In this document: one piece after another, positions 1 to 64,000 of the stretch
How the letters are laid out: each line of letters begins with the position of its first letter
Numbering within the stretch: the first letter of the stretch is position 1
Source of the DNA: Nocardioidaceae bacterium
Lineage (GTDB): Bacteria; Actinomycetota; Actinomycetes; Propionibacteriales; Nocardioidaceae
Direction of reading: 5' to 3'
Assembly: GCA_030447865.1 (NCBI GenBank)
Contig: JAUJOD010000004.1
Coordinates: forward strand, 240,074-304,073
Length of the DNA stretch: 64,000 nucleotides
Program-made: the position numbers and the translations under genes
The notes under the pieces: model-generated
What the model was told of the DNA's origin: nothing
Database searches by the model: none
The model's input: only the letters and a program-made list of their open reading frames with translations

Positions 1-1076
1 GCGTAGGCGATCGACGAGATGCGCGCGGAGTCAGTCTCGAGCTCGGGGTAGGAGTGGCGCATCCGGTTCATGCTGACCGGCAGCAGCTCCGGCAGCGACG
101 GCTCGTCCACCCCCAGCAGCCGCATGGCGCGCACTGCGCGGCGCAGGATCCGGCGCAGCACGTAGCCGCGCGCCTCGTTGCTTGGCGCGACGCCGTCACC
201 GATCAGCATCAGGCCGCTGCGCACGTGATCGGCGACCACCCGCAGGCGCACATCGGTTTCCGCGTCGGCACCGTACGTCGTACCGGCGAGCTCGGCGGCC
301 CGAGCCACCACGGGGAACACCTCGTCGATCGTGTAGATGCTGTCTGTTTCCTGGAGCAGCATCGCCATCCGCTCAAGGCCCATCCCGGTGTCAATGTTCT
401 TCGCGGGCAGGTCCTCGGCTACGTCGAAGTCGTCCTTGGCGCGCACCTCGCTGAGTCGGACCTGCATGAAGACCAGGTTCCAGAACTCCATGTAGCGGTC
501 GCCGGCCTTCTCGATGTCGCCCTCAGGCCCGTATGCCGGGCCGCGGTCGAGGAAGATCTCCGAGTCGGGCCCGCCCGGGCCGGGGACGCCCATGTGCCAA
601 TAGTTGTCGAGCTTGCCGAGGCGGTGGATCTTCTCGTCGGGCAGACCCGCGATCTTCTTCCACAGCGCGACCGACTCGTCGTCGTCGAGGTAGACCGACA
701 CGTGCAGCCGGGACTCCGGAAGCCCGAAGCCCCCGTCGACCCGGGGCTTGGTCACTAGATCCCAGGCGTACTCGATCGCACCTTCCTTGAAGTAGTCGCC
801 GAACGAGAAGTTGCCGTTCATCTGGAAGAACGTGCCGTGCCGGTCGGTCTTGCCGACCTCCTCGATGTCGAGGGTCCTGACGCACTTCTGCACGCTGACC
901 GCGCGGTCGTACGGCGCCTGCTCCTGCCCGATGAAGTAGGGGACGAACGGCACCATGCCCGCCGTCACGAACAGCAGGTTGGGGTCGGGGATGATGAGCG
1001 ACGTGCTCGGCACCACGGTGTGGTCGCGCCGCTCGAAGTGCGCGATGAACCGGCGTCGGATCTCAGCGGTGTCCAT
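1..1076 (-). CDS. alaS: alanine--tRNA ligase, N-terminal part (gene continues past the window start)
   Basis: Own translation of the minus strand from ATG at 1076 gives [48 protein letters not shown]...[36 protein letters not shown], a typical AlaRS N-terminus. It is absent from the ORF track because there is no stop inside the window. Confidence 0.9.
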
Positions 1077-1317
1077 CGCGCCCCTCCTCCAGCAGTAGTC
1101 GACCAGAGCCGGGCAGATCGAGCTGCGTGCGCAACTCCGTCTCACGCTCGGCCATTCCGGCGGCGACCTCGTCGGCAAAGACCCGCGCACCCGCCCCCAG
1201 GGCCGCCACCCGGGCCCCGATGCCGTCAGGGGTGAAGGCCCGGACGGTGCGGCGCGCCTTCAGCAACGTGTAGACACCGCAGGCGCCGCCCGCCACAAAC
1301 CACAGCGGGCGGCTCAT
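1063..1317 (-). CDS. small hypothetical protein with hydrophobic N-terminus
   Basis: 84-aa ORF ([15 protein letters not shown]). It has a 4-nt overlap with the upstream ORF and overlaps the alaS start. No catalytic motif was seen. Confidence 0.45.
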
Positions 1318-1835
1318 GGACGCCCGCCTTCCGACGCCATCGCCGATCGCCGACGCCGTCGGCGTAGCTTGTGTTGCCGGCGCAGCTCCTTGCGCACGGC
1401 GTAGGAGACCCGCATGCGCTGCTCCTCACTGAGCGCCCGGCGCACGCCGTAGGAGAACGCGGCGATCTTGATCAGCGGCGGCCCGAGCGTGACCGACGCA
1501 ATTCGAGCGGCCGACGGTTCGGCACCGACGGCTGGCTGGTCTTTGGTCAGACCCGTGATGACCGGAACCGGCTCGGTGGTTGAGGCCGTCGAGACCACTG
1601 GTCGGTCGTCCTCCGCCACTGGCACCGGCCGTCGGCCCTCCTCCGCCAGCGGCTCTCGAGGCTCCACCACCACCGGCTGAGGCTGAGATACCTCTGGCAC
1701 CGTTCCAGAGCGGAGGGCGGTCACTTCGGCACCGAGTCGGCGTACCTCTCCGTGCAGCCGCCACACCAGCAGGCCGAGAGCGAGGACGAGCACCGCAACG
1801 GTGCCGGCTCCTACCGCCACCTGCATGTTCGTCAT
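1314..1835 (-). CDS. hypothetical membrane protein (N-terminal TM plus coiled-coil, possibly DUF948-like)
   Basis: 173-aa ORF. The N-terminus AVGAGTVAVLVLALGLLVWRL is followed by a heptad-like segment and an Arg-rich C-terminus. The family name is from memory of this conserved rarA-alaS neighbourhood. Confidence 0.45.
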   Translation of the reverse strand: MTNMQVAVGAGTVAVLVLALGLLVWRLHGEVRRLGAEVTALRSGTVPEVSQPQPVVVEPREPLAEEGRRPVPVAEDDRPVVSTASTTEPVPVITGLTKDQPAVGAEPSAARIASVTLGPPLIKIAAFSYGVRRALSEEQRMRVSYAVRKELRRQHKLRRRRRRSAMASEGGRP

Positions 1836-1874
1836 CCCCGGCCGCCTGCCCTTCGTTGAGTGCGAACGCTCACC

Positions 1875-3248
1875 TTATCGCGCGGCACTCTCGCCAGAGT
1901 CCTCCATTAAGACCGCCGAGATTCGCTCCAGCCGGGCGGCGTACTCGGCCTCGGCACCGTGCGAGGTGGGGCGGTAGTAGGTGCGATCACGCACCGCGTC
2001 AGGCGCGTGCCGCTGCGGCGCAACGCCGCGCGGGTCGTCGTGTGCATACCGGTAGCCGTCCCCGTGCCCGAGCTTGGCGGCGCCCGAGTAGTGCCGGTCG
2101 CGCAGGTGAGCCGGTACGGCGCCGATCCGTCCCGCCGCGACATCGGCGAGCGCCTCGTCGATCGCGGTGATCACGGCGTTGGACTTCGCGGCCAACGCCA
2201 GCGCGATAACCGCTTGGGCCAGGTTGAGCCGTGCCTCCGGCATGCCGATCAGCTGCACGGCTTGCGCCGCGGCCACCGCGGTCGGCAGCGCGGTGGGATC
2301 GGCGAGCCCGATGTCTTCACTGGCCAGGATCACCAACCGCCGGGCAATAAAGCGCGGGTCCTCTCCCGCGGCGATCATCCGAGCCAGGTAGTGCAGCGCC
2401 GCATCGACGTCGCTGCCCCGGATCGACTTGATGAACGCGCTGATGACGTCGTAGTGCTGGTCGCCCTGGCGGTCATACCTCACGGCAGCGCGGTCGACGA
2501 CCGTCTGCAGCAGGTCAGCGTCGACAGCAGACCGCCCGGCGTCCGCCGCCGCTGTCGCTGCCGACTCCAGGTAGGTCAAGGCTCGCCGCGCGTCACCGGC
2601 TGCCAACCGGACCAGCAAGTCGGTCGCGTCGCCGGATAGGTCTACAGCGCCACCCAGGCCACGATCGTCGCTTAAGGCTCGGTCGACGACCTGACGTACG
2701 GCGTCGTCGGTCAGCGGCTCGAGGGTCAGCAGCAGCGAGCGCGACAGCAGCGGTGCGATGACGGAGAAGAAAGGGTTCTCCGTGGTGGCTGCGATCAGCG
2801 TCACCCAGCGGTTCTCGACCCCTGGCAGCAACGCGTCTTGTTGCGCCTTGCTGAAGCGGTGCACCTCGTCGACGAACAGCACAGTCTCCGGCCCACGGGA
2901 GGCCAGCAGCCGGCGGGCGCCGTCGATCGCCTCTCGCACCTCTTTCACCCCAGCGGCTACCGCTGAGATCTCGATGAACCGCCGTTGGGTCTGTGCGGAC
3001 ACGATCGCCGCGATCGTCGTCTTGCCGGTCCCCGGCGGCCCCCACAGCAGCAGCGCCGTTGCATGGTCACCCTCGACCAGTTGACGCAGCGGCGACCCGT
3101 CGGCAAGCAGGTGGTCTTGCCCGAACAGTTCGCCCAGTGTCTGTGGCCGCATCCGTACGGCGAGCGGCGCTGCCGGATTCCTGCCGCCCGCCAGCGCTCC
3201 ACCGCTTGCAGCAGGTGCGGTCGCGACCTCGAACAGCGCGTCGTCCAC
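1875..3248 (-). CDS. rarA: replication-associated recombination protein A (AAA+ ATPase)
   Basis: 457 aa. Walker A is [11 protein letters not shown] and Walker B is [10 protein letters not shown], with the MgsA C-terminal region ([16 protein letters not shown]). GTG start at 3248. Confidence 0.9.
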
Positions 3249-3274
3249 CCCGCAACTCTAGGTGCGCCTGCCCT

Positions 3275-3353
3275 CAAGGGAGCGGCTGGTGGGGACTCGC
3301 AGCGCCGTCAAAGAGCGCAGCGAAGGCGCAAGAGCCCCGCCAGCCGCGCCCGG
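3275..3353. repeat. structured intergenic repeat, copy C (inverted relative to copies at 35134-35321)
   Basis: caagggagcggctggtggggactcg...gagccccgccagccgcgcccgg aligns by eye to the reverse complement of the 35.1-kb repeat. It can fold as a long imperfect hairpin. Confidence 0.7.
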
Positions 3354-3389
3354 AGGCAGCCTCAGGGGGCGCGCGTGTGGACGGAACGC

Positions 3390-4454
3390 CTACGTGGGTG
3401 AGACGGCGGTGGCCCCTTCACTCACCACCGGCACCTGCACGACCTGCAGCGGCTCGGCGAAGTGGCACGCGACGTTGCGGCCGCCGACCTCGTACAGCGG
3501 CGGCTCCTTCTCGGCGCAGACGTCTTGGGCCTTCCAGCAGCGGGTGCGGAACCGGCAGCCTGACGGCGGGTTGATCGGGCTGGGGACGTCGCCCTCCAGC
3601 CGAATCCGTTCCCGTCGACCACCGATCGCCGCCTGCTTCACGTCAGGAGAAGCCGACAGCAGCGCTTGGGTGTAGGGGTGGTGCGGAGTGTTGTAAATCT
3701 GGTCGCGCGATCCGATCTCGACAATCTTGCCGAGGTACATGACCGCCACCTCTGGGCAGAAGTGGCGCACGATCGCCAAGTCGTGGGCGATGAACAAGAA
3801 CGCGATGCCGAACTCGCGCTGCAGGTCCTGCAGCAGGTTGATGACCTGCGCCTGGATCGAGACATCGAGCGCCGACACCGGCTCGTCGGCGACGATCAAC
3901 TTGGGCCGCAGCGCGAGCGCGCGGGCGATGCCGATGCGCTGGCGCTGGCCCCCCGAGAACTCGCTCGGGTAGCGGTTGTAGTGCTCGGGATTGAGACCGA
4001 CGACCTCCAGCAGCTCCTGCACCTTCGGGATCATCTGCTTCTTCGGGACGATGTTGTGGACCTCGAGGGGAGTTCCGACGATCTTCCCGACGGTGTGGCG
4101 CGGGTTCAACGACGAGTAGGGGTCTTGGAAGATCAACTGGATCTCGCGCCGGTACGGCATCATCTGCCGCCCAGAGAGCTGACCGATCTCCGTCCCCTCG
4201 AACTTCATCGAACCCGACGTCGGATCGTACAGCCGGGTGATCACCCGGCCGGTGGTCGTCTTGCCGCAGCCGGACTCTCCGACGAGACCGAGTGCCTGGC
4301 CCTTTTCGAGAGTGAAGGAGACCCCGTCGAGCGCCTGCACCTGCCCGATGGTGCGGCGGACGACGCCGGTTGACTTGACCGGAAAGTGCTTGACCAGGTC
4401 AGTGACCTCCAGCAGCGGAGTGTGACCGTTAGAGGTTTGCACGTGCTCGCTCAA
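3390..4454 (-). CDS. peptide ABC transporter ATP-binding protein (OppF/DppF-like)
   Basis: 354 aa. Walker A is GESGCGKTT and the signature is SGGQRQR. It has the C-terminal Cys-rich oligopeptide/dipeptide extension ([14 protein letters not shown]). Confidence 0.9.
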
Positions 4455-5536
4455 CCCATGATCTCCTCTTTGAGCTCTTCCTGGTACAGGGTCTCAGGGT
4501 CTTTGATGTGGCACCGCTTGAGGTGGCTCTCGCCGCGAGGGCCGGGCCGCAGCAATGGCAGCTCGCTCACGCAGCGGCTGCCTTCGACATGGTCCTGGTA
4601 GGTGCAGCGGGGATGGAACGGGCACCCGCTCGGCGGGTTCAGCAGGCTCGGCGGCGTGCCGGGGATCGGGATGAGCGGCTTGCTGGTGTCGGATACAACG
4701 TCAGCAACGCTGCCCAGCAGTCCCCAGGTGTACGGCATCTCGGGGTGGGTGAGCACTTCCTTGGTCGGACCGTGCTCGACGGCGCGGCCGGCGTACATCA
4801 CCAAGACGTCATCGGCCAGCTCGGCGATCACGCCGAGGTCGTGAGTGATGATGATGACCGCGGAGCCGAACTCCTTTTGCATCGTCTGCACCAAGTCGAG
4901 GATCTGCGCCTGGACGGTGACGTCAAGCGCGGTCGTGGGCTCGTCGGCGATGAGCAGCTTGGGGTTGTTCACGAGCGCCATCGCGATCATGGCCCGCTGC
5001 CGCATACCGCCGGAGAACTGGTGCAGGTAGTCGTTGACCCGCCGCTGCGGCTCGGGGATGCCGACCAGGTCGAGCATCTCGATCGCCCGGTTCCAGGCCG
5101 CCTTCTTCGACACCTGGTTATGCAGCCGGTACGCCTCCACGATCTGGTTGCCGACGGTGAAGAACGGGTGCAGCGCCGTCAGCGGGTCTTGGAAGATCAT
5201 CGCCACGTCGTTGCCGCGGAGGCGTCGCAGCGTCGACTTGGAGGCGCCGATTATCTCTTGACCGGCGACTCGGATCGATCCCTCCAGCCGGCTGCGCTTG
5301 GCGTCGTGCAAGCCGAGCACCGCCATCGATGACACGCTCTTGCCCGACCCGGACTCACCGACGATCCCGAGCGTCTCGCCGAGCTCGACGGCGTACGACA
5401 AGTCGGTGACTGCCTGCACGAGACCGTCGTGAGTGGGGAACTGCACGGTGAGGTCCTCGACGACGAGGAACGGTTCCTGCTGGGCCGAGCTAGGCGCCAC
5501 GACGGGTTCGGGCATGGTCCTGTCCACCGTTGTCAC
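4451..5536 (-). CDS. peptide ABC transporter ATP-binding protein (OppD/DppD-like)
   Basis: 361 aa. Motifs are GESGSGKS, SGGMRQR and LLIADEPTTALD. It has 4-nt overlaps with both neighbours. Confidence 0.9.
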   Translation of the reverse strand: MTTVDRTMPEPVVAPSSAQQEPFLVVEDLTVQFPTHDGLVQAVTDLSYAVELGETLGIVGESGSGKSVSSMAVLGLHDAKRSRLEGSIRVAGQEIIGASKSTLRRLRGNDVAMIFQDPLTALHPFFTVGNQIVEAYRLHNQVSKKAAWNRAIEMLDLVGIPEPQRRVNDYLHQFSGGMRQRAMIAMALVNNPKLLIADEPTTALDVTVQAQILDLVQTMQKEFGSAVIIITHDLGVIAELADDVLVMYAGRAVEHGPTKEVLTHPEMPYTWGLLGSVADVVSDTSKPLIPIPGTPPSLLNPPSGCPFHPRCTYQDHVEGSRCVSELPLLRPGPRGESHLKRCHIKDPETLYQEELKEEIMG

Positions 5537-6525
5537 GACAGCCTCACTCTCGGGTCGAGGAAACTGTAGATGATATCGACCAGCAGGTTGGCGATCACGA
5601 TGAAGACGGAGCCGATGAGCACGGTAGCCGAGATGATCGGCAGGTCACCTTGGGTGATGGAGGCAAGGGCTGTGCGGCCGATGCCGTTGATCCCAAAGAT
5701 CGCCTCGGTGAAGACGGTGCCCGCCAGCAGTGTCGCGAAGTCGATGCCGAAGATCGTGATGACCGGCACAACGGCGGCCCGCAGCGCATGCTTGGCCACC
5801 ACCTTGCTCTCGCTCACCCCCATGGCCCGCGCTGTCCGCACGTAGTCCTCGCTCAGTGACTCGATCATCGAGCCGCGACTGAACCGGGCATAGGTGACGC
5901 AGAAGTACACGGTCAGCACGAGCCAGGGCAGCGCTAACGCGCCCGCCCAGCCGATCGGGTCTTCGGTCAACGGCACATACGACGTCTCGCTGAAGATTCC
6001 CCACTTCAACACGAGGTACAAATAGGCCAGCAACGCGACGAGGTAGTACGGGATTGCGCTGATGATCAGGGTGCTTGCCACCAGGCCGCGGTCGGTGCTA
6101 GTGCCGCGTCTGCGAGCGGCGAGTACGCCGATGATGACACCGACGATGAGGTACATGAAACCGCCGAGGGCGATGGAAATCGTGGCGGGGAACCGCTCCA
6201 TCAGGGTGGGAAAGACCGGCTCCTTGTTGATGTAGGAGATGCCGAGGCATGGCGCGGGGCAGTCGACCGAGAAGCCGGGGCCGTAGGAGACGTCACGACC
6301 GACGAAGACGCCCTTGGCCCAGGTGAGGTACTGCTCGACGACCGGCTTGTCGAGGCCGAGCGACTGGTGGATCAGCGCGCGCCGTTCCTCGGTGCACCTG
6401 TCGGCTGAGCACAACCGCTGCGCGGGGTCGGACGGCCCCAACGTGAACAGGAGGAACACGATCATAGAGGTGGCGATCACCACCAGCACGGCGCTGACAA
6501 GGCGGCGCAGGATGTAGCCGATCAT
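5533..6525 (-). CDS. peptide ABC transporter permease (DppB/OppB-like)
   Basis: 330 aa, multi-TM, with a binding-protein-dependent permease EAA-like region (EDYVRTARAMGVSE). Confidence 0.85.
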   Translation of the reverse strand: MIGYILRRLVSAVLVVIATSMIVFLLFTLGPSDPAQRLCSADRCTEERRALIHQSLGLDKPVVEQYLTWAKGVFVGRDVSYGPGFSVDCPAPCLGISYINKEPVFPTLMERFPATISIALGGFMYLIVGVIIGVLAARRRGTSTDRGLVASTLIISAIPYYLVALLAYLYLVLKWGIFSETSYVPLTEDPIGWAGALALPWLVLTVYFCVTYARFSRGSMIESLSEDYVRTARAMGVSESKVVAKHALRAAVVPVITIFGIDFATLLAGTVFTEAIFGINGIGRTALASITQGDLPIISATVLIGSVFIVIANLLVDIIYSFLDPRVRLS

Positions 6526-6549
6526 GTCGCGGGCTCCTCCCTGGGTGGG

Positions 6550-6583
6550 CCGGTGGGGCGGGCGCTGCCGCCCGCCCCACCGG
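6550..6583 (-). promoter_or_regulatory. perfect 15-bp GC-rich stem-loop between the SBP stop and the permease start
   Basis: ccggtggggcgggcg-ctgc-... pairs perfectly with ...cgcccgccccaccgg. It lies 3' of the SBP cistron on the sense (minus) strand, and no U-tract follows. Confidence 0.6.
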
Positions 6584-6618
6584 TGAGGTCTTGCTACCGA
6601 CTCACGTCGGGTGTGACC

Positions 6619-8394
6619 TTACTCAGTGATGTAGATGTCGGCCAGCGTCGGCTCGCCGAACACCTCGCTGACCTTCATGCCGCCGATCTTCGAGCCGTGC
6701 ATCGTAGCCACGCCGAGGTAGCCGTAGACGGGGCCGGGGTAGTACGTCTCGAAGATGTACTTGTCGAGCTCACCCCAGGCAGCCGGCTGGTCCTTGACCG
6801 GCATCTCGAGGATCTTGTTGATCCGGTTGTCGACGTCCTTCTCCTCGAAGAAGGCGTAGTTGTTCGAACCTCCGGACTTGAGCAGCGGTGGGAACCACGA
6901 GCCACCCGACGGCCAGTCAGAGCACCAGCCGAACGCACGGACGTTGATCGGCGAGTTGGGGTCGGCGCGGAAATCGGAGTACTGGTTGACTCCCACGGCG
7001 ACCGGCGACGCCTTAAAGCCCGCCTCCTCGAGCGCGCTGACGATCTCGTCCTTGCCGGCCTCCTGCAACTCGTCACCCTTGATGTAGGGCCACTTGATCT
7101 CGTAGCCGACCGCGCCAGCTTCCTCCAGCAGCGCTTTCGCCTTCTCCGGGTCGGTCTGGCTGCCCTCGTTGCCGAGCACGTCGTACTGCAACCGCCCAGG
7201 AATGCCCGGCGGCAGCAGCGTCGTGCCGAACTGACGGGTGACCCCGACGATGCTTCCACTGGCCTTGGCAGCGTCCTCGTACGGGTACGCCCAGCCAATC
7301 GCCTTGCGGATGTTGATGTCGGTGATCTTGCGGTAGTCCGGAGCGAACATGTACGTGCACGGGGTGGTGCCGGTGTCGATCCGCTCGGGGCTGTCCTGCG
7401 TGGCGGTGCGGAACGCCGACGGGCTGAGTGACTCATCCGTGACCGTCGTCTGCGCCTCACCGCTGTCGGACAGCAGCGTCTGCTCAAGCTTGCTCTGGTC
7501 TTCGGTGAACTTCATGTCCCACTCGTCGACGTACTGGTGCCGGCCCGGGTCGGTGGCAGGGTCCCACTCGGGGTTCCTGACCAGCTGGAGCGAGATACCG
7601 GGCTCGTACTTGCCGAACATGTAGGGGCCAGTGGCGAGCGGGTGGTTCTTGTACGTCGCCGGGTTGCTGGCGTCACCTTCCGGGATCGGGCCGATCGCGG
7701 GGAACGCGGCCCAGTAGGGCATGTCCGGGAACGGCCGCTCCATCAGGATCGTCAGCTCGTTGCCGTTGCACTTGACGCCGTCGTACTCCTGGCCGTCGGT
7801 GTAGGGCCCGCTGTACTTGTCGCCGCCCTTGAAGTACTCGTTCGAGTAGGCAGCGCCACCGGGGAAGGTGTCGCGGTCCATCGAGCGCTTGATCCCGTAG
7901 GCGACGTCGTCGCAGGTGACCTCGTCACCTGTCTCGTACCGCACGCCGTCGCGGATCGTGAACGTCCACTTGGTGTATTCGGGGTTGCTTTCCCACTTCT
8001 CGGCAATGTCGGGGATGAGCACAGACCCGCCTTCGCCGTTGTTGGCCTCGGGGTCATAGACGTACTGCGTCAGCGAGCGGGTCACCAACTGCGAGAGGAT
8101 CGCGAGCGTGTTGGTGTAGTAGGCCTCGGTCGGGTCCATCGTGGTCAGTCCCGAGGTAGCCAGGAAGGTGACAGTGCCGCCCTGCTGGGCGCCTTCTACT
8201 TCGGGGGCTGGGCCTTTGCTGCGGGTCATGTCAATGGCACCGCCCGCGTCGCCGCCCTCTTCGAAGGTTGGCGACGCGTTGTCAGCGGTGTCGTTGCCGT
8301 CCGTCCCGGTGTTCTCTTCGCCCCCACCGCCACAGGCCGTGATGGAGAGCATCGCCGCCGTGGTAGCGGCGATTCCTAACTTCTTCCAGCGCAT
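6619..8394 (-). CDS. ABC transporter substrate-binding lipoprotein (family 5, peptide/nickel type)
   Basis: 591 aa. It has a signal peptide with lipobox LSITAC followed by a Gly-rich linker. Size and composition are typical of Opp/Dpp SBPs. Confidence 0.85.
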   Translation of the reverse strand: MRWKKLGIAATTAAMLSITACGGGGEENTGTDGNDTADNASPTFEEGGDAGGAIDMTRSKGPAPEVEGAQQGGTVTFLATSGLTTMDPTEAYYTNTLAILSQLVTRSLTQYVYDPEANNGEGGSVLIPDIAEKWESNPEYTKWTFTIRDGVRYETGDEVTCDDVAYGIKRSMDRDTFPGGAAYSNEYFKGGDKYSGPYTDGQEYDGVKCNGNELTILMERPFPDMPYWAAFPAIGPIPEGDASNPATYKNHPLATGPYMFGKYEPGISLQLVRNPEWDPATDPGRHQYVDEWDMKFTEDQSKLEQTLLSDSGEAQTTVTDESLSPSAFRTATQDSPERIDTGTTPCTYMFAPDYRKITDINIRKAIGWAYPYEDAAKASGSIVGVTRQFGTTLLPPGIPGRLQYDVLGNEGSQTDPEKAKALLEEAGAVGYEIKWPYIKGDELQEAGKDEIVSALEEAGFKASPVAVGVNQYSDFRADPNSPINVRAFGWCSDWPSGGSWFPPLLKSGGSNNYAFFEEKDVDNRINKILEMPVKDQPAAWGELDKYIFETYYPGPVYGYLGVATMHGSKIGGMKVSEVFGEPTLADIYITE

Positions 8395-8420
8395 AGACTT
8401 ACTTCCCTTTCAGTTGCGTG

Positions 8421-8447
8421 AACGCCGAGTGTTCTCGACGTTTTTTT
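8421..8447 (-). promoter_or_regulatory. intercistronic stem-loop adjoining an A7/T7 run between permease stop and SBP start
   Basis: aacgccgag-tgtt-ctcgacgtt followed by ttttt on the plus strand. In the sense (minus) RNA the single mismatch becomes a U-G wobble, giving a 9-bp stem. Confidence 0.45.
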
Positions 8448-9472
8448 CACCTTCTGGTCTTCGGGTCGAATGCATCGCGAACCGAATCGCCGAGCAGGTT
8501 GAGCGCTATCACCAGCAGCATGATCCCTATGACGGGCGCCCACAGGTACAGCGCGTACTCGTCGAAGTAACCGGACGCCTGGTTGATCGTCTGGCCCCAC
8601 GACGGTCGGCCGGTCAGCCCGATCCCCAGATAGGCAAGACCGGCCTCTGCCGTCACGAAGGCCGGCACACTCAGCGAGATCGACACCACGATGGGCGCGA
8701 TCAGGTTGGGCAATAACTCCTTGAACAGCACGGTACGGGTCGGGACACCGATCACCCGAGCAGCCTGCACGAACTCGCGTTCGCGCAGTGACAGCACCTC
8801 ACCACGGATCAGCCGGGCCAGCCCCATCCAGCTGAAGAAGGTAAGGATGAAGATGATGCCGAAGAACTGAGCCTTGTCGAGGGCCTCAGGGTCGCCACCA
8901 AAGCGGTTGAGCAAGATCGGCGCCATCGCCAGCGCACCGAGCAGGAACGGGAACGACAAGAACACGTCGATGACGAACGAGATGACCCGGTCGAGCCAGC
9001 CGCGGGAGAAACCGGCCACCAGCCCCAGCGCCACGCCGATGATCGTCGACAGCAACGTCGAGATGCTCGCGACCTCCAACGACGTGCGGGCGCCGTAGAG
9101 CCACTCGGCGAGCAGGTCGTCGCCGGTGCCGGGCTCCAGGCCGAGCGGCGCCTCCCAGGTGAACCCGTTGTCGGGAGGGCCGATCACCGGGAAGTTGAAG
9201 GCGTCGGTGTCCTCTGACGGGTCACCGGCGTTCAGCTCGACACCGACAAGGCTGGTTATCACCGGGGCCAGGATGGCCAGCGCCACGAACAACACCACAA
9301 TTGCCGCTGAGACCACCGCTACCTTGTCGTGCCGCAGCCGTTCGAGCGCGATCTGGGTCGGTGAGCGGCCCGCGACCTGCTTGGCATCTGGCGTCTCGAT
9401 CGGGTCGGTGTCGGGAGACGTCACCATCTCCTGCAGCGGCATTGCCACGCGCATACCTCCTGGACCGTGCAA
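8447..9472 (-). CDS. peptide ABC transporter permease (DppC/OppC-like); start codon uncertain
   Basis: 341-aa ORF, multi-TM, with permease motif REREFVQAARVIGVP. Several in-frame starts occur near the N-terminus. Confidence 0.85.
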   Translation of the reverse strand: MHGPGGMRVAMPLQEMVTSPDTDPIETPDAKQVAGRSPTQIALERLRHDKVAVVSAAIVVLFVALAILAPVITSLVGVELNAGDPSEDTDAFNFPVIGPPDNGFTWEAPLGLEPGTGDDLLAEWLYGARTSLEVASISTLLSTIIGVALGLVAGFSRGWLDRVISFVIDVFLSFPFLLGALAMAPILLNRFGGDPEALDKAQFFGIIFILTFFSWMGLARLIRGEVLSLREREFVQAARVIGVPTRTVLFKELLPNLIAPIVVSISLSVPAFVTAEAGLAYLGIGLTGRPSWGQTINQASGYFDEYALYLWAPVIGIMLLVIALNLLGDSVRDAFDPKTRR

Positions 9473-9566
9473 CGGCCGATCTGCCTCGGCTCTCCGGGAG
9501 TCTAGGGCGCGCGCCGCATCGTGGCGGCAAGGATGGGGTGACGATCTGATAACGCTTGCCCGCTAT

Positions 9567-11330
9567 TCAGCCGGAGCGCGCGTCGACACCCGCTTCGCGC
9601 CGCTGTTCGCGCGTGATGGGCGCGGGGGCACCGGTGAGCGGATCAGTACCCGACGCGGTCTTGGGGAACGCGATCACGTCCCGGATCGAGTCGGCGCCGG
9701 CGAGCAAGGCGCACAGCCGGTCGATGCCGAGCGCAATGCCACCGTGGGGAGGCGGTCCGTAGCCGAGCGCCTCCAGGAGGAAGCCGAACTGGCTCATCGC
9801 CTCCTCCGGGCTCATGCCGATCACGTCGAAGACCCGCTGCTGCATCTCGGGCCGGTGGATCCGGATCGAGCCGCCGCCGATCTCCGACCCGTTCAGCACC
9901 AGGTCATACGCCTGCGACAGCGCCTCGCCCGGGCGGGAGTCGAAGTCGGCGTCGTAGTCGGGCGTGGGAGCGGTGAAGGGATGGTGGATAGCCGTCCAAC
10001 CGGTTGTGCCGTCGGTGCGCTCGACCGGCTCGAACATCGGTGCCTCAACGACCCAGACGAACTCCCACGCCTGCTTGTCGATGAGCCCACAGCGCTCCCC
10101 CACCTCGAGCCGAGCCGCAGCGAGTAGCGCCAGCGCTTCGGCGCGCCTCCCGGCAGCGAAGAAGACGCAGTCGCCCGGCGCCGCTCCGGCGTGCGCAGCA
10201 AGACCTGATCGCTCGTCATCGGAGAGGTTCTTGGCGACCGGGCCGCCGAGCGTCCCGTCCGCGCCGACCAGCACGTACGCCAGCCCCTTGGCGCCGTGGG
10301 AGCGCGCCCAGTCCTGCCACGCGTCGAGCTCTTTGCGGGCCTGGGCGGCACCGCCGGGCATGACGACCGCCCCGACGTGGAAGTCAGCCTCCGCCGACGG
10401 GCTGCGGAAGATACGAAACGGGGTGTCAGCGAAGTACGCCGTGAAGTCAACGAGCTCGCAGCCGAAGCGCAGATCGGGTCGGTCGATTCCGAACCGGCGC
10501 ATAGCGTCGGCGTACGTCATGCGGGGGATCGGCAGGCTCACCTCGTGCCCGACGACCTCGCGCCACAGCCGCACGACAAGGGACTCGATCAGCGCCTGCA
10601 CGTCCGCCGGCGTGCAGAAGCTCAGCTCGAGGTCCAGCTGGCTGAACTCCGGCTGCCGGTCGGCGCGAAAGTCCTCGTCGCGAAAGCAGCGGGCGATCTG
10701 GAAGTAGCGCTCGAGCCCCGCCACCATCAGCAGCTGCTTGAACAGCTGCGGTGACTGCGGCAGCGCGTACCACGAACCCGGCTGCAGCCGGACCGGCACC
10801 AAGAAGTCGCGCGCGCCCTCCGGGGTCGACCGGGTCAGGTACGGCGTCTCGACGTCGAGGAAGTCGTGCTCGGCCATCACTTCGCGGATGATGCGGGTCA
10901 CGGTGGCCCGCAGCCGCACGTTCGCCGCCATGTCGGCGCGACGCAGATCGAGATAGCGGTACTTGAGCCGGAGTTCCTCGTTGACCGGCGTCGTTGCGTG
11001 CTCCTCGACGGGGAACGGCAGCGGCGCGGACTCACTGAGCACCTCCACGTCGGCCGCGATTACCTCCACCTCGCCGGTCGGGAGCTGCGGGTTGGCGTTG
11101 CCTGCCGGCCTGGCGGCGACCGCTCCGGTGGCACGCAGGCAGAACTCCGCCCGTAGCGGGCGGGCCGTCTCCTCATCACGGATCACCAGCTGGACGACGC
11201 CGCTGCTGTCACGTAGGTCGACGAACGCGACTCCGCCGTGGTCGCGGCGCCGAGCCACCCAGCCCGCGAGCGTCACCTGCTGTCCGACGTGCTGAGCACG
11301 GAGCTCTCCGGCGGAATGGGTCCGCATCAC
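9567..11330 (-). CDS. aspS: aspartate--tRNA ligase
   Basis: 587 aa. The N-terminal OB-fold reads [41 protein letters not shown]. Class II motifs are present ([19 protein letters not shown]...GIALGIDRL). Confidence 0.95.
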
Positions 11331-12676
11331 GGCGTCTGCTCCTTGCTGATCAGCTGCGGTCGCAGGTCGTCAAGAGGGGGTGTCCAGACGGCGGCGTCAG
11401 CGGCGTGCTGGTCGCCGGAGCGGATGTCCTTGACGGAGTCCACCGTGGAGTCGCCGCCAGGGAACCACACGAACGGGATGCCGCGGCGCTCGGCGTACCG
11501 GATCTGCCGGCCGTACTTCTGCGCACTGGCTGCGACCTCGGTGGGGATGCCGCGCCGGCGTAACGCGGCGGCCACCGCCTCACTGTCGCCGCGCGAGTCA
11601 TCAGCCGACACCGCGACCAGTACGGCGGAAGGCACCGATCGCGTCGACGTCAGCAGGCCGCGGCTGAAGAGCGGGACCAGTGTGCGCGAGACGCCGAACG
11701 ACAAGCCGACGCCTGGGTAGGTGGTCGAACCCTCGACGGCCAACGCGTCGTACCGACCTCCCGAGCAGACAGACCCCAGCGACTCAAAGCCCGCCATCAC
11801 GGTTTCGAAGACCGTGCCCGTGTAGTAGTCGAGACCTCGGGCGATGCGCAGGTCAGCCGCGACCGTGAACCGTTCGTTGGACAGGCCCCTGCACCCGTCG
11901 ATGACGGCGGCCAGCTCGGCCAGACCGGTGTCGAGCAGGTCATGCTCGACGCCGAGGCCCCTCACCTGGTCGACAAACGAGCCGTCTGTCGAGCGGATCT
12001 GGGTAAGGGCCAAGCACAGCTCTGCGTGCTTGTCGCTCAGGCCGACGTCTTCGAGGAGCGCGCGCACAGCGGCAACCGGCAGCTTGTCGAGCCTGTCGAC
12101 GATGCGGCGTACGGCGACGGGGTCGGTGTCGCGAGCGCCGAGGCCGCGGTAGAAGCCCTCGATGAGCTTGCGGTTGTTGACCTGCATCCGCAGCGGTGGC
12201 AGCGGAAGGTCGGCAAGGGCCTGCGCCATGACGCGGGCCACCTCGACGTCGTAGTGGAAGGCCAACTCGTCGCGGCCGACGATGTCGATGTCGGCCTGGG
12301 TGAACTCCCGGAAGCGACCCTCCTGCGGTCGCTCCCCGCGCCACGCCTTCTGGATCTGGTAGCGGCGGAAGGGGAACCCGAGCTTGCCGGAACTCTCCAC
12401 GACGTAGCGCGCGAACGGCACCGTGAGGTCGTAGTGCAGGCCAAGGCCAGTGTCGTGGGAGTCCTCAGCGGCCTGCAGCCGCCGCAGCACGTACACCTCC
12501 TGGTCGATCTCACCCTTGCTCAGCAAGACCTCCAGCGGCTCGACGGCCCGCGTCTCGATGTTGGCGAACCCGTGCAGCTCGAAAACGTGGGCCAGCTGCC
12601 GCACGATCACCAGCTCGGCGTTGCGCTGGGTCGGCAGCAGCTCGGGGAAGCCGCTCAGGGGTGACGGCTTGGTCAT
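11327..12676 (-). CDS. hisS: histidine--tRNA ligase
   Basis: 449 aa. Matching segments are [36 protein letters not shown] and CSGGRYDAL. It has a 4-nt overlap with aspS. Confidence 0.9.
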
Positions 12677-13380
12677 GGCGAGACCCGGCGGGGCGAGCTT
12701 GTCGGGATCAGGTCGGCGAGGAAGGGGTTGGTGGCGCGTTCTCGCCCGATGGTGGTCCGCGGGCCGTGGCCGGGCAGCACAACGATCGAGTCGTCGAGCG
12801 GCAGCACCTTGTCGGCGAGACTGCGCAGCATGGTGGCGGTGTCGCCGCCGGGCAGGTCGGTGCGGCCGATCGACCCGGCGAAGAGCAAGTCGCCCGAGAA
12901 CAAGACAGCCGCCACGTCGGCCCCATCGTCATATGGGCTGGTGAACGTGATCGAGCCGGGGGTGTGGCCTGGAGTGTGATCGACGGTGAACGACAATCCA
13001 GCGACGTCGATCGCGTCCCCGTCACCCACTTCCGACACCTCGGCGGGCTCAGCGAACGTGTAGCTGCCGCCGAGGAGCAGGCCTGCACTTTCGGCCGAGA
13101 TCCCGGCCATCGGGTCGGTCAGCAGGTGCCGGTCGGCGGGGTGGACGTAGGCCGCCGCCTCGTAGGCCCCCGCTACCGGTGCGACGCAGAACATGTGGTC
13201 GATGTGCCCGTGGGTGACGAGGACCGCAGCCGGTCGCAGCCGGTGCTCTCGTACGACGTCGGCGACTCCGTCTGCGGCGTGCATGCCTGGGTCGATGACA
13301 ACGCACTCTTCACCCACCCCCGCCGCCACGACGTAGCAGTTGGTGGCCCACGGATCGGCCGGAAAGGCAGCGATGAGCAT
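12673..13380 (-). CDS. MBL-fold metallo-hydrolase (glyoxalase II-like)
   Basis: 235 aa with the metal motif THGHIDH and downstream HTPGHTPGS. Confidence 0.85.
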   Translation of the reverse strand: MLIAAFPADPWATNCYVVAAGVGEECVVIDPGMHAADGVADVVREHRLRPAAVLVTHGHIDHMFCVAPVAGAYEAAAYVHPADRHLLTDPMAGISAESAGLLLGGSYTFAEPAEVSEVGDGDAIDVAGLSFTVDHTPGHTPGSITFTSPYDDGADVAAVLFSGDLLFAGSIGRTDLPGGDTATMLRSLADKVLPLDDSIVVLPGHGPRTTIGRERATNPFLADLIPTSSPRRVSP

Positions 13381-13618
13381 CGGGGGTGAGGTCTCCTGGG
13401 AATGGTACGGCGTCTCGGCTCGCCGTCCGGCTTGGTCAGCTGCTCAGCTGGCCGGGCGCTTGGCTGGTCGCTGGCAGCCTATCGAGCCACAGCTGCCTCG
13501 CGGACTTCGGTGTACAAGCCACAGCTCGGTCACGATTGGCTCGAACTGGCCGGCTGGCGCCCCCGGTGCTCCTAGACTGTGCAGCCGGTCAACCGCCAGG
13601 TGGCGGGTGGAGGTAGCG

Positions 13619-14023
13619 GTGGCAACGAACAAGCAGCGGCAGCGGCAAGTCGCGCGCGCCCGCTGGGAGCGGCAGCAAGCCCGCCGCGCCGCTGAGGCTG
13701 CCCGCCGGCGCAAGCGGCGCATCGTCGTTGGCATCGTCGTGGGCCTCGTGCTCGCCGGCCTGCTCGGCTGGCTCGTCTTCTCCATCGTGACCAACGAGAA
13801 CGCCCGCGACCAGCAGCCCAACCCCCCGGTTGAGACGGACGTGCCGAGCGTCACGCTGCCGACCGAGCCGACACCGGGCGGGTCGCCGGCGCCTACCGGT
13901 GCCACTCCGACGACCGATGCAGCGCCAACGCAACGCTCGGACTCCCCGGCTGGCACCTCGATGGCAACCTCGCCGGCCGGCAACGAGGGGTCCGACGGCA
14001 CTACACCCGGAACTCCACGATGA
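13619..14023 (+). CDS. hypothetical single-pass membrane protein with Pro/Thr-rich tail
   Basis: In-frame GTG at 13619 is preceded by ggtggagg. The product reads VATNKQRQRQVARARWERQQ..., then TM IVVGIVVGLVLAGLLGWLVFSIV, then a P/T/G-rich tail. The longer track ORF from 13340 overlaps the MBL gene and was rejected. Confidence 0.5.
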   Translation: MATNKQRQRQVARARWERQQARRAAEAARRRKRRIVVGIVVGLVLAGLLGWLVFSIVTNENARDQQPNPPVETDVPSVTLPTEPTPGGSPAPTGATPTTDAAPTQRSDSPAGTSMATSPAGNEGSDGTTPGTPR

Positions 14024-15261
14024 CCGATCCCGACGCGCCAACCGAGTTCGGTCGCGTCGACGGCGACGGCACGGTGTATGTGCGGTCGTCAGCCGGTGAG
14101 CGTGCGGTCGGTCAATGGGCAGTCGGCGACCCGGCGGCGGCGTTGGCGTTCTACCGCAAGCGTTTCGAGGGGCTGGAGGTCGAGGTCGACCTGCTCGAGC
14201 GACGTACGAAGGCTGGTGCCCTGTCGCCCGAAGACGCCCAGCAAGCCGCCCGCAAGCTGCGCCGCGGAGTCAGCGAGGCGCAGGCGGTTGGGGACCTGGA
14301 CGCGTTGCTGCTCCGCATCGACGCGCTGGAGCCGGTGATCGCTGAGCGTAAGGAGGCGCGCCGGGCGGAACGCGCCGCCAAGGCGGCGCAGACCAAGCAG
14401 GCCAAGGAGCGCATCGTCGAGGAGGCCGAGCGGTTGGCGGCCAGCAACGATTGGCGGCAGGGGGCGAACCGGTTGCGCGAGATGCTGTCGACGTGGAAGG
14501 CGCTGCCGCGCATCGACAGGGCCACCGACGACGCGCTTTGGCACCGGTTCTCGGCGGCCCGTACGACGTACACCCGTCGACGCAAGCAGCACTTCGCCGA
14601 GCTCAACGAAAAGCGGGACGCCGCCTCGGCGACCAAGGAGAAGCTGGTTGCCGAAGCTGAGGCGCTGTCGGGCTCGACCGACTGGGGCGAGACCGCGCGG
14701 GCCTACCGGGACCTGATGAGCCGGTGGAAGGCCGCCGGCAGTACTCACAGGGCAGTTGACGATGCGCTGTGGACCCGGTTCCGGGCCGCCCAGGACACGT
14801 TCTTCACTGCCCGGGACGCAGTCACGGCGCGGGTGGACGCGGAGTATTCCGCCAACACAGCGACGAAGCGGCAACTGTTGACCGAGGCGGAGAAGCTGCT
14901 TGCTGTCCGCGATCCGAAAGCGGCACGCGAGGGGTTCCGCGAGCTGGCGCAGCGGTGGGATACCGCAGGGAAGGCTTCCCGGAGCGAGACCAAGGACCTC
15001 GAGGCCCGCTTCGCTCGGGTGGAGCAGGCCATCCGGGGCGCCGAGGAGGACCGATGGCGGCGCAGCAATCCCGAGGGGCACGCCCGGGCCGCGGCGACAG
15101 TCACCCAGCTCGAAGCGGCAATCGAGGGCGCACGCAGCAGGTTGGAACAGGCCAAGGCTCGCGGTGACGAGCGGGCAGCCGCTCAGGCGCACGCCGACCT
15201 CACCGCCCGCGAGTCCTGGCTCCTGAGCGCCCGGCAGGCCCTCGACGAGTTCAGCGGCTAG
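14020..15261 (+). CDS. DUF349 domain-containing protein
   Basis: 413 aa with repeated helical modules (W..GA...R.....LW.RF..A...F) characteristic of DUF349. It has a 4-nt overlap with the upstream ORF. Confidence 0.8.
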   Translation: MTDPDAPTEFGRVDGDGTVYVRSSAGERAVGQWAVGDPAAALAFYRKRFEGLEVEVDLLERRTKAGALSPEDAQQAARKLRRGVSEAQAVGDLDALLLRIDALEPVIAERKEARRAERAAKAAQTKQAKERIVEEAERLAASNDWRQGANRLREMLSTWKALPRIDRATDDALWHRFSAARTTYTRRRKQHFAELNEKRDAASATKEKLVAEAEALSGSTDWGETARAYRDLMSRWKAAGSTHRAVDDALWTRFRAAQDTFFTARDAVTARVDAEYSANTATKRQLLTEAEKLLAVRDPKAAREGFRELAQRWDTAGKASRSETKDLEARFARVEQAIRGAEEDRWRRSNPEGHARAAATVTQLEAAIEGARSRLEQAKARGDERAAAQAHADLTARESWLLSARQALDEFSG

Positions 15262-15452
15262 CTACTGCGGCGCACTGCGGCGGACTGTCACTGTGGATAC
15301 CCTCAGGGCCCTCGGCCGCCGGACGCCCTCGATGTGAGCCGTCAACCAACTGCACCTATTGCACGCGGTTTACGACTCTTGGCCCCGCCGCCATCTGCGT
15401 GCCCCATGACGGAGGGCGAAGCTTGTGACGCGCCGCTAGCCCGGGCGCAGGT

Positions 15453-17768
15453 CTACTGGGTGACGCGGTAGGCGTCGAAAACGCCGTCGACGGTGCGCAC
15501 CGCCTTGAGCACGTGTCCGAGGTGGGCCGGGTCGGCCATCTCGAAGGTGAAGCGGCTCTTGGCGATGCGGTTGCGGCTGGTGGCCACGGTCGCTGACAGG
15601 ATGTTGACGTGGACGTCGGACAGCACCCGGGTGATGTCGCTGAGCAGACCGGCGCGGTCGAGCGCCTCGACTTGAATGGCCGCCAAGAACATCGACTGCG
15701 ACGTCGGCGCCCACTCGACCCCCACTAGCCGACCGGGCTGAGCTGACAGGCTCTTCATGTTGCTGCAGTCGACCCGGTGTACCGAAACGCCGTCTCCGCG
15801 GGTGACGAAGCCGACGATGTCGTCGCCCGGCACCGGGGTGCAGCAGCGCGCGAGTTTCACCAAGACGTCGGAGAGCCCCTTGACGATGACGCCGGCGTCT
15901 CCGCGCGGAGCTAGCTTGCGGCGCTCGCGCTCGCTGGTGATCTTGACGGTCTCGGCGGCCTCGTCGGCGGCCGCCTCATCGCCGCCGAAGACCTCCAGGA
16001 TGCGGCGGATGACCGCCTGTGCCGTCGTGTTGCCTTCGCCGATCGCGGCGTACAGCGCGGTGACGTCAGGGTGCCGCAGATCTGCCGCGACAACCGACAG
16101 CGTGTCGTGGGTGAGCATGCGCTGCAACGGCAAGCCCTCGCGGCGCATCAGCCGCGCCAGGGCCTCCTTGCCCTGCTCGATTGCCTCCTCACGTCGCTCT
16201 TTGGTGAAGAACTGGCGGATCTTGTTGCGCGCCCGCGGACTCTTGACGAACGTCAGCCAGTCGCGACTGGGAGCCGCGTTCTCCGACTTGGAGGTGAAGA
16301 TCTCGACGACGTCGCCGTTGTCGAGTTCGGACTCGAGCGGCACCAGCCGACCGTTGACGCGGCCGCCGATGCAGCGGTGTCCCACCTCGGTGTGGATCGC
16401 GTAGGCGAAGTCGACCGGGGTCGAGCCGGCGGGCAGCGCGATCACCTCACCGCGCGGGGTGAAGACGTAGACCTCTGTCGAGTTGATCTCGAACCGCAGC
16501 GAGTCCAAGAACTCACCGGGGTCCTGGGTCTCCTTCTGCCAGTCAAGGAGCTGGCGCACCCACGCCATGTCACCCGTCGCGCCGTCGGCGCGCGCCAGCG
16601 ACCCGTCGGTGTCGAGCCCGGCGCGGCCGTCCTCCTTGTACTTCCAGTGCGCGGCGACGCCGTACTCAGCCCGGCGGTGCATGCTGAACGTGCGGATCTG
16701 CAGCTCGACCGGTTTGCCGCCGGGCCCGATGACTGTCGTGTGCAGCGACTGGTACATGTTGAACTTCGGCATCGCGACGAAGTCCTTGAACCGTCCGGGC
16801 ACGGGGTTCCACCGGGCGTGCAGTACGCCGAGTGCGGCGTAGCAGTCCCGCAACGACTCCGTCAGAACGCGGATGCCGACCAGGTCGTAGATGTCGGTGA
16901 ACTCTCGGCCGCGGACGATCATCTTCTGGTAGATCGAGTAGTAGTGCTTCGGCCGTCCCGTCACGGTGGCCTTGATCTTGGCTGCGCGCAGGTCGGCTTG
17001 CACCTGGTCGATCACCGTGGCCAGGAACTCATCGCGCGCCGGCGCCCGCTCAGCAACCAGCCGCACGATCTCGTCGTACACCTTCGGGTGCAAGGTGGCG
17101 AAGGCGAGGTCCTCGAGCTCCCACTTCAGCGTGTTCATGCCGAGGCGGTGCGCGAGCGGAGCGTAGATCTCCAGTGTCTCGTCGGCGATGCGCGCCCGCT
17201 TCTCCGGTCGGAGGTAGTGCAGCGTGCGCATGTTGTGCAACCGGTCGGCCAGCTTGATGACCAGGACCCGGATGTCCTTGCTCATCGCGACGACCATCTT
17301 GCGGATCGTCTCGGCCTGCGCCGCGTCGCCGTACTTGACCTTGTCGAGCTTGGTTACACCGTCGACGAGCTGGGCGACCTCGGTGCCGAAGTCGGCGGTG
17401 AGCTCGGCCAGGCTGTAGGCGGTGTCCTCTACGGTGTCGTGCAGCAGTGCAGCACACAGCGTGGGCGGGGTCATGCCAAGCTCGGCGAGGATCGTGGTCA
17501 CGGCGAGCGGGTGGGTGATGTACGGGTCACCGCTCTTGCGAGTCTGGCCGCGGTGGTGGAACTCGGCTGTCCGGTACGCCTTCTCCACGACGCTGACGTC
17601 GGCCTTCGGGTGGGTGTTGCGGATGATTCGGAACAGCGGGTCCAGGACGGGCTCGGCCGAGGTTGTGCGACCGATCCGCGCGAGCCGGGTGCGCATCCGA
17701 CCGGTCGGCGCAGCCGGCGCTGCCGCTGCCACCTTCTCGGCAGTCGAGGTAAGGACCTCGTCCGGCAC
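15453..17768 (-). CDS. relA: bifunctional (p)ppGpp synthetase/hydrolase
   Basis: 771 aa. It has an HD hydrolase ([20 protein letters not shown]...LLHDTVEDT), a synthetase domain (YRSLHT-like [20 protein letters not shown]), and TGS and ACT regions. Confidence 0.95.
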
Positions 17769-17842
17769 GTCGCGCTCCTGCTGGCTGGGGGAAACTCCCA
17801 GTCTAGACGCCGCGAGCGGGCCCGGGACGGTGCAGCGCGGGA

Positions 17843-18397
17843 CTAAACCCGCAGCAGCGCCGACAGCGGGTGAGCGGCCAGCCGCTGGGCACCACCGAGA
17901 AAGCCCAGCTCGATCAGCACGGCGAAACCGTGCACAACGGCGCCAGAGCGGCGCACGAGCTCGGCGCTCGCCTCCAGGGTTCCCCCGGTGGCCAGCACGT
18001 CGTCGACGACCAAGACCCGGTCAGCCGGCGTGAGCGCATCCTGGTGGATCTCCAGGACCGCCTCGCCGTACTCGAGCACGCACGACTGGCTGTACACCGC
18101 ACCGGGCAGCTTGCCGGCTTTGCGCACCGGCACGAAACCGGCACCCAGCGCCAACGCCACCGGAGCCGCCAAGATGAAGCCCCGCGCCTCGATACCCGCC
18201 ACCTTGTCGACCACCGCAGCGCCGATATCGTCGCGGCCGGCCCGCGCCAGAGCCTCCACCGCGGCCGTGAAACCGCGATGGTCGGCGAGCAGCGGCGAGA
18301 TGTCCTTGAAGACGATCCCGGGTTCGGGAAAGTCGGGCACGTCACGGATTAGATCCCCGAGCAGAGTGGTCAGCTCTGTCCCGGCGGCGGCCGTCAT
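17843..18397 (-). CDS. apt: adenine phosphoribosyltransferase
   Basis: 184 aa. Matching segments are [16 protein letters not shown] and the PRPP motif [13 protein letters not shown]. Confidence 0.9.
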
Positions 18398-19551
18398 CTG
18401 CCCTTGCCCCGCTTAGAGCGCGGCTGGCGTTGCGGTTGGGTGCGCTTGGCGGTCGCGCTGCGCACCGGACGTGGCGCTGTCTTCGTGGCGACGGTCGCAC
18501 CGGTCGGGCGGGGAGAGGGGGCAGCCACGGGTACGTCGGGGGTGCTGACCGCTGCAGATCTCGTGGCCTGGCGCTCGGTGGCGCTGCGGCGCGCCGCGAC
18601 CCGCTTGGCCTGAGCCTGCATGGCAGGTTCGCGCATCTTCAGCTGCGCGAGCAGCGGTGTGGCGATGAAGATCGACGAGTAGGTGCCGGCCGCCATGCCG
18701 ACGAACAGCGCCAGGGCGAGGTCCTTCAGCGGCCCCGACCCTAGCTGGAACACACCGACGTACAAGATGGCGCCGACTGGCAGCAGGGCTGCGATGGACG
18801 TGTTGATCGACCGCACGAGGGTCTGGTTGACGGCGAGGTTGGCGCTCTCGGCGTACGTGCGACGCGTTGACGCGGTGATGCCGCGGGTGTTCTCGCGCAC
18901 CTTGTCGAACACGACGACGGTGTCGTAGAGGGAGTAGCCCAAGATCGTGAGGAACCCGGTGACGGTGGCCGGGCTGACCTCGAACCCGGCGAGTGAGTAG
19001 ACGCCGACGGTGATCAGCAGGTCGTGCGCCAACGCCACGATGGCAGCTACCGACATCCGCCACTCGCGGAAGTACGCCCAGATGAACAAGACGACGAGCA
19101 CCACGAACACGCTGAGGCCGAGCAGTGCCTTGTTGGCAATGGCCTGGCCCCATGTGGGTCCGATCGAGGCTTTGCTGACCTCGGTGGCGCCAACGTCTTC
19201 GATGGCGTCCTGTACGAGGTTCGCCTCGTCGGGCGTGAGCGGCTCGGTCTGCACGCGGATGGTGTTCTGCCCGGACGAAACCACCTGGGGGTTGGCGGCG
19301 GCCTCGATCCCGGTGTCGACGACGGCGTCGTTGACCTGCTTGACGTGGCTGGAGGGGTTGGCAATCTGCGCCTTGAACTCGACACCCCCGCGGAACTCGA
19401 TGCCGAAGTTCAGGGGGCGCAGCAGCAAGGCACCGATCGCGACCACCAGAATCGCCAGCGAGATGAGGTACCAGGTCTTGCGGCGTCCGACGAAGTCGAT
19501 CGCCACGTCGCCGCGGTAGAGCCGGGCGCCGATCTCTCCGAGCTTCGACAT
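18394..19551 (-). CDS. secF: protein translocase subunit SecF
   Basis: Start set at the internal ATG (MSKLGEIGARLYRGD...) that overlaps the secD stop. It is multi-TM with a basic disordered C-terminus. The track ORF extends to 19629 inside secD. Confidence 0.85.
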   Translation of the reverse strand: MSKLGEIGARLYRGDVAIDFVGRRKTWYLISLAILVVAIGALLLRPLNFGIEFRGGVEFKAQIANPSSHVKQVNDAVVDTGIEAAANPQVVSSGQNTIRVQTEPLTPDEANLVQDAIEDVGATEVSKASIGPTWGQAIANKALLGLSVFVVLVVLFIWAYFREWRMSVAAIVALAHDLLITVGVYSLAGFEVSPATVTGFLTILGYSLYDTVVVFDKVRENTRGITASTRRTYAESANLAVNQTLVRSINTSIAALLPVGAILYVGVFQLGSGPLKDLALALFVGMAAGTYSSIFIATPLLAQLKMREPAMQAQAKRVAARRSATERQATRSAAVSTPDVPVAAPSPRPTGATVATKTAPRPVRSATAKRTQPQRQPRSKRGKGR

Positions 19552-21431
19552 CAGGCCTCCCCTGCCGCTGGGCGCGGGGTTCGGCGCAGCGGCGGCATAC
19601 CGAGGTGCTGCCGGTCGAGGCCGGACCACTTGTGGCCCTGTCCGAAGAACCTGGTGCGTGACAGCAAGGTCACCATCGGCTTGGTGAAGAAGAACACCAC
19701 GAACACGTCGATGAGGGTGGTGAGGCCGAGCGCGAACGCGAAGCCCTTGACCACGCCGATGGCGAAGATGAAGAGCACCAAGGCGGCCAGGATCGTCACC
19801 GCGTCAGCGGCGAGGATCGTGGCCCGGGCGCGAGCCCAACCGGTCTCGACCGAGGTGCGCAGCGTCTTCCCGTCACGCACCTCGTCGCGCAACCGCTCGA
19901 AGTACACGATGAACGAGTCGGCGGTGATGCCGACCGCGACAATGAGACCGGCGATGCCGGGCAGGGTGAGCGTGAAGCCATAGGCCCACCCCAAGAGCAG
20001 CACGCTGACGTAGACGAGGAGGCCGGCGATAAGCAGCGACGCGATCACGACCAGGCCGAGCCCTCGGTAGTAGGCGAGACAGTAGACGACGACCAGCAGC
20101 AGACCGATGACTCCGGCGATCAGCCCAGCTTGCAGTTGGTTGCTGGCCAGCTCCGGGCCCTCGTTGGTGACCTGTTGGATGGCGAAGCTGAGCGGCAACG
20201 CGCCGTACTTCAGCGAGTTCGCCAACGAGGTGGCCGACTCCTGGGTGAACGGGTCTTGCTCGCTGCCCTGGATCATCGCCTGGCCGTTGAGGATGGGCGA
20301 GTTGACAACGGGTGCGGAGATCACCACGGTGTCGAGCACAATCGCAAACTGCTCTTGCTGACCGGTCATCGGGTTGGTCTTGTTGGCGATCGCGCTGGTG
20401 ATGTCGGCGAACGTCTTTGAGGCTTCGCCGTTGAAGTCGAGGTTGACGACGTACGACGCGCCGCCCTGCGGCAGCTCCGCCCTGGCATCGTCGAGCTGAG
20501 TGCCCTCGATGATGGCCGGCCCCAACAGGTACTTGAAGCCGGCGTCGTCGCAGGCGAGCAGCGGTTGGCTCGGGATGTCTTGCTCCTGCGCCACTGCGCC
20601 GGCCTCGGGACATTTGAAGGCAACGAACTTCTGCTGCCACTCCGCCGACGGCTGCCAGTTCAACGGATCAGGGATCTGCTCGAGGTCAGGCGGCAGCAGC
20701 GCTGTGGGCGGACCACCGGTCGTCGGCGCAGCAGTCGTCGGCGCTGGGGTCGTCGGCGCTGGGGTCGTCGGCGCAGGGGTCGTCGGCGCAGGGGTGGTCG
20801 GGGTCGCTGCCGGGCTTGCCGTGTCGGTCGGTGGGGTCGGCGTCGTCTTCTTGACGAACCAGCGCGCGGCGGCGCGGTTCTTGCTCGGGCTGGGCTCGCC
20901 CGTCGGGGCTGTTATCGCCGGGGGCTTGGTGGTCGTGGTCGAAGGCGTCTTGGGCGACGACGTGCCCTTGGGCGTGCTTGCGGTCTCGTTGGGCGCTGGG
21001 GAGGTGCCGGAGGTGTCGGCGGGGGTTGTCGGGACAGCGGATGGCTGCGGTTGGGGTGGTCCCTGGAACAGTTCGACCAACCGGAAGCGCAGTTGCGCGG
21101 TCGACCCGAGCGTGCGCTCGAGGTCCTTGTTTCCGGCACCGGGGATCTCGACGATGATGATGTCCTCGCCCTGGGTGGTGACCTCCGCTTCGGCCACGCC
21201 TGCACCGTTGACGCGGGAGCTGATGATGCCGACCGCTTCGTCGAGCTTGGCCCGGGTGACCCCTCCCCCGGTATCGGTCTTTGCCTGCAAGGTGATGCGG
21301 GTGCCGCCTTGTAGGTCAAGGCCGAGCTTGGGCTTCCAGTTGCCGATCGCGGCAGCGGCAGCGAACATGGCGAGCACGGCGGCGAGGAAAAGGGCGAGCG
21401 TGCGGCCTGGACGCGATGTCTTGGTCGCCAC
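19551..21431 (-). CDS. secD: protein translocase subunit SecD with a long Pro/Thr-rich insertion
   Basis: 626 aa. Matching segments are LGLDLQGGTRITLQAK and the C-terminal SecD TM bundle. The insert carries APTTP repeats. Confidence 0.9.
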   Translation of the reverse strand: MATKTSRPGRTLALFLAAVLAMFAAAAAIGNWKPKLGLDLQGGTRITLQAKTDTGGGVTRAKLDEAVGIISSRVNGAGVAEAEVTTQGEDIIIVEIPGAGNKDLERTLGSTAQLRFRLVELFQGPPQPQPSAVPTTPADTSGTSPAPNETASTPKGTSSPKTPSTTTTKPPAITAPTGEPSPSKNRAAARWFVKKTTPTPPTDTASPAATPTTPAPTTPAPTTPAPTTPAPTTAAPTTGGPPTALLPPDLEQIPDPLNWQPSAEWQQKFVAFKCPEAGAVAQEQDIPSQPLLACDDAGFKYLLGPAIIEGTQLDDARAELPQGGASYVVNLDFNGEASKTFADITSAIANKTNPMTGQQEQFAIVLDTVVISAPVVNSPILNGQAMIQGSEQDPFTQESATSLANSLKYGALPLSFAIQQVTNEGPELASNQLQAGLIAGVIGLLLVVVYCLAYYRGLGLVVIASLLIAGLLVYVSVLLLGWAYGFTLTLPGIAGLIVAVGITADSFIVYFERLRDEVRDGKTLRTSVETGWARARATILAADAVTILAALVLFIFAIGVVKGFAFALGLTTLIDVFVVFFFTKPMVTLLSRTRFFGQGHKWSGLDRQHLGMPPLRRTPRPAAGEA

Positions 21432-21654
21432 GTCAGATGTCTCCTCGAGCCCGGGTGCCGGCGCGCATCAAGCGCCGCATGATTGAGTACGCCGCATCGC
21501 GACGGCCAACACCGGAGTCTAACGGGAGGAACCAACTCTCACCGCCTCGACCGAGCCGGTGCCGCTGATCCCTCTTACGAGGCTGCCGCCAGGGTGAGTG
21601 TGCGGAGCTGACGCAGAGGGCGCCGCAGCAGCGGCAGGACACAGAGCTGGCCGA

Positions 21655-22872
21655 TCACTCCGGCGAGCAAGATGGCGGCTCTAGGTCCGAGAACGGCGGC
21701 GACGAGCCCCGCCGCCAGGGCACCAAGGGGCAGCACCCGTAGGTCGCCCAGCGAAAGACGGCAGTGGCCATAGCACGCATATCCGGTCGGCTAAGGCTCT
21801 GGCGGGTCGTGAGTGCGGTCAGGCCCCACGCACCGCTGCCGACCGCGGTCACAAAGGTCCCGGCTGCGAGCATCGGCGCGGAGAGCGAGCCACTGCCGGC
21901 GCCGGCAACCAGCAGGCCAGCCCCGCTCAGGGCTCCGCTGAGGACGAGGACCGGGCCAACGCCAAGACGCCGCTCTACGGGTGTGGCGAGTAACAAGCCG
22001 ACCGGGACGCCGGTACCGCCGATGCCGACGGCAAGGCCGAGGACCACTGGGGACAGTCCGAGGTGCTCTACCGCAAACACCACCAACAGCGCCTCATAGC
22101 CGGCAAACCCGGTGTTGAAGAGCACGCTGGACCACAGGATGGGACGAAGCTGCGGGTGGCGAAGCAGATAGCGCACTCCGCCGAGGACCTCCGCCCGCGA
22201 CGGCATTGTTTTGGGCGTGCGCTGGTCAGCGGGGGCGCGCAGCGCGGCCAGGGTGGCAACGCTCACCAGATAGCTGGCCGCGTCGACGGCCAGCGAACGC
22301 AGCGCGCCAATCGCTCCAACGAGTACGCCCCCGAGCGCAGGCCCACCGATGAGAGCCAGGGCCTCGCTAGCGGTCAACCAGGTGTTGGCCGAACGCAGCT
22401 GGTCAGCGTCCTCGACCAGGAGCGGAGTCAGTGACTGGTAGGCCACCTGGAACAGCACCGATCCACACCCCATGACTACGGCGGCGGCCAGTAGGTGCGG
22501 ATACGAGATCGTGGTGACCACGGCCGCGATGGGCACGCTACCCAGCGATGCCGTGCGCAATGCGTCGGCAAGCAACATCGACCGCCGAAGACCGATCCGG
22601 CTGACCCACGCGCCGGCTGGCAGCGCGAGCAACAGGAACGGGACCCTGGTGGCCCCGACAAGCATCGCGACCTCCGCCACAGACACCCCGGAGGCCAGCG
22701 CCACCAGGGGCAGCGCGAGCACGGTCACCTGGTCGCCGATCAGGCTGGCGCTCTGACCGATCCACAGCAGTCTCAGCGCCGGCGAGCTAGCCCCTCGGGG
22801 TGGTCCGTGCGCGCCGGCGTACCCGTTGCTACGCCAGCTCGCACGGATGGCGGTGCGGTCACGGTGCGACAA
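21655..22872 (-). CDS. MFS transporter; C-terminus apparently frameshifted (a better C-terminal continuation ends at 21575)
   Basis: 405-aa ORF with about 11 TM-like segments. After ...FRWATYG the frame yields non-membrane text. A shifted frame reads VLPLGALAAGLVAAVLGPRAAILLAGVIGQLCVLPLL..., which is a plausible last TM. Confidence 0.75.
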   Translation of the reverse strand: MSHRDRTAIRASWRSNGYAGAHGPPRGASSPALRLLWIGQSASLIGDQVTVLALPLVALASGVSVAEVAMLVGATRVPFLLLALPAGAWVSRIGLRRSMLLADALRTASLGSVPIAAVVTTISYPHLLAAAVVMGCGSVLFQVAYQSLTPLLVEDADQLRSANTWLTASEALALIGGPALGGVLVGAIGALRSLAVDAASYLVSVATLAALRAPADQRTPKTMPSRAEVLGGVRYLLRHPQLRPILWSSVLFNTGFAGYEALLVVFAVEHLGLSPVVLGLAVGIGGTGVPVGLLLATPVERRLGVGPVLVLSGALSGAGLLVAGAGSGSLSAPMLAAGTFVTAVGSGAWGLTALTTRQSLSRPDMRAMATAVFRWATYGCCPLVPWRRGSSPPFSDLEPPSCSPE

Positions 22873-23425
22873 CTGCCTCCGCGCGCAGCAGCGCCGTCAA
22901 TTCGCATAGCTCGGCGAACAGCCCGTCGAGGTTGGCGTTGTCAGCCTCGACAGTTCGCAACCGGCCATCTGCGGCGAGGCGCTGCCTCAGCGATAGGTGC
23001 ACGGCACCGGCTGGCACCATCCCCAGTGCGGTGACAACGGGCAAGAGCGCGGCAACCGCACGCGTCCCAGCCGAGGTCATCCCATATCCGACCAGCCCGA
23101 CCGGCTTGCGTCGCCACTCGGCATAGAGGAAGTCAAGGGCGTTCTTCAGCGGCGCAGGAAAGGAGTTGTTGTACTCCGGTGTCACCAGCATCACGGCGTC
23201 CAAAGCCGCGATCCGGCGGCTCCAGTCTCGGGTGTGTCGATGCGCGTAGCTTCCCGTTGAAGGCTCCTCCGCCTCGTCAAGGAACGGAAGAGCGACCTCA
23301 GCCAGGTCCAGTAGATCAACCTGGAGCGTGAGCTGTAGCTCGACGCGGCGGCATATCCAACGCGCGACCTCTGCCCCCGCCCTCCCGGGCCGGGTGCTTC
23401 CGATGATGACACCAAGCGTGATCAT
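22859..23425 (-). CDS. NAD(P)H-dependent FMN reductase family oxidoreductase
   Basis: Start set at the internal ATG 23425, preceded by gggag. The product is MITLGVIIGSTRPGRAG...TPEYNNSFPAPLKNALD, typical of the family. Confidence 0.8.
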   Translation of the reverse strand: MITLGVIIGSTRPGRAGAEVARWICRRVELQLTLQVDLLDLAEVALPFLDEAEEPSTGSYAHRHTRDWSRRIAALDAVMLVTPEYNNSFPAPLKNALDFLYAEWRRKPVGLVGYGMTSAGTRAVAALLPVVTALGMVPAGAVHLSLRQRLAADGRLRTVEADNANLDGLFAELCELTALLRAEAVVAP

Positions 23426-23440
23426 GCGTGGCTCCCTAAG

Positions 23441-23504
23441 TTGACGTGTCAAACTCCAGGGTGGGGCGAGAGCACTTGACATGTCAAGTGGATTTACGTG
23501 TCAA
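23441..23504. promoter_or_regulatory. three copies of a 12-bp palindrome TTGAC(G/A)TGTCAA / TTTACGTGTCAA in the divergent MarR/reductase intergenic region (putative MarR operators)
   Basis: Copies at 23441-23452, 23476-23487 and 23493-23504, read directly from the sequence. Confidence 0.65.
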
Positions 23505-23529
23505 TTTCCTACCCTCTAGCCTCTATCCC

Positions 23530-24030
23530 ATGACTGCGAAGCCGCACTGGCTCACTGAGGCTGAGCAGCAGGCTTGGAAGGGCTACCGGCTCATGACCCG
23601 TCAGCTTGAGGCGCGCCTCGCCCGAGAGCTTTCCCAGGGCTCGGGGTTGTCCATGCAGGACTACGACGTGCTCTCCGCGCTCACGGACGCCCCGGACCGC
23701 CGCTGGTGCGCCAAGGACCTCGCCGCTCACTTGCTCTGGTCGCCTTCGCGCCTCTCTCACCACCTCGACCGAATGCAGCGGCGCGAGCTGGTCAACCGCG
23801 TGGGCTGCCCCCAAGGACGTGGCACCGATGTCGTCCTCACTCCGGAGGGCTTAGCAGCGATCAAAGCAGCCGCCCCAGCCCATGTCGCCGCCGTCCGCGA
23901 CACCTTCATCGACCGGCTCACCGCCGAGGAACTCGCGACTCTGACGCGCCTCTCGGCCACCGTCGTCGAGGGACTCCACGAACCCGACCAGACGGGTGCC
24001 CAGCCGCTCCCAACGCGGGGACCAACCTGA
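23530..24030 (+). CDS. MarR family transcriptional regulator
   Basis: Start set at ATG 23530 (MTAKPHWLTEAEQQAWKGY...). The winged-helix region reads SMQDYDVLSALTDAPDRRWCAKDLAAHLLWSPSRLSHHLDRMQRRELV. Confidence 0.85.
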   Translation: MTAKPHWLTEAEQQAWKGYRLMTRQLEARLARELSQGSGLSMQDYDVLSALTDAPDRRWCAKDLAAHLLWSPSRLSHHLDRMQRRELVNRVGCPQGRGTDVVLTPEGLAAIKAAAPAHVAAVRDTFIDRLTAEELATLTRLSATVVEGLHEPDQTGAQPLPTRGPT

Positions 24031-24118
24031 CCACATCAGCGCTGCTGGGTCACGCCGATCGAAACGCCCGACCGGTGCACCTCAGCCGCGACCATGCGAA
24101 AGAACCGAGCGGTCGCGC

Positions 24119-25180
24119 TCACTCCTCGTCGAAAAGGACGGCCTGGTCGGGGAAGGGGGCATGTGCGGGGGCGGACATGCCAAGGTGCTGCCAGGCGGCG
24201 GGTGTGGCGACGCGGCCACGCGGCGTACGGGCCAGATAGCCCGAGCGGACCAAGAACGGCTCGGCGACCTCTTCAACCGTCTCGCGCTCCTCGCCCACTG
24301 CCACGGCGAGCGTGCTCAAGCCCACCGGGCCGCCAGCGAACCGGCGGCACAGCGCGTCGAGCACTGCTCGGTCGAGCCGGTCCAGACCGGACTCGTCGAC
24401 TTCGTAGAGCGCGAGCGCGGCGCGAGCCAGCGGTTGAGTCACCACCCCGTCGGCGCGCACCTGGGCGTAGTCACGCACGCGGCGGAGGAGCCGGTTGGCG
24501 ATGCGCGGGGTCCCACGCGAGCGGGAGGCGATCTCGGCGGTGGCCGGCTCGTCGACCTGCACCTGCAGGAGGCGGGCGGACCGGGTGACGATGCGCTGGA
24601 GGTCAGCCGGCTCGTAGAACTCAAGATGCCCGGTGAACCCGAACCTGTCGCGCAGCGGCCCCGGCAACAGCCCCGCACGAGTCGTCGCACCCACCACGGT
24701 GAACGGCGGGATCTGCAACGGAATCGCGGTCGCCCCGGGGCCCTTGCCGATCACCACGTCGACGCGGAAGTCCTCCATCGCCAGGTAGAGCATCTCTTCC
24801 GCGGGGCGCGACATGCGATGAACCTCGTCGAGGAACAGTACGTCGCCCTCGCTGAGGCCCGACAGGATCGCCGCCAGGTCTCCGGCATGCTGAATCGCTG
24901 GCCCGCTCGTCACCCGCAGTGGGCTGCTCATCTCGGTGGCGACGATCATCGCCATGGTGGTCTTGCCCAGGCCCGGCGGACCGGACAGCAGCACGTGGTC
25001 GGGAGGACGACCGCGACCCCGCGCAGCGGCCAGCACCAGGCCGAGCTGTTCACGGACCCGCTCCTGGCCGATCACCTCGTCAAGGGTGCGGGGGCGGAGG
25101 GCGGCCTCGACAGCCCGCTCATCGCCCTCGGCTTCGGCCTGCAGCAGCGAGCAACCGTCGGGATCGTCGTACGTCGCCAT
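24119..25180 (-). CDS. ruvB: Holliday junction branch migration helicase RuvB
   Basis: 353 aa. Motifs are [20 protein letters not shown] and GATTRAG. Confidence 0.95.
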
Positions 25181-25185
25181 GTCGC

Positions 25186-25809
25186 TCAGGCCTTCGACAA
25201 CGACCGCAGGGCGGCGCGCAGGAGCTCGGCCACGGGGATGGGGTTGCCGTCGGCGCTCGCCGCGTCAGCCAGCGGGCCAACGGTGTCGACGGCCGCCTCG
25301 GCCTCCCGCACCGACCAGCCGAGGCCCAGCAGTCCGGAGCGCACCTGGTGCCGCCAGTCACCGGTCGGCGTCGACAGCCTCGCGGTGGCTTCAGACCCCA
25401 CCGTGGCCGGCGCGTCGATGCGGTCCTTCAGCTCCAGCACGATCCGCTGGGCGCCCTTGCGGCCGATGCCGGGCACCTTGCACAAGGCCGCAAGGTCTTC
25501 GGTCACCACCGCTCTGCGCAGCGCGTCGGGACCGTGCACCGCCAGCATCGCCTGCGCCAGCTTTGGCCCGACCCCGCTGGCCGTCTGCAACAGCTCGAAG
25601 ATTGCGCGCTCGTCGTAGTCGGCGAAGCCGAACAACGTCAAGGAGTCCTCACGCACGACCATCGAGGTCGCCAACGTTGCCTCCTGACCCACCCGCAGCG
25701 ACGCCAGCGCGCTCGGCGTACACATGACCAGCATGCCAACGCCGCCGACGTCGATCACCGCGGCGTCAACGAACACGGCGGTCACTGGCCCGCGGACGAA
25801 GGCGATCAC
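25186..25809 (-). CDS. ruvA: Holliday junction DNA-binding protein RuvA
   Basis: GTG start at 25809 overlaps the ruvC stop (GTGA). The product is VIAFVRGPV...[11 protein letters not shown]...[20 protein letters not shown] (HhH motifs). Confidence 0.9.
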
Positions 25810-26354
25810 GTGGTGACCTCCGCCTGAGCGGCGCTGAGGTCCGCTCGGGCGGCCCGCGCTGCCGCGGTCAGCCGGTCGACGGCCGCGCCACGCCAGATGC
25901 AGCACATCGCCAGCGCGAGCGCGTCAGCGGCGTCCGGCGTCGACGGTTGCTCACCCAACCGCAGCAGTCGCACCACCATCGCGGTGACCTGGACCTTGTC
26001 GGCCCGTCCGCTCCCGGTAACCGCTGCCTTGACCTCGCTCGGCGTGTGTAGCGCTACGGGGATCCCCCGTCGCGTGGCCGCGACGATGGCGAGGCCGGAG
26101 ACCTGGGCGGTGCCCATCACGGTGCGGACGTTGTGTTGGGAGAACACCCGCTCGACGGCGACCGCATCGGGCTGGTAGCGATCGATCCAGTCGTCAAGCT
26201 CAGCGCCGATGGTGACCAGCCGAGCGCCGAGGTCGGTGCGAGCGGCGGTGCGGACAACCCCGACCGCCACCGCGGTCAACGGTCGACCGGTGGAGCCCTC
26301 CACGACGCCGAGTCCGCAGCGGGTGAGCCCCGGGTCGACACCAAGCACCCGCAT
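25806..26354 (-). CDS. ruvC: crossover junction endodeoxyribonuclease RuvC
   Basis: Start set at the internal ATG 26354. The product is [18 protein letters not shown]...AVERVF...ADALALAMC. Confidence 0.9.
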
Positions 26355-26497
26355 GGCGCCTCCTCCCGCGCGGTGTCGCTCCCGGCTGAGTGAGCCGACC
26401 GGAGACGGGCGCACAGCGATGAGCGAACAGGTGTTCGATCTGTTGACCAACGTAACGCGGACCGGCGACAACGCGCGGCAGCGACGCGCCGGAGCGC

Positions 26498-27259
26498 TCA
26501 GGCCAGCTGGGCCAAGACCTCGTCGGAGACGTCGAAGTTGGCGAACACATTCTGTACGTCGTCGGAGTCCTCGAGCGCCTCGATCAAGCGGAAGATCCGG
26601 GCGGCGTGAGCGCTATCGACGCCGACGGTCACGCTCGGCACGAACGACGCCTCTGCCGACTCATAGTCGATACCGCTCTCCTGCAACGCCGACCGCACCG
26701 CGACCAGGTCGGTCGGTTCGCAGACCACCTCGATCGAGTCGCCGAGGTCGCTGACCTCCTCCGCCCCGGCATCGAGCACCGCGTCGAGCACGTCGTCCTC
26801 GTCGATCTCTTTGCCGGTCTGCGCCTTGGGCACGATCAGCACGCCCTTGCGGGTGAACATGTACGACACCGATCCGGCGTCGGCCATCGACCCGCCGTTG
26901 CGCGTCATCGCAGTGCGTACGTCGCCCGCCGCGCGGTTGCGGTTGTCGGTCAGGCACTCGACAAGCAGCGCCACTCCCCCGGGCGCGTACCCCTCATAGA
27001 GGATGGTCTGGTAGTCGGCGCCGCCGGCCTCAAGACCCGAGCCGCGCTTCACGGCCCGATCGATGTTGTCGTTCGGCACCGAGGACTTCTTCGCCTTCTG
27101 GATGGCGTCGAACAGCGTCGGGTTGCCGGTCGGGTCGCCGCCGCCGGTGCGCGCGGCCACCTCGATGTTCTTGATCAGCTTGGCGAACAGTTTGCCCCGC
27201 CGGGCGTCGACGACCGCCTTCTTGTGCTTGGTGGTCGCCCACTTGGAGTGGCCGGACAT
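26498..27259 (-). CDS. YebC/PmpR family DNA-binding transcriptional regulator
   Basis: 253 aa beginning [37 protein letters not shown], the hallmark N-terminus. Confidence 0.9.
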
Positions 27260-27274
27260 GAGGCGTGAAGCTCC

Positions 27275-27874
27275 TTAGCTGCTGCGGATCAGTTCGACGA
27301 AGTACCGGTGTATCCGGTCGTCGGAGGTGAGCTCAGGGTGGAACGACGTCGCTACCACGGCACCCTGGCGCACCGCGACGATCCTACCGACCGCCGGGTC
27401 CTCGGCTACGGTGGCGAGCACCTCGACGCCGTCGCCAAGCTTCTCGACCCAGGGCGCGCGGATGAAGACAGCGTGGAACGGCTCGTCGAAGGCCGCGAAG
27501 TCGACGTCGCTCTCGAACGAGTCGACCTGCCGGCCGAACGCGTTGCGGCGTACGACGACGTCGAGGCCGCCGAGAGTCTGCTGGCCTTCGATGCCGCCCT
27601 CGATCGTGTCGGCGAGCATGATCATGCCGGCGCAGGTGCCGAGCACCGGCCTGCCTGCGGCAATGTGCTGGCGCAGCGGCTCGAACAGCTCGAAGATGTT
27701 GGCCAGCTTGTACATGGTGGTGGACTCACCGCCGGGCAGTACCATCGCGTCGACATCGGCGAGCTCGCCCGGCCTGCGGACCGGGCGGGCGTCAGCACCG
27801 GCGCCGCCCAGCATCTGCAGGTGCTCACGGACGTCACCTTGGAGGGCGAGGACGCCCACAACCGGCCGCGGCAT
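27275..27874 (-). CDS. pdxT: pyridoxal 5'-phosphate synthase glutaminase subunit PdxT
   Basis: Start set at the internal ATG 27874, preceded by gaggagg. The product is [18 protein letters not shown]...GTCAGMIML...SFHPE. The track ORF has a 110-codon spurious extension. Confidence 0.9.
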
Positions 27875-27887
27875 GGTGCAGTCCTCC

Positions 27888-28472
27888 TCAGGCGAAAGAC
27901 ACGGGCCGCCGCTGCCAGGCGACCGTGACCTCGATGCGGCCCTCGTCGAACAGCGAGTGAATGCCGTTGCGGGAAAGGGTGTCCTGCACGTCGGCGAGCA
28001 GGTCGTCGCCGGGTGCGACGTTCGCGCTGTTGCCGTGCCACAGGTTGACCTCGAGCATGCCGTGATCGACAGCGTGCCAGACGTCGGTATGGGTGAAGTA
28101 GGCGATCCCGCGCGGTCGGACTCCGGCAGCGGCGAGGGTCTGCAGCATCTCCTGGGCGGCCCAGTGGTCCTCGCATGCTTGCAGGACGACGATGCCGACC
28201 GCATCCAGCTCCGTCAGCGCTGCCTGCAGCCGGTCGAACTCGGTGATCTCTGGCCAGGACGCCGCCGCCGCACCGAGCGACTCCTCGGCCGACGCGACGT
28301 ACTCCGCAGCCAGCCGCTCGGCCTCGGCGCGGTCCTTGACCTCCTCCTGCACCGCCGCCAGGACCTCGGCGCGCACCTCATCGAGGGGCCGGAAACCCGA
28401 CCAGACCTGCACCCGTGCGTAGTTTCGCAACTGGTCCAGACGCGCGGCCTTGTCGGGACTACCGATGGCCAC
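27888..28472 (-). CDS. hypothetical protein inserted between pdxS and pdxT
   Basis: 194-aa ORF packed tightly between pdxS (3-nt gap) and pdxT (13-nt gap). No motif was recognised. Confidence 0.55.
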
Positions 28473-28475
28473 CGG

Positions 28476-29399
28476 TCACCAGCCGCGCTCGGCCAGGCGG
28501 TGCGGTTGCGGTATCTCTTCGACGTTGATGCCGACCATGGCTTCGCCGAGGCCGCGCGACACCTTGGCGATCACGTCGGGGTCGTCGTAGAACGTCGTAG
28601 CCTTGACGATTGCCGCCGCACGCTGGGCCGGGTTCCCGGACTTGAAGATGCCGGAGCCCACGAAGACGCCTTCGGCACCGAGCTGCATCATCATCGCCGC
28701 GTCGGCCGGCGTGGCGATGCCGCCGGCGGTGAAGAGCACCACCGGAAGCTTGCCGGCAGCGGCGACCTCACGGACCAGCTCGTACGGCGCCTGCAGATCC
28801 TTCGCCGCGACGTACAGCTCGTCCTCGCTCATCGACGCCAGCCGGCGCAGCTCGCCCCGGATCGCGCGCATGTGGGTTGTCGCGTTTGACACGTCACCGG
28901 TGCCTGCCTCGCCCTTGGAGCGGATCATCGCCGCGCCCTCGGTGATGCGGCGCAGCGCCTCACCCAGGTTGGTGGCGCCGCAAACGAACGGCACGGTGAA
29001 CTGCCACTTGTCGATGTGGTGGCCGAAGTCGGCGGGGGTGAGCACCTCGGACTCGTCGACGTAGTCGACCCCGAGGCTTTGCAGCACCTGCGCCTCGACG
29101 AAGTGTCCGATGCGCGCCTTGGCCATCACCGGGATCGACACGGCGTCGATGATGTTCTCGATCTTGTCGGGGTCGCTCATCCGCGACACCCCACCCTGAG
29201 CCCGGATGTCGGCCGGCACGCGCTCGAGCGCCATCACCGCGACGGCACCGGAGTCCTCGGCGATCTTGGCCTGCTCGGCGGTGACGACGTCCATGATCAC
29301 GCCGCCCTTGAGCATCTCGGCCATGCCGCGCTTGACCCGCGCGGTGCCGGTGCCGGTCGCGGGCACGGTGGACGACGAGGTGGTGCCGTTGTCAGTCAC
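28476..29399 (-). CDS. pdxS: pyridoxal 5'-phosphate synthase lyase subunit PdxS (start uncertain: GTG 29399 or upstream ATG 29435)
   Basis: Matching segments are [44 protein letters not shown] and GEAGTG. Confidence 0.9.
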
Positions 29400-29550
29400 G
29401 TTCAACCTTAGATCGCGGTTTGGGATTGCTCTCATGGTACGGCGCGTCCGTTCGACGCTCCAACCAACCACGCGGGCGGCCGCAGCGGCCCGAATCTGCG
29501 CGGCTGCCCTACGACGTCCGCGTCACGCGACCGCCCAACACCGGTACGTG

Positions 29551-29633
29551 TGCCGCCGTGCGTCGGAAGACGGACGCCAACGGCGCGAAAAACGCGTACT
29601 TCTGCCGCCGTGTGTCGGAAGACGAACGCAACG
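29551..29633. repeat. two ~31-nt direct repeats (tgccgccgtgYgtcggaagacgRacgc-aacg) 52 bp apart in the pdxS upstream region
   Basis: Copies start at 29551 and 29603, read directly from the sequence. Confidence 0.6.
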
Positions 29634-29655
29634 CAAGTGCGAACGAGGTCACCGG

Positions 29656-30168
29656 TCAGGGCACCGCGTCGTCGAAGTCGATCATCGCGGGCGGCTCCGC
29701 ACGTCCGGCCAACCGGAACCAGCGGACCCGCCGTCGGCTGCGCAGGGCCAACGTGCTGGCCACCCGGTCGTTGTGGATGCGCCGGGCGACCGAGACGTTT
29801 CGGGCGGCGTCACGCAGTTCGCCCACGAGCGGGTCGGCTGACTCCGCCGGGAGGTCGACTAGGTGAAGAGTGTGGGTGAGCTCGGACTCGGCGAGCCACT
29901 TCTCGGCCCCGGTCGCCTCGCGCGCTTGGTGCGCCGCCTCCAGGAGCAACAGCGCCGAGGCGGGGTCACCCAAGCCACCGCCGGCCAGTTCTACGGCGAC
30001 CGCCGACCGGCGCAGCAGCGCCGAGCGCAGTGCCACGTCGGCAGCCTCGCAGCGAAGGTGCAACCGATCCAGACGTCCGGCCGTCCAGGTGAACCACACG
30101 GCCAACAGCGCAAACAGGACGAGCAGACCGACCGCCAGCGCCCACAGCGGTCCGGAGACGTCCGTCAT
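29656..30168 (-). CDS. hypothetical membrane-anchored protein
   Basis: 170 aa with N-terminal TM LWALAVGLLVLFALLAVWF. It has a 4-nt overlap with the pimA stop. Confidence 0.55.
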   Translation of the reverse strand: MTDVSGPLWALAVGLLVLFALLAVWFTWTAGRLDRLHLRCEAADVALRSALLRRSAVAVELAGGGLGDPASALLLLEAAHQAREATGAEKWLAESELTHTLHLVDLPAESADPLVGELRDAARNVSVARRIHNDRVASTLALRSRRRVRWFRLAGRAEPPAMIDFDDAVP

Positions 30169-31286
30169 GACACCGGCTTGAGCCTGCCGTTGGCCATGAC
30201 TGTGTCGTAGACCGCCTCGATCTGGGGCACGACCCGCGACCAGTCATATCGGCGTACTTCGCGGGCAGCTCGCTGCCGGGTCTCCTCGCGCCGCTGCGGG
30301 TCGTCAAGCAGCCGGCAGATCGCCTCGGCAGCAGCAGCCGCATCGCCCGGCGCGAACAGCTCCCCCAAGGTGCCCCCGCTGAGGACGGAGCGGAACGGCG
30401 GCAGGTCGCTCGCCGCCACGGCCGCCTCGGCCGCCATTGCCTCCAGCAGCACGATGCCGAAGCTCTCACCCCCGGTCTGCGGCGCGACGTACACGGTTGC
30501 GGAGGCGAGCAGGGCCGCTTTGTCGTCGTCGGAGACCTGGCCCAGCAGTTCTATCCGCTCGACCAGCGGGTCAAGCAGCCCGTCGAGCGCCTCGGCGGCG
30601 CCCCGCCCGGCAACCAGCAGCCGTGCCGAAGGGTGCCGTGCCAGCACGGCCGGGAGGGCGTCGACAAGCACCGACAACCCCTTGCGCGGCTCGTCGGTGC
30701 GGCCGAGGAACGCCAGCGTCGGCCCCGGTCCTGACCACTCCGGACGCGGGCGGGCCTGTGAGAAGGAGCGGCAGGACACGCCGTTCGGTATCACCACCGG
30801 CTCACCACCGACGTGCTGCACCAGGGTTGCCCGCGCCGCCTCGGAGACCGCGATCCGGGCCGAGATCTTCTCCAGTGACGGACGTAGCAGCGCCGCGGCG
30901 GACGACAGACTGCGCGACCGGACGTTCGCGGTGTGAAAGGTGGCGACCACTGGCCCTTCCGCAGCCCACAGCGCAAGCAGCGAAACGCTCGGGGTCGCCG
31001 GTTCATGCACATGCAAGACGTCGAAGCCGCCGTCGCGCAGCCACCGCCGGGTCCGGTTGGCGACCCTGGGGCCAAAGGCCAACCGCGCGACAGACCCGTT
31101 GTACCTGACCGGCACCGCCTTGCCGACAGTCTCGACGTACGCCGGGAGGCTTGCGTCGGGCTCCCCCGGCGCCAGCACGCCGACGTCGTGCCCCCGGCTG
31201 ATCAGGACGTCGGCCAGGTCGCGCACGTGGTTCTGCACCCCGCCCGGCACGTCGAGGGAGTAGGGACAGACCAGGCCGATCCTCAT
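30165..31286 (-). CDS. pimA: GT4 glycosyltransferase, phosphatidylinositol alpha-mannosyltransferase-like
   Basis: 373 aa beginning MRIGLVCPYSLDVPGGVQNHV, with an E(x7)E-type C-terminal motif (ESFGIVLLEAMA). It sits in the conserved pgsA-patA-pimA context. Confidence 0.8.
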   Translation of the reverse strand: MRIGLVCPYSLDVPGGVQNHVRDLADVLISRGHDVGVLAPGEPDASLPAYVETVGKAVPVRYNGSVARLAFGPRVANRTRRWLRDGGFDVLHVHEPATPSVSLLALWAAEGPVVATFHTANVRSRSLSSAAALLRPSLEKISARIAVSEAARATLVQHVGGEPVVIPNGVSCRSFSQARPRPEWSGPGPTLAFLGRTDEPRKGLSVLVDALPAVLARHPSARLLVAGRGAAEALDGLLDPLVERIELLGQVSDDDKAALLASATVYVAPQTGGESFGIVLLEAMAAEAAVAASDLPPFRSVLSGGTLGELFAPGDAAAAAEAICRLLDDPQRREETRQRAAREVRRYDWSRVVPQIEAVYDTVMANGRLKPVS

Positions 31287-32185
31287 GACGCCGCGGTGTC
31301 GAGGTCGGCGGTGAAGACGGGCTGCAGCATGTGCCAGTCGACGGGGGTCCGCGAGATGCCGGCCGAGAAGACGTCGGCGATGTCCTGCGTCATCGCGACG
31401 ACACCGTCGCGGCCACGCCGCACTCGGATCGGGTCGCTGAACTCGATGCGCAGCAGCGGGCCTTGGTAAGACAAGGTGGCCGCGATCAGGGGCGCGCCGG
31501 CCAGCCGCGCCAGCACCGCCGGCCCACTGGGCAGGCGGGCCGGCTCACCCAGCAACTCCACCTCGACGCCGCTCTTGCCGATGTCCCGGTCGGCCACCAG
31601 ACACACCAAGCGACCGGCGCGCAGCGCTGTGCGGAGCTCCGTCAACGGATTGGCGCCGCCGGTGAGCGGCAGCACCTGCATGCCGAGCTCCTCGCGGTAG
31701 CGGACGAACCGGTCGAACAGCGACTCAGGCTTCAGCCGCTCCGCCACCGTGGTGACCGGCATTCCCGTCAGGCAGGCCCACGCGCCGGCGTGGTCCCAGT
31801 TCGCCATGTGCGGCAGCGCGATGATCGCACCGCCGCCACCGGCGAAGCCCGCCCGCAGTGGTTCCTCGTTGACGGTGACGACCGAGTCGACGATGCGGTT
31901 GGGTGTCCACGCCGGCAGCCGGAACGCCTCGTGCCAGTACCGGAAGTACGACCGCAGCGCCTGGTTGCACAGCTCGTTCAACGTGTCTTCGGTGACGTCG
32001 GGTGCGGCACGGCGCAAGTTCGCCTGCAGCTGCTGCGCTGCGGCACCGTTCTGCCTGCACATCCGGTCGGCCGCGCTTTCGAGCAGCCGGGTGGCAACGG
32101 GTTCCGGCGCATGCCGGGTAACGGCCCAGCCGAGCCCGTAGGCAGAGTCGATGAACCGGTCGCGGGAGGGAACCGACGGGGTCAC
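31283..32185 (-). CDS. phosphatidylinositol mannoside acyltransferase (LpxL/HtrB-family)
   Basis: GTG start at 32185 overlaps the pgsA stop (GTGA). It has the HMANWD acyltransferase motif. The track ORF start at 32446 lies inside pgsA. Confidence 0.8.
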   Translation of the reverse strand: MTPSVPSRDRFIDSAYGLGWAVTRHAPEPVATRLLESAADRMCRQNGAAAQQLQANLRRAAPDVTEDTLNELCNQALRSYFRYWHEAFRLPAWTPNRIVDSVVTVNEEPLRAGFAGGGGAIIALPHMANWDHAGAWACLTGMPVTTVAERLKPESLFDRFVRYREELGMQVLPLTGGANPLTELRTALRAGRLVCLVADRDIGKSGVEVELLGEPARLPSGPAVLARLAGAPLIAATLSYQGPLLRIEFSDPIRVRRGRDGVVAMTQDIADVFSAGISRTPVDWHMLQPVFTADLDTAAS

Positions 32186-32802
32186 GACCGAACTACTGGG
32201 TCGGCGAGCGCCTGGCGGCGTACGAGGATCATTCGCTGTGCGACGGTGATCGTGCTGGCGACAGCGACCGCCCACAGGACGATCGTCAGCAGGATGGGCA
32301 CGTCGAAAAGATCGGCGAAGAACGTGATCGCCAGTACGGCGACCAGCCGGTCGGCGCGCTCGGCGATGCCCCCCTTCGCCTGCATCCCGAGGCTCTCGGC
32401 CTTTGCCCGCGTGTACGACGTCACCGAGCCCATGACGAGCGCCCACAGCGCCACGTAGCCCAGCAGCTGGTTGTCACCGCCCTGGAAGAACCAGATCGCC
32501 AGGCCGGCGAACACCGCCGCGTCGCCGAGCCGGTCCAGGGTGGAGTCCAAGAAGGAGCCCCATCGAGACGACGTCCCCATCGTGCGGGCCATGTAACCGT
32601 CGATGAGGTCGGAGAAGACGAACGCCGTGACGACCAGTACGCCGACCCACAGCTGTCCGCGGGGAAAGAAGATCAGCGCGCCAGCGACGACACCGATGGT
32701 GCCGACGAACGTCACCGTGTCGGGTGAGATCCCCAGCCGTATCAGCAGGTGGGCGACCGGTTTGAACACGCTGGTCCAGAACTGGCGAAAGCGCTCGAGC
32801 AT
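32182..32802 (-). CDS. pgsA: CDP-alcohol phosphatidyltransferase (phosphatidylinositol phosphate synthase-like)
   Basis: 206 aa, multi-TM, with motif DLIDGYMAR...GSFLDSTLDRLGD (DG..AR...G...D...D). Confidence 0.85.
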   Translation of the reverse strand: MLERFRQFWTSVFKPVAHLLIRLGISPDTVTFVGTIGVVAGALIFFPRGQLWVGVLVVTAFVFSDLIDGYMARTMGTSSRWGSFLDSTLDRLGDAAVFAGLAIWFFQGGDNQLLGYVALWALVMGSVTSYTRAKAESLGMQAKGGIAERADRLVAVLAITFFADLFDVPILLTIVLWAVAVASTITVAQRMILVRRQALADPVVRS

Positions 32803-32962
32803 CGGTGCGGTGGCGGCTTCCTCTGGTGAGCGGGGCAGGTCGGGGGCTCCCCGTGATGCTACCGGCCGCTGATGTCGAGGTGACGCTTGTGCGCGCGCCG
32901 CGGAAGGGTGAAAGGTGGACTCGACGACTCAACCGTGGCGCGATGAGCCGAAGGAGTAGGTC

Positions 32963-35120
32963 ATGGCCGGAAAGCAGGGTGGCCCGGGTGCTGGGGAGCC
33001 CGCGGCGTACCAACCTCGCAGTCCTGAGAACCTCCGCAACGTGGTGCTGGTCGGACCGTCGGGGTCCGGCAAGACGACCCTCGCCGAGGCGTTGCTCGCC
33101 ACCGCCGGCGCGATCAACCGGGTCGGTCGGGTCGAGGAGGGCACCACGGTCACCGACTACGACGACGTCGAGATCCGACAGCAGCGCTCAATCGGGCTGG
33201 CCCTTGCGCCGTTCGTCGCCGGCGACAGCAAGGTCAACCTGCTCGATGCACCGGGGTACGCCGACTTCGTCGGGGACCTGCGCGCCGGGCTGCGGGCGGC
33301 CGACTGCGCACTGTTCGTCATTGCCGCCAACGAGGGCGTCGACGGCGCCACAAAGGCGCTGTGGCAGGAGTGTGAGGCCGTGGGCATGCCGCGGTGCGTG
33401 GTGATCAGCAAGCTCAACCACCAGCGCGCCGACTACGCCGACGTGCTGGCCCAGGCGCAGGCGGCCTTCGGCGCCAAGGTGCTGCCGCTGTACGTGCCCG
33501 TGCCCTCGAGCAGTGGTCACATCGACGCGCTCGTGGCGCTGTTGTCGCAGTCGGTCTCTGACTACTCTGATAGCGCGGCTCGCCAGGTGCGCGAGCCGGC
33601 TGACGACGAGGCGGCCCTCATCGACGACCACCGCGAGCCGCTCATCGAGGGCATCATCGAGGAGTCCGAGGACGAGGGCCTGATGGACCGCTACATGGAG
33701 GGAGAGGAGCTCGACCTGAAGCTGCTCATCGACGACCTAGAGACAGCTGTCGCCCGCGCCTCCTTCTTTCCCGTCGTTCCCGTCTGCTCCGTCAGTGGCG
33801 TCGGTCTGCACGAGCTGATCGAGATCATGACGTCGGCGTTCCCGTCGCCGGTGGAGCACACCTTCCCCGCCGTCTACACGGTCGCGGGCAAGACCGTCAC
33901 CGGCCTGTCCTGCGACCCCGCCGGCCCGTTGCTCGCCGAGGTCGTCAAGACCACGTCTGACCCGTACGTCGGCCGGATCAGCCTGGTGCGCGTGTTCTCC
34001 GGCACCGTGCGTCCCGACGCAACCGTGCACGTGTCGGGACTTCTCCCAGTTCCAGGAGTCCGCCGCTGGCCACCCCGACCACGACGAGGACGAGCGCATC
34101 GGAGCCCTGTCGTCGCCGCTGGGGAAGCTCCAGCGCCCCAGCCGGGCCTGCATCGCCGGTGACATCTGCGCGATCGCCAAGCTGAGCCGAGCAGAAACCG
34201 GGGACACGCTCAGCGACAAGGACAACCCGTTGGTGATGGAGCCGTGGTCGATGCCGGACGCCCTCCTTCCTATCGCGTTGGTCGCGCACGCCAAGGCCGA
34301 CGAGGACAAGCTCGGCACCGCCCTGCAGCGGTTGGCCGCCGAGGACCCGGCAGTCCGGATCGAGCACTCCGCCGAGACCCACCAGCTCGTGCTGTGGACG
34401 ATGGGCGAGGCACACGTCGACGTACTGATGGACCGGCTGCGCCACAGGTACGGCGTCCAGGTCGACCAGGTCGACGTGCGGGTCCCGTTGCGCGAGACGC
34501 TTGCGGGGCCCGCGAAGGGCCACGGGCGGCACGTCAAGCAGAGCGGTGGGCACGGGCAGTACGCCGTGTGTGACATCGAGGTGGAGCCCGCCGAGCCGGG
34601 CAGCGGTTTCGAGTTCGTCGACAAGGTGGTCGGCGGGTCGGTCCCCCGCCAGTTCATCCCGAGCGTGGAGAAGGGGCTGCGGGCCCAGCTCGACAAGGGG
34701 CTTAGCGCTGGCTACCCGGTGGTCGACCTCAAGGTGACCCTGTTCGACGGCAAGGCCCACAGCGTCGACTCCAGCGACATGGCGTTCCAGACAGCGGGCG
34801 CGTTGGCCCTGAAGGAGGCGGCGCAGGTGGCCGGCGTACAGCTGCTGGAGCCGATCGACGAGGTCGACGTGCTCATCGACGACGACTACATGGGCGCGGT
34901 GATGGGTGACCTCTCGACCCGACGGGCGCGCGTGCTCGGCACCGAGCCCGTCGGGACCGGCCGCACGCTGGTCAAGGCGGAGGCCCCGCAGCTCGAGCTG
35001 GTGCGGTATGCCACCGAGCTGCGGTCGCTGAGCCACGGCACCGGCACGTTCCACCGCCGCTTCTCACGGTACGACGTCCTGCCGGCCCACCTCGCGGCCA
35101 AGGTCACCGCGGCCAGTTAG
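32963..35120 (+). pseudogene. elongation factor G-like protein (EF-G2 type), interrupted by a frameshift near 34030-34040
   Basis: N-terminal ORF 32963-34162 has the GTPase P-loop GPSGSGKTTLAEALL and DAPGYADF. Sense is lost after VHVSG. The next frame reads DFSQFQESAAGHPDHDEDERIGALSSPLGKLQRP...AIAKLSRAETGDTL and continues into ORF 34230-35120 (EF-G domains III-V). Confidence 0.8.
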
Positions 35121-35133
35121 CCATCGGCTGTTC

Positions 35134-35321
35134 CCGGTCGCGGCTGGCAGGGCTCTCGGACCTGTCGCTGCGCTCCCTTTACGGTCCTTCGAGTCCCCAC
35201 CAGCCACTCCCTTGGACCTGCTGGCGGCTTCCGGTCGCGGCTGGCAGGGCTCTCGGACCTGTCGCTGCGCTCCCTTTACGGTCCTTCGAGTCCCCACCAG
35301 CCACTCCCTTGGACCTGCTGG
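35134..35321. repeat. two identical 91-bp copies of a structured repeat in tandem (period 97 bp)
   Basis: Copy A at 35134-35224 and copy B at 35231-35321 are identical when read by eye. They lie between the convergent EF-G2 and HIT gene ends and are related to 3275-3353. Confidence 0.85.
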
Positions 35322-35336
35322 CCGCTGTGGCGCGCG

Positions 35337-35879
35337 TCAGTCCGCGGGCCAGGCCTCGACCAGCAGGTCGCGAGTGTCGCCCAGCAGCTGGGGCAGCACC
35401 TTGGTGTGGCCGACGACCGGCATGAAGTTCGTGTCGCCACCCCAGCGCGGCACGATGTGTTGGTGCAGATGGGCAGCGATGCCGGCACCGGCGACCGCCC
35501 CCTGGTTCATGCCGACGTTGAATCCGTCCGCACGGGAAGCCGCCCGGACGGCCCGCATTGCCTGCCGGGTCAGCTCCGCGATTTCCGCGCTCTCGTCGCA
35601 GGTGAGTTCGGTGTAGTCCGCGACGTGCCGATAGGGGCAGACCATCAGGTGGCCGGGGTTGTAGGGGTAGAGGTTCAGCACGGCGTACGTGAGCGCCCCT
35701 CGCCGTACGACCAATCCCTCAGCATCGGGCAGCCGCGGGATGGAGCAGAACGGGCACTCGCCGTCCTCGGCCGACGTCGGCTTGTTCTCTCCCTTGATGT
35801 ACGCCAGCCGGTGCGGCGTCCACAGCCGCAGGAACGGGTCGGACTCCCCCGCGCCCGCCTGCTGCTCGTACGACGTCAT
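35337..35879 (-). CDS. HIT family protein (Ap4A phosphorylase / GalT-like branch)
   Basis: 180 aa with the histidine triad [12 protein letters not shown] and a CPFC zinc-type motif. It sits in the conserved position downstream of thrS. Confidence 0.85.
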
Positions 35880-37888
35880 ACCTGCGCTCGGGAGCTGACC
35901 GCTTCGGTGATGCGGGCAATTGCCTCGTCGACGGCGACGCCGTTGTCTTGCTCGCCGCTGCGGTAGCGAAACGAGACCGCGCCATCGTCGACGTCGCGGT
36001 CACCGGCGATGAGCATGAACGGCACCTTCTGGAGCTGAGCGGACCGGATCTTCTTCTGCATCCGGTCGTCGGAGTCGTCGACCTCGACGCGGATTCCAGC
36101 GGCCCTGAGCCGGTCAGCCACTCCGCCGAGGTACGGCGCGTGCCGCTCGGCAATGGGGATGGCAACCACCTGAACCGGAGCGAGCCACGGCGGGAACGCG
36201 CCGGCGTAGTGCTCGGTCAGCACCCCGAGGAAGCGCTCGATGGATCCGAACAGCGCCCGGTGGATCATCACCGGCCGCTGCCGCGAGCCGTCAGCGGCGG
36301 TGTACTCGAGCTCAAACCGCTCAGGGAGGTTGAAGTCAAGCTGGATCGTCGATATCTGCCAGGTGCGCCCAATGGCGTCGCGGGCCTGGACGGAGATCTT
36401 CGGCCCGTAGAAGGCGGCGCCTCCGGTGTCGGGCACCAGCTCAAGCCCCGACTCCACGGCCACCCGCTCCAGCGTGGCGGTCGCCTCTGCCCAGATCTCG
36501 TCGGAGCCGACGTACTTGTCGGGGTCCTTGGTCGAGAACTCAAGGTAGAAGTCCTCGAGGCCGTAGTCCTTGAGCAGGTCGAGCACAAAGGTGAGGAGGG
36601 CCTTGAGCTCCCCCCCCAGCTGCTCACGGCTGGCGTAGATGTGGGCGTCGTCCTGGGTCAAGCCGCGCACCCGGGTGAGACCGTGCACCGTGCCGGACTT
36701 CTCGTAGCGGTAGACCGCACCGAACTCGAAAAGCCGCAGCGGCAGCTCCCGGTAGGACCTTCCTCGTGCCTTGAAGATCAGGCAGTGCATGGGACAGTTC
36801 ATCGGCCTGAGGTAGTAGTCCTGGCCGGGCTTGCGCACCGCTCCCTGCTCGTCGACCTCGGCGTCGACGTGCATCGGGGGGTACATGCCGTCGGCGAACC
36901 ACTGCAGGTGCCCGGAGGTCTCGAACAGCCCGCTCTTGCTGATCTGCGGGCTGTAGACGAACTCGTATCCGGCCTCCGCGTGACGCTGGCGGGAGTAGTC
37001 CTCCATCGCTTTGCGCAGCACGCCGCCCTTGGGATGGAACACCGCGAGCCCGGACCCGAGCTCGTCGGGGAAGCTGAACAGGTCGAGCTCGCGACCCAGC
37101 CGCCGGTGGTCGCGGCGCTCTGCCTCCTCCAGCCGCTCGAGGTACGCCTCGAGCGCCTCCTTGCTCTCCCATGCGGTGCCGTAGATGCGCTGGAGCTGGG
37201 GGTTCTTCTCGTCACCTCGCCAGTACGCCGCGGCCGAGCGGGTGAGCCGAAATGCGGGGATCCGCTTGGTCGTCGGTAGATGCGGCCCTCTGCACAGGTC
37301 CTTCCACGCCAGCGAGGCGTCGCGCTTGAGGTTGTCGTAGATCGTGAGCTGGTCACCGCCGACTTCAGCGTCGGCACCTTCGGCGTCGGCCGCATCGGCT
37401 GAGCCCTTGAGCTCGATGAGCTCCAGCTTGTACGGCTCGCCGGCGAGCTCGGCGGCTGCCTCGGCGTCGCCGACCGCACGGCGTACGAACCGTTGGCCCT
37501 CCTTGATGATCTTGCGCATCCGGGTGGCGATGGCGTCCAGGTCGGCTGGCTTGAACGGCTCGGCTACCTCGAAGTCGTAGTAGAAGCCGTCGGTGATAGG
37601 AGGGCCGATGCCGAGCTTGGCGTCGGGGAACAGCTGCTGCACCGCCTGCGCGAGCACGTGCGCGGTGGAGTGGCGGAGGATCGCGCGGCCGTCGTCGGTG
37701 TTGATGGCGACGGGCTCGACGACGTCTCCATCATCCAGCTCGTGCGACAGGTCAACCAGGTCGCCGTTGACGCGAGCTGCGATGACCGCTTCGTCAGCCG
37801 CGAGCAGCTCCCGTGCCGTTGTGCCGGCCGTCACCGTGTGCGCGGCGTGCTTCTCGGCAGCGGCGACGGTGACGGCAACGTCAGTCAC
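35876..37888 (-). CDS. thrS: threonine--tRNA ligase
   Basis: GTG start at 37888 is preceded by gaggagg. It has TGS and editing regions ([11 protein letters not shown]) and class II motifs ([33 protein letters not shown]). Confidence 0.95.
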
Positions 37889-38150
37889 GGGACCTCCTCT
37901 GACGGGACTGGGCACCTCGTGATCGGCGCCAGCGAGTCCGTCGATGGTATCGAGACGGGATGCCCGCGGTCGCGGCAGTTTCGGTGGCCGACGACGGAGA
38001 GGGGCCGAGACTAGCCATCGGTGGGAATGCAGTGGCGGCGATATTGCATGACTTCACAACGAATCCAATCCGCAACCTGATCCGTTCCGAATCCGTCACG
38101 AAGTTCAACTCATAGTGGCGGTCGAGTGGTCGCCGTACGAATGGAGCAAC

Positions 38151-38915
38151 ATGCGTATTTCTTCCAAACTGGCCACCATGGCCGTCGGCACTCTCGTTGC
38201 CGCACCATTTCTCGGCATGGGCACCGCTTTCGCAGAAGACGGCGATGTCATGGCGAACCTACAGCCGGTAGCCCTCAACGGCGTCTCGGCAAGCGGCACG
38301 GCGTGGGTCGAGGTCCGCGGGACCATGATCAACGTCACCATGCAGGCCAGCGGTTTGCTGGCTGACAACCCCCATGCGGCGCACATTCACTTTGCTGACG
38401 AGGCTCGCCACGAGTGCCCCGTCGCGAGTGAGGACACCGACGGCAGCGGCACGATCGACACCACTGAGGGTGCGCCGGCTTACGGACCCGTCGTTGTCGC
38501 ACTGACGACGTCCGGTGACACGAGCCCTGACAGCGTCTTGGCAATTGACCGCTTCGACACTGCCCCCGGCGGCGAGCTCACGTACCAGCGCGGCAGCATT
38601 GAGGTCGCGCCGGAACTCGCTTCCTCGATCGCGGCCGGAGAGTCAGTTGTCGTGATCCACGGCACCGACTACAACGGCTCTGGCAAGTACGACGGCAAGT
38701 CCAAGAGTGACCTGGACCCGGCCCTTCCTTCCGAAGCGACTGACCCGGCGCTCTGCGGAACCCTGGCAGCCGCACCGGCTGGTGGCGCTGAGACCGGCCT
38801 AGGCGGCACCTCGTCTGAGTCCGACACCGGTCTGCTTGCCCTGGGTGGCGGCCTCATGCTGCTGGCCGCTGGCACCGGCGTTGCGACGGCCCGTAAGGCG
38901 CGCGCGCGCTCCTGA
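38151..38915 (+). CDS. secreted CHRD-like protein with C-terminal TM/positively charged tail (putative sortase substrate)
   Basis: ATG 38151 follows ggag. The signal peptide is MRISSKLATMAVGTLVAAPFLGMGTAFA. It has the AAHIHF motif and the C-terminus ...GGAETGLGGTSSESDTGLLALGGGLMLLAAGTGVATARKARARS. Confidence 0.65.
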   Translation: MRISSKLATMAVGTLVAAPFLGMGTAFAEDGDVMANLQPVALNGVSASGTAWVEVRGTMINVTMQASGLLADNPHAAHIHFADEARHECPVASEDTDGSGTIDTTEGAPAYGPVVVALTTSGDTSPDSVLAIDRFDTAPGGELTYQRGSIEVAPELASSIAAGESVVVIHGTDYNGSGKYDGKSKSDLDPALPSEATDPALCGTLAAAPAGGAETGLGGTSSESDTGLLALGGGLMLLAAGTGVATARKARARS

Positions 38916-39643
38916 TGACCGACCCGATCCAGCACGGTGGTCGCCGCGGCACATATGTTGCCGCGGCGATCGCCGTTGTGCTGGTTGTTGCCGGAGCCGT
39001 GTTTCTTGTCATGGGCGCCCGCGGGAGTGACGGACCGCCGCTACCCGACAGTGCAGCGGCCTCGACACCGTCGTCCCCCAGCGCTAGCCCCAGTCCTGCC
39101 CCTGGCAGTAGCCAGCCGCCGGCGGCCAAGCCTCCGACGAAGAACGCACCGCCAGCCCCGGAATCTGTCGATTTCGGTGAGGTCCTTCCTGGGTCAGAAC
39201 CCGTGGCACTCGACATTCCCGCGATCGATGTGCACAGCCGCAACGTCGTTGGACTAGGCGTGGCCGACGACGGCAGCATCGAAGTACCCCGTGACCCTAC
39301 CGCGCCTGGCTGGTTCACTCCCGGCCCGTCACCAGGACAGCTCGGCCCGGCGGTGATCGCTGGCCACGTGGACAGCACCGAGGGTCCAGCCGTGTTCTAC
39401 GAGTTGGGCAATCTCCGTCCCGGCGACCTGGTCAAAGTGACGCGCGCCGACTCCTCCGTGGCCACCTTTGCGATTGACCGGGTCGCGGTGTTTGAGCAGG
39501 CCGACTTTCCGACCCGTCAGGTCTACGGCCTTACGACACGTCGACCAGAGCTGCGCCTGATCACCTGCGGTGGCGAGTATGACCCGGAGACGGGCTACGT
39601 CGACAACGTAGTTGCGTTCGGGCATCTCGTCGGGGCCCGATAA
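38915..39643 (+). CDS. class F sortase
   Basis: 242 aa. It has an N-terminal TM, the segment DIPAIDVHS...PGWF...GPAVIAGHVD, and the catalytic Cys context LRLITCGG. Its start overlaps the upstream stop. Confidence 0.8.
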   Translation: MTDPIQHGGRRGTYVAAAIAVVLVVAGAVFLVMGARGSDGPPLPDSAAASTPSSPSASPSPAPGSSQPPAAKPPTKNAPPAPESVDFGEVLPGSEPVALDIPAIDVHSRNVVGLGVADDGSIEVPRDPTAPGWFTPGPSPGQLGPAVIAGHVDSTEGPAVFYELGNLRPGDLVKVTRADSSVATFAIDRVAVFEQADFPTRQVYGLTTRRPELRLITCGGEYDPETGYVDNVVAFGHLVGAR

Positions 39644-39647
39644 ACGC

Positions 39648-40046
39648 TCAGCGAAGCTTGGGCCTGAAACCCCCGAGTATTGGTTTCGGTAACGAGTCCA
39701 CCAAGGGCTCAAGCAGCTGGGCGAGCTCGGCGGCAGTAGGGCGATTGGCCGGATCCTTCTCCGAGCACGCGAGGATCGGCTTGGCCGCAACGTCTGCGGC
39801 TCTCTTTGGGAGTCGTTCCGGCTCCTCGACGAGCTGCCGCCAACGCTGCTCGATAGGTGCCCGCTCGTCGTCGGCTCCACGGGGGAACGGCTTGTAGCCG
39901 GTGAAAGCCTCGAACATCGACGCACCGAGGCCCCAAATGTCCGCAGGCGGGCCCGCGGAGCGCCAGCGAACGGCCATCAGAGCCGTCCCATCGCGCCCTA
40001 CGCTGACTGCAGCGACGCGGCCAAGGTCACATGAGAGGACTCTCAT
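39648..40046 (-). pseudogene. C-terminal remnant of a Ser/Thr protein kinase (C-lobe only)
   Basis: The segment ...CDLGRVAAV...ADIWGLGASMFEAFTGYKPFP...KDPANRPTAAEL matches kinase subdomains VII-XI. No N-lobe or P-loop is present. The upstream part of track ORF 39648-40463 is the antisense shadow of the acidic gene. Confidence 0.6.
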
Positions 40047-40091
40047 CCTGGTCTCATCCGGCTCTTCGGAACCCCAACCACGCTCACGGCC

Positions 40092-40937
40092 ATGACAGAA
40101 CAACGCAAGGCTGTCTTCGGCGGCATCGCCATGCTTTTCGCGGTGGCACTGCTGGTTTCCGGCTTCCTCAACAACACCTTCAGCTCCCCCGATCTGGGCG
40201 GTCCACTGGTGCTTCCCGCTGATGACCAGGAGAGCCGAGGCCACCAGCGCGACGACGAGGACGACGGGGCGGCTGCGCCACTCACCGTCGACCCTCGCCC
40301 CGAACGGGTCGAACCGGAGCGCGACGGTGCCGACGAGACCGAGCCCGACGAGGGCGAGTCTGACAAGGCCGACGAGACCCAGGGCGACGAGGCCGACAAT
40401 GCCGAGGGCGACGAGGCCGACAATGCCGAGGCCGAGCGCGACAGGTTCGAGGACGACGACCACCTCGAGGGCGGCGCCGACGAGGCTGGTGCCGACGAGG
40501 GCGAGCCCGACGGGGGCGAGTCTGACGAGACCGACGACAAGAAGGCCGACAGCGACAAGGCCGGGGACGACGTAACTGCGCCAACACCCGGCACCACCGA
40601 AACCACTGACGACGACGTATCAGCGCCAGCGCCCGGCACCCCCCAAACCGATGACGGCGACGTATCGGCGCCAGCTCCGGGCACTGACCAAAACGATGGC
40701 GACGACGTACAAGCGCCCGCTCCCGATGTCCCCGGAGCCGGCGCGGACGATGACAGTGGGGACCGGGACTCCAACGACGACGGTCGAGACAGCAGTCGGA
40801 AGCGGACCGATCCCCCTGCCGCCGGCACCGGTACAGGGGACGATGACACCGGCGAACCAGGCGATGATGATGGCCAGAGGGGAGACGACGACAGCGAGGG
40901 CGGCGACGATGAAGGCGAAGGAGAGGGTGACGACTGA
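40092..40937 (+). CDS. membrane-anchored, extremely acidic low-complexity repeat protein
   Basis: 281 aa with N-terminal TM AVFGGIAMLFAVALLVSGFL followed by a D/E/G-rich sequence. It contains a perfect 24-bp tandem duplication at 40383-40430 (GDEADNAE x2) and about 15-aa DDVSAPAPGT repeats. Confidence 0.6.
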   Translation: MTEQRKAVFGGIAMLFAVALLVSGFLNNTFSSPDLGGPLVLPADDQESRGHQRDDEDDGAAAPLTVDPRPERVEPERDGADETEPDEGESDKADETQGDEADNAEGDEADNAEAERDRFEDDDHLEGGADEAGADEGEPDGGESDETDDKKADSDKAGDDVTAPTPGTTETTDDDVSAPAPGTPQTDDGDVSAPAPGTDQNDGDDVQAPAPDVPGAGADDDSGDRDSNDDGRDSSRKRTDPPAAGTGTGDDDTGEPGDDDGQRGDDDSEGGDDEGEGEGDD

Positions 40938-40947
40938 CGCCGCGCGC

Positions 40948-42456
40948 ATGCTCAGGTGGCGGCTGCCCGAGCAGCTTCGCTCGGTGCGGATTCGCATTCT
41001 CGCCTGGGTTGTCATCCTGACCGCTGCCGGGCTCGCCAGCGCAGGTGCTGCGGCTTATGTCGTGGAAGGGACGCGCATCGACCACCGGATCGATGAGGCG
41101 ATCCGCCAGGAGATCCAGGAGTTCGAGGAGCTGCAGGCGAAGGGAGTCGACCCGCGAACAGCAGAGGAGTTCACCTCCATAGACCGTCTACTGCGGGTAG
41201 CCCTCACGCGAAACGTTCCCGACGAGCACGAGGCAATCATCGGGTTCCTCAACGGTCGACCGGCGTACGTCCACCCCGGCACCTCTCACAATCTCGACAG
41301 CAACCCATCCTTCATCGCGGCGGTCACCGCCCTGCTTCCGGACGGTGATTTTGGAACGCTGAACACAGCGGCAGGCGAGGTTCGGTACGCCGTCAAGCCT
41401 GTGCTGCAGTCGGGTGCTCGCAGCCGAGGGGCGTACGTCGTCGCCTACTTCGTGGCCCAAGAGGAGGCCGAGTTCCACGATGTCGTTCGCACCTACGCCG
41501 TCGTTGCCGGTTGCGCGCTCCTGGCGATAGCAGTCGGGGCATATTCCGTTGCGGGTCGATTGCTTCGGCCCGTCCGGGACCTGCGGGCCGCCGCCCAAGA
41601 GATCAGCGACACGGATTTGACCCGTCGGATCGCGGTGGAAGGAAACGACGACCTCTCCGACCTGGCGCAGACCTTCAACGCCATGCTCGACCGGCTCGAG
41701 GAGGCGTTTGCAACGCAACGGCGCTTCTTGGACGACGCAGGTCACGAGTTGCGTACGCCGATCACCATCGTGCGGGGCCACCTTGAGCTGTTGGACGAGC
41801 GCGATCCCGACGAGGTGGCAGCGACCCGCGCGCTGGTGCTCGACGAGATAGACCGCATGAGCCGGCTCGTCGAGGAACTCGTCATCCTCGCGAAGGCTGA
41901 CCGGCCAGACTTCTTGTACCCGCAGCAATTCGATCTCGGCCTGTTCACCGACGAGGTACTCGAGAAGTCGCGAGCGTTGGGCGAGCGGCACTGGGTGTTG
42001 GACGCTCGTGCGTCGGGCCCGGTGCAAGCCGACGCCCAGCGCCTGACCCAGGCACTGTTGCAGCTTGCGACGAACGCCGTTCAGCACACTCAACCTGGCG
42101 ACGTCGTGGCAATCGGATCTGCTGCGGACGGCGCCGCCTTCCGGGTGTGGGTTCGAGACAGCGGCCCGGGCGTGCCAGTCGAGTACGCCGACCGGATCTT
42201 CGAACGCTTCGAACGTGGCCCACACGAGGAAGGTCCCGACGGGTCGGGATTGGGACTGTCAATTGTGCGAGCCATCGCAGAGGCCCATGGCGGTCGAGTA
42301 GAGCTCATCAACTCACCCGGTAAGGGTGCGACGTTCGTGGTCGTCGTGCCGCGCCGGCCGGTCACTCATCCGGCTCCCCCAGTTCACGACACGGCGGCGT
42401 TCGAGCCAGCGCTGGTGGCCGAGGACACCACGCGCTTCCGCCAGGAAGTCTCATGA
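40948..42456 (+). CDS. sensor histidine kinase (HAMP-HisKA-HATPase_c); start uncertain (ATG 40948 or GTG 40927)
   Basis: It has two TM segments. The H-box is FLDDAGHELRTPIT, with an N-box QLATNAVQHT and G-boxes DSGPGV and GSGLGLSIV. Confidence 0.9.
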   Translation: MLRWRLPEQLRSVRIRILAWVVILTAAGLASAGAAAYVVEGTRIDHRIDEAIRQEIQEFEELQAKGVDPRTAEEFTSIDRLLRVALTRNVPDEHEAIIGFLNGRPAYVHPGTSHNLDSNPSFIAAVTALLPDGDFGTLNTAAGEVRYAVKPVLQSGARSRGAYVVAYFVAQEEAEFHDVVRTYAVVAGCALLAIAVGAYSVAGRLLRPVRDLRAAAQEISDTDLTRRIAVEGNDDLSDLAQTFNAMLDRLEEAFATQRRFLDDAGHELRTPITIVRGHLELLDERDPDEVAATRALVLDEIDRMSRLVEELVILAKADRPDFLYPQQFDLGLFTDEVLEKSRALGERHWVLDARASGPVQADAQRLTQALLQLATNAVQHTQPGDVVAIGSAADGAAFRVWVRDSGPGVPVEYADRIFERFERGPHEEGPDGSGLGLSIVRAIAEAHGGRVELINSPGKGATFVVVVPRRPVTHPAPPVHDTAAFEPALVAEDTTRFRQEVS

Positions 42457-43121
42457 ACCGCGTGCTCGTCGCGGAGGACGAGGCGCGGATCGCCTCGTTC
42501 GTCGAGAAGGGGCTGCGGGCCAGCGGATTCACCCCCACCGTGGTGCGAGATGGGACTGCCGCACTCGACTTGGCTCTGTCCGGCGAATTCGACCTGCTCA
42601 TTCTCGACATCGGGCTGCCCAAGATGGACGGCTTCACCGTGTTGAGACGGCTGCGCCAAGAACGGGCAACGCTGCCGGTCATCATTCTCACGGCTCGCGA
42701 CTCGGTAACCGACACCGTCGCCGGGCTCGAGGGTGGCGCCGATGACTACATGAGCAAGCCGTTCCGGTTCGAGGAGCTCCTTGCCCGGGTTCGGATACGG
42801 CTGAGGGACGAACGTTCGCCTGAGGTCACCGTGCTGCGCCATGGTGGCCTGGCGCTGGATCTGCGGACCCGCCGCGCGTCGGTAGGTTCCCGCACGATCG
42901 ACCTCACCGCCCGGGAGTTCCTGCTGACGGAGGTGTTCCTACGCAACCCGGGCCAGGTCCTGTCCCGAGAGCAGCTGTTGTCGCTAGTCTGGGGATACGA
43001 CTTCGATCCTGGTTCGAACGTGGTGGACGTCTACGTCCGCTACCTGCGCCGGAAGCTCGGTGCGGACCGGATAGAGACTGTGCGAGGCATGGGTTACCGG
43101 TTGGCGGACCCAGACCAGTGA
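42453..43121 (+). CDS. OmpR-family response regulator
   Basis: 222 aa. The receiver reads VLVAEDE...DLLILDIGLPKMDG. The winged-helix output reads LTAREFLLTEVFLRNPGQVLSREQLL...VDVYVRYLRRKL. It has an ATGA overlap with the kinase. Confidence 0.95.
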   Translation: MNRVLVAEDEARIASFVEKGLRASGFTPTVVRDGTAALDLALSGEFDLLILDIGLPKMDGFTVLRRLRQERATLPVIILTARDSVTDTVAGLEGGADDYMSKPFRFEELLARVRIRLRDERSPEVTVLRHGGLALDLRTRRASVGSRTIDLTAREFLLTEVFLRNPGQVLSREQLLSLVWGYDFDPGSNVVDVYVRYLRRKLGADRIETVRGMGYRLADPDQ

Positions 43122-43905
43122 AGGGCTTCCCTCACCACCACCCATCGTTCCGCCAAGAATCTCGGGCATGAACGGGCCGCTCCCAATCGACTGCGACACC
43201 TTGCTCCTCAAGCATGCTCGCAACGGCAGGGTTGCCTTGGAAGGTGATGCGCCGGGCGGTCTGCTCCACGGCTAGCACGCTAAAACACGACGATGTCCCC
43301 CGCCAGATTCTGCTCGGTGGGTTCTTTTCGTAGCTCGGCGTCAGGCGTTGGCATCCAGCCACGCCGCCGCTGTGAGCAGGTACGAAGCGAGCCGCCTGTT
43401 GACGCTCTAGGACGGGGGGAGTTGGAGTAGGTCTTCTGCAACATGAAGGCTGGTCCGAAGCAAAAAATGTCGTGCATGGACAATAACCTTCCGAGCAGGT
43501 TGTGAAGCCTTGCTTGCAGTCTGCTCCAACATCCCGACCGTTGTCACGCTTAGCGGAGAGATATCGCAGAAGTCGGCTAGAGCTCCGCAAGAAGCCGTGA
43601 CGGCGGCCTGGTCGGTGGTGGTTGTCATCGCTCCACGTCCTCGGACCATGTCCGCGAAATGCGGGGACGTCAGCTAGTCCGCGGGCGCCTTCGACGTCGG
43701 GGTGTGACCAGCGACGACGTAGGCGGTGTGCCGCTCGACCGCCTGGAACAGGCGCACCCTTAACTCGGTCCTCGATGCCGATTGTCGATCGTGGACAGCA
43801 CCGAGGCGTGGAACTCGGGCCCCCACAGGGGTGCTTTATGGTGCACCAGGACGGCCACTCCGTGGGAAATGAGGTGGTGGATGTGCGCCCTGACCTCGGT
43901 GTTGC

Positions 43906-44011
43906 TGGTGGGCGATACTGGGTTCGAACCAGTGACCTCTTCGGTGTGAACGAAGCGCGCTAGTGACCTCTTCGGTGTGAACGAAGCGCGCTACCACTGC
44001 GCCAATCGCCC
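43906..44011 (-). tRNA. tRNA-Val(CAC) containing an internal perfect 31-bp tandem duplication (possibly non-functional or an assembly artefact)
   Basis: The minus strand reads GGGCGATTGGCGCAGTGGTAGCGCGCTTCGTTCACACCGAAGAGGTCACT[dup]GGTTCGAACCCAGTATCGCCCACCA. The duplicated unit agtgacctcttcggtgtgaacgaagcgcgct occurs at 43931-43961 and again at 43962-43992. Removing one copy gives a canonical 75-nt cloverleaf. Confidence 0.75.
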
Positions 44012-44153
44012 CGGCCATGTCGTGCCGCGATCGCCGACAGGCTAGCGCAGGCGCCCCGAAGGGAAAAAATCTGCACTTCGTCACCGCAGAAGCGTTACGT
44101 CGCGCCTTCCGCGTCGTTAGCCAGACTGACGGCTTGGGAAGGGAAAACGGCTG

Positions 44154-44570
44154 ATGGACAGCACTCCAATCAACATCACCCGCGCGTTGACGCTGGAGCT
44201 CATCGACGCAAGCGGCACGGCCACCCCACTTCACTCGGTCCTCACCTATGACGTGAGTGACCCCTACGCCGTTGCCGCGAGCTTCACGGTCGCCGGGGCC
44301 ACGGTTCGATGGGTGTTCGCGCGTTCGCTGCTCGCGACGGGTGTGTACGAGCCAACAGGTGAAGGCGACGTACAGGTGTGGCCGTGTCTGAACGTCCGTG
44401 GTCAAGCCGTCACCGTCATCCAGCTCTCGTCCCCTGAGGGCGAGGCCCTGATGCAAGCGCGCAGCAACGAAGTGTGCGAGTTCCTGCGGCGCACCGAGGG
44501 CCTGGTCGCCCTCGGCGCCGAGGCGACGTACGTCGACATCGATGATGCGATCGCCAGGCTCCTCGGGTAA
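44154..44570 (+). CDS. ssgB: SsgA-family sporulation/cell-division regulator (SsgB-like)
   Basis: 138 aa. The segment LTYDVSDPYAVAASFTVAGATVRWVFARSLL...GEGDVQVWP...LSSPEGEALM is typical of SALP proteins. Confidence 0.85.
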   Translation: MDSTPINITRALTLELIDASGTATPLHSVLTYDVSDPYAVAASFTVAGATVRWVFARSLLATGVYEPTGEGDVQVWPCLNVRGQAVTVIQLSSPEGEALMQARSNEVCEFLRRTEGLVALGAEATYVDIDDAIARLLG

Positions 44571-44600
44571 ACCTGCTGTCCGAGGCGTCACGGGCCCAGC

Positions 44601-45197
44601 GTGGCTATCACTACGCTGGGCCTTGTGATGTTCAGCCACGACACGGAGCTGTCGCTGCTGACCGTTGTCGACCTCGTCAACACCGCTGCGGACTCCGGTG
44701 GGATCGAGCAGCTGACGACTGCGCGGCATGTCGAGCAGTTCATCACCGACCACCATTTCTCCGGGATCGATCCGCGCGACTACGGCGACTTGCCGGCGTT
44801 GTACGCCGTCCGCGACCGCTTCCGAAGTGTGTTCGGCCTCGGCGAGGCCGCCAAGATCGCGGCCCAGGTCAACGCCATGGTGGCGGTGGCACCGGTATCC
44901 CCTCGGCTCACGAACCACGAGGGGTACCCCTGGCACATGCACTACTTCGCCCCCGGCGCGAGCCTCGCTGAGCACCTCTCCGTCGATGGTGGAATGGCGC
45001 TCGCCCAGGTTGTCAGCCTCGGTGAGACCGACCGACTGCAGATCTGTGCAGCGCCGGACTGCAGAGCGGTGCTGATCGACCTGTCGCGCAACCGCTCCAA
45101 GCGCTACTGCGACGCCCGCGCCTGCGGCAATCGCCTGCACGTGGCGGCGTACCGGAAGCGCCAACGGTCAGGTTCTGCGCCGCTGCAGCCGTCCTGA
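44601..45197 (+). CDS. CGNR zinc-finger domain protein (ABATE N-terminal domain)
   Basis: 198 aa with C-terminal CAAPDCRAVLIDLSRNRSKRYCDARACGNRLHVAAYRKR. Confidence 0.85.
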   Translation: MAITTLGLVMFSHDTELSLLTVVDLVNTAADSGGIEQLTTARHVEQFITDHHFSGIDPRDYGDLPALYAVRDRFRSVFGLGEAAKIAAQVNAMVAVAPVSPRLTNHEGYPWHMHYFAPGASLAEHLSVDGGMALAQVVSLGETDRLQICAAPDCRAVLIDLSRNRSKRYCDARACGNRLHVAAYRKRQRSGSAPLQPS

Positions 45198-45198
45198 C

Positions 45199-45633
45199 GT
45201 GGCGAGCTTCGACGTGGTCCGGCACTCGTCGCTGCCGGTTGACGAGGCGTGGACCCGGTTGACCGACTGGGAGCGGCACGGGCAGTTCTTGCCGTTCACG
45301 ACCGTCCGACTGGTTGGCTCACTCGTCGGCGCCGGCGCGGCCTTCGTGGCCCGTACGTCGTTCGGGCCGCTCGGCTTCGACGACCCCATGGTGGTGACGG
45401 TGTGGCACCCGCCCGTCGGCGACGCTCCGGGACTGTGCCGAGTCACCAAGCGCGGCCGGGTGGTAGTGGGCTGGGCGCAGTTGGCAGTTGCTGCCGCACC
45501 TGGCGGGGCGTTGGTCCACTGGCATGAGGAGGCCCGATTCCGCGCCGTTGGCCGGCTGCTGGAGTGGCCCAACCGGGTAGTTGGCAGCGTTGCGTTCGGC
45601 CGGTTGGTCGACGGTTTGCTGGCTGAGTCCTGA
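45199..45633 (+). CDS. SRPBCC family protein
   Basis: 144 aa. The N-terminal VVRHSSLPVDEAWTRLTDWERHGQFLPFT is typical of the polyketide-cyclase/START-like fold. Confidence 0.7.
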   Translation: MASFDVVRHSSLPVDEAWTRLTDWERHGQFLPFTTVRLVGSLVGAGAAFVARTSFGPLGFDDPMVVTVWHPPVGDAPGLCRVTKRGRVVVGWAQLAVAAAPGGALVHWHEEARFRAVGRLLEWPNRVVGSVAFGRLVDGLLAES

Positions 45634-45644
45634 GCGACCCTGAA

Positions 45645-45673
45645 TTGGCCGTGTCGGGCGGATCGGCTAATCT
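45645..45673 (+). promoter_or_regulatory. putative sigma-70-type promoter for the tRNA cluster (-35 TTGGCC, 17-bp spacer, -10 TAATCT)
   Basis: The hexamers were read at 45645-45650 and 45668-45673, about 35 nt upstream of tRNA-Gly. Confidence 0.35.
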
Positions 45674-45707
45674 CATGCTCGCACCACCACGGGCTCGGGT
45701 GGAGCGC

Positions 45708-45780
45708 GCGGACGTGGCTCAGCTGGTAGAGCATCACCTTGCCAAGGTGAGGGTCGCGGGTTCGAATCCCGTCGTCCGCT
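45708..45780 (+). tRNA. tRNA-Gly(GCC)
   Basis: Acceptor GCGGACG/CGTCCGC, anticodon arm TCACC-TTGCCAA-GGTGA, T-loop GGTTCGAATCC. Confidence 0.9.
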
Positions 45781-45810
45781 CGGAGAGGGTCGCTGGCTTA
45801 CCCATCCAGT

Positions 45811-45881
45811 GGTGGAGTGGCCGAGAGGCGAGGCAACGGACTGCAAATCCGTCTACGAGGGTTCAAATCCCTTCTCCACCT
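45811..45881 (+). tRNA. tRNA-Cys(GCA)
   Basis: Acceptor GGTGGAG/CTCCACC, anticodon loop CTGCAAA, T-loop GGTTCAAATCC. Confidence 0.9.
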
Positions 45882-45900
45882 CGACGCGAGCATGTCCCGA

Positions 45901-45975
45901 GGGCGATTGGCGCAGCGGTAGCGCGCTTCCCTGACACGGAAGAGGTCACTGGTTCAAACCCAGTATCGCCCACCA
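45901..45975 (+). tRNA. tRNA-Val(GAC), CCA encoded
   Basis: Acceptor GGGCGAT/ATCGCCC, anticodon arm CTTCC-CTGACAC-GGAAG, T-loop GGTTCAAACCC, 3' ACCA. Confidence 0.9.
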
Positions 45976-46436
45976 GCAACACCGCAGTCAGAGGCACAAT
46001 GCGCCGTAAGAAACGGGTCGAGTGCCAGATACGTGCCAGATCGGTGACGGCCCCGCAGAGCCGCGACAGCGGCCACCGTCGAGAGGCGGCACCATGTCCA
46101 CATCCACCCGAGTCGAGCGCATCCCCATCAACACCGATGACGATGGCACCGAGGCGACGACGTACTACACCAACGACCCCGACCTGTTCTCAAGCTCCAA
46201 AAGGGCAAGGTCATCCGAAGCGGCGACGTGATGGGCACCGTTGATGGTCAAGTTGCGCATCGACGACAACCCAATCCATGAGGTGATCCTCGATGCTACC
46301 CAGGCGCTGGTAGCCCAGTGGGCGTCCTCGACCAGGCCATCGAGCAGATCACCATCGCCCGGGGCGCCTTGCTGCGGATACAGGACGGCGAGGACATCAA
46401 CCGGCCGAAGATGGCCGTCGAGAAGGGGGCGGACCC

Positions 46437-46724
46437 ATGACGACCACGACCGACCAACCAGAACCGATCACCTGCCCGAGCTGGTGCGTCCGAGACATCG
46501 TTCACGAGGACACCGGGACGTGACATTACGCGGCGCCTGTGAACGTGCAGATGTCGCGTGACGTGGGCGGGCGGCGCCTCGGCAAGAAACCGCCGGCCGT
46601 GCTGGAGTTGGAACTCAGCTACCTCGAACTCAATCCGCCGCTCCTGCCTCACGAGCACTCCGCGCCCGAGATTAGTGTCGACGGCAACGACGGCAGCGGA
46701 AACATGGTTTGTACTGGTACATGA
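46437..46724 (+). pseudogene. decayed small phage/integrative-element-type gene with in-frame TGA at 46521
   Basis: MTTTTDQPEPITCPSWCVRDIVHEDTGT*HYAAPVNVQMS... is read in one frame. The CPSWC-type N-terminus recalls small actinophage/AICE proteins (from memory). The upstream ORF 46241-46440 also needs a frameshift to read through (…VGVLDQAIEQITIARGALLRIQDGEDINRP…). Confidence 0.4.
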
Positions 46725-46962
46725 CGGTCAGCGTAGCGGCAACTGCTTGCTGTCCCGGCCCAGTACTGGGGCGAAGAGCTTTCTCGCGTCGCCCTTTACG
46801 TTTGGGTGCCTGTGGACGGGGCACACTACTCAAGCACCCGGTTCAGCCCGACGATTTCCTGGCGATCAGCTCGGAGTTCGTGTCGTTTCAAGATGCGCTG
46901 CGTGCGATTTTGAGCGGGGTCACGAATGAGGTCCATCCAACGTCATTAAGGAGCAGCAGCGG

Positions 46963-47235
46963 ATGAGTCGTAGTCGCAATCGGAACCGGTCCAACCAGCA
47001 GTCGCGAGCACAGCGCTTCACCACCGAGACAAAAGAAGCGACTAAGACAACGGAGCTGATCGCCTACGTCGTCGCCGTCGCCGGTGTCGCCATCACCGCG
47101 TTCACCGTAGACAACGATCCGGACTTCGGTGCCGAACGCGCATGGCTGTACATCACGATCTTAACCGTGGGGTACATGGTCAGCCGGGGTCTCGCCAAGG
47201 CCGGTAGCTACGAACCCGACGCAGACGACGACTGA
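46963..47235 (+). CDS. small hypothetical membrane protein (two TM segments)
   Basis: 90 aa. ATG is preceded by aaggag. It has a basic N-terminus, then LIAYVVAVAGVAITAF and WLYITILTVGYMV. Confidence 0.5.
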   Translation: MSRSRNRNRSNQQSRAQRFTTETKEATKTTELIAYVVAVAGVAITAFTVDNDPDFGAERAWLYITILTVGYMVSRGLAKAGSYEPDADDD

Positions 47236-47308
47236 CCGCAACAACGCCTCACGGGCAGCCGATGACGGACGTGGTGTGGTGAGCGCCGCCAGTACCTAGC
47301 ATCGGCCC

Positions 47309-47492
47309 ATGATGCGTCCCGTCAGCCACCACGACTCGTCTAGGTGCTCCGCGAAACGGCACCTGGACCCCGGCTGGCTGCACGCGTGGCGGCGAGACAG
47401 CGACGGCTGGCGGGCCTAGGTGCGGTACAAGAGTCGGCGTGGGTGCTCAGCACCTCGAGTGGGTGGCCGCGGCGCGTCTTCGGCGCGTCTAA
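47309..47492 (+). pseudogene. decayed small ORF (in-frame TAG plus frameshift)
   Basis: MMRPVSHHDSS...WLHAWRRDSDGWRA*VRYK, then in a shifted frame VGVGAQHLEWVAAARLRRV*. It reads as one small protein only if two lesions are repaired. Confidence 0.3.
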
Positions 47493-47534
47493 CGCCACCG
47501 CGCCTCCCTGGCGTTCGCCACGGTCATCGGTTGC

Positions 47535-47775
47535 TCACGCGAGCACATCCGCTGCCCGCCGGCCCGTCACCCAATAGGAGTCGGAGTCGTCCTTGCGCCG
47601 CCAGTGCTCGTACGTCTGCAACGCCAACGTCTCAACGTCGACCCTCGAGAGCATCCGGTGTGACCGGCTGAACCTGAGGCAGACGGCCAGCGATGACATG
47701 CCGGCGTAGCGTCGAAGTGGTGACACCGAGGATGTGGGCGGCCTCGGCGAAGGTGACCGAGTCAAGCGGACGCAT
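47535..47775 (-). pseudogene. excisionase-like helix-turn-helix gene remnant (frameshifted)
   Basis: From ATG 47775 the product is MRPLDSVTFAEAAHILGVTTSTLRRHVIAGRLPQVQPV... with a stop at 47632. A second frame continues ...VDVETLALQTYEHWRRKDDSDSYWVTGRRAADVL to 47535. Confidence 0.45.
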
Positions 47776-47974
47776 GCGCCGTCTCAGCCACTTCACGCCG
47801 GGTCTGCCCCTGCGGTCGCTTGACGCTCTGCCTTGCCCGCGGGTTCCGTTACATTCGGGCGTCGGCCTCAGAGGCGAGGCGCATACCGGCCGTCACGCCT
47901 CGCCATTCGCCGGGCTGGAACGGGCGAGGTTGCCAAGCTCAAGTCACGAGGCGATGGTGGTGACCTTGGGGTGA

Positions 47975-48172
47975 CCGGCAGCATCAGCGTGGTTCACGCG
48001 CTCATGCGCGCCGATCCTCGTCGACGAGTACCGGCTATTCGTGTACCCGGCGTTTAGCAGCCGCGGACGCAACCTGGTGCCCAGTGGCCTCACGCTGCAA
48101 AACCTGACAATGACCGAGTGTGTGTCTTTTCGATCGGGCGTCGTGTTGCAGGTCTACAGGACTTCAGTCTGA
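47975..48172 (+). pseudogene. C-terminal remnant of a dihydrofolate-reductase-family (RibD C-terminal domain) gene
   Basis: Own translation gives ...ILVDEYRLFVYPAFSSRGRNLVPSGLTLQNLTMTECVSFRSGVVLQVYRTSV*. Only about 55 codons are open. There is no start and no N-terminal domain. Confidence 0.5.
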
Positions 48173-48541
48173 GGGCATGCTGGGCAACTCCTGGAGCGCC
48201 CACGAGTTGCCGTCCGGATCCTGCAGATAGGCGTACTTGATTCCGCCCATATCCTGCACGTCAGAAACGGCAACCCCACGAGCGCGCAGGTCAGCTCTCG
48301 CTTCGTTGATGCTAGGTACCACCAGGTGGATACCTTTCACCGGACTAGCGCCCTCCTCGTAGATGCCCTCGCCAATGACGATTGAGCAGGCAGAGCCGGG
48401 AGGCGTGAGCTGAATGACTCGCATCTGCTCGCTGGGCTGCACATCGTGGTCGAGCCGGAACCCCATCCCCTCCACGTAGAACTCCTTGCTGCGGTTCGGA
48501 TCGGACGCAGGCAATGGGAGCAGTTCAATGCGCATGTCCAT
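48164..48541 (-). CDS. VOC (glyoxalase/bleomycin-resistance) family protein
   Basis: Start set at ATG 48541, preceded by gaggag. The product is MDMRIELLPLPASDPNRSKEFYVEGMGFRLDHD...YLQDPDGNSWALQE. Confidence 0.8.
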   Translation of the reverse strand: MDMRIELLPLPASDPNRSKEFYVEGMGFRLDHDVQPSEQMRVIQLTPPGSACSIVIGEGIYEEGASPVKGIHLVVPSINEARADLRARGVAVSDVQDMGGIKYAYLQDPDGNSWALQELPSMPSD

Positions 48542-48719
48542 TGGAATCTCCTCATTAAAGACTGTTGGACGCCCGAGACGAAGGTCTGGCCCGTCGTCTT
48601 GGAGAGCCGACCCAGGCGGCAACGTCGCTGCCACCTGGTTCACAACCTAACGGCCACCGCACATTTCCCTCCGTCAATGCGGTTCCGCCCAAACGCAGCG
48701 CCGATAGCCTTGTCCCGTT

Positions 48720-51470
48720 ATGACCCACGGGGACGATGCGCTGCGCCTGGCGGCGGAGCAGCGTGCCCGGGTGCTCATCGACAAGCAGCTCGTCGCCGCC
48801 GGCTGGGTGGTGCAGGACAAGAAGGACCTGAACCTGTTCGCCGCCCAGGGCGTCGCCGTACGGGAGTCGATCATGGCTCCGGGGCATGGCCGGGCTGACT
48901 ATCTGTTGTACGTCGACAAGTCGGCCGTCGGAGTCATCGAGGCCAAGCCGGAGGGCACTCCCCTGTCGGGTGTGGAGTGGCAGTCGGCGATGTACGCCGA
49001 GGGGCTCCCGTCCGACGTACGCCTAAAGGCGCTCACCGTCGACGGTCGGCTGCCGTTCGTTTTCGAGGCGTCGGGCACCGAGACCCACTTCACCAACGGC
49101 TACGACCCCGAGCCGCGAGCACGCAAGCTGTTCGCCTTCCCGAAGCCGGCCACGCTCGCTCGCATCGTGCGGGACGCGGAAGCCAATCCGGAGGCTCCCA
49201 CGTGGCGCGGGAAGGTACGCCACCTGCCCGAGCTGGACACCGCTCCGCTGCGGCCATCGCAGATCGACGCGATCACCGGCGTCGAACGGAGCCTGGCAGA
49301 GCAGCGCTTCAAGCGCAGCCTCGTGCAGATGGCGACCGGCGCGGGCAAGACGTACACCGCCGTCACGCAGTCCTACCGGCTCCTGCGGTACGGCGGCTTC
49401 AACCGGGTCCTGTTCCTGGTCGACCGTAACAACCTCGCCGACCAGACGCTGGCGGAGTTCCAGAACTACCGGGCACCGGGTGATGGGCGGCGGTTCACCG
49501 AGATCTACAACGTCGACAAGCTCAGCAGCGCAGGCATGCTCGGATCGTCCAATGTGGTGATCTCGACGATCCAGCGAGTCTTCAAGGTGCTGCGCAACGA
49601 GGACGTCACCACTGAGGACGATCCCGGTCTGGACGGGTTCGTGCCGGATGCGCCCGTGACCGTCACCTATAACCCCGACCTGCCGCCGGAGACGTTCGAC
49701 CTGGTGATCGTGGACGAGGCGCACCGCTCCATCTACGGCGTGTGGCGCGGCGTGCTCGACTACTTCGACGCCCACATCGTCGGCCTGACCGCGACGCCGG
49801 GGAAGCAGACGTTTGGGTTCTTCGAGCAGAACCTCGTCAGTGAGTACACCTACCCACAGTCGGTCGTCGACAACGTGAACGTCGACTTCGACCTCTACCG
49901 GATCCGCACCGAGATCAGCGAGCAGGGTTCGGTGATCGAGGCGGGGACGATCGTGCCGAAGGTCGATCGACGTACGCGCGCCGAACGGTTGGAGGCCCTG
50001 GACGAGGACCTCGAGTACATGCCCGGACAGCTTGACCGGGCGGTCACGAGCAAGTCGCAGATCCGCACCGTGCTGGAGACCTTCCGCGACCGGTTGTTCA
50101 CCGAGATCTTCTCCGGCCGCTCGACGGTGCCGAAGACGCTGATCTTCGCCAAGGACGACGCCCACGCCGAGGAGATCGTCACCACGGTCCGGGAGGTGTT
50201 CGGCAAGGGCAACGACTTCGCCGCCAAGATCACCTACAGCGCCCGCGACCCCAAGGGTCAGCTCCAGGCGTTCCGCACCAGCCCCACGCTGCGGATCGCG
50301 GTCACGGTCGACATGATCGCCACCGGTACCGACGTGAAGCCGCTGGAGTGCGTGTTCTTCATGCGCGACGTGCGGTCGGCGCAGTACTTCGAGCAGATGA
50401 AGGGCCGCGGCGCCCGCACCATCCCGCCCGCGGACTTCCAGGCTGTCACCCCTGACGCCGCCGCAAAGACCCGGTTCGTGATCGTGGACGCCGTCGGGGT
50501 CACCGAGCACGACTTCGTCGAGCCACCGCTCAACCGGGACAAGTCCGTCAGCTTGAAGAAGCTGCTCGACAAGGCGGCCGGCCTCACCCTCACCGACGAC
50601 GAGACCGCCACCCTTGCGTCCCGGCTGGCCAAGCTCGAGCTCGAGCTCACCGACCCCGAACGCACCGAGCTCGACACGGTGGCCGGCCAGCCGGTCCGCG
50701 ACGTCATCCGGGCGCTGGTGGAGGCCGTCGACCCCGAGGTGCAGGCCAAGTACGTCGAGGCTGGCGGCGACGTGCAGTCGCTCCTCGACCGCGCGGTCGA
50801 GCCGGTCGCCGCGAACCCCGACCTGCGCAACCGCATCCTCGAACTGCGCGCCACCCACGACCGCACCATCGACGAGGTCAACCGCGACACCCTGATCGGC
50901 GCCCACGGCGTCGTCGACACCAGCCGCGCCAAGAGCGTCGTGGAGTCATGGCGCGCCTACCTCGACGAACACCGCGCGGAGATCACCGCCATTCAGCTCC
51001 TCGCCGAAGCCCGTGACCGTCGGGTGTCGTTCCATGACATCCAAGAGCTCGCCGACCGCATCGCCCGGCCGCCGTACAACTGGACCCCTGACCTCATCTG
51101 GAACGCGTACGTCGCCATCGAGGCGCCGAACGTCCGGCGCAGCCCGGCTCACACCCTGACCGACCTGGTGTCGTTGGTCCGCTATACCGTCGGCGCGGAC
51201 GCCGAACTGGTTCCCTACGCCGACCTCGTCCGCGAGAGGTACGCCGCGTGGCTCGCCCAGCAGGAACAGGCAGGGGTCACGTTCACCGAAGCCGAGAGGT
51301 GGTGGCTCGACCGCATGGTCTCCGTGATCGCCTCCTCCGCCGGAATCAACGCCACCGACCTCGATGACGCCCCCTTCACCGAACGCGGCGGCACCGACGG
51401 GGCTCTCCGCGACCTTGGTGACCGCGCCGCGGACCTCATCGACGAACTCAACACGGAGCTCACCGCGTGA
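48720..51470 (+). CDS. hsdR: Type I restriction enzyme R subunit
   Basis: 916 aa. It has an N-terminal nuclease-like region (GRADYLLYVD...GVIEAKPEG) and SF2 helicase motifs (QMATGAGKTYTA, VIVDEAHRS, GLTATP). The C-terminal region is typical of HsdR. Confidence 0.9.
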   Translation: MTHGDDALRLAAEQRARVLIDKQLVAAGWVVQDKKDLNLFAAQGVAVRESIMAPGHGRADYLLYVDKSAVGVIEAKPEGTPLSGVEWQSAMYAEGLPSDVRLKALTVDGRLPFVFEASGTETHFTNGYDPEPRARKLFAFPKPATLARIVRDAEANPEAPTWRGKVRHLPELDTAPLRPSQIDAITGVERSLAEQRFKRSLVQMATGAGKTYTAVTQSYRLLRYGGFNRVLFLVDRNNLADQTLAEFQNYRAPGDGRRFTEIYNVDKLSSAGMLGSSNVVISTIQRVFKVLRNEDVTTEDDPGLDGFVPDAPVTVTYNPDLPPETFDLVIVDEAHRSIYGVWRGVLDYFDAHIVGLTATPGKQTFGFFEQNLVSEYTYPQSVVDNVNVDFDLYRIRTEISEQGSVIEAGTIVPKVDRRTRAERLEALDEDLEYMPGQLDRAVTSKSQIRTVLETFRDRLFTEIFSGRSTVPKTLIFAKDDAHAEEIVTTVREVFGKGNDFAAKITYSARDPKGQLQAFRTSPTLRIAVTVDMIATGTDVKPLECVFFMRDVRSAQYFEQMKGRGARTIPPADFQAVTPDAAAKTRFVIVDAVGVTEHDFVEPPLNRDKSVSLKKLLDKAAGLTLTDDETATLASRLAKLELELTDPERTELDTVAGQPVRDVIRALVEAVDPEVQAKYVEAGGDVQSLLDRAVEPVAANPDLRNRILELRATHDRTIDEVNRDTLIGAHGVVDTSRAKSVVESWRAYLDEHRAEITAIQLLAEARDRRVSFHDIQELADRIARPPYNWTPDLIWNAYVAIEAPNVRRSPAHTLTDLVSLVRYTVGADAELVPYADLVRERYAAWLAQQEQAGVTFTEAERWWLDRMVSVIASSAGINATDLDDAPFTERGGTDGALRDLGDRAADLIDELNTELTA

Positions 51471-52798
51471 TGACTCCCACAGGCTGGCAAGAAGCAATGC
51501 TTGGCGACGTGTGCCGGGTCGTTTCGGGTGCGACTCCCAAGACTGGCGTCGCGGACTACTGGGGCGGCGACATTCGCTGGATCACCCCGAACGACCTCTC
51601 GAAGGACCGCTCGCAGATACTCAGGGAAGGCGCGCGGAGCCTCACACGAGCCGGATACGACTCATGTAGCGCTCGCCTAGTCCCCTCCGGGTCGGTTGTG
51701 GTTAGCTCCCGCGCGCCCGTGGGATATGTCGCTATCGCTGGCGCCGAACTGTGCACTAACCAGGGCTGCAAGACAGCGATCCCGCCCGACTTCATCGATT
51801 CCAAATACCTTTACTGGTACCTCATCACGGCGAAGCCTGACCTCGAAGCACGGGCGAGCGGCACCACGTTCAAGGAGATTTCCGGCAAGCGATTCTCAGA
51901 GACACGATTGCGGTGGCCCGACCTGCATGAGCAGCGCCGCATCGTCGACCTCCTCGAAGACCACCTCTCCCGACTCGACGCCGCCCGCAGCTACCTGGCC
52001 ACCGCCGACCGCCGCGCTGGACTCCTCTGGGCAGCGGGCCTCTCCGATCTCACCCTTCCGCCGGCAGCCCAGGAACTTATGAAGGCTGACCCAGCGGTGC
52101 TTGGCCACGACTCGCCACCGGCGGCCAAGCTCCCGGCTGGCTGGCGGTGGGCGCGTTGGGCAGACCTTGGAACCAGTGAGAATGGCAAGCCCTTTTCCAG
52201 TGGGGACTATCAAGACACCGGCCTTCGGCTGCTGCGCCCCGGCAATCTGGGCCCCAAGGGCGTTCTGACCTGGCGTGATGCCAACACCCGTTTCATGCCG
52301 AACTCCTACCGTTCGTCGCACCCCACGAGCATGCTTCAGCCTGGTGATCTCGTGATGAACCTGACTGCGCAATCGCTCAAGGACGACTTCCTCGGCCGCG
52401 TCTGCCTTGTACGCAAGGGTGACGAGTCGCTCCTGAATCAGCGGATCGCGCGGCTCCGCTCGACGGGGGTGGACAGTGGTTTCGCTCTAGCCGTATTTCG
52501 CTCCCGGCTCTTCCGGCACTACGTGAAGTCGTTGAGCACGGGCAGCCTGATCCAGCACATGTTCACGAGCCAGCTGGATCGATTCTGGATTCCAGTCCCG
52601 CCAGCAACCGAGCAGCAACGAATCGCCCGAGCCGCTGACATCTTGCAGGCTGATATTGCACGACAAGTCGAGGTGATCCGCCTGCAGGGCCAACGCTCGG
52701 CGCTGCTTCGCCGCTCGATCCTCGCTGCCGCGTTCTCCGGGCGCCTCACTGGCAGCGCCAGTGGCTTGTCGGTGGCTGAGGAGATGATCGGCGCGTGA
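51467..52798 (+). CDS. hsdS: Type I restriction enzyme specificity subunit
   Basis: 443 aa with two target-recognition-domain halves separated by coiled-coil conserved regions (EQRRIVDLLEDHLSRLD and EQQRIARAADILQADI). It has an ATGA overlap with hsdR. Confidence 0.9.
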   Translation: MMTPTGWQEAMLGDVCRVVSGATPKTGVADYWGGDIRWITPNDLSKDRSQILREGARSLTRAGYDSCSARLVPSGSVVVSSRAPVGYVAIAGAELCTNQGCKTAIPPDFIDSKYLYWYLITAKPDLEARASGTTFKEISGKRFSETRLRWPDLHEQRRIVDLLEDHLSRLDAARSYLATADRRAGLLWAAGLSDLTLPPAAQELMKADPAVLGHDSPPAAKLPAGWRWARWADLGTSENGKPFSSGDYQDTGLRLLRPGNLGPKGVLTWRDANTRFMPNSYRSSHPTSMLQPGDLVMNLTAQSLKDDFLGRVCLVRKGDESLLNQRIARLRSTGVDSGFALAVFRSRLFRHYVKSLSTGSLIQHMFTSQLDRFWIPVPPATEQQRIARAADILQADIARQVEVIRLQGQRSALLRRSILAAAFSGRLTGSASGLSVAEEMIGA

Positions 52799-53705
52799 GT
52801 GGCAAGCAGATCAAGTTGTTCCTGGTCGACGGCACTCCTGGTGGGCTGACGACGGCCGAGATGACGACCGCTTGGACTGGTCATGTTCTCGCGGCGTCGC
52901 GGTCGGACCTTGGCGATCTCCGCGGCGTCCCGAAGCCCAGCGGACCGGCGTCTACCTCTTGCTCGGCCCTGACCAGGGTGCCGTCGGCGATACCGTGTGC
53001 TACGTGGGTGAGGCGGATGTCGTGGCCGACCGGATTCGCTCCCACCATCGGGAGAGGGACTTCTGGACCCGGGTCGTGGTCATCACGTCGAAGGACACCA
53101 ACCTCACCAAGTCGCACGGCCGCTATCTGGAGTCACGACTGATAACGCTCGCCGCCCAGGCGGGCCGCGTCACGTTGGAGAACGGGACGGCACCTCCCGT
53201 CCACGGACTGCCGGAGGCCGACCGGTCTGACATGGACTACTTCGTGTCCCAACTGCAGATCGTCCTGCCGGTCCTCGGCGTCGACGCGTTCCGCGTCCGG
53301 GCGTCAGAGCTGCCGTCGCCGAGTGAGCCGGCCGCTGACGCATCCCCCGTCTTCCGGCTCCAGGACGCGAGTGCGAACGCGAACGCGTTGGCCCAGCAGG
53401 TCGACGGCGAGTTCATCGTACTCAAAGACTCGCAGGTGATCCCCCGGTGGCCAGACGAGAAGGAGTCGCATAGCCCAAGCACCCGCAAGGCGTACGCGTC
53501 GTACCGCGCCCAGCATCAGGGCTACCTCGACGACGGCTCTATCGTGCTCGAGAACGGGGTCGCCCGCGTATCCCGCGACGTCGTATTCAGCTCACCGTCA
53601 GCCGCCGGGGCGGTCCTCGTCGGCCGCGCCTGCAACGGACGCAAGGAATGGGTCGCACCCGACGGCACCGCCTTCGCCCAGTGGGAGAGCCGAGGGGTCG
53701 AGTGA
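52795..53705 (+). pseudogene. GIY-YIG-like / DUF4357 family protein, frameshifted near 52918-52925
   Basis: Frame 1 reads MSGKQIKLFLVDGTPGGLTTAEM...SRSDLGDL. Another frame continues RRPEAQRTGVYLLLGPDQ...YVGEADVVADRIRSHH...NLTKSHGRYLESRLI...LPEADRSDM and the C-terminal ...FSSPSAAGAVLVGRACNGRKEW. Together these match a family often found beside R-M genes (family name from memory). Confidence 0.7.
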
Positions 53706-53821
53706 CGGACGCCCGCCGCTTCTGTCGGCGGTGCCCACCACGATGAGTCTGTCGGGTTCGGGACCAGGGCGTGCCTGGACTGCCAAACTGGAGGCTCGGC
53801 AAGCAGACGGAGGTGAGCGCC

Positions 53822-54679
53822 ATGACCGGTGACCTTGAACTGCGTCTTGTAGGTTCCCCGAGTCCTAGGGGTCAGATCCGGGCGCGAGATCTCGCCGTGC
53901 TCGCCGACGCCCTGCAGGAGTTGCGGCTCCGGATCGGTCGCGAGCTCATCAAGACGGCCGGACGGGGCCGCACCAGGCAATACATGGAGGAGCTCACGGA
54001 AATCAGGCTGAGCCGCATCTCACCCGGGAGCACGGTCCTCACCTTCACCCAAGGCCCCACTGACAAGCTCGACGCCATCCTGAGCGAAGAGAAGCTCCTG
54101 GCAGAGCGCTTCCGCGAGATCGTCGAAGCCATCGGCCGCGATGAGCGCCCCGACTGGGCGACCGACCTCATCGCCGAGAGCGCCGCTCGGCTCGTCGACG
54201 GGCTCAGGTCCGCTGCTCCGCAGGTAGTCGTTCGCTCCGGTTCTGGCACCGAGGTCACCATCGAGACCGACCACATCCACCGAGAGACCTGGACTAGAGG
54301 TCGTATCCAAACCTCCGACCTCGTGACTGCGAAGGGGCGGCTGGAGCGTGTCGACCTGCGCACTCACGAGTTCAGGCTGCGCGACGACGTCGGCAACGCG
54401 GTCGACCTCCGTCACGTTGAGAGCGACACCGTGTCCGGCAAGCTGGTCGGGCAGTGGGTCGCTGCAACGGGTCGCGCAACTATCAACGCGGCCGGACTAT
54501 TCGTTGCCCTGGAGGACGCGAGAGTAGAGGAGGTCGAGGATCCCGCGGCACCCTATGTGGACCGTGCCCTCGTCACGATCCAATCGATCTTGGCTAGCGC
54601 ACCGGGTCCCGACCCCGCGGGAGCAATCGACCTCGATGACGAGGAACTGGCTGCTTTCCTGCGGGCGGCTACTTCGTGA
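53822..54679 (+). CDS. orphan 285-aa protein upstream of and translationally coupled to a PIN nuclease
   Basis: ATG 53822 lies 8 nt after GGAGG (53809-53813). Its stop overlaps the PIN gene's GTG start (GTGA). I recognise no motif. The helical N-terminal half is followed by a beta-rich middle (GRLERVDLRTHEFRLRDDVGNAVDL) and an acidic C-terminal helix IDLDDEELAAFLRAA. Confidence 0.65.
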   Translation: MTGDLELRLVGSPSPRGQIRARDLAVLADALQELRLRIGRELIKTAGRGRTRQYMEELTEIRLSRISPGSTVLTFTQGPTDKLDAILSEEKLLAERFREIVEAIGRDERPDWATDLIAESAARLVDGLRSAAPQVVVRSGSGTEVTIETDHIHRETWTRGRIQTSDLVTAKGRLERVDLRTHEFRLRDDVGNAVDLRHVESDTVSGKLVGQWVAATGRATINAAGLFVALEDARVEEVEDPAAPYVDRALVTIQSILASAPGPDPAGAIDLDDEELAAFLRAATS

Positions 54680-55098
54680 CCTACGTGGATGCGGTGCTCC
54701 TCGACACGGATGTCTTCAGCCTTCTGTTCGTCGCTAGGGAGGCCCAGGACTCACGCATCGCAGGCTGGCGGGAGCGGCTCGGCGGGAGACGGGTCCTGAT
54801 CGCGTTCCAGACGCGAGCCGAGATCCTGGAAGGAGCGCTTGAACGCAGTTGGGGAGAGCGCCGTATGGCGAACACGCGACGCACACTCGACCACACACCG
54901 ACCGTGCCTCCGGACGATGAGGTGATCGACGCTTACGCAACGCTGACCGCAGCTTGCCGCAAGAACGGCCACGCGCTGCAGGACGGTCGGCATGTTGCGG
55001 ACCGCTGGATCGCCGCGTGCGCGATCGCCAAAGGCCTTCCGCTGTTGTCCGGAGACGACATGTATCGAAACGCTCCAAACCTCGACCTGCTGAACTGA
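54676..55098 (+). CDS. PIN-domain ribonuclease (VapC-like)
   Basis: 140 aa. Acidic residues are spaced as in a PIN domain: LLDTDVF (D), ...RAEILEG (E), ADRWIAACA (D), LLSGDDM (D). Confidence 0.8.
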   Translation: MTYVDAVLLDTDVFSLLFVAREAQDSRIAGWRERLGGRRVLIAFQTRAEILEGALERSWGERRMANTRRTLDHTPTVPPDDEVIDAYATLTAACRKNGHALQDGRHVADRWIAACAIAKGLPLLSGDDMYRNAPNLDLLN

Positions 55099-55116
55099 CC
55101 TGAAAGACTTTCGCCC

Positions 55117-56595
55117 GTGTCCGACTCCCGCCGTCTTGTCGACAAGTTGTGGTCGTACTGCAACGTGCTGCGCGACGATGGCGTGGGCGTCATCGAGTAC
55201 ACCGAGCAGCTCACCTACCTGCTGTTCCTGAAGATGGCGCACGAGCGCGCCACCCGGAAGTTGAACCCCCAGCAGATCGTCCCGGCCGAGTACTCCTGGC
55301 AGCGGCTGCTCGACGCCGAGGGCACCGCACTGGAGGTCGAGTACACCAAGATCCTCGTCGGTCTGGCGCAGCAACCCGGGACGCTCGGCACGATCTTCCG
55401 CAAAGCGCAGAACCGCATCCAGGACCCTGCCAAGCTCAAGCGGCTCATCGTCGACCTGATCGACCAGGAGAACTGGTCCGCTTCAGGCATCGACCTCAAG
55501 GGCGACGCCTACGAGGAGCTGCTCTCGAAAGGCGCCTCGGACAAGGGATCGGGTGCGGGGCAGTACTTCACCCCTCGTGACCTAATCGCCGGCATCGTCG
55601 AGGTAATCGACCCGCAACCCAGCGACACAGTGGTTGACCCGGCGTGCGGCACCGGCGGCTTCCTGCTCGTCGCGCATGAGCACGCAGCACGGAACGCCGA
55701 GAACCTCACGCCCACTGAGCGCGCACACCTGCGCGACGAGTTCGCGTCCGGCTACGAGCTGGTCGACGGCACCGCCCGACTGGCGGCCATGAACCTACTG
55801 CTGCACGGGATCGGCACGCCGGACGGCGACTCACTTATCGAGGTACGCGACGCCCTGATCGCCGACCCGGGGCAACGCTGGTCCGTCGTACTCTCCAACC
55901 CGCCGTTCGGCCGCAAGTCCTCCCTGACGATGGTCGGCGCCGATGGCCGCGAGGTGCGCGAGGACCGCGAGATCGAGCGCCATGACTTTGTCGTCACCAC
56001 GAGCAACAAGCAGCTCAACTTCGTCCAGCACATCATGACGATCCTCGACATCAACGGCCGCGCCGCCGTCGTACTCCCCGATAACGTGCTGTTCGAGGGA
56101 GGCGCCGGCGAGAAGAAGCTGCTGGCCGACTTCGACCTGCACACGATGCTGCGCCTGCCGACCGGCGTCTTCTACGCCCAAGGCGTGAAGGCCAACGTGC
56201 TGTTCTTCGACAAGAAGCCCGCCGCCGAGCAGCCGTGGACCCAACGACTGTGGGTCTACGACCTGCGCACCAACCAGCACTTCACGCTCAAGCAGAACTC
56301 GCTGCGCCGCCACCACCTCGACGACTTCGTCGCGTCCTACTTGCCCGGCAAGGACCGCTCCGAGCGGGTCGAGTCCGAGCGGTGGAAGTCGTTCACGTAC
56401 GACGAGCTGATCGCCCGCGACAAGGCCAACCTGGACATCACCTGGCTGCGGGACGGGTCGCTCGAGGACGCCGACAACCTGCCCGCGCCCGAGATCATCG
56501 CCCGCGAGATCGTTGAGGACCTCACCGCGGCCCTCGCCGAGTTCGAGGCAGTCGCATCCGCCTTGGAGGCGCAGCAGCTGGGTGCCGAACACTGA
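55117..56595 (+). CDS. hsdM: Type I restriction enzyme M subunit (N6-adenine DNA methyltransferase)
   Basis: 492 aa. It has the HsdM N-terminal domain (LWSYCNVLRDDG...EYTEQLTYLLFLKM), the AdoMet motif VVDPACGTGGFL and the catalytic NPPFG. Confidence 0.95.
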   Translation: MSDSRRLVDKLWSYCNVLRDDGVGVIEYTEQLTYLLFLKMAHERATRKLNPQQIVPAEYSWQRLLDAEGTALEVEYTKILVGLAQQPGTLGTIFRKAQNRIQDPAKLKRLIVDLIDQENWSASGIDLKGDAYEELLSKGASDKGSGAGQYFTPRDLIAGIVEVIDPQPSDTVVDPACGTGGFLLVAHEHAARNAENLTPTERAHLRDEFASGYELVDGTARLAAMNLLLHGIGTPDGDSLIEVRDALIADPGQRWSVVLSNPPFGRKSSLTMVGADGREVREDREIERHDFVVTTSNKQLNFVQHIMTILDINGRAAVVLPDNVLFEGGAGEKKLLADFDLHTMLRLPTGVFYAQGVKANVLFFDKKPAAEQPWTQRLWVYDLRTNQHFTLKQNSLRRHHLDDFVASYLPGKDRSERVESERWKSFTYDELIARDKANLDITWLRDGSLEDADNLPAPEIIAREIVEDLTAALAEFEAVASALEAQQLGAEH

Positions 56596-56849
56596 GGGAA
56601 CAGCGATCGCCAGGCTATTCAGGCAGCTCCCTGCTCCGCCATGTTGGAGTGATTCTTCGCCTGATCCTCCGCGAATGGACGTAGTTTCCGACGTTACCCC
56701 TCTTGCTCGAATCGGGCGTCGCGTCCTGCTGCCCAGATGGACTGACGCGCGGTTCACGCTAGTTGCGACCGCGCACACCACACCGATGTGTTCACTCTCA
56801 TCAACTAGCCACAAGCGCACGTCGGCTCTGCATGCTCCCCCGGGCCGCC

Positions 56850-58298
56850 TCACATGTAGTGCGCGTACCTCCCCGAAACCGGTGAGTTCTCGTCGTGGTG
56901 GCGCAGGATGTCCCCTACCGTTCGAGCGGTACGAAGTGTGATGGGGATGCGGCCGTCGAGGCGGGTCTGGTTCCAATTCATCTTCGTCAGCGCCAGCACT
57001 TCGGTCGCGAGCTCTTCGGGACTCGATTCGACGTCGATGTTGCGGATGCCGAGCGGCTGCGGTACGTAGTGCCCGGGGTAGGTCTTATAGAACGGGATTG
57101 CGCCGCTCGTGTAGATGATGTGCCGGTTCTCGCCCAGGCTCAGCAACGTGCCGCGCAGAGGCGGCTGCTGACCCTTGCGGTACAGGCGCACGTGGTCGGA
57201 GTTGGTGAGCCACAGCAGCTCAAGGACGTCGAGTCGTTCGTTGTTCGCTGCCTGCTTGAACCCGGCGATTTCAGCAGCCGTGTAGTTACTCGCCTTGTGC
57301 ATCACGATGCGGGCGGGACTGTTGCGGTGCTCGGTGCGGTACCGCTGAAGCGCGGTCTCCAGGACTTCCCGAGCATCTTCTTCTGAAAGGTGGGGCTGAA
57401 GGTCTTCTTTGGAGATGGTCGCCGGTCCGCCACGCACAATGATGCCGTCGCCACGCTGGTTGTAGACCTGGGCGACGCTCGTGTGCAGCGACTGCTCATT
57501 CGTACGGTAGAACGCGATGCCGACATAGCACGACGTCAGGTCAGCGGGGTCCCGGGTCAGACGCCAAGGGACGCCGCCATTCTTGTAGTACAGCGCCGTG
57601 TGCAGGTTCCACGCACGAGTGGCCTCGTCCTGGTTCGCACCGAGCCGGTTCGTGTGGGGCTCCTTGAACGTCGGGTCCCACGTGGACCGGCGCACAATCT
57701 GGATAGGCTGCTTGTACTTCAACGACTTCGCTTTCAGCAGCGCGTGGAAGTCAGCGACCAGTTGGGTGCCGTTGCTCGCGTTCGACCCGTCCGCCTCCGG
57801 CTCGTCGGTGGCCGCAACACGAGTCAGCGCTGCGTCGTTTAGGTTGTCGGGCCGGCACACGATGACGACATCGCACGACGCCTCGTCGTGGAGTGCTTCG
57901 AGTTCGCGGTCGTACAGCTCGACCGCCTTTGCGACCGCGGTCAGCGGATTGAGTCCGTCGAGCTGCTCGAGGTCGCGTTTGTTAATTGCCCGGGTCAGGC
58001 GCGGACTGAAGTTGATGATGGACCGAAACCCGTGATGGACGTCGAACCCCGGGAACGGGACATACAAATGGGTGAGGTGGGTGTCAGCGTAGGCGCCGAT
58101 ACCGCGGCGGCACCGGTCCAGCCAGGTCTGAAGACCCTCGGTCGACGACTTCGGACCGATGATGGCGGCACGGACCACCCGCGGGGTCGGATCCTTTACG
58201 TCGGCCGGCCCATAGTCGGCGATGCCGTGCCGAGGGTCGATGTGACGGCCGCCGCCGGCGAACTCCAACAGCGGCTCCTCAAGCACCATGGCCTTCAC
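56850..58298 (-). CDS. short prokaryotic Argonaute (MID-PIWI only)
   Basis: 482 aa. The PIWI-like core is WNLHTALYYKNGGVPWRL...CYVGIAFYR...RIVMHKAS, and the MID-like segment is LKAKSLKYKQPIQIV. There is no N/PAZ-length N-terminus. The GTG start overlaps the upstream stop (GTGA); an alternative ATG is at 58289. Confidence 0.8.
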   Translation of the reverse strand: MKAMVLEEPLLEFAGGGRHIDPRHGIADYGPADVKDPTPRVVRAAIIGPKSSTEGLQTWLDRCRRGIGAYADTHLTHLYVPFPGFDVHHGFRSIINFSPRLTRAINKRDLEQLDGLNPLTAVAKAVELYDRELEALHDEASCDVVIVCRPDNLNDAALTRVAATDEPEADGSNASNGTQLVADFHALLKAKSLKYKQPIQIVRRSTWDPTFKEPHTNRLGANQDEATRAWNLHTALYYKNGGVPWRLTRDPADLTSCYVGIAFYRTNEQSLHTSVAQVYNQRGDGIIVRGGPATISKEDLQPHLSEEDAREVLETALQRYRTEHRNSPARIVMHKASNYTAAEIAGFKQAANNERLDVLELLWLTNSDHVRLYRKGQQPPLRGTLLSLGENRHIIYTSGAIPFYKTYPGHYVPQPLGIRNIDVESSPEELATEVLALTKMNWNQTRLDGRIPITLRTARTVGDILRHHDENSPVSGRYAHYM

Positions 58299-59698
58299 AG
58301 GTCTTTCCCTTCGTCCCAGTCCGCCGCGCCGGTGAAGAGCAGACCGTCCAGGTCATCCTCGCTATCACCGTCGTCCACGTCCACCACGGCCGCCTCGCCC
58401 GGGTCCTCGCCGATGTCGACGCCCTTCGGCGGCACCCAGTTCTTATCGGTGATGCCCCGGTCGACGTCGAACTTCGCCAACGGGCCGAAGTCCAAGATCC
58501 GCTGAGGTGGCGTGTAGAACAGGTCAGGCTCGGTCTCGCCCTGCAGGAAACTGGCCCACATCAACGTTTCGCCCAGGCGGGCGGCGTTCCTTTCGATGCG
58601 CTTCATCTTCGCGAGGTTCTTATCCGCAAACGCGAACTCCTTGTACCCGTCGTCGCTGTAGAAGTAGTCGGGCAGGATCTCGCAGAACCAGTCGTCCCCC
58701 AGCCGTGAAAAGTGGGAACGCAACGCCGCGTGACGGTAGTATTGCGGCCGCGTTGGGTCATCCTTGTGCTTGTAGTAGCCCTTGAACACCAGCCGCTCAC
58801 GTCCGGTCGTGGACACGATGCGCCGCTCCGTCAGGTCCTCCGTCGGCCAAAAGTGAAGCAACTTTCGATCGTTGTTCCACCTGCAATCTGCTCGGAGGTC
58901 GTGCTGCAGCGCCGCGTTCAGCAGACGCACCGCAAGCCGCTCGCTGTCCGGGCCACCGGCCGTCAGCTCACCGAACGAGACCGGATTGCCGGCTGAGTCC
59001 GGCACCATCGCCAATGCCGTTCCCGGCGTTGGGTTCCACGCGTAGATCCGACCAGCCCAGAGCACGAAGTCCGACCGGACCTCGTGCTTAGTCTTGCGCT
59101 GTACCGCGTACACCGACTTAGGCGAGGTATGGCTCGTCCGGGCGCTGTAGACCACGTCCGGGACGTCGACCTCAAGCAGGTTAGAAATCAGCCGCTCGTT
59201 CTTCCGCTCGGCGACCCGAGTGTGCGCGACCCCGTGCGGATCAGCGATAGCGAACAGCTTCCCGGAGATGTCACCGACCAGCTCCTGGGTGGCCTTGTTG
59301 AAGTCCACACGCCGGGACGCACGGTTCGACGCGTTCTCGAACCACGGCTGGACGTGCACCCACCACGCCTTGCGCTCAGCCGGGTGCGAGCAGATGAGGA
59401 TGACCGGGATGTTCGACGACATCCAGTAGTCGACATCGGCGTCCTCGCACAGGTACCAGAACTTGTCGTCGTCCTCACCAGAGAACTTTCGGTCGCTGGC
59501 CTTGGACTGAACCAGGATGTGCCGGTTGCTCATGTGCCCGGTCGCCGGGTCGCGCAACTCGATGCTGCCGTCAATGCCCGCATCGACCCGGCGGTCATGC
59601 CAGACGTGCCCCATCTCGTAGACGAGCATGCTGATGAGTCCGATACCGCCATCGCCCTTGAGCTGGCTATCGGTTAGTTGCTTCGGCCCTCGACCCAC
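58295..59698 (-). CDS. DUF4365 (DREN / Mrr-like PD-(D/E)xK nuclease)-APAZ protein, partner of short pAgo
   Basis: 467 aa. The N-terminal ...HDRRVDAGIDGSIELRD...HILVQSKAS is a D...E.(x)..K nuclease-type motif. The remaining ~300 aa are of a size and position consistent with an APAZ domain. It sits immediately upstream of and overlapping the pAgo gene. Confidence 0.7.
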   Translation of the reverse strand: MGRGPKQLTDSQLKGDGGIGLISMLVYEMGHVWHDRRVDAGIDGSIELRDPATGHMSNRHILVQSKASDRKFSGEDDDKFWYLCEDADVDYWMSSNIPVILICSHPAERKAWWVHVQPWFENASNRASRRVDFNKATQELVGDISGKLFAIADPHGVAHTRVAERKNERLISNLLEVDVPDVVYSARTSHTSPKSVYAVQRKTKHEVRSDFVLWAGRIYAWNPTPGTALAMVPDSAGNPVSFGELTAGGPDSERLAVRLLNAALQHDLRADCRWNNDRKLLHFWPTEDLTERRIVSTTGRERLVFKGYYKHKDDPTRPQYYRHAALRSHFSRLGDDWFCEILPDYFYSDDGYKEFAFADKNLAKMKRIERNAARLGETLMWASFLQGETEPDLFYTPPQRILDFGPLAKFDVDRGITDKNWVPPKGVDIGEDPGEAAVVDVDDGDSEDDLDGLLFTGAADWDEGKDL

Positions 59699-59824
59699 AC
59701 CCTCACCTCAACGCAAACGGTTCTGCCCGGACTCAGAGCCTAAGGAGAAGGTCCGACAGTTCCGCGGACCTCGGCAGTCCGCACGCCACTTCCGCGAGTC
59801 CAAGGCACAGGCGGCTCGAGGACG

Positions 59825-60310
59825 TCAGCCCTGCGCAAGGAACTCGTCCAGGCCGAAGTCGGAGTACCTGGTCGAGAACGCCGGCCTTGCGGACGCGGCA
59901 CTACGGGCGGACTTCGCCGAGCGGGCCGACTTGGCGCTCTTCGCAGGCGAGGCCGACACAGCGAACGGTGTCCGCCCTGGCTCGAAGCCGCACCGGCGAC
60001 CAGCAAGGACGCGGGAGCGGTCTTCTAGTCGCCCAGACGCCCTGATCTGCGATATGAGCGGTGCGCCATTCCGCTGCATCCGCGCTAATGAAGCCGGCGA
60101 GCAGCTGCGCCAATGGGCGGCTTGCGCCGTTGCTGCCCTTGACCGCCCAGATTCGCTGCGGCCACGCCCCCCGAGGTGCTTGCGCATCGCGGCGTAACCA
60201 GTCTTGTCCGTGCCGAACCGACCGGTCGCCTGCACCGTCTCGCGGTGGTCGACGACCTCGATGGTTACCGACAATTTGTGGGGATCGACCCCGATGAACA
60301 CCTTCGCCAA
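59825..60310 (-). mobile_element. IS110-family transposase remnant (N-terminal DEDD domain fragment, frameshifted and truncated)
   Basis: MAKVFIGVDPHKLSVTIEVVDHRETVQATGRFGTDKTGYAAMRKHL is followed in another frame by WPQRIWAVKGSNGASRPLAQ. No C-terminal transposase domain was found. Confidence 0.7.
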
Positions 60311-60737
60311 AGCACTCGCCGCGCCCTCCGTCGTGGACCTACAGGGATCGTGAGGCGGGCATTGCTGCTAGAAGCTGGGCAGTCCCCTCTGGAGCCGCGC
60401 CCCGCCACGGCACCCGGCGGCAACGCACACCGATAGAGAGCCACACCCGCAGGCGGGGTGGGCAGCCGCGAGGAGAGCGTCCCCGCCGAGCGCCTGGACC
60501 GAGTCTGGCCCGACGCCGGTCCTAACGGAATCATCTAGTAGCCCAGAGAGACGCAGGATTGCGAGCTGCGACAGCAGCGGTCTCCCGGCCAGGTGGACCA
60601 AAATGTCGGAACGGCCGGCCACGATTGCGGTGTGCTCAGCCCGCGGGCCAACAACCCGCTTCGTGTACTGCGGCGCGCTCGATAGCGTTGCAGTGCGCTC
60701 TCGGGCCGGGAGCGACCACGACCACCCCAGGACCAAG

Positions 60738-62345
60738 ATGCGTCTCACCAGGATCAAGATTGAGAACCACAGCAGGTTGACGAACACAGCTATCACGGTG
60801 CGCGAACACCTGATTCTCGTTGGTCCCAACGACGTTGGGAAGTCCTCGGTCCTGCGTTGCCTGGACTTCCTCCTCGGCGCCAGCACCGCCCAGCTCTACA
60901 ACCGGATCACGGTCGAGGACTTCGCCGACGCGACCCAACCGCTCGTGTTCGAGGCCGCACTGGAGGACTTGAGCACGAACGACCAGGCGCTGTTCCCCGA
61001 CGAGGCGACCGTCGACCCGACTACTAGCGCGGTGACGCTCACGGTTCGCCTCACCGCCACGGTAGACGCCAACGGGACCCTCGGGATCGACCGGAGCGCC
61101 CCATACTCGGGCACCAACCGGCAGCTGTCCCGCGATCAGCTCGAAGCGCTCGGCTGGACCCTGCTGGGTGCCACGGCGATGGCCCGAGACCTGCGCGAGG
61201 ACCGGCGGAGCGCGCTGACCGAAATTCTGCAGCGCGTCGACCTGGGCACCGAGAAGGCCGGTTTCGACGCCCTGACCGAGCAGATCCAGAAGGAGTTGAA
61301 GAATTCCACCGTCATGGAGGGTCTCCGCGACGACCTCGCCGGGCAGCTGTCGAAGGCGCTGCCGATCGGGATCGGGAAGGACCAACTGGAGTTCGTCACC
61401 GCCGCGATGGCCGTCGGCGACGTTCTCGCCGACGTGCGGCTGCGCGTCGACCGTGACGGCACCGTCAAGGACATCACCGAGCAGTCCGACGGTCTCCGCG
61501 CCCTGTTCGCGCTCGCCCTGTACGACCTGGTGAGCGTTGGCGCCAACATGGTCGCGGTCGACGAGCCCGAAGTGCACCTGCACCCGACCAGTCAGCGAAG
61601 CCTCGCGCAGTTGCTGAAAAACGGCCCGAACCAAAGGCTGATCGCCACCCACTCCCCGGACATTGTCAGCGCGTTCTCCCCGGACTCGATCGTGTCCGTC
61701 CGCGCCGGCGGTGTGCTGGTGCAGCCGAGGGAAGGGTTCCTGACCGACGACGAGAAGATGGTCGTGCACTGGTGGGTGCGGGACAAGCTCGAGCCGCTGA
61801 CCGCGAACCGGGTACTGGCCGTCGAGGGCGTCTCGGACCGAATCATCGTCGAGCACGCCGCCGACCTGACCGACCGAAACCTCGACCGCCGCGGCGTCTC
61901 GATCGTGGAGACCGACGGCGCCGGCGACATGGGCGCCATCATCAAGCTGTTCGGGCCAGACGGGTTCAACGTCCCCATGACCCTGCTCATCGACGAGGAC
62001 GCCCGCAACAACACCGCCACGAAGCTCGGCGTGCCGCCGGCCGACATCGAGAAGCACGGCACGTTCGTATCCGCCCCCGATCTCGAAGCCGAGTACGTCG
62101 CGACGCTCGGGGCCGCCGCGACTTGGGTCGCGCTGCAGTCCTCGGGTCTGTTCACGCCGAATCAGCTCGCCAATTGCGCGACCAACGGCCCCGGTGGCAC
62201 GCCGAGCGAGGCAGACCTGGTCTGCTTCATCAAGCCGAAGCACAAGGTTCGCGCGGCGATGGCCGTCGCGAAGGTCCTCGACGAGCCGACCGCCCGGAAG
62301 ATCAAGAGCGTTGACAGCGTCCTGACCGAGATTTCGGGCAAGTGA
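60738..62345 (+). CDS. gajA: OLD-family ATP-dependent endonuclease (GajA-like)
   Basis: Start set at ATG 60738 (MRLTRIKIENHSRL). It has Walker A GPNDVGKSS, the segment SDGLRALFALAL...VAVDEPEVHLHP, and TOPRIM motifs (LAVEGVSDRIIVE, LLIDEDAR). Confidence 0.85.
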   Translation: MRLTRIKIENHSRLTNTAITVREHLILVGPNDVGKSSVLRCLDFLLGASTAQLYNRITVEDFADATQPLVFEAALEDLSTNDQALFPDEATVDPTTSAVTLTVRLTATVDANGTLGIDRSAPYSGTNRQLSRDQLEALGWTLLGATAMARDLREDRRSALTEILQRVDLGTEKAGFDALTEQIQKELKNSTVMEGLRDDLAGQLSKALPIGIGKDQLEFVTAAMAVGDVLADVRLRVDRDGTVKDITEQSDGLRALFALALYDLVSVGANMVAVDEPEVHLHPTSQRSLAQLLKNGPNQRLIATHSPDIVSAFSPDSIVSVRAGGVLVQPREGFLTDDEKMVVHWWVRDKLEPLTANRVLAVEGVSDRIIVEHAADLTDRNLDRRGVSIVETDGAGDMGAIIKLFGPDGFNVPMTLLIDEDARNNTATKLGVPPADIEKHGTFVSAPDLEAEYVATLGAAATWVALQSSGLFTPNQLANCATNGPGGTPSEADLVCFIKPKHKVRAAMAVAKVLDEPTARKIKSVDSVLTEISGK

Positions 62346-64000
62346 AGCAGCCGACCGCCGCGCAGGTGCAGGTCCGCGACCACGAGTCACTCGCACTGCT
62401 CCTGGTCGCGCCCGCTGGCTGTGGGAAAACCGAGACTCTCGCGATCCGGGTCGCTGGCCTTATCGAGACCGGCCGGATCACGTCACCCCAACGGATCCTG
62501 GTCACGACCTTTACCAACAGGGCGAAGGACAACCTGCGGGACCGCCTGCGGGACTACGTCACGTACGACGCGCAGCGGAAGCACGTCACCGTGATGAACT
62601 TCCACGGACTCGCCGCGCGGCTGATCCGGGCGCACGGCGCGGTCATCGGCATCGACTCCGAGATCGAGCTTCCTGAAAGCGACTGGGTGACCAACCGGTG
62701 CCTCGAACTCGGCCTGGGGGACCCCGGTCGCGACAGCCTGAACGCCCTTCTAAGCGGACTCAAGCGGCAGCCATTGGACGACGTGGCGATCGCAGCAGCG
62801 CTCGCGGAAAACGGGCACAAGTGGGCGATTCAGATCGAGGAGGAGCGCGTCGCGGCCAACCGGGCGACTTACGACGACCTGCTCCGCTACGCCGAACTCA
62901 TCCTGGCCAACGACGCAGTCGCCGGCCTGTACCGCAACCATTTCGGTGCGGTCGTCGTAGACGAGTACCAAGATCTCACCCCGCAACAGCTGCGGGTCCT
63001 GCAGCGCCTCGGGGCCGGCAACATCACATTCGCCGGCGACCTCGCTCAAGGCATCTACGGCTTCGCCGGTGCCCGGCCGAACGAGATCGACGCGACCATC
63101 CGGCCGCTGTGCGACGAGGTCATCCCGTTCAACGAGAGTCACCGGTCGTCGCCCGCGGTCCTGTCGATGGTCAACGTGATGAACGCCCTCACCGGCGGGG
63201 AGGACCTCGCCTGCGCTGATCCGGCGTCCTGGCCCGGCGGCGGCCTCGCGGGACGACTGAGGTTTCCCAACCCCGTGAACGAGGCCGACTGGGTGAGCAA
63301 GGCGGCGCGGGTCATCCTTGCCGGCGCCCCGAACCACCGGGTCGCGGTGATGTCGCGGATCAAGAGCCGACTGCGGTTCATCGACCAGCACCTCGAGGAC
63401 GCCGGCGTCGAGGTGCATCGGTGGGAAGACGGCGTGCTCGACACGGAGACAGCCACCATCGTGCGCTCGACGCTCACGCGGCTCAAACCCGCGGACCTCG
63501 CCGACAGCGACGACAAGCTGACCTTCCTGCGCGACCTCGCGGGCATGGCGCAGGTGGAGGAGCCCGACACCCGCAAGAGCCTCGCCGACGCGCTCAACTG
63601 GGTCCTCGAGCGGCTCGGCGACGGGCTGAGCCCGGATGAGGTCGCTAGTCGGATCCGAGTCGGCGACCAGACGACGCTGCTCAACGCTGCGGGCATCCAC
63701 CTGCTCAGCGGTCACGTGGGCAAAGGCCAGCAGTTCGACTGGGTCTTCATCCTCGGAGCCGAAGACGACAACATCCCGTTCTTCCGCGCGACGAGCCCGG
63801 CGGAGGTCGAAGAAGAAGCCCGCATCCTCGGTGTGATGCTTTCGCGCGCACGACACGGTGTCGTGGCGACCCACAGCGAGGTCGTACCCACGGTGAGCGG
63901 CAACAAGAGAAACCGCGATCGCTCCCGATTCTGGCCCTACCTCGATGCGGCGAACCCCCTCGACCGGGAGGAAATCGTCGAGTGGGTCAAGTCAGCGCCC
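62342..64000 (+). CDS. gajB: UvrD/Rep-like SF1 helicase (GajB-like), 3' end beyond the window
   Basis: GTG 62342 overlaps the gajA stop (GTGA). Own translation gives VKQPTAAQ...LLLVAPAGCGKTETL...VVVDEYQDLTPQQ...FAGDLAQGIYGFAG...SGHVGKGQQFDWVFI. The frame stays open to position 64000. It is not in the ORF track because there is no stop in the window. Confidence 0.85.
   Translation, partial: MKQPTAAQVQVRDHESLALLLVAPAGCGKTETLAIRVAGLIETGRITSPQRILVTTFTNRAKDNLRDRLRDYVTYDAQRKHVTVMNFHGLAARLIRAHGAVIGIDSEIELPESDWVTNRCLELGLGDPGRDSLNALLSGLKRQPLDDVAIAAALAENGHKWAIQIEEERVAANRATYDDLLRYAELILANDAVAGLYRNHFGAVVVDEYQDLTPQQLRVLQRLGAGNITFAGDLAQGIYGFAGARPNEIDATIRPLCDEVIPFNESHRSSPAVLSMVNVMNALTGGEDLACADPASWPGGGLAGRLRFPNPVNEADWVSKAARVILAGAPNHRVAVMSRIKSRLRFIDQHLEDAGVEVHRWEDGVLDTETATIVRSTLTRLKPADLADSDDKLTFLRDLAGMAQVEEPDTRKSLADALNWVLERLGDGLSPDEVASRIRVGDQTTLLNAAGIHLLSGHVGKGQQFDWVFILGAEDDNIPFFRATSPAEVEEEARILGVMLSRARHGVVATHSEVVPTVSGNKRNRDRSRFWPYLDAANPLDREEIVEWVKSAP

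Follow-up and report, generated by a model that had tools for sequence, protein, structure and literature searches.

The DNA window analyzed here (the whole stretch of 64,000 nucleotides) carries an intact SPARDA operon (the acronym refers to DNase-associated short prokaryotic Argonautes) of predicted anti-plasmid/anti-phage role, belonging to an uncultured Nocardioidaceae actinobacterium. It consists of two minus-strand genes, the first encoding a DREN (DUF4365)-APAZ protein and the second a MID-PIWI short prokaryotic Argonaute (pAgo). Judging from its sequence features and from characterized homologs, we consider it very likely (probability of about 0.9) that a working SPARDA system is encoded here. 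SPARDA systems pair a short pAgo with a DREN-APAZ protein of APAZ clade S2B; their biochemistry and structures have been described before, and the present member is an ordinary one.

The two overlapping open reading frames, including their GTGA junction, were found exactly as they had been proposed by an earlier sequence-only reading (Table 1). The effector-APAZ gene lies directly 5' of the pAgo gene on the same strand, with a 4-bp overlap suggestive of translational coupling. This arrangement is kept across ten related loci (L001-L010): the junction is GTGA in L001-L003 and ATGA in L004 and L005, and the gene calls of Thermocrispum municipale (Tmu) and L009 also show a 4-bp overlap. A terminator scan of the operon returned matches at chance level only, none of them recognizable.

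Table 1. Features of the SPARDA locus and its flank (window coordinates).
Feature	Coordinates	Strand	Basis or remark
DREN-APAZ gene, 467 aa, GTG start	58295..59698	-	ORF list; profile and PDB matches
DREN (DUF4365, PD-(D/E)xK) nuclease domain, aa 18-138	59285..59647	-	Pfam PF14280, E=2.1e-24
APAZ domain, aa ~157-425	58424..59230	-	PADLOC and PDB matches
Acidic C-terminal tail of DREN-APAZ, aa 426-467	58298..58423	-	Composition
GTGA stop/start overlap, DREN-APAZ/pAgo	58295..58298	-	Sequence; putative translational coupling
Putative Shine-Dalgarno-like GAGGTGAGG, 5' of the DREN-APAZ GTG start	59701..59709	-	Read from the sequence
Short pAgo gene (MID-PIWI), 482 aa, GTG start	56850..58298	-	ORF list; profile and PDB matches
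MID 5'-end/guide-binding pocket, aa 183-239	57582..57752	-	D183, H185, K189, Q223, N231, K239; HK-type
Catalytically inactive PIWI, aa ~250-482	56853..57551	-	Tetrad positions A262, A336, R459
~47-aa N-terminal IS110-family transposase fragment	60170..60310	-	tblastn; flanks SPARDA, not part of the system

Profile searches of the kind that the sequence-only reading had recommended matched DUF4365, Piwi and APAZ-containing models, and the scores for Pfam DUF4365, PADLOC and the PDB chains are far beyond chance; among the NCBIfam profiles, no meaningful match was obtained for either protein. The DREN-APAZ protein matched the PADLOC model Aga_REase-PNTD1-PNTD2 over aa 6-425 (4.8e-133) and the DREN-APAZ chain of PDB 9jsb (9jsb_D) over aa 6-431 (1.4e-42). 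Its N-terminus, which had been interpreted as a PD-(D/E)xK nuclease of the DUF4365 type from the motifs DAGIDGSIEL (aa 39-48) and VQSKAS (aa 63-68), both present, was indeed assigned to this family by Pfam. The nuclease active site comprises D39, D43, (E47), Q64 and K66, of which D39, D43, Q64 and K66 are intact and align with E37/D41/Q60/K62 of the Nba enzyme, E37/D41/Q62/K64 of the Xau enzyme and Q62/K64 of the Tmu enzyme; these aligned residues have been mutated experimentally and are essential. The aspartate at the 'E37' position (D39) is also present in the active Tmu enzyme.

The APAZ region that was expected behind the nuclease sits C-terminal to it within one fused protein. It matches the PNTD1-PNTD2 part of the REase-APAZ, SIR2-APAZ (1e-18) and SIR2-kinase-APAZ models of PADLOC, as well as the APAZ part of 9jsb_D and the DREN-less chain 9qbl_A (the latter at 5.7e-17, aa 166-422). 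The protein ends in an acidic tail with 16 D/E residues and a single K/R, and acidic tails are found in all actinobacterial DREN-APAZ orthologs compared. In apo XauSPARDA, the negatively charged Ct-tail fills the groove for guide and target and keeps DREN locked, and for NbaSPARDA such a role has only been predicted; by analogy with Xau, the tail observed here is probably autoinhibitory. The public annotation of this protein starts at M24 (444 aa). Since its first 23 residues align with homologs and PDB chains, the upstream GTG start is supported.

The second protein matched the PADLOC model pAgo_I over its full length (3.7e-167, model positions 1-455 of 455) and the Argonaute chains 9qbl_B (1.2e-89), 9qbp_B (3e-87) and 9jsb_A (1.1e-78) in the PDB. 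Residues 2-481 align to residues 4-481 of 9qbl_B, a SPARDA Argonaute likewise of 482 aa; both proteins of the operon align end to end with the solved complexes 9jsb and 9qbl/9qbp/9qbq, which bears out the proposed assignment to the short-pAgo/SPARDA class. The public annotation starts at the ATG of M4 (479 aa). In the homology search, the best pAgo hit was 86% identical because the protein had been clustered under a 115-aa representative.

A PIWI-like core without N and PAZ domains had been proposed from the motif YYKNGGVPWRL, which is present at aa 237-247. Pfam Piwi matched this protein just above the cut-off (E=7.9e-7, 29.1 bits; cut-off 28.9), and the protein contains MID and PIWI only, its 482 aa leaving no room for N, L1, PAZ and L2 domains. 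Long pAgos (long-A and long-B), which carry an N-L1-PAZ-L2 lobe and reach ~650-800 aa, can be ruled out on this basis; their structures match only over aa ~218-397 (E=4e-4 to 6e-3). The motifs GIA, HKAS and TAR were aligned to the established hAgo2 motifs GAD, YRDG and YAH, which placed A262, A336 and R459 at tetrad positions 1, 3 and 4, so that the slicer is dead; the alignment gave no confident position for the glutamate finger. The suggested check for absence of the PIWI tetrad thus came out in favor: the D1 and D3 positions are non-acidic not only in this pAgo but also in 116 of 116 homologs (T/A/S/G). The C-terminus is in register with those of Xau and Nba.

The MID pocket was mapped onto R183/K187/K240 of Nba and N179/Q222/N230 of Xau. 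Four of its residues (K189, Q223, N231 and K239) are invariant among 116 homologs, and D183, H185 and R459 occur in 18 of the 19 sequences of the protein's own subclade, whose members belong to Nocardioides, Kribbella and Nocardia relatives. The pocket is intact and, from its H/R-K...Q...K residues, predicted to be competent for the guide 5' end. The g2U contacts (Q223 and N231) are conserved, and at the g1 contact the protein has the aspartate of Tmu (D183), not the N of Xau and Nba; the 5'-end preference of the guide is uncertain. R183 of Nba, the mutated arginine of the RK motif in MID, is a histidine here, which corresponds to a known short-pAgo subtype with a role in SPARDA that is predicted.

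A mechanism can be proposed from the characterized Tmu, Nba, Cme, Xau and Eae homologs, to which the present sequence contributes intact sites, the tail and coupled genes. DREN-APAZ and pAgo would form a 1:1 heterodimer in which, at rest, the acidic tail occupies the groove for nucleic acids and DREN is held locked. The pAgo would be loaded with small guide RNAs that stem from abundant transcripts, and pairing of such a guide with complementary single-stranded DNA of a plasmid or phage would displace the tail. This displacement would lead, through a 'beta-relay' shift in PIWI, to filament assembly with the DREN domains as active tetramers, which would cut DNA indiscriminately in a Mg2+/Mn2+-dependent manner, so that the cell would be killed or arrested and the spread of the invader stopped. 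Filament formation and collateral DNase activity with an RNA guide and a DNA target are known from these homologs and are predicted here.

The closest characterized relative is TmuRE-Ago, the DUF4365-APAZ protein and short pAgo of T. municipale, a non-specific DNase that is guided by RNA and activated by DNA (Lu et al., NAR 2023, PMC10810196). Like the present system, it is an actinobacterial two-gene operon with a 4-bp overlap, and the two have in common the active-site block DAGIDGxIEL...VQSKASD, in which the 'E37' position is a D, as well as the aspartate D183 at the g1 contact and the acidic C-tail. The two differ in that the Tmu pAgo has R (RK-type) at H185 and D at tetrad position 4 (R459 here), that the DREN-APAZ tail is longer here (protein of 467 aa versus 451 aa), and that the neighbors are PDC-S28 in Tmu versus Gabija and Type I R-M here. 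XauSPARDA and EaeSPARDA (PDB 9qbl, 9qbq, 9qcc and 9qbp; Jurgelaitis et al. 2025) are both proteobacterial. They resemble the present system in their full-length pAgo alignment, the 482-aa length and the DREN-APAZ match (~1e-40), and conserved between them and it are the D/Q/K of the catalytic site, Q and N as g2U contacts, the MID K residues and the acidic Ct-tail; Xau differs at N179 (D183 here), R181 (H185) and E37 (D39). NbaSPARDA and CmeSPARDA (Prostova et al. 2023/24; PDB 9jsb and related entries) share the architecture, the catalytic D41/Q60/K62 and the MID residues K187/K240 (K189/K239 here). Overall, identity to characterized SPARDAs is moderate: 57% for pAgo and 44-46% for DREN-APAZ with Tmu, 32-37% for pAgo with Xau and Nba (~37% for Xau/Eae, 32-34% for Nba/Cme), and 28% for DREN-APAZ with Nba/Cme.

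SPARTA (TIR-APAZ), SPARSA (SIR2-APAZ) and SPARHA (HNH-APAZ) likewise combine a short MID-PIWI pAgo with an APAZ effector and, as in SPARDA, are activated by guide/target binding and oligomerization, but their effector is an NADase or HNH nuclease instead of DREN. The pAgo matched SPARDA Argonautes at 1e-79 to 1e-90, SPARTA Argonautes at 1e-32 to 1e-37 and the 8in8 Argonaute at 1e-22. SPARTA and SPARSA were ruled out: the N-terminal domain of the effector is DUF4365, Pfam detected no TIR and no SIR2 domain in this protein, and SIR2-APAZ models match its APAZ part only.

Among other readings of the locus, it is somewhat unlikely that the SPARDA architecture receives a different input here, with the HK-type, D183, R459 subclade having its own requirement for the guide 5' end or first nucleotide, or using DNA guides, while the output is still collateral DNase activity. 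Where Xau contacts adenine through N179, the present pAgo has D183, H185 stands in place of the arginine of the RK motif in nearly the whole subclade, and the guide preference of actinobacterial SPARDAs already differs from that of proteobacterial ones, as shown by Tmu, with its need for 5'-U and its preference for 5'-OH guides (Xau and Nba guides are 5'-P-AU-specific). However, HK counts, like RK, among the canonical motifs by which short pAgos bind a 5'-P, the other pocket residues are invariant, and all five characterized SPARDAs use RNA guides and DNA targets. Before 2023, nuclease-APAZ partners were hypothesized to act as target-specific substitute slicers, so that DREN would replace the lost PIWI activity by cutting guide-matched DNA only, with no collateral degradation; this is extremely improbable, given that TmuRE-Ago and the Nba, Cme, Xau and Eae systems degrade DNA other than the target, which itself is hardly cut.

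It is also very improbable, although slightly less so, that we are looking at a relic operon, decaying or silent, which is intact by chance and unexpressed or non-functional in its host. Such decay might be suspected from the near-identical metagenomic contig L008, in which a 1-bp deletion at window position 57991 frameshifts pAgo (either a mistake in sequencing or genuine decay in a sister strain may lie behind it; reads in SRR24860172), from the IS fragment in the upstream region and from the promoter scan, in which none was found. But the sigma-70 consensus used for that scan is uninformative in actinobacteria, both reading frames are full length with every key residue present, a 100% identical and intact copy of the operon was obtained from an independent sequencing run (L010), and GC3 is host-like (81-84%). 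Moreover, dN/dS is 0.06-0.20 in comparison with three orthologs; both genes are under strong purifying selection. The reading as a functional SPARDA system is preferred.

As an ortholog, this system is one more in a family of >1600 homologs, mostly from Actinomycetota, with a mechanism that has already been solved. The statement that such systems were described only recently was overstated: the actinobacterial TmuRE-Ago was characterized in 2023 and filament structures appeared in 2025-26. For annotation, the analysis names as a SPARDA abortive-infection system two genes without a product name in the collections searched, and corrects the start codon of each, since 23 and 3 conserved N-terminal residues are regained with the upstream GTG starts. 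The sole lead of some value is the HK-type subclade, a candidate alternative guide specificity for diagnostics. It is doubtful, though conceivable, that this actinobacterial subclade has guide 5'-end or first-nucleotide needs unlike both Nba/Xau (5'-P-AU) and Tmu (5'-OH/5'-U); if so, nucleic-acid detection based on SPARDA would gain a third specificity that can be programmed.

The operon lies between a Type I R-M system (with embedded genes) and Gabija, in a compact defense island (Type I R-M, PDC-S14, PIN and Gabija GajA/GajB) downstream of a tRNA cluster, a setting that also favors the reading as a SPARDA system. A conserved Gabija-SPARDA module was considered and rejected: the two are adjacent in only 2 of 10 loci (the window and L009), and the Gabija systems of these two loci share ~25% identity and fall into different PADLOC subfamilies, so we treat the adjacency as defense-island clustering. 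In Nocardioides vastitatis (L002), the tRNA genes match but none of the flanking proteins do; therefore, no shared insertion site can be claimed.

As had been noticed, the operon is AT-rich, and among stretches of equal size in the window it ranks as the most AT-rich (0.3rd percentile), but the 55-57% GC given for it was wrong: its GC content is 63.4%, and only 11% of its 60-nt lines have GC ≤57%. The backbone at 1-37 kb has 68.2%. The flanking 'IS110 remnant' was weakly confirmed. Only the first ~47 aa of ORF 59825..60310 (minus strand) are IS110-like by tblastn (E=2e-9 and 3e-6; the hits lie on plasmids of Nocardioides and Nocardia and are annotated as a transposase and as an IS110 family transposase), and Pfam gave no match for this ORF. 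The argument for horizontal acquisition is only partly right, since the GC figures were wrong and the IS fragment is tiny, but the defense-island context fits it. The suggested actinobacterial host was also weakly confirmed: ThrS is 100% identical to an NCBI entry, and its nearest named relatives are from Nocardioidaceae MAGs (77-79%). Two independent metagenome contigs end at 60272, within the IS110 fragment.

The minus-strand operon encodes a SPARDA system (short prokaryotic Argonaute, DNase-associated) with an intact nuclease site, an APAZ domain, an acidic tail, a MID pocket, a dead slicer and two coupled genes; we consider it to be functional with a probability of roughly 90%. The mechanical ORF list returned both ORFs proposed by the sequence-only reading (467 and 482 aa), at the very coordinates it gave and each with a GTG start, and all motifs quoted by that reading were found in the two proteins. 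The upstream gene ends in ...CTG TGA and the downstream GTG shares three of these bases, giving a GTGA overlap, while a Shine-Dalgarno-like stretch (GAGGTGAGG) lies just upstream of the first gene. The genome is public, and its NCBI gene calls, on a 307-kb contig, are shorter, with the pAgo starting from the internal ATG M4 (479 aa) and the nuclease protein from M24 (444 aa). When the proteins are aligned with homologs and PDB chains, the GTG starts further upstream fit better; that of the nuclease gene looks correct because the 23 N-terminal residues cut by the M24 start are kept in orthologs and align with solved structures.

The first gene encodes a DREN-APAZ protein. As had been proposed, it carries the DUF4365 nuclease domain (DREN; Pfam, aa 18-138, E=2.1e-24) and an APAZ region, of which aa ~157-390 also match the APAZ part of PADLOC SIR2-APAZ models. 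Residues 6-425 match PADLOC Aga_REase-PNTD1-PNTD2 (4.8e-133), and residues 6-431 align with the solved DREN-APAZ chain 9jsb_D (1.4e-42), further aligned chains being 9qbp_A and 9qbq_A. Experimentally tested DREN residues are E37/D41/Q62/K64 in Xau and D41/Q60/K62 in Nba, two characterised SPARDAs, and Q62/K64 in Tmu (TmuRE-Ago of Thermocrispum municipale; PMC10810196). These map to D39, D43, Q64 and K66; at the first of these positions, every actinobacterial ortholog has D instead of E, the active Tmu enzyme among them. In XauSPARDA, a negatively charged C-terminal tail fills the groove in the apo state; here, 16 residues of the tail (aa 426-467) are acidic and one is basic.

The second gene encodes a short pAgo. 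It is matched end to end by PADLOC pAgo_I (3.7e-167) and, as expected from the PIWI-like core noted earlier, passes the Pfam Piwi threshold, though barely (29.1 vs 28.9 bits). Residues 2-481 align with the 482-aa SPARDA Argonaute 9qbl_B (1.2e-89), followed by the SPARDA chains 9qbp_B (3e-87) and 9jsb_A (1.1e-78), compared with 1e-32 to 1e-37 for SPARTA Argonautes and 4e-4 or worse for long pAgos. In characterised systems, R183/K187/K240 of the Nba MID domain have been tested, and Xau Ago contacts guide base g1A through N179 and g2U through Q222 and N230. The MID pocket here (K189, Q223, N231, K239) is invariant across 116 homologs. D183 occupies the Xau N179 position, as in Tmu and 105 of the 116 homologs, and H185 that of the RK arginine; both HK and RK are canonical MID motifs of short pAgos (PMC6299218). 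The C-terminus is in register with solved Argonautes. Against the hAgo2 PIWI tetrad motifs GAD, YRDG and YAH, the protein aligns GIA, HKAS and TAR, placing A262, A336 and R459 at tetrad positions. The absence of the tetrad, which the sequence-only reading had proposed to check, was borne out; positions 1 and 3 are acidic in none of the 116 homologs.

By homology, the two proteins would form a heterodimer that is autoinhibited by the tail at rest. The pAgo would load small RNA guides, and their pairing with invader ssDNA would trigger a beta-relay switch and filament assembly, joining DREN domains as tetramers. These tetramers would then degrade DNA indiscriminately, leading to abortive infection.

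SPARDA systems are already known (biochemistry 2023-24, structures 2025-26), and one of the characterised members comes from an actinobacterium. More than 1600 proteins matched the pAgo at E<=1e-10, and the named homologs among the top 120 matches are Actinomycetota throughout (Nocardia, Nocardioides, Microbacterium, Actinoplanes, Micromonospora, Lentzea, Blastococcus and Thermocrispum, among others). The coupled operon is also retained with the DREN-APAZ orthologs of Kribbella, Nocardioides and Dactylosporangium genomes. Among characterised systems, TmuRE-Ago is the closest (57% identity for pAgo, 44-46% for DREN-APAZ); it is a non-specific DNase, guided by RNA and activated by DNA, with a preference for 5'-OH guides and a requirement for 5'-U (PMC10810196). 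Whereas the Tmu-like majority of the family has D183/R185/D459, the query subclade (19 sequences at >=70% identity) has almost uniformly D183/H185/R459. The guide 5'-end preference of this uncharacterised HK-type subclade is the sole feature worth experimental work.

Both genes are under strong purifying selection, dN/dS against three orthologs being 0.06-0.14 for pAgo and 0.11-0.20 for DREN-APAZ. The operon is covered by two independent metagenome contigs. One, L010 (SRR24765286), has 100% identity with the window and an intact operon; the other, L008 (SRR24860172), has 99.85% identity but lacks 1 bp at window position 57991, which throws pAgo out of frame. ThrS of the window has an NCBI entry at 100% identity, and its nearest named relatives are Nocardioidaceae MAGs (77-79%); the host is therefore an uncultured actinobacterium resembling Nocardioidaceae, in agreement with the earlier assignment. 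The reported AT-richness held in relative terms, the operon ranking lowest in GC among stretches of equal size in the window (0.3rd percentile), but not at 55-57%: its GC content is 63.4% (GC3 81-84%), and that of the backbone (1-37 kb) is 68.2%. Just 11% of the operon's 60-nt lines have a GC content of 57% or less.

Features of the SPARDA operon and its surroundings in the window
Feature	Position	Strand	Remark
tRNA-Val(CAC)	43909-44011	-	tandem duplication
tRNA-Gly/Cys/Val cluster	45708-45975		upstream of island
Type I R-M operon	48720-56595	+	with embedded genes
hsdR	48720-51470	+	
hsdS	51467-52798	+	
PDC-S14/DUF4357	52872-53705	+	between hsdS and hsdM; PADLOC 1.1e-93
302-aa protein	53771-54679	+	embedded; no family match
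PIN-domain protein	54676-55098	+	embedded; overlaps 302-aa gene
hsdM	55117-56595	+	convergent with SPARDA
Short pAgo	56850-58298	-	
pAgo start region	58287-58298	-	differs from NCBI
DREN-APAZ	58295-59698	-	
DREN-APAZ start region	59627-59698	-	differs from NCBI
ORF with IS110-like fragment	59825-60310	-	
GajA	60603-62345	+	PADLOC PDLC00075, 5.8e-233
GajB	62342 to beyond 64000	+	PDLC00121, 1.3e-220; off window end

The operon lies within a defence island. The embedded 302-aa and PIN proteins may be a toxin-antitoxin-like pair. The Gabija system is divergent from SPARDA and complete-looking, with the true GajA start probably at M46, near 60738. A divergent Gabija of a different subfamily (~25% identity) also accompanies the 86%-identical SPARDA locus L009, and none was found in the remaining related loci. 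Of the proposed IS110 remnant, only the first ~47 residues of the ORF hold up, matching two proteins encoded on Nocardioides and Nocardia plasmids, one annotated as a transposase and the other as an IS110 family transposase (tblastn E=2e-9, 3e-6); the rest is not transposase-like, and a Pfam search of the ORF gave no match. Contigs L008 and L010 both stop within this fragment, at 60272, which suggests a repeat boundary there. After the Tmu operon come a PDC-S28/DinG-like helicase (866 aa, PADLOC 8.3e-69) and a 777-aa protein without a family match (L007:3852-8899), so the reference system is likewise in a defence-gene neighbourhood.

A tRNA-Cys/Val cluster (window 45811-45996; L002:18739-18928) has SPARDA within about 6-11 kb both here and in Nocardioides vastitatis, with no flanking proteins common to the two loci; such clusters may be a recurrent hotspot for islands next to tRNA genes, or the resemblance may be coincidental. 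In the tRNA-Val(CAC) gene, 31 nt are perfectly duplicated in tandem (agcgcgcttcgttcacaccgaagaggtcact x2) across the anticodon arm. The gene scores 60 bits with an insertion in Rfam and is missed by ARAGORN; either it is disrupted or the assembly is at fault. Its N. vastitatis ortholog (L002:21180-21251) is a normal 72-nt tRNA.
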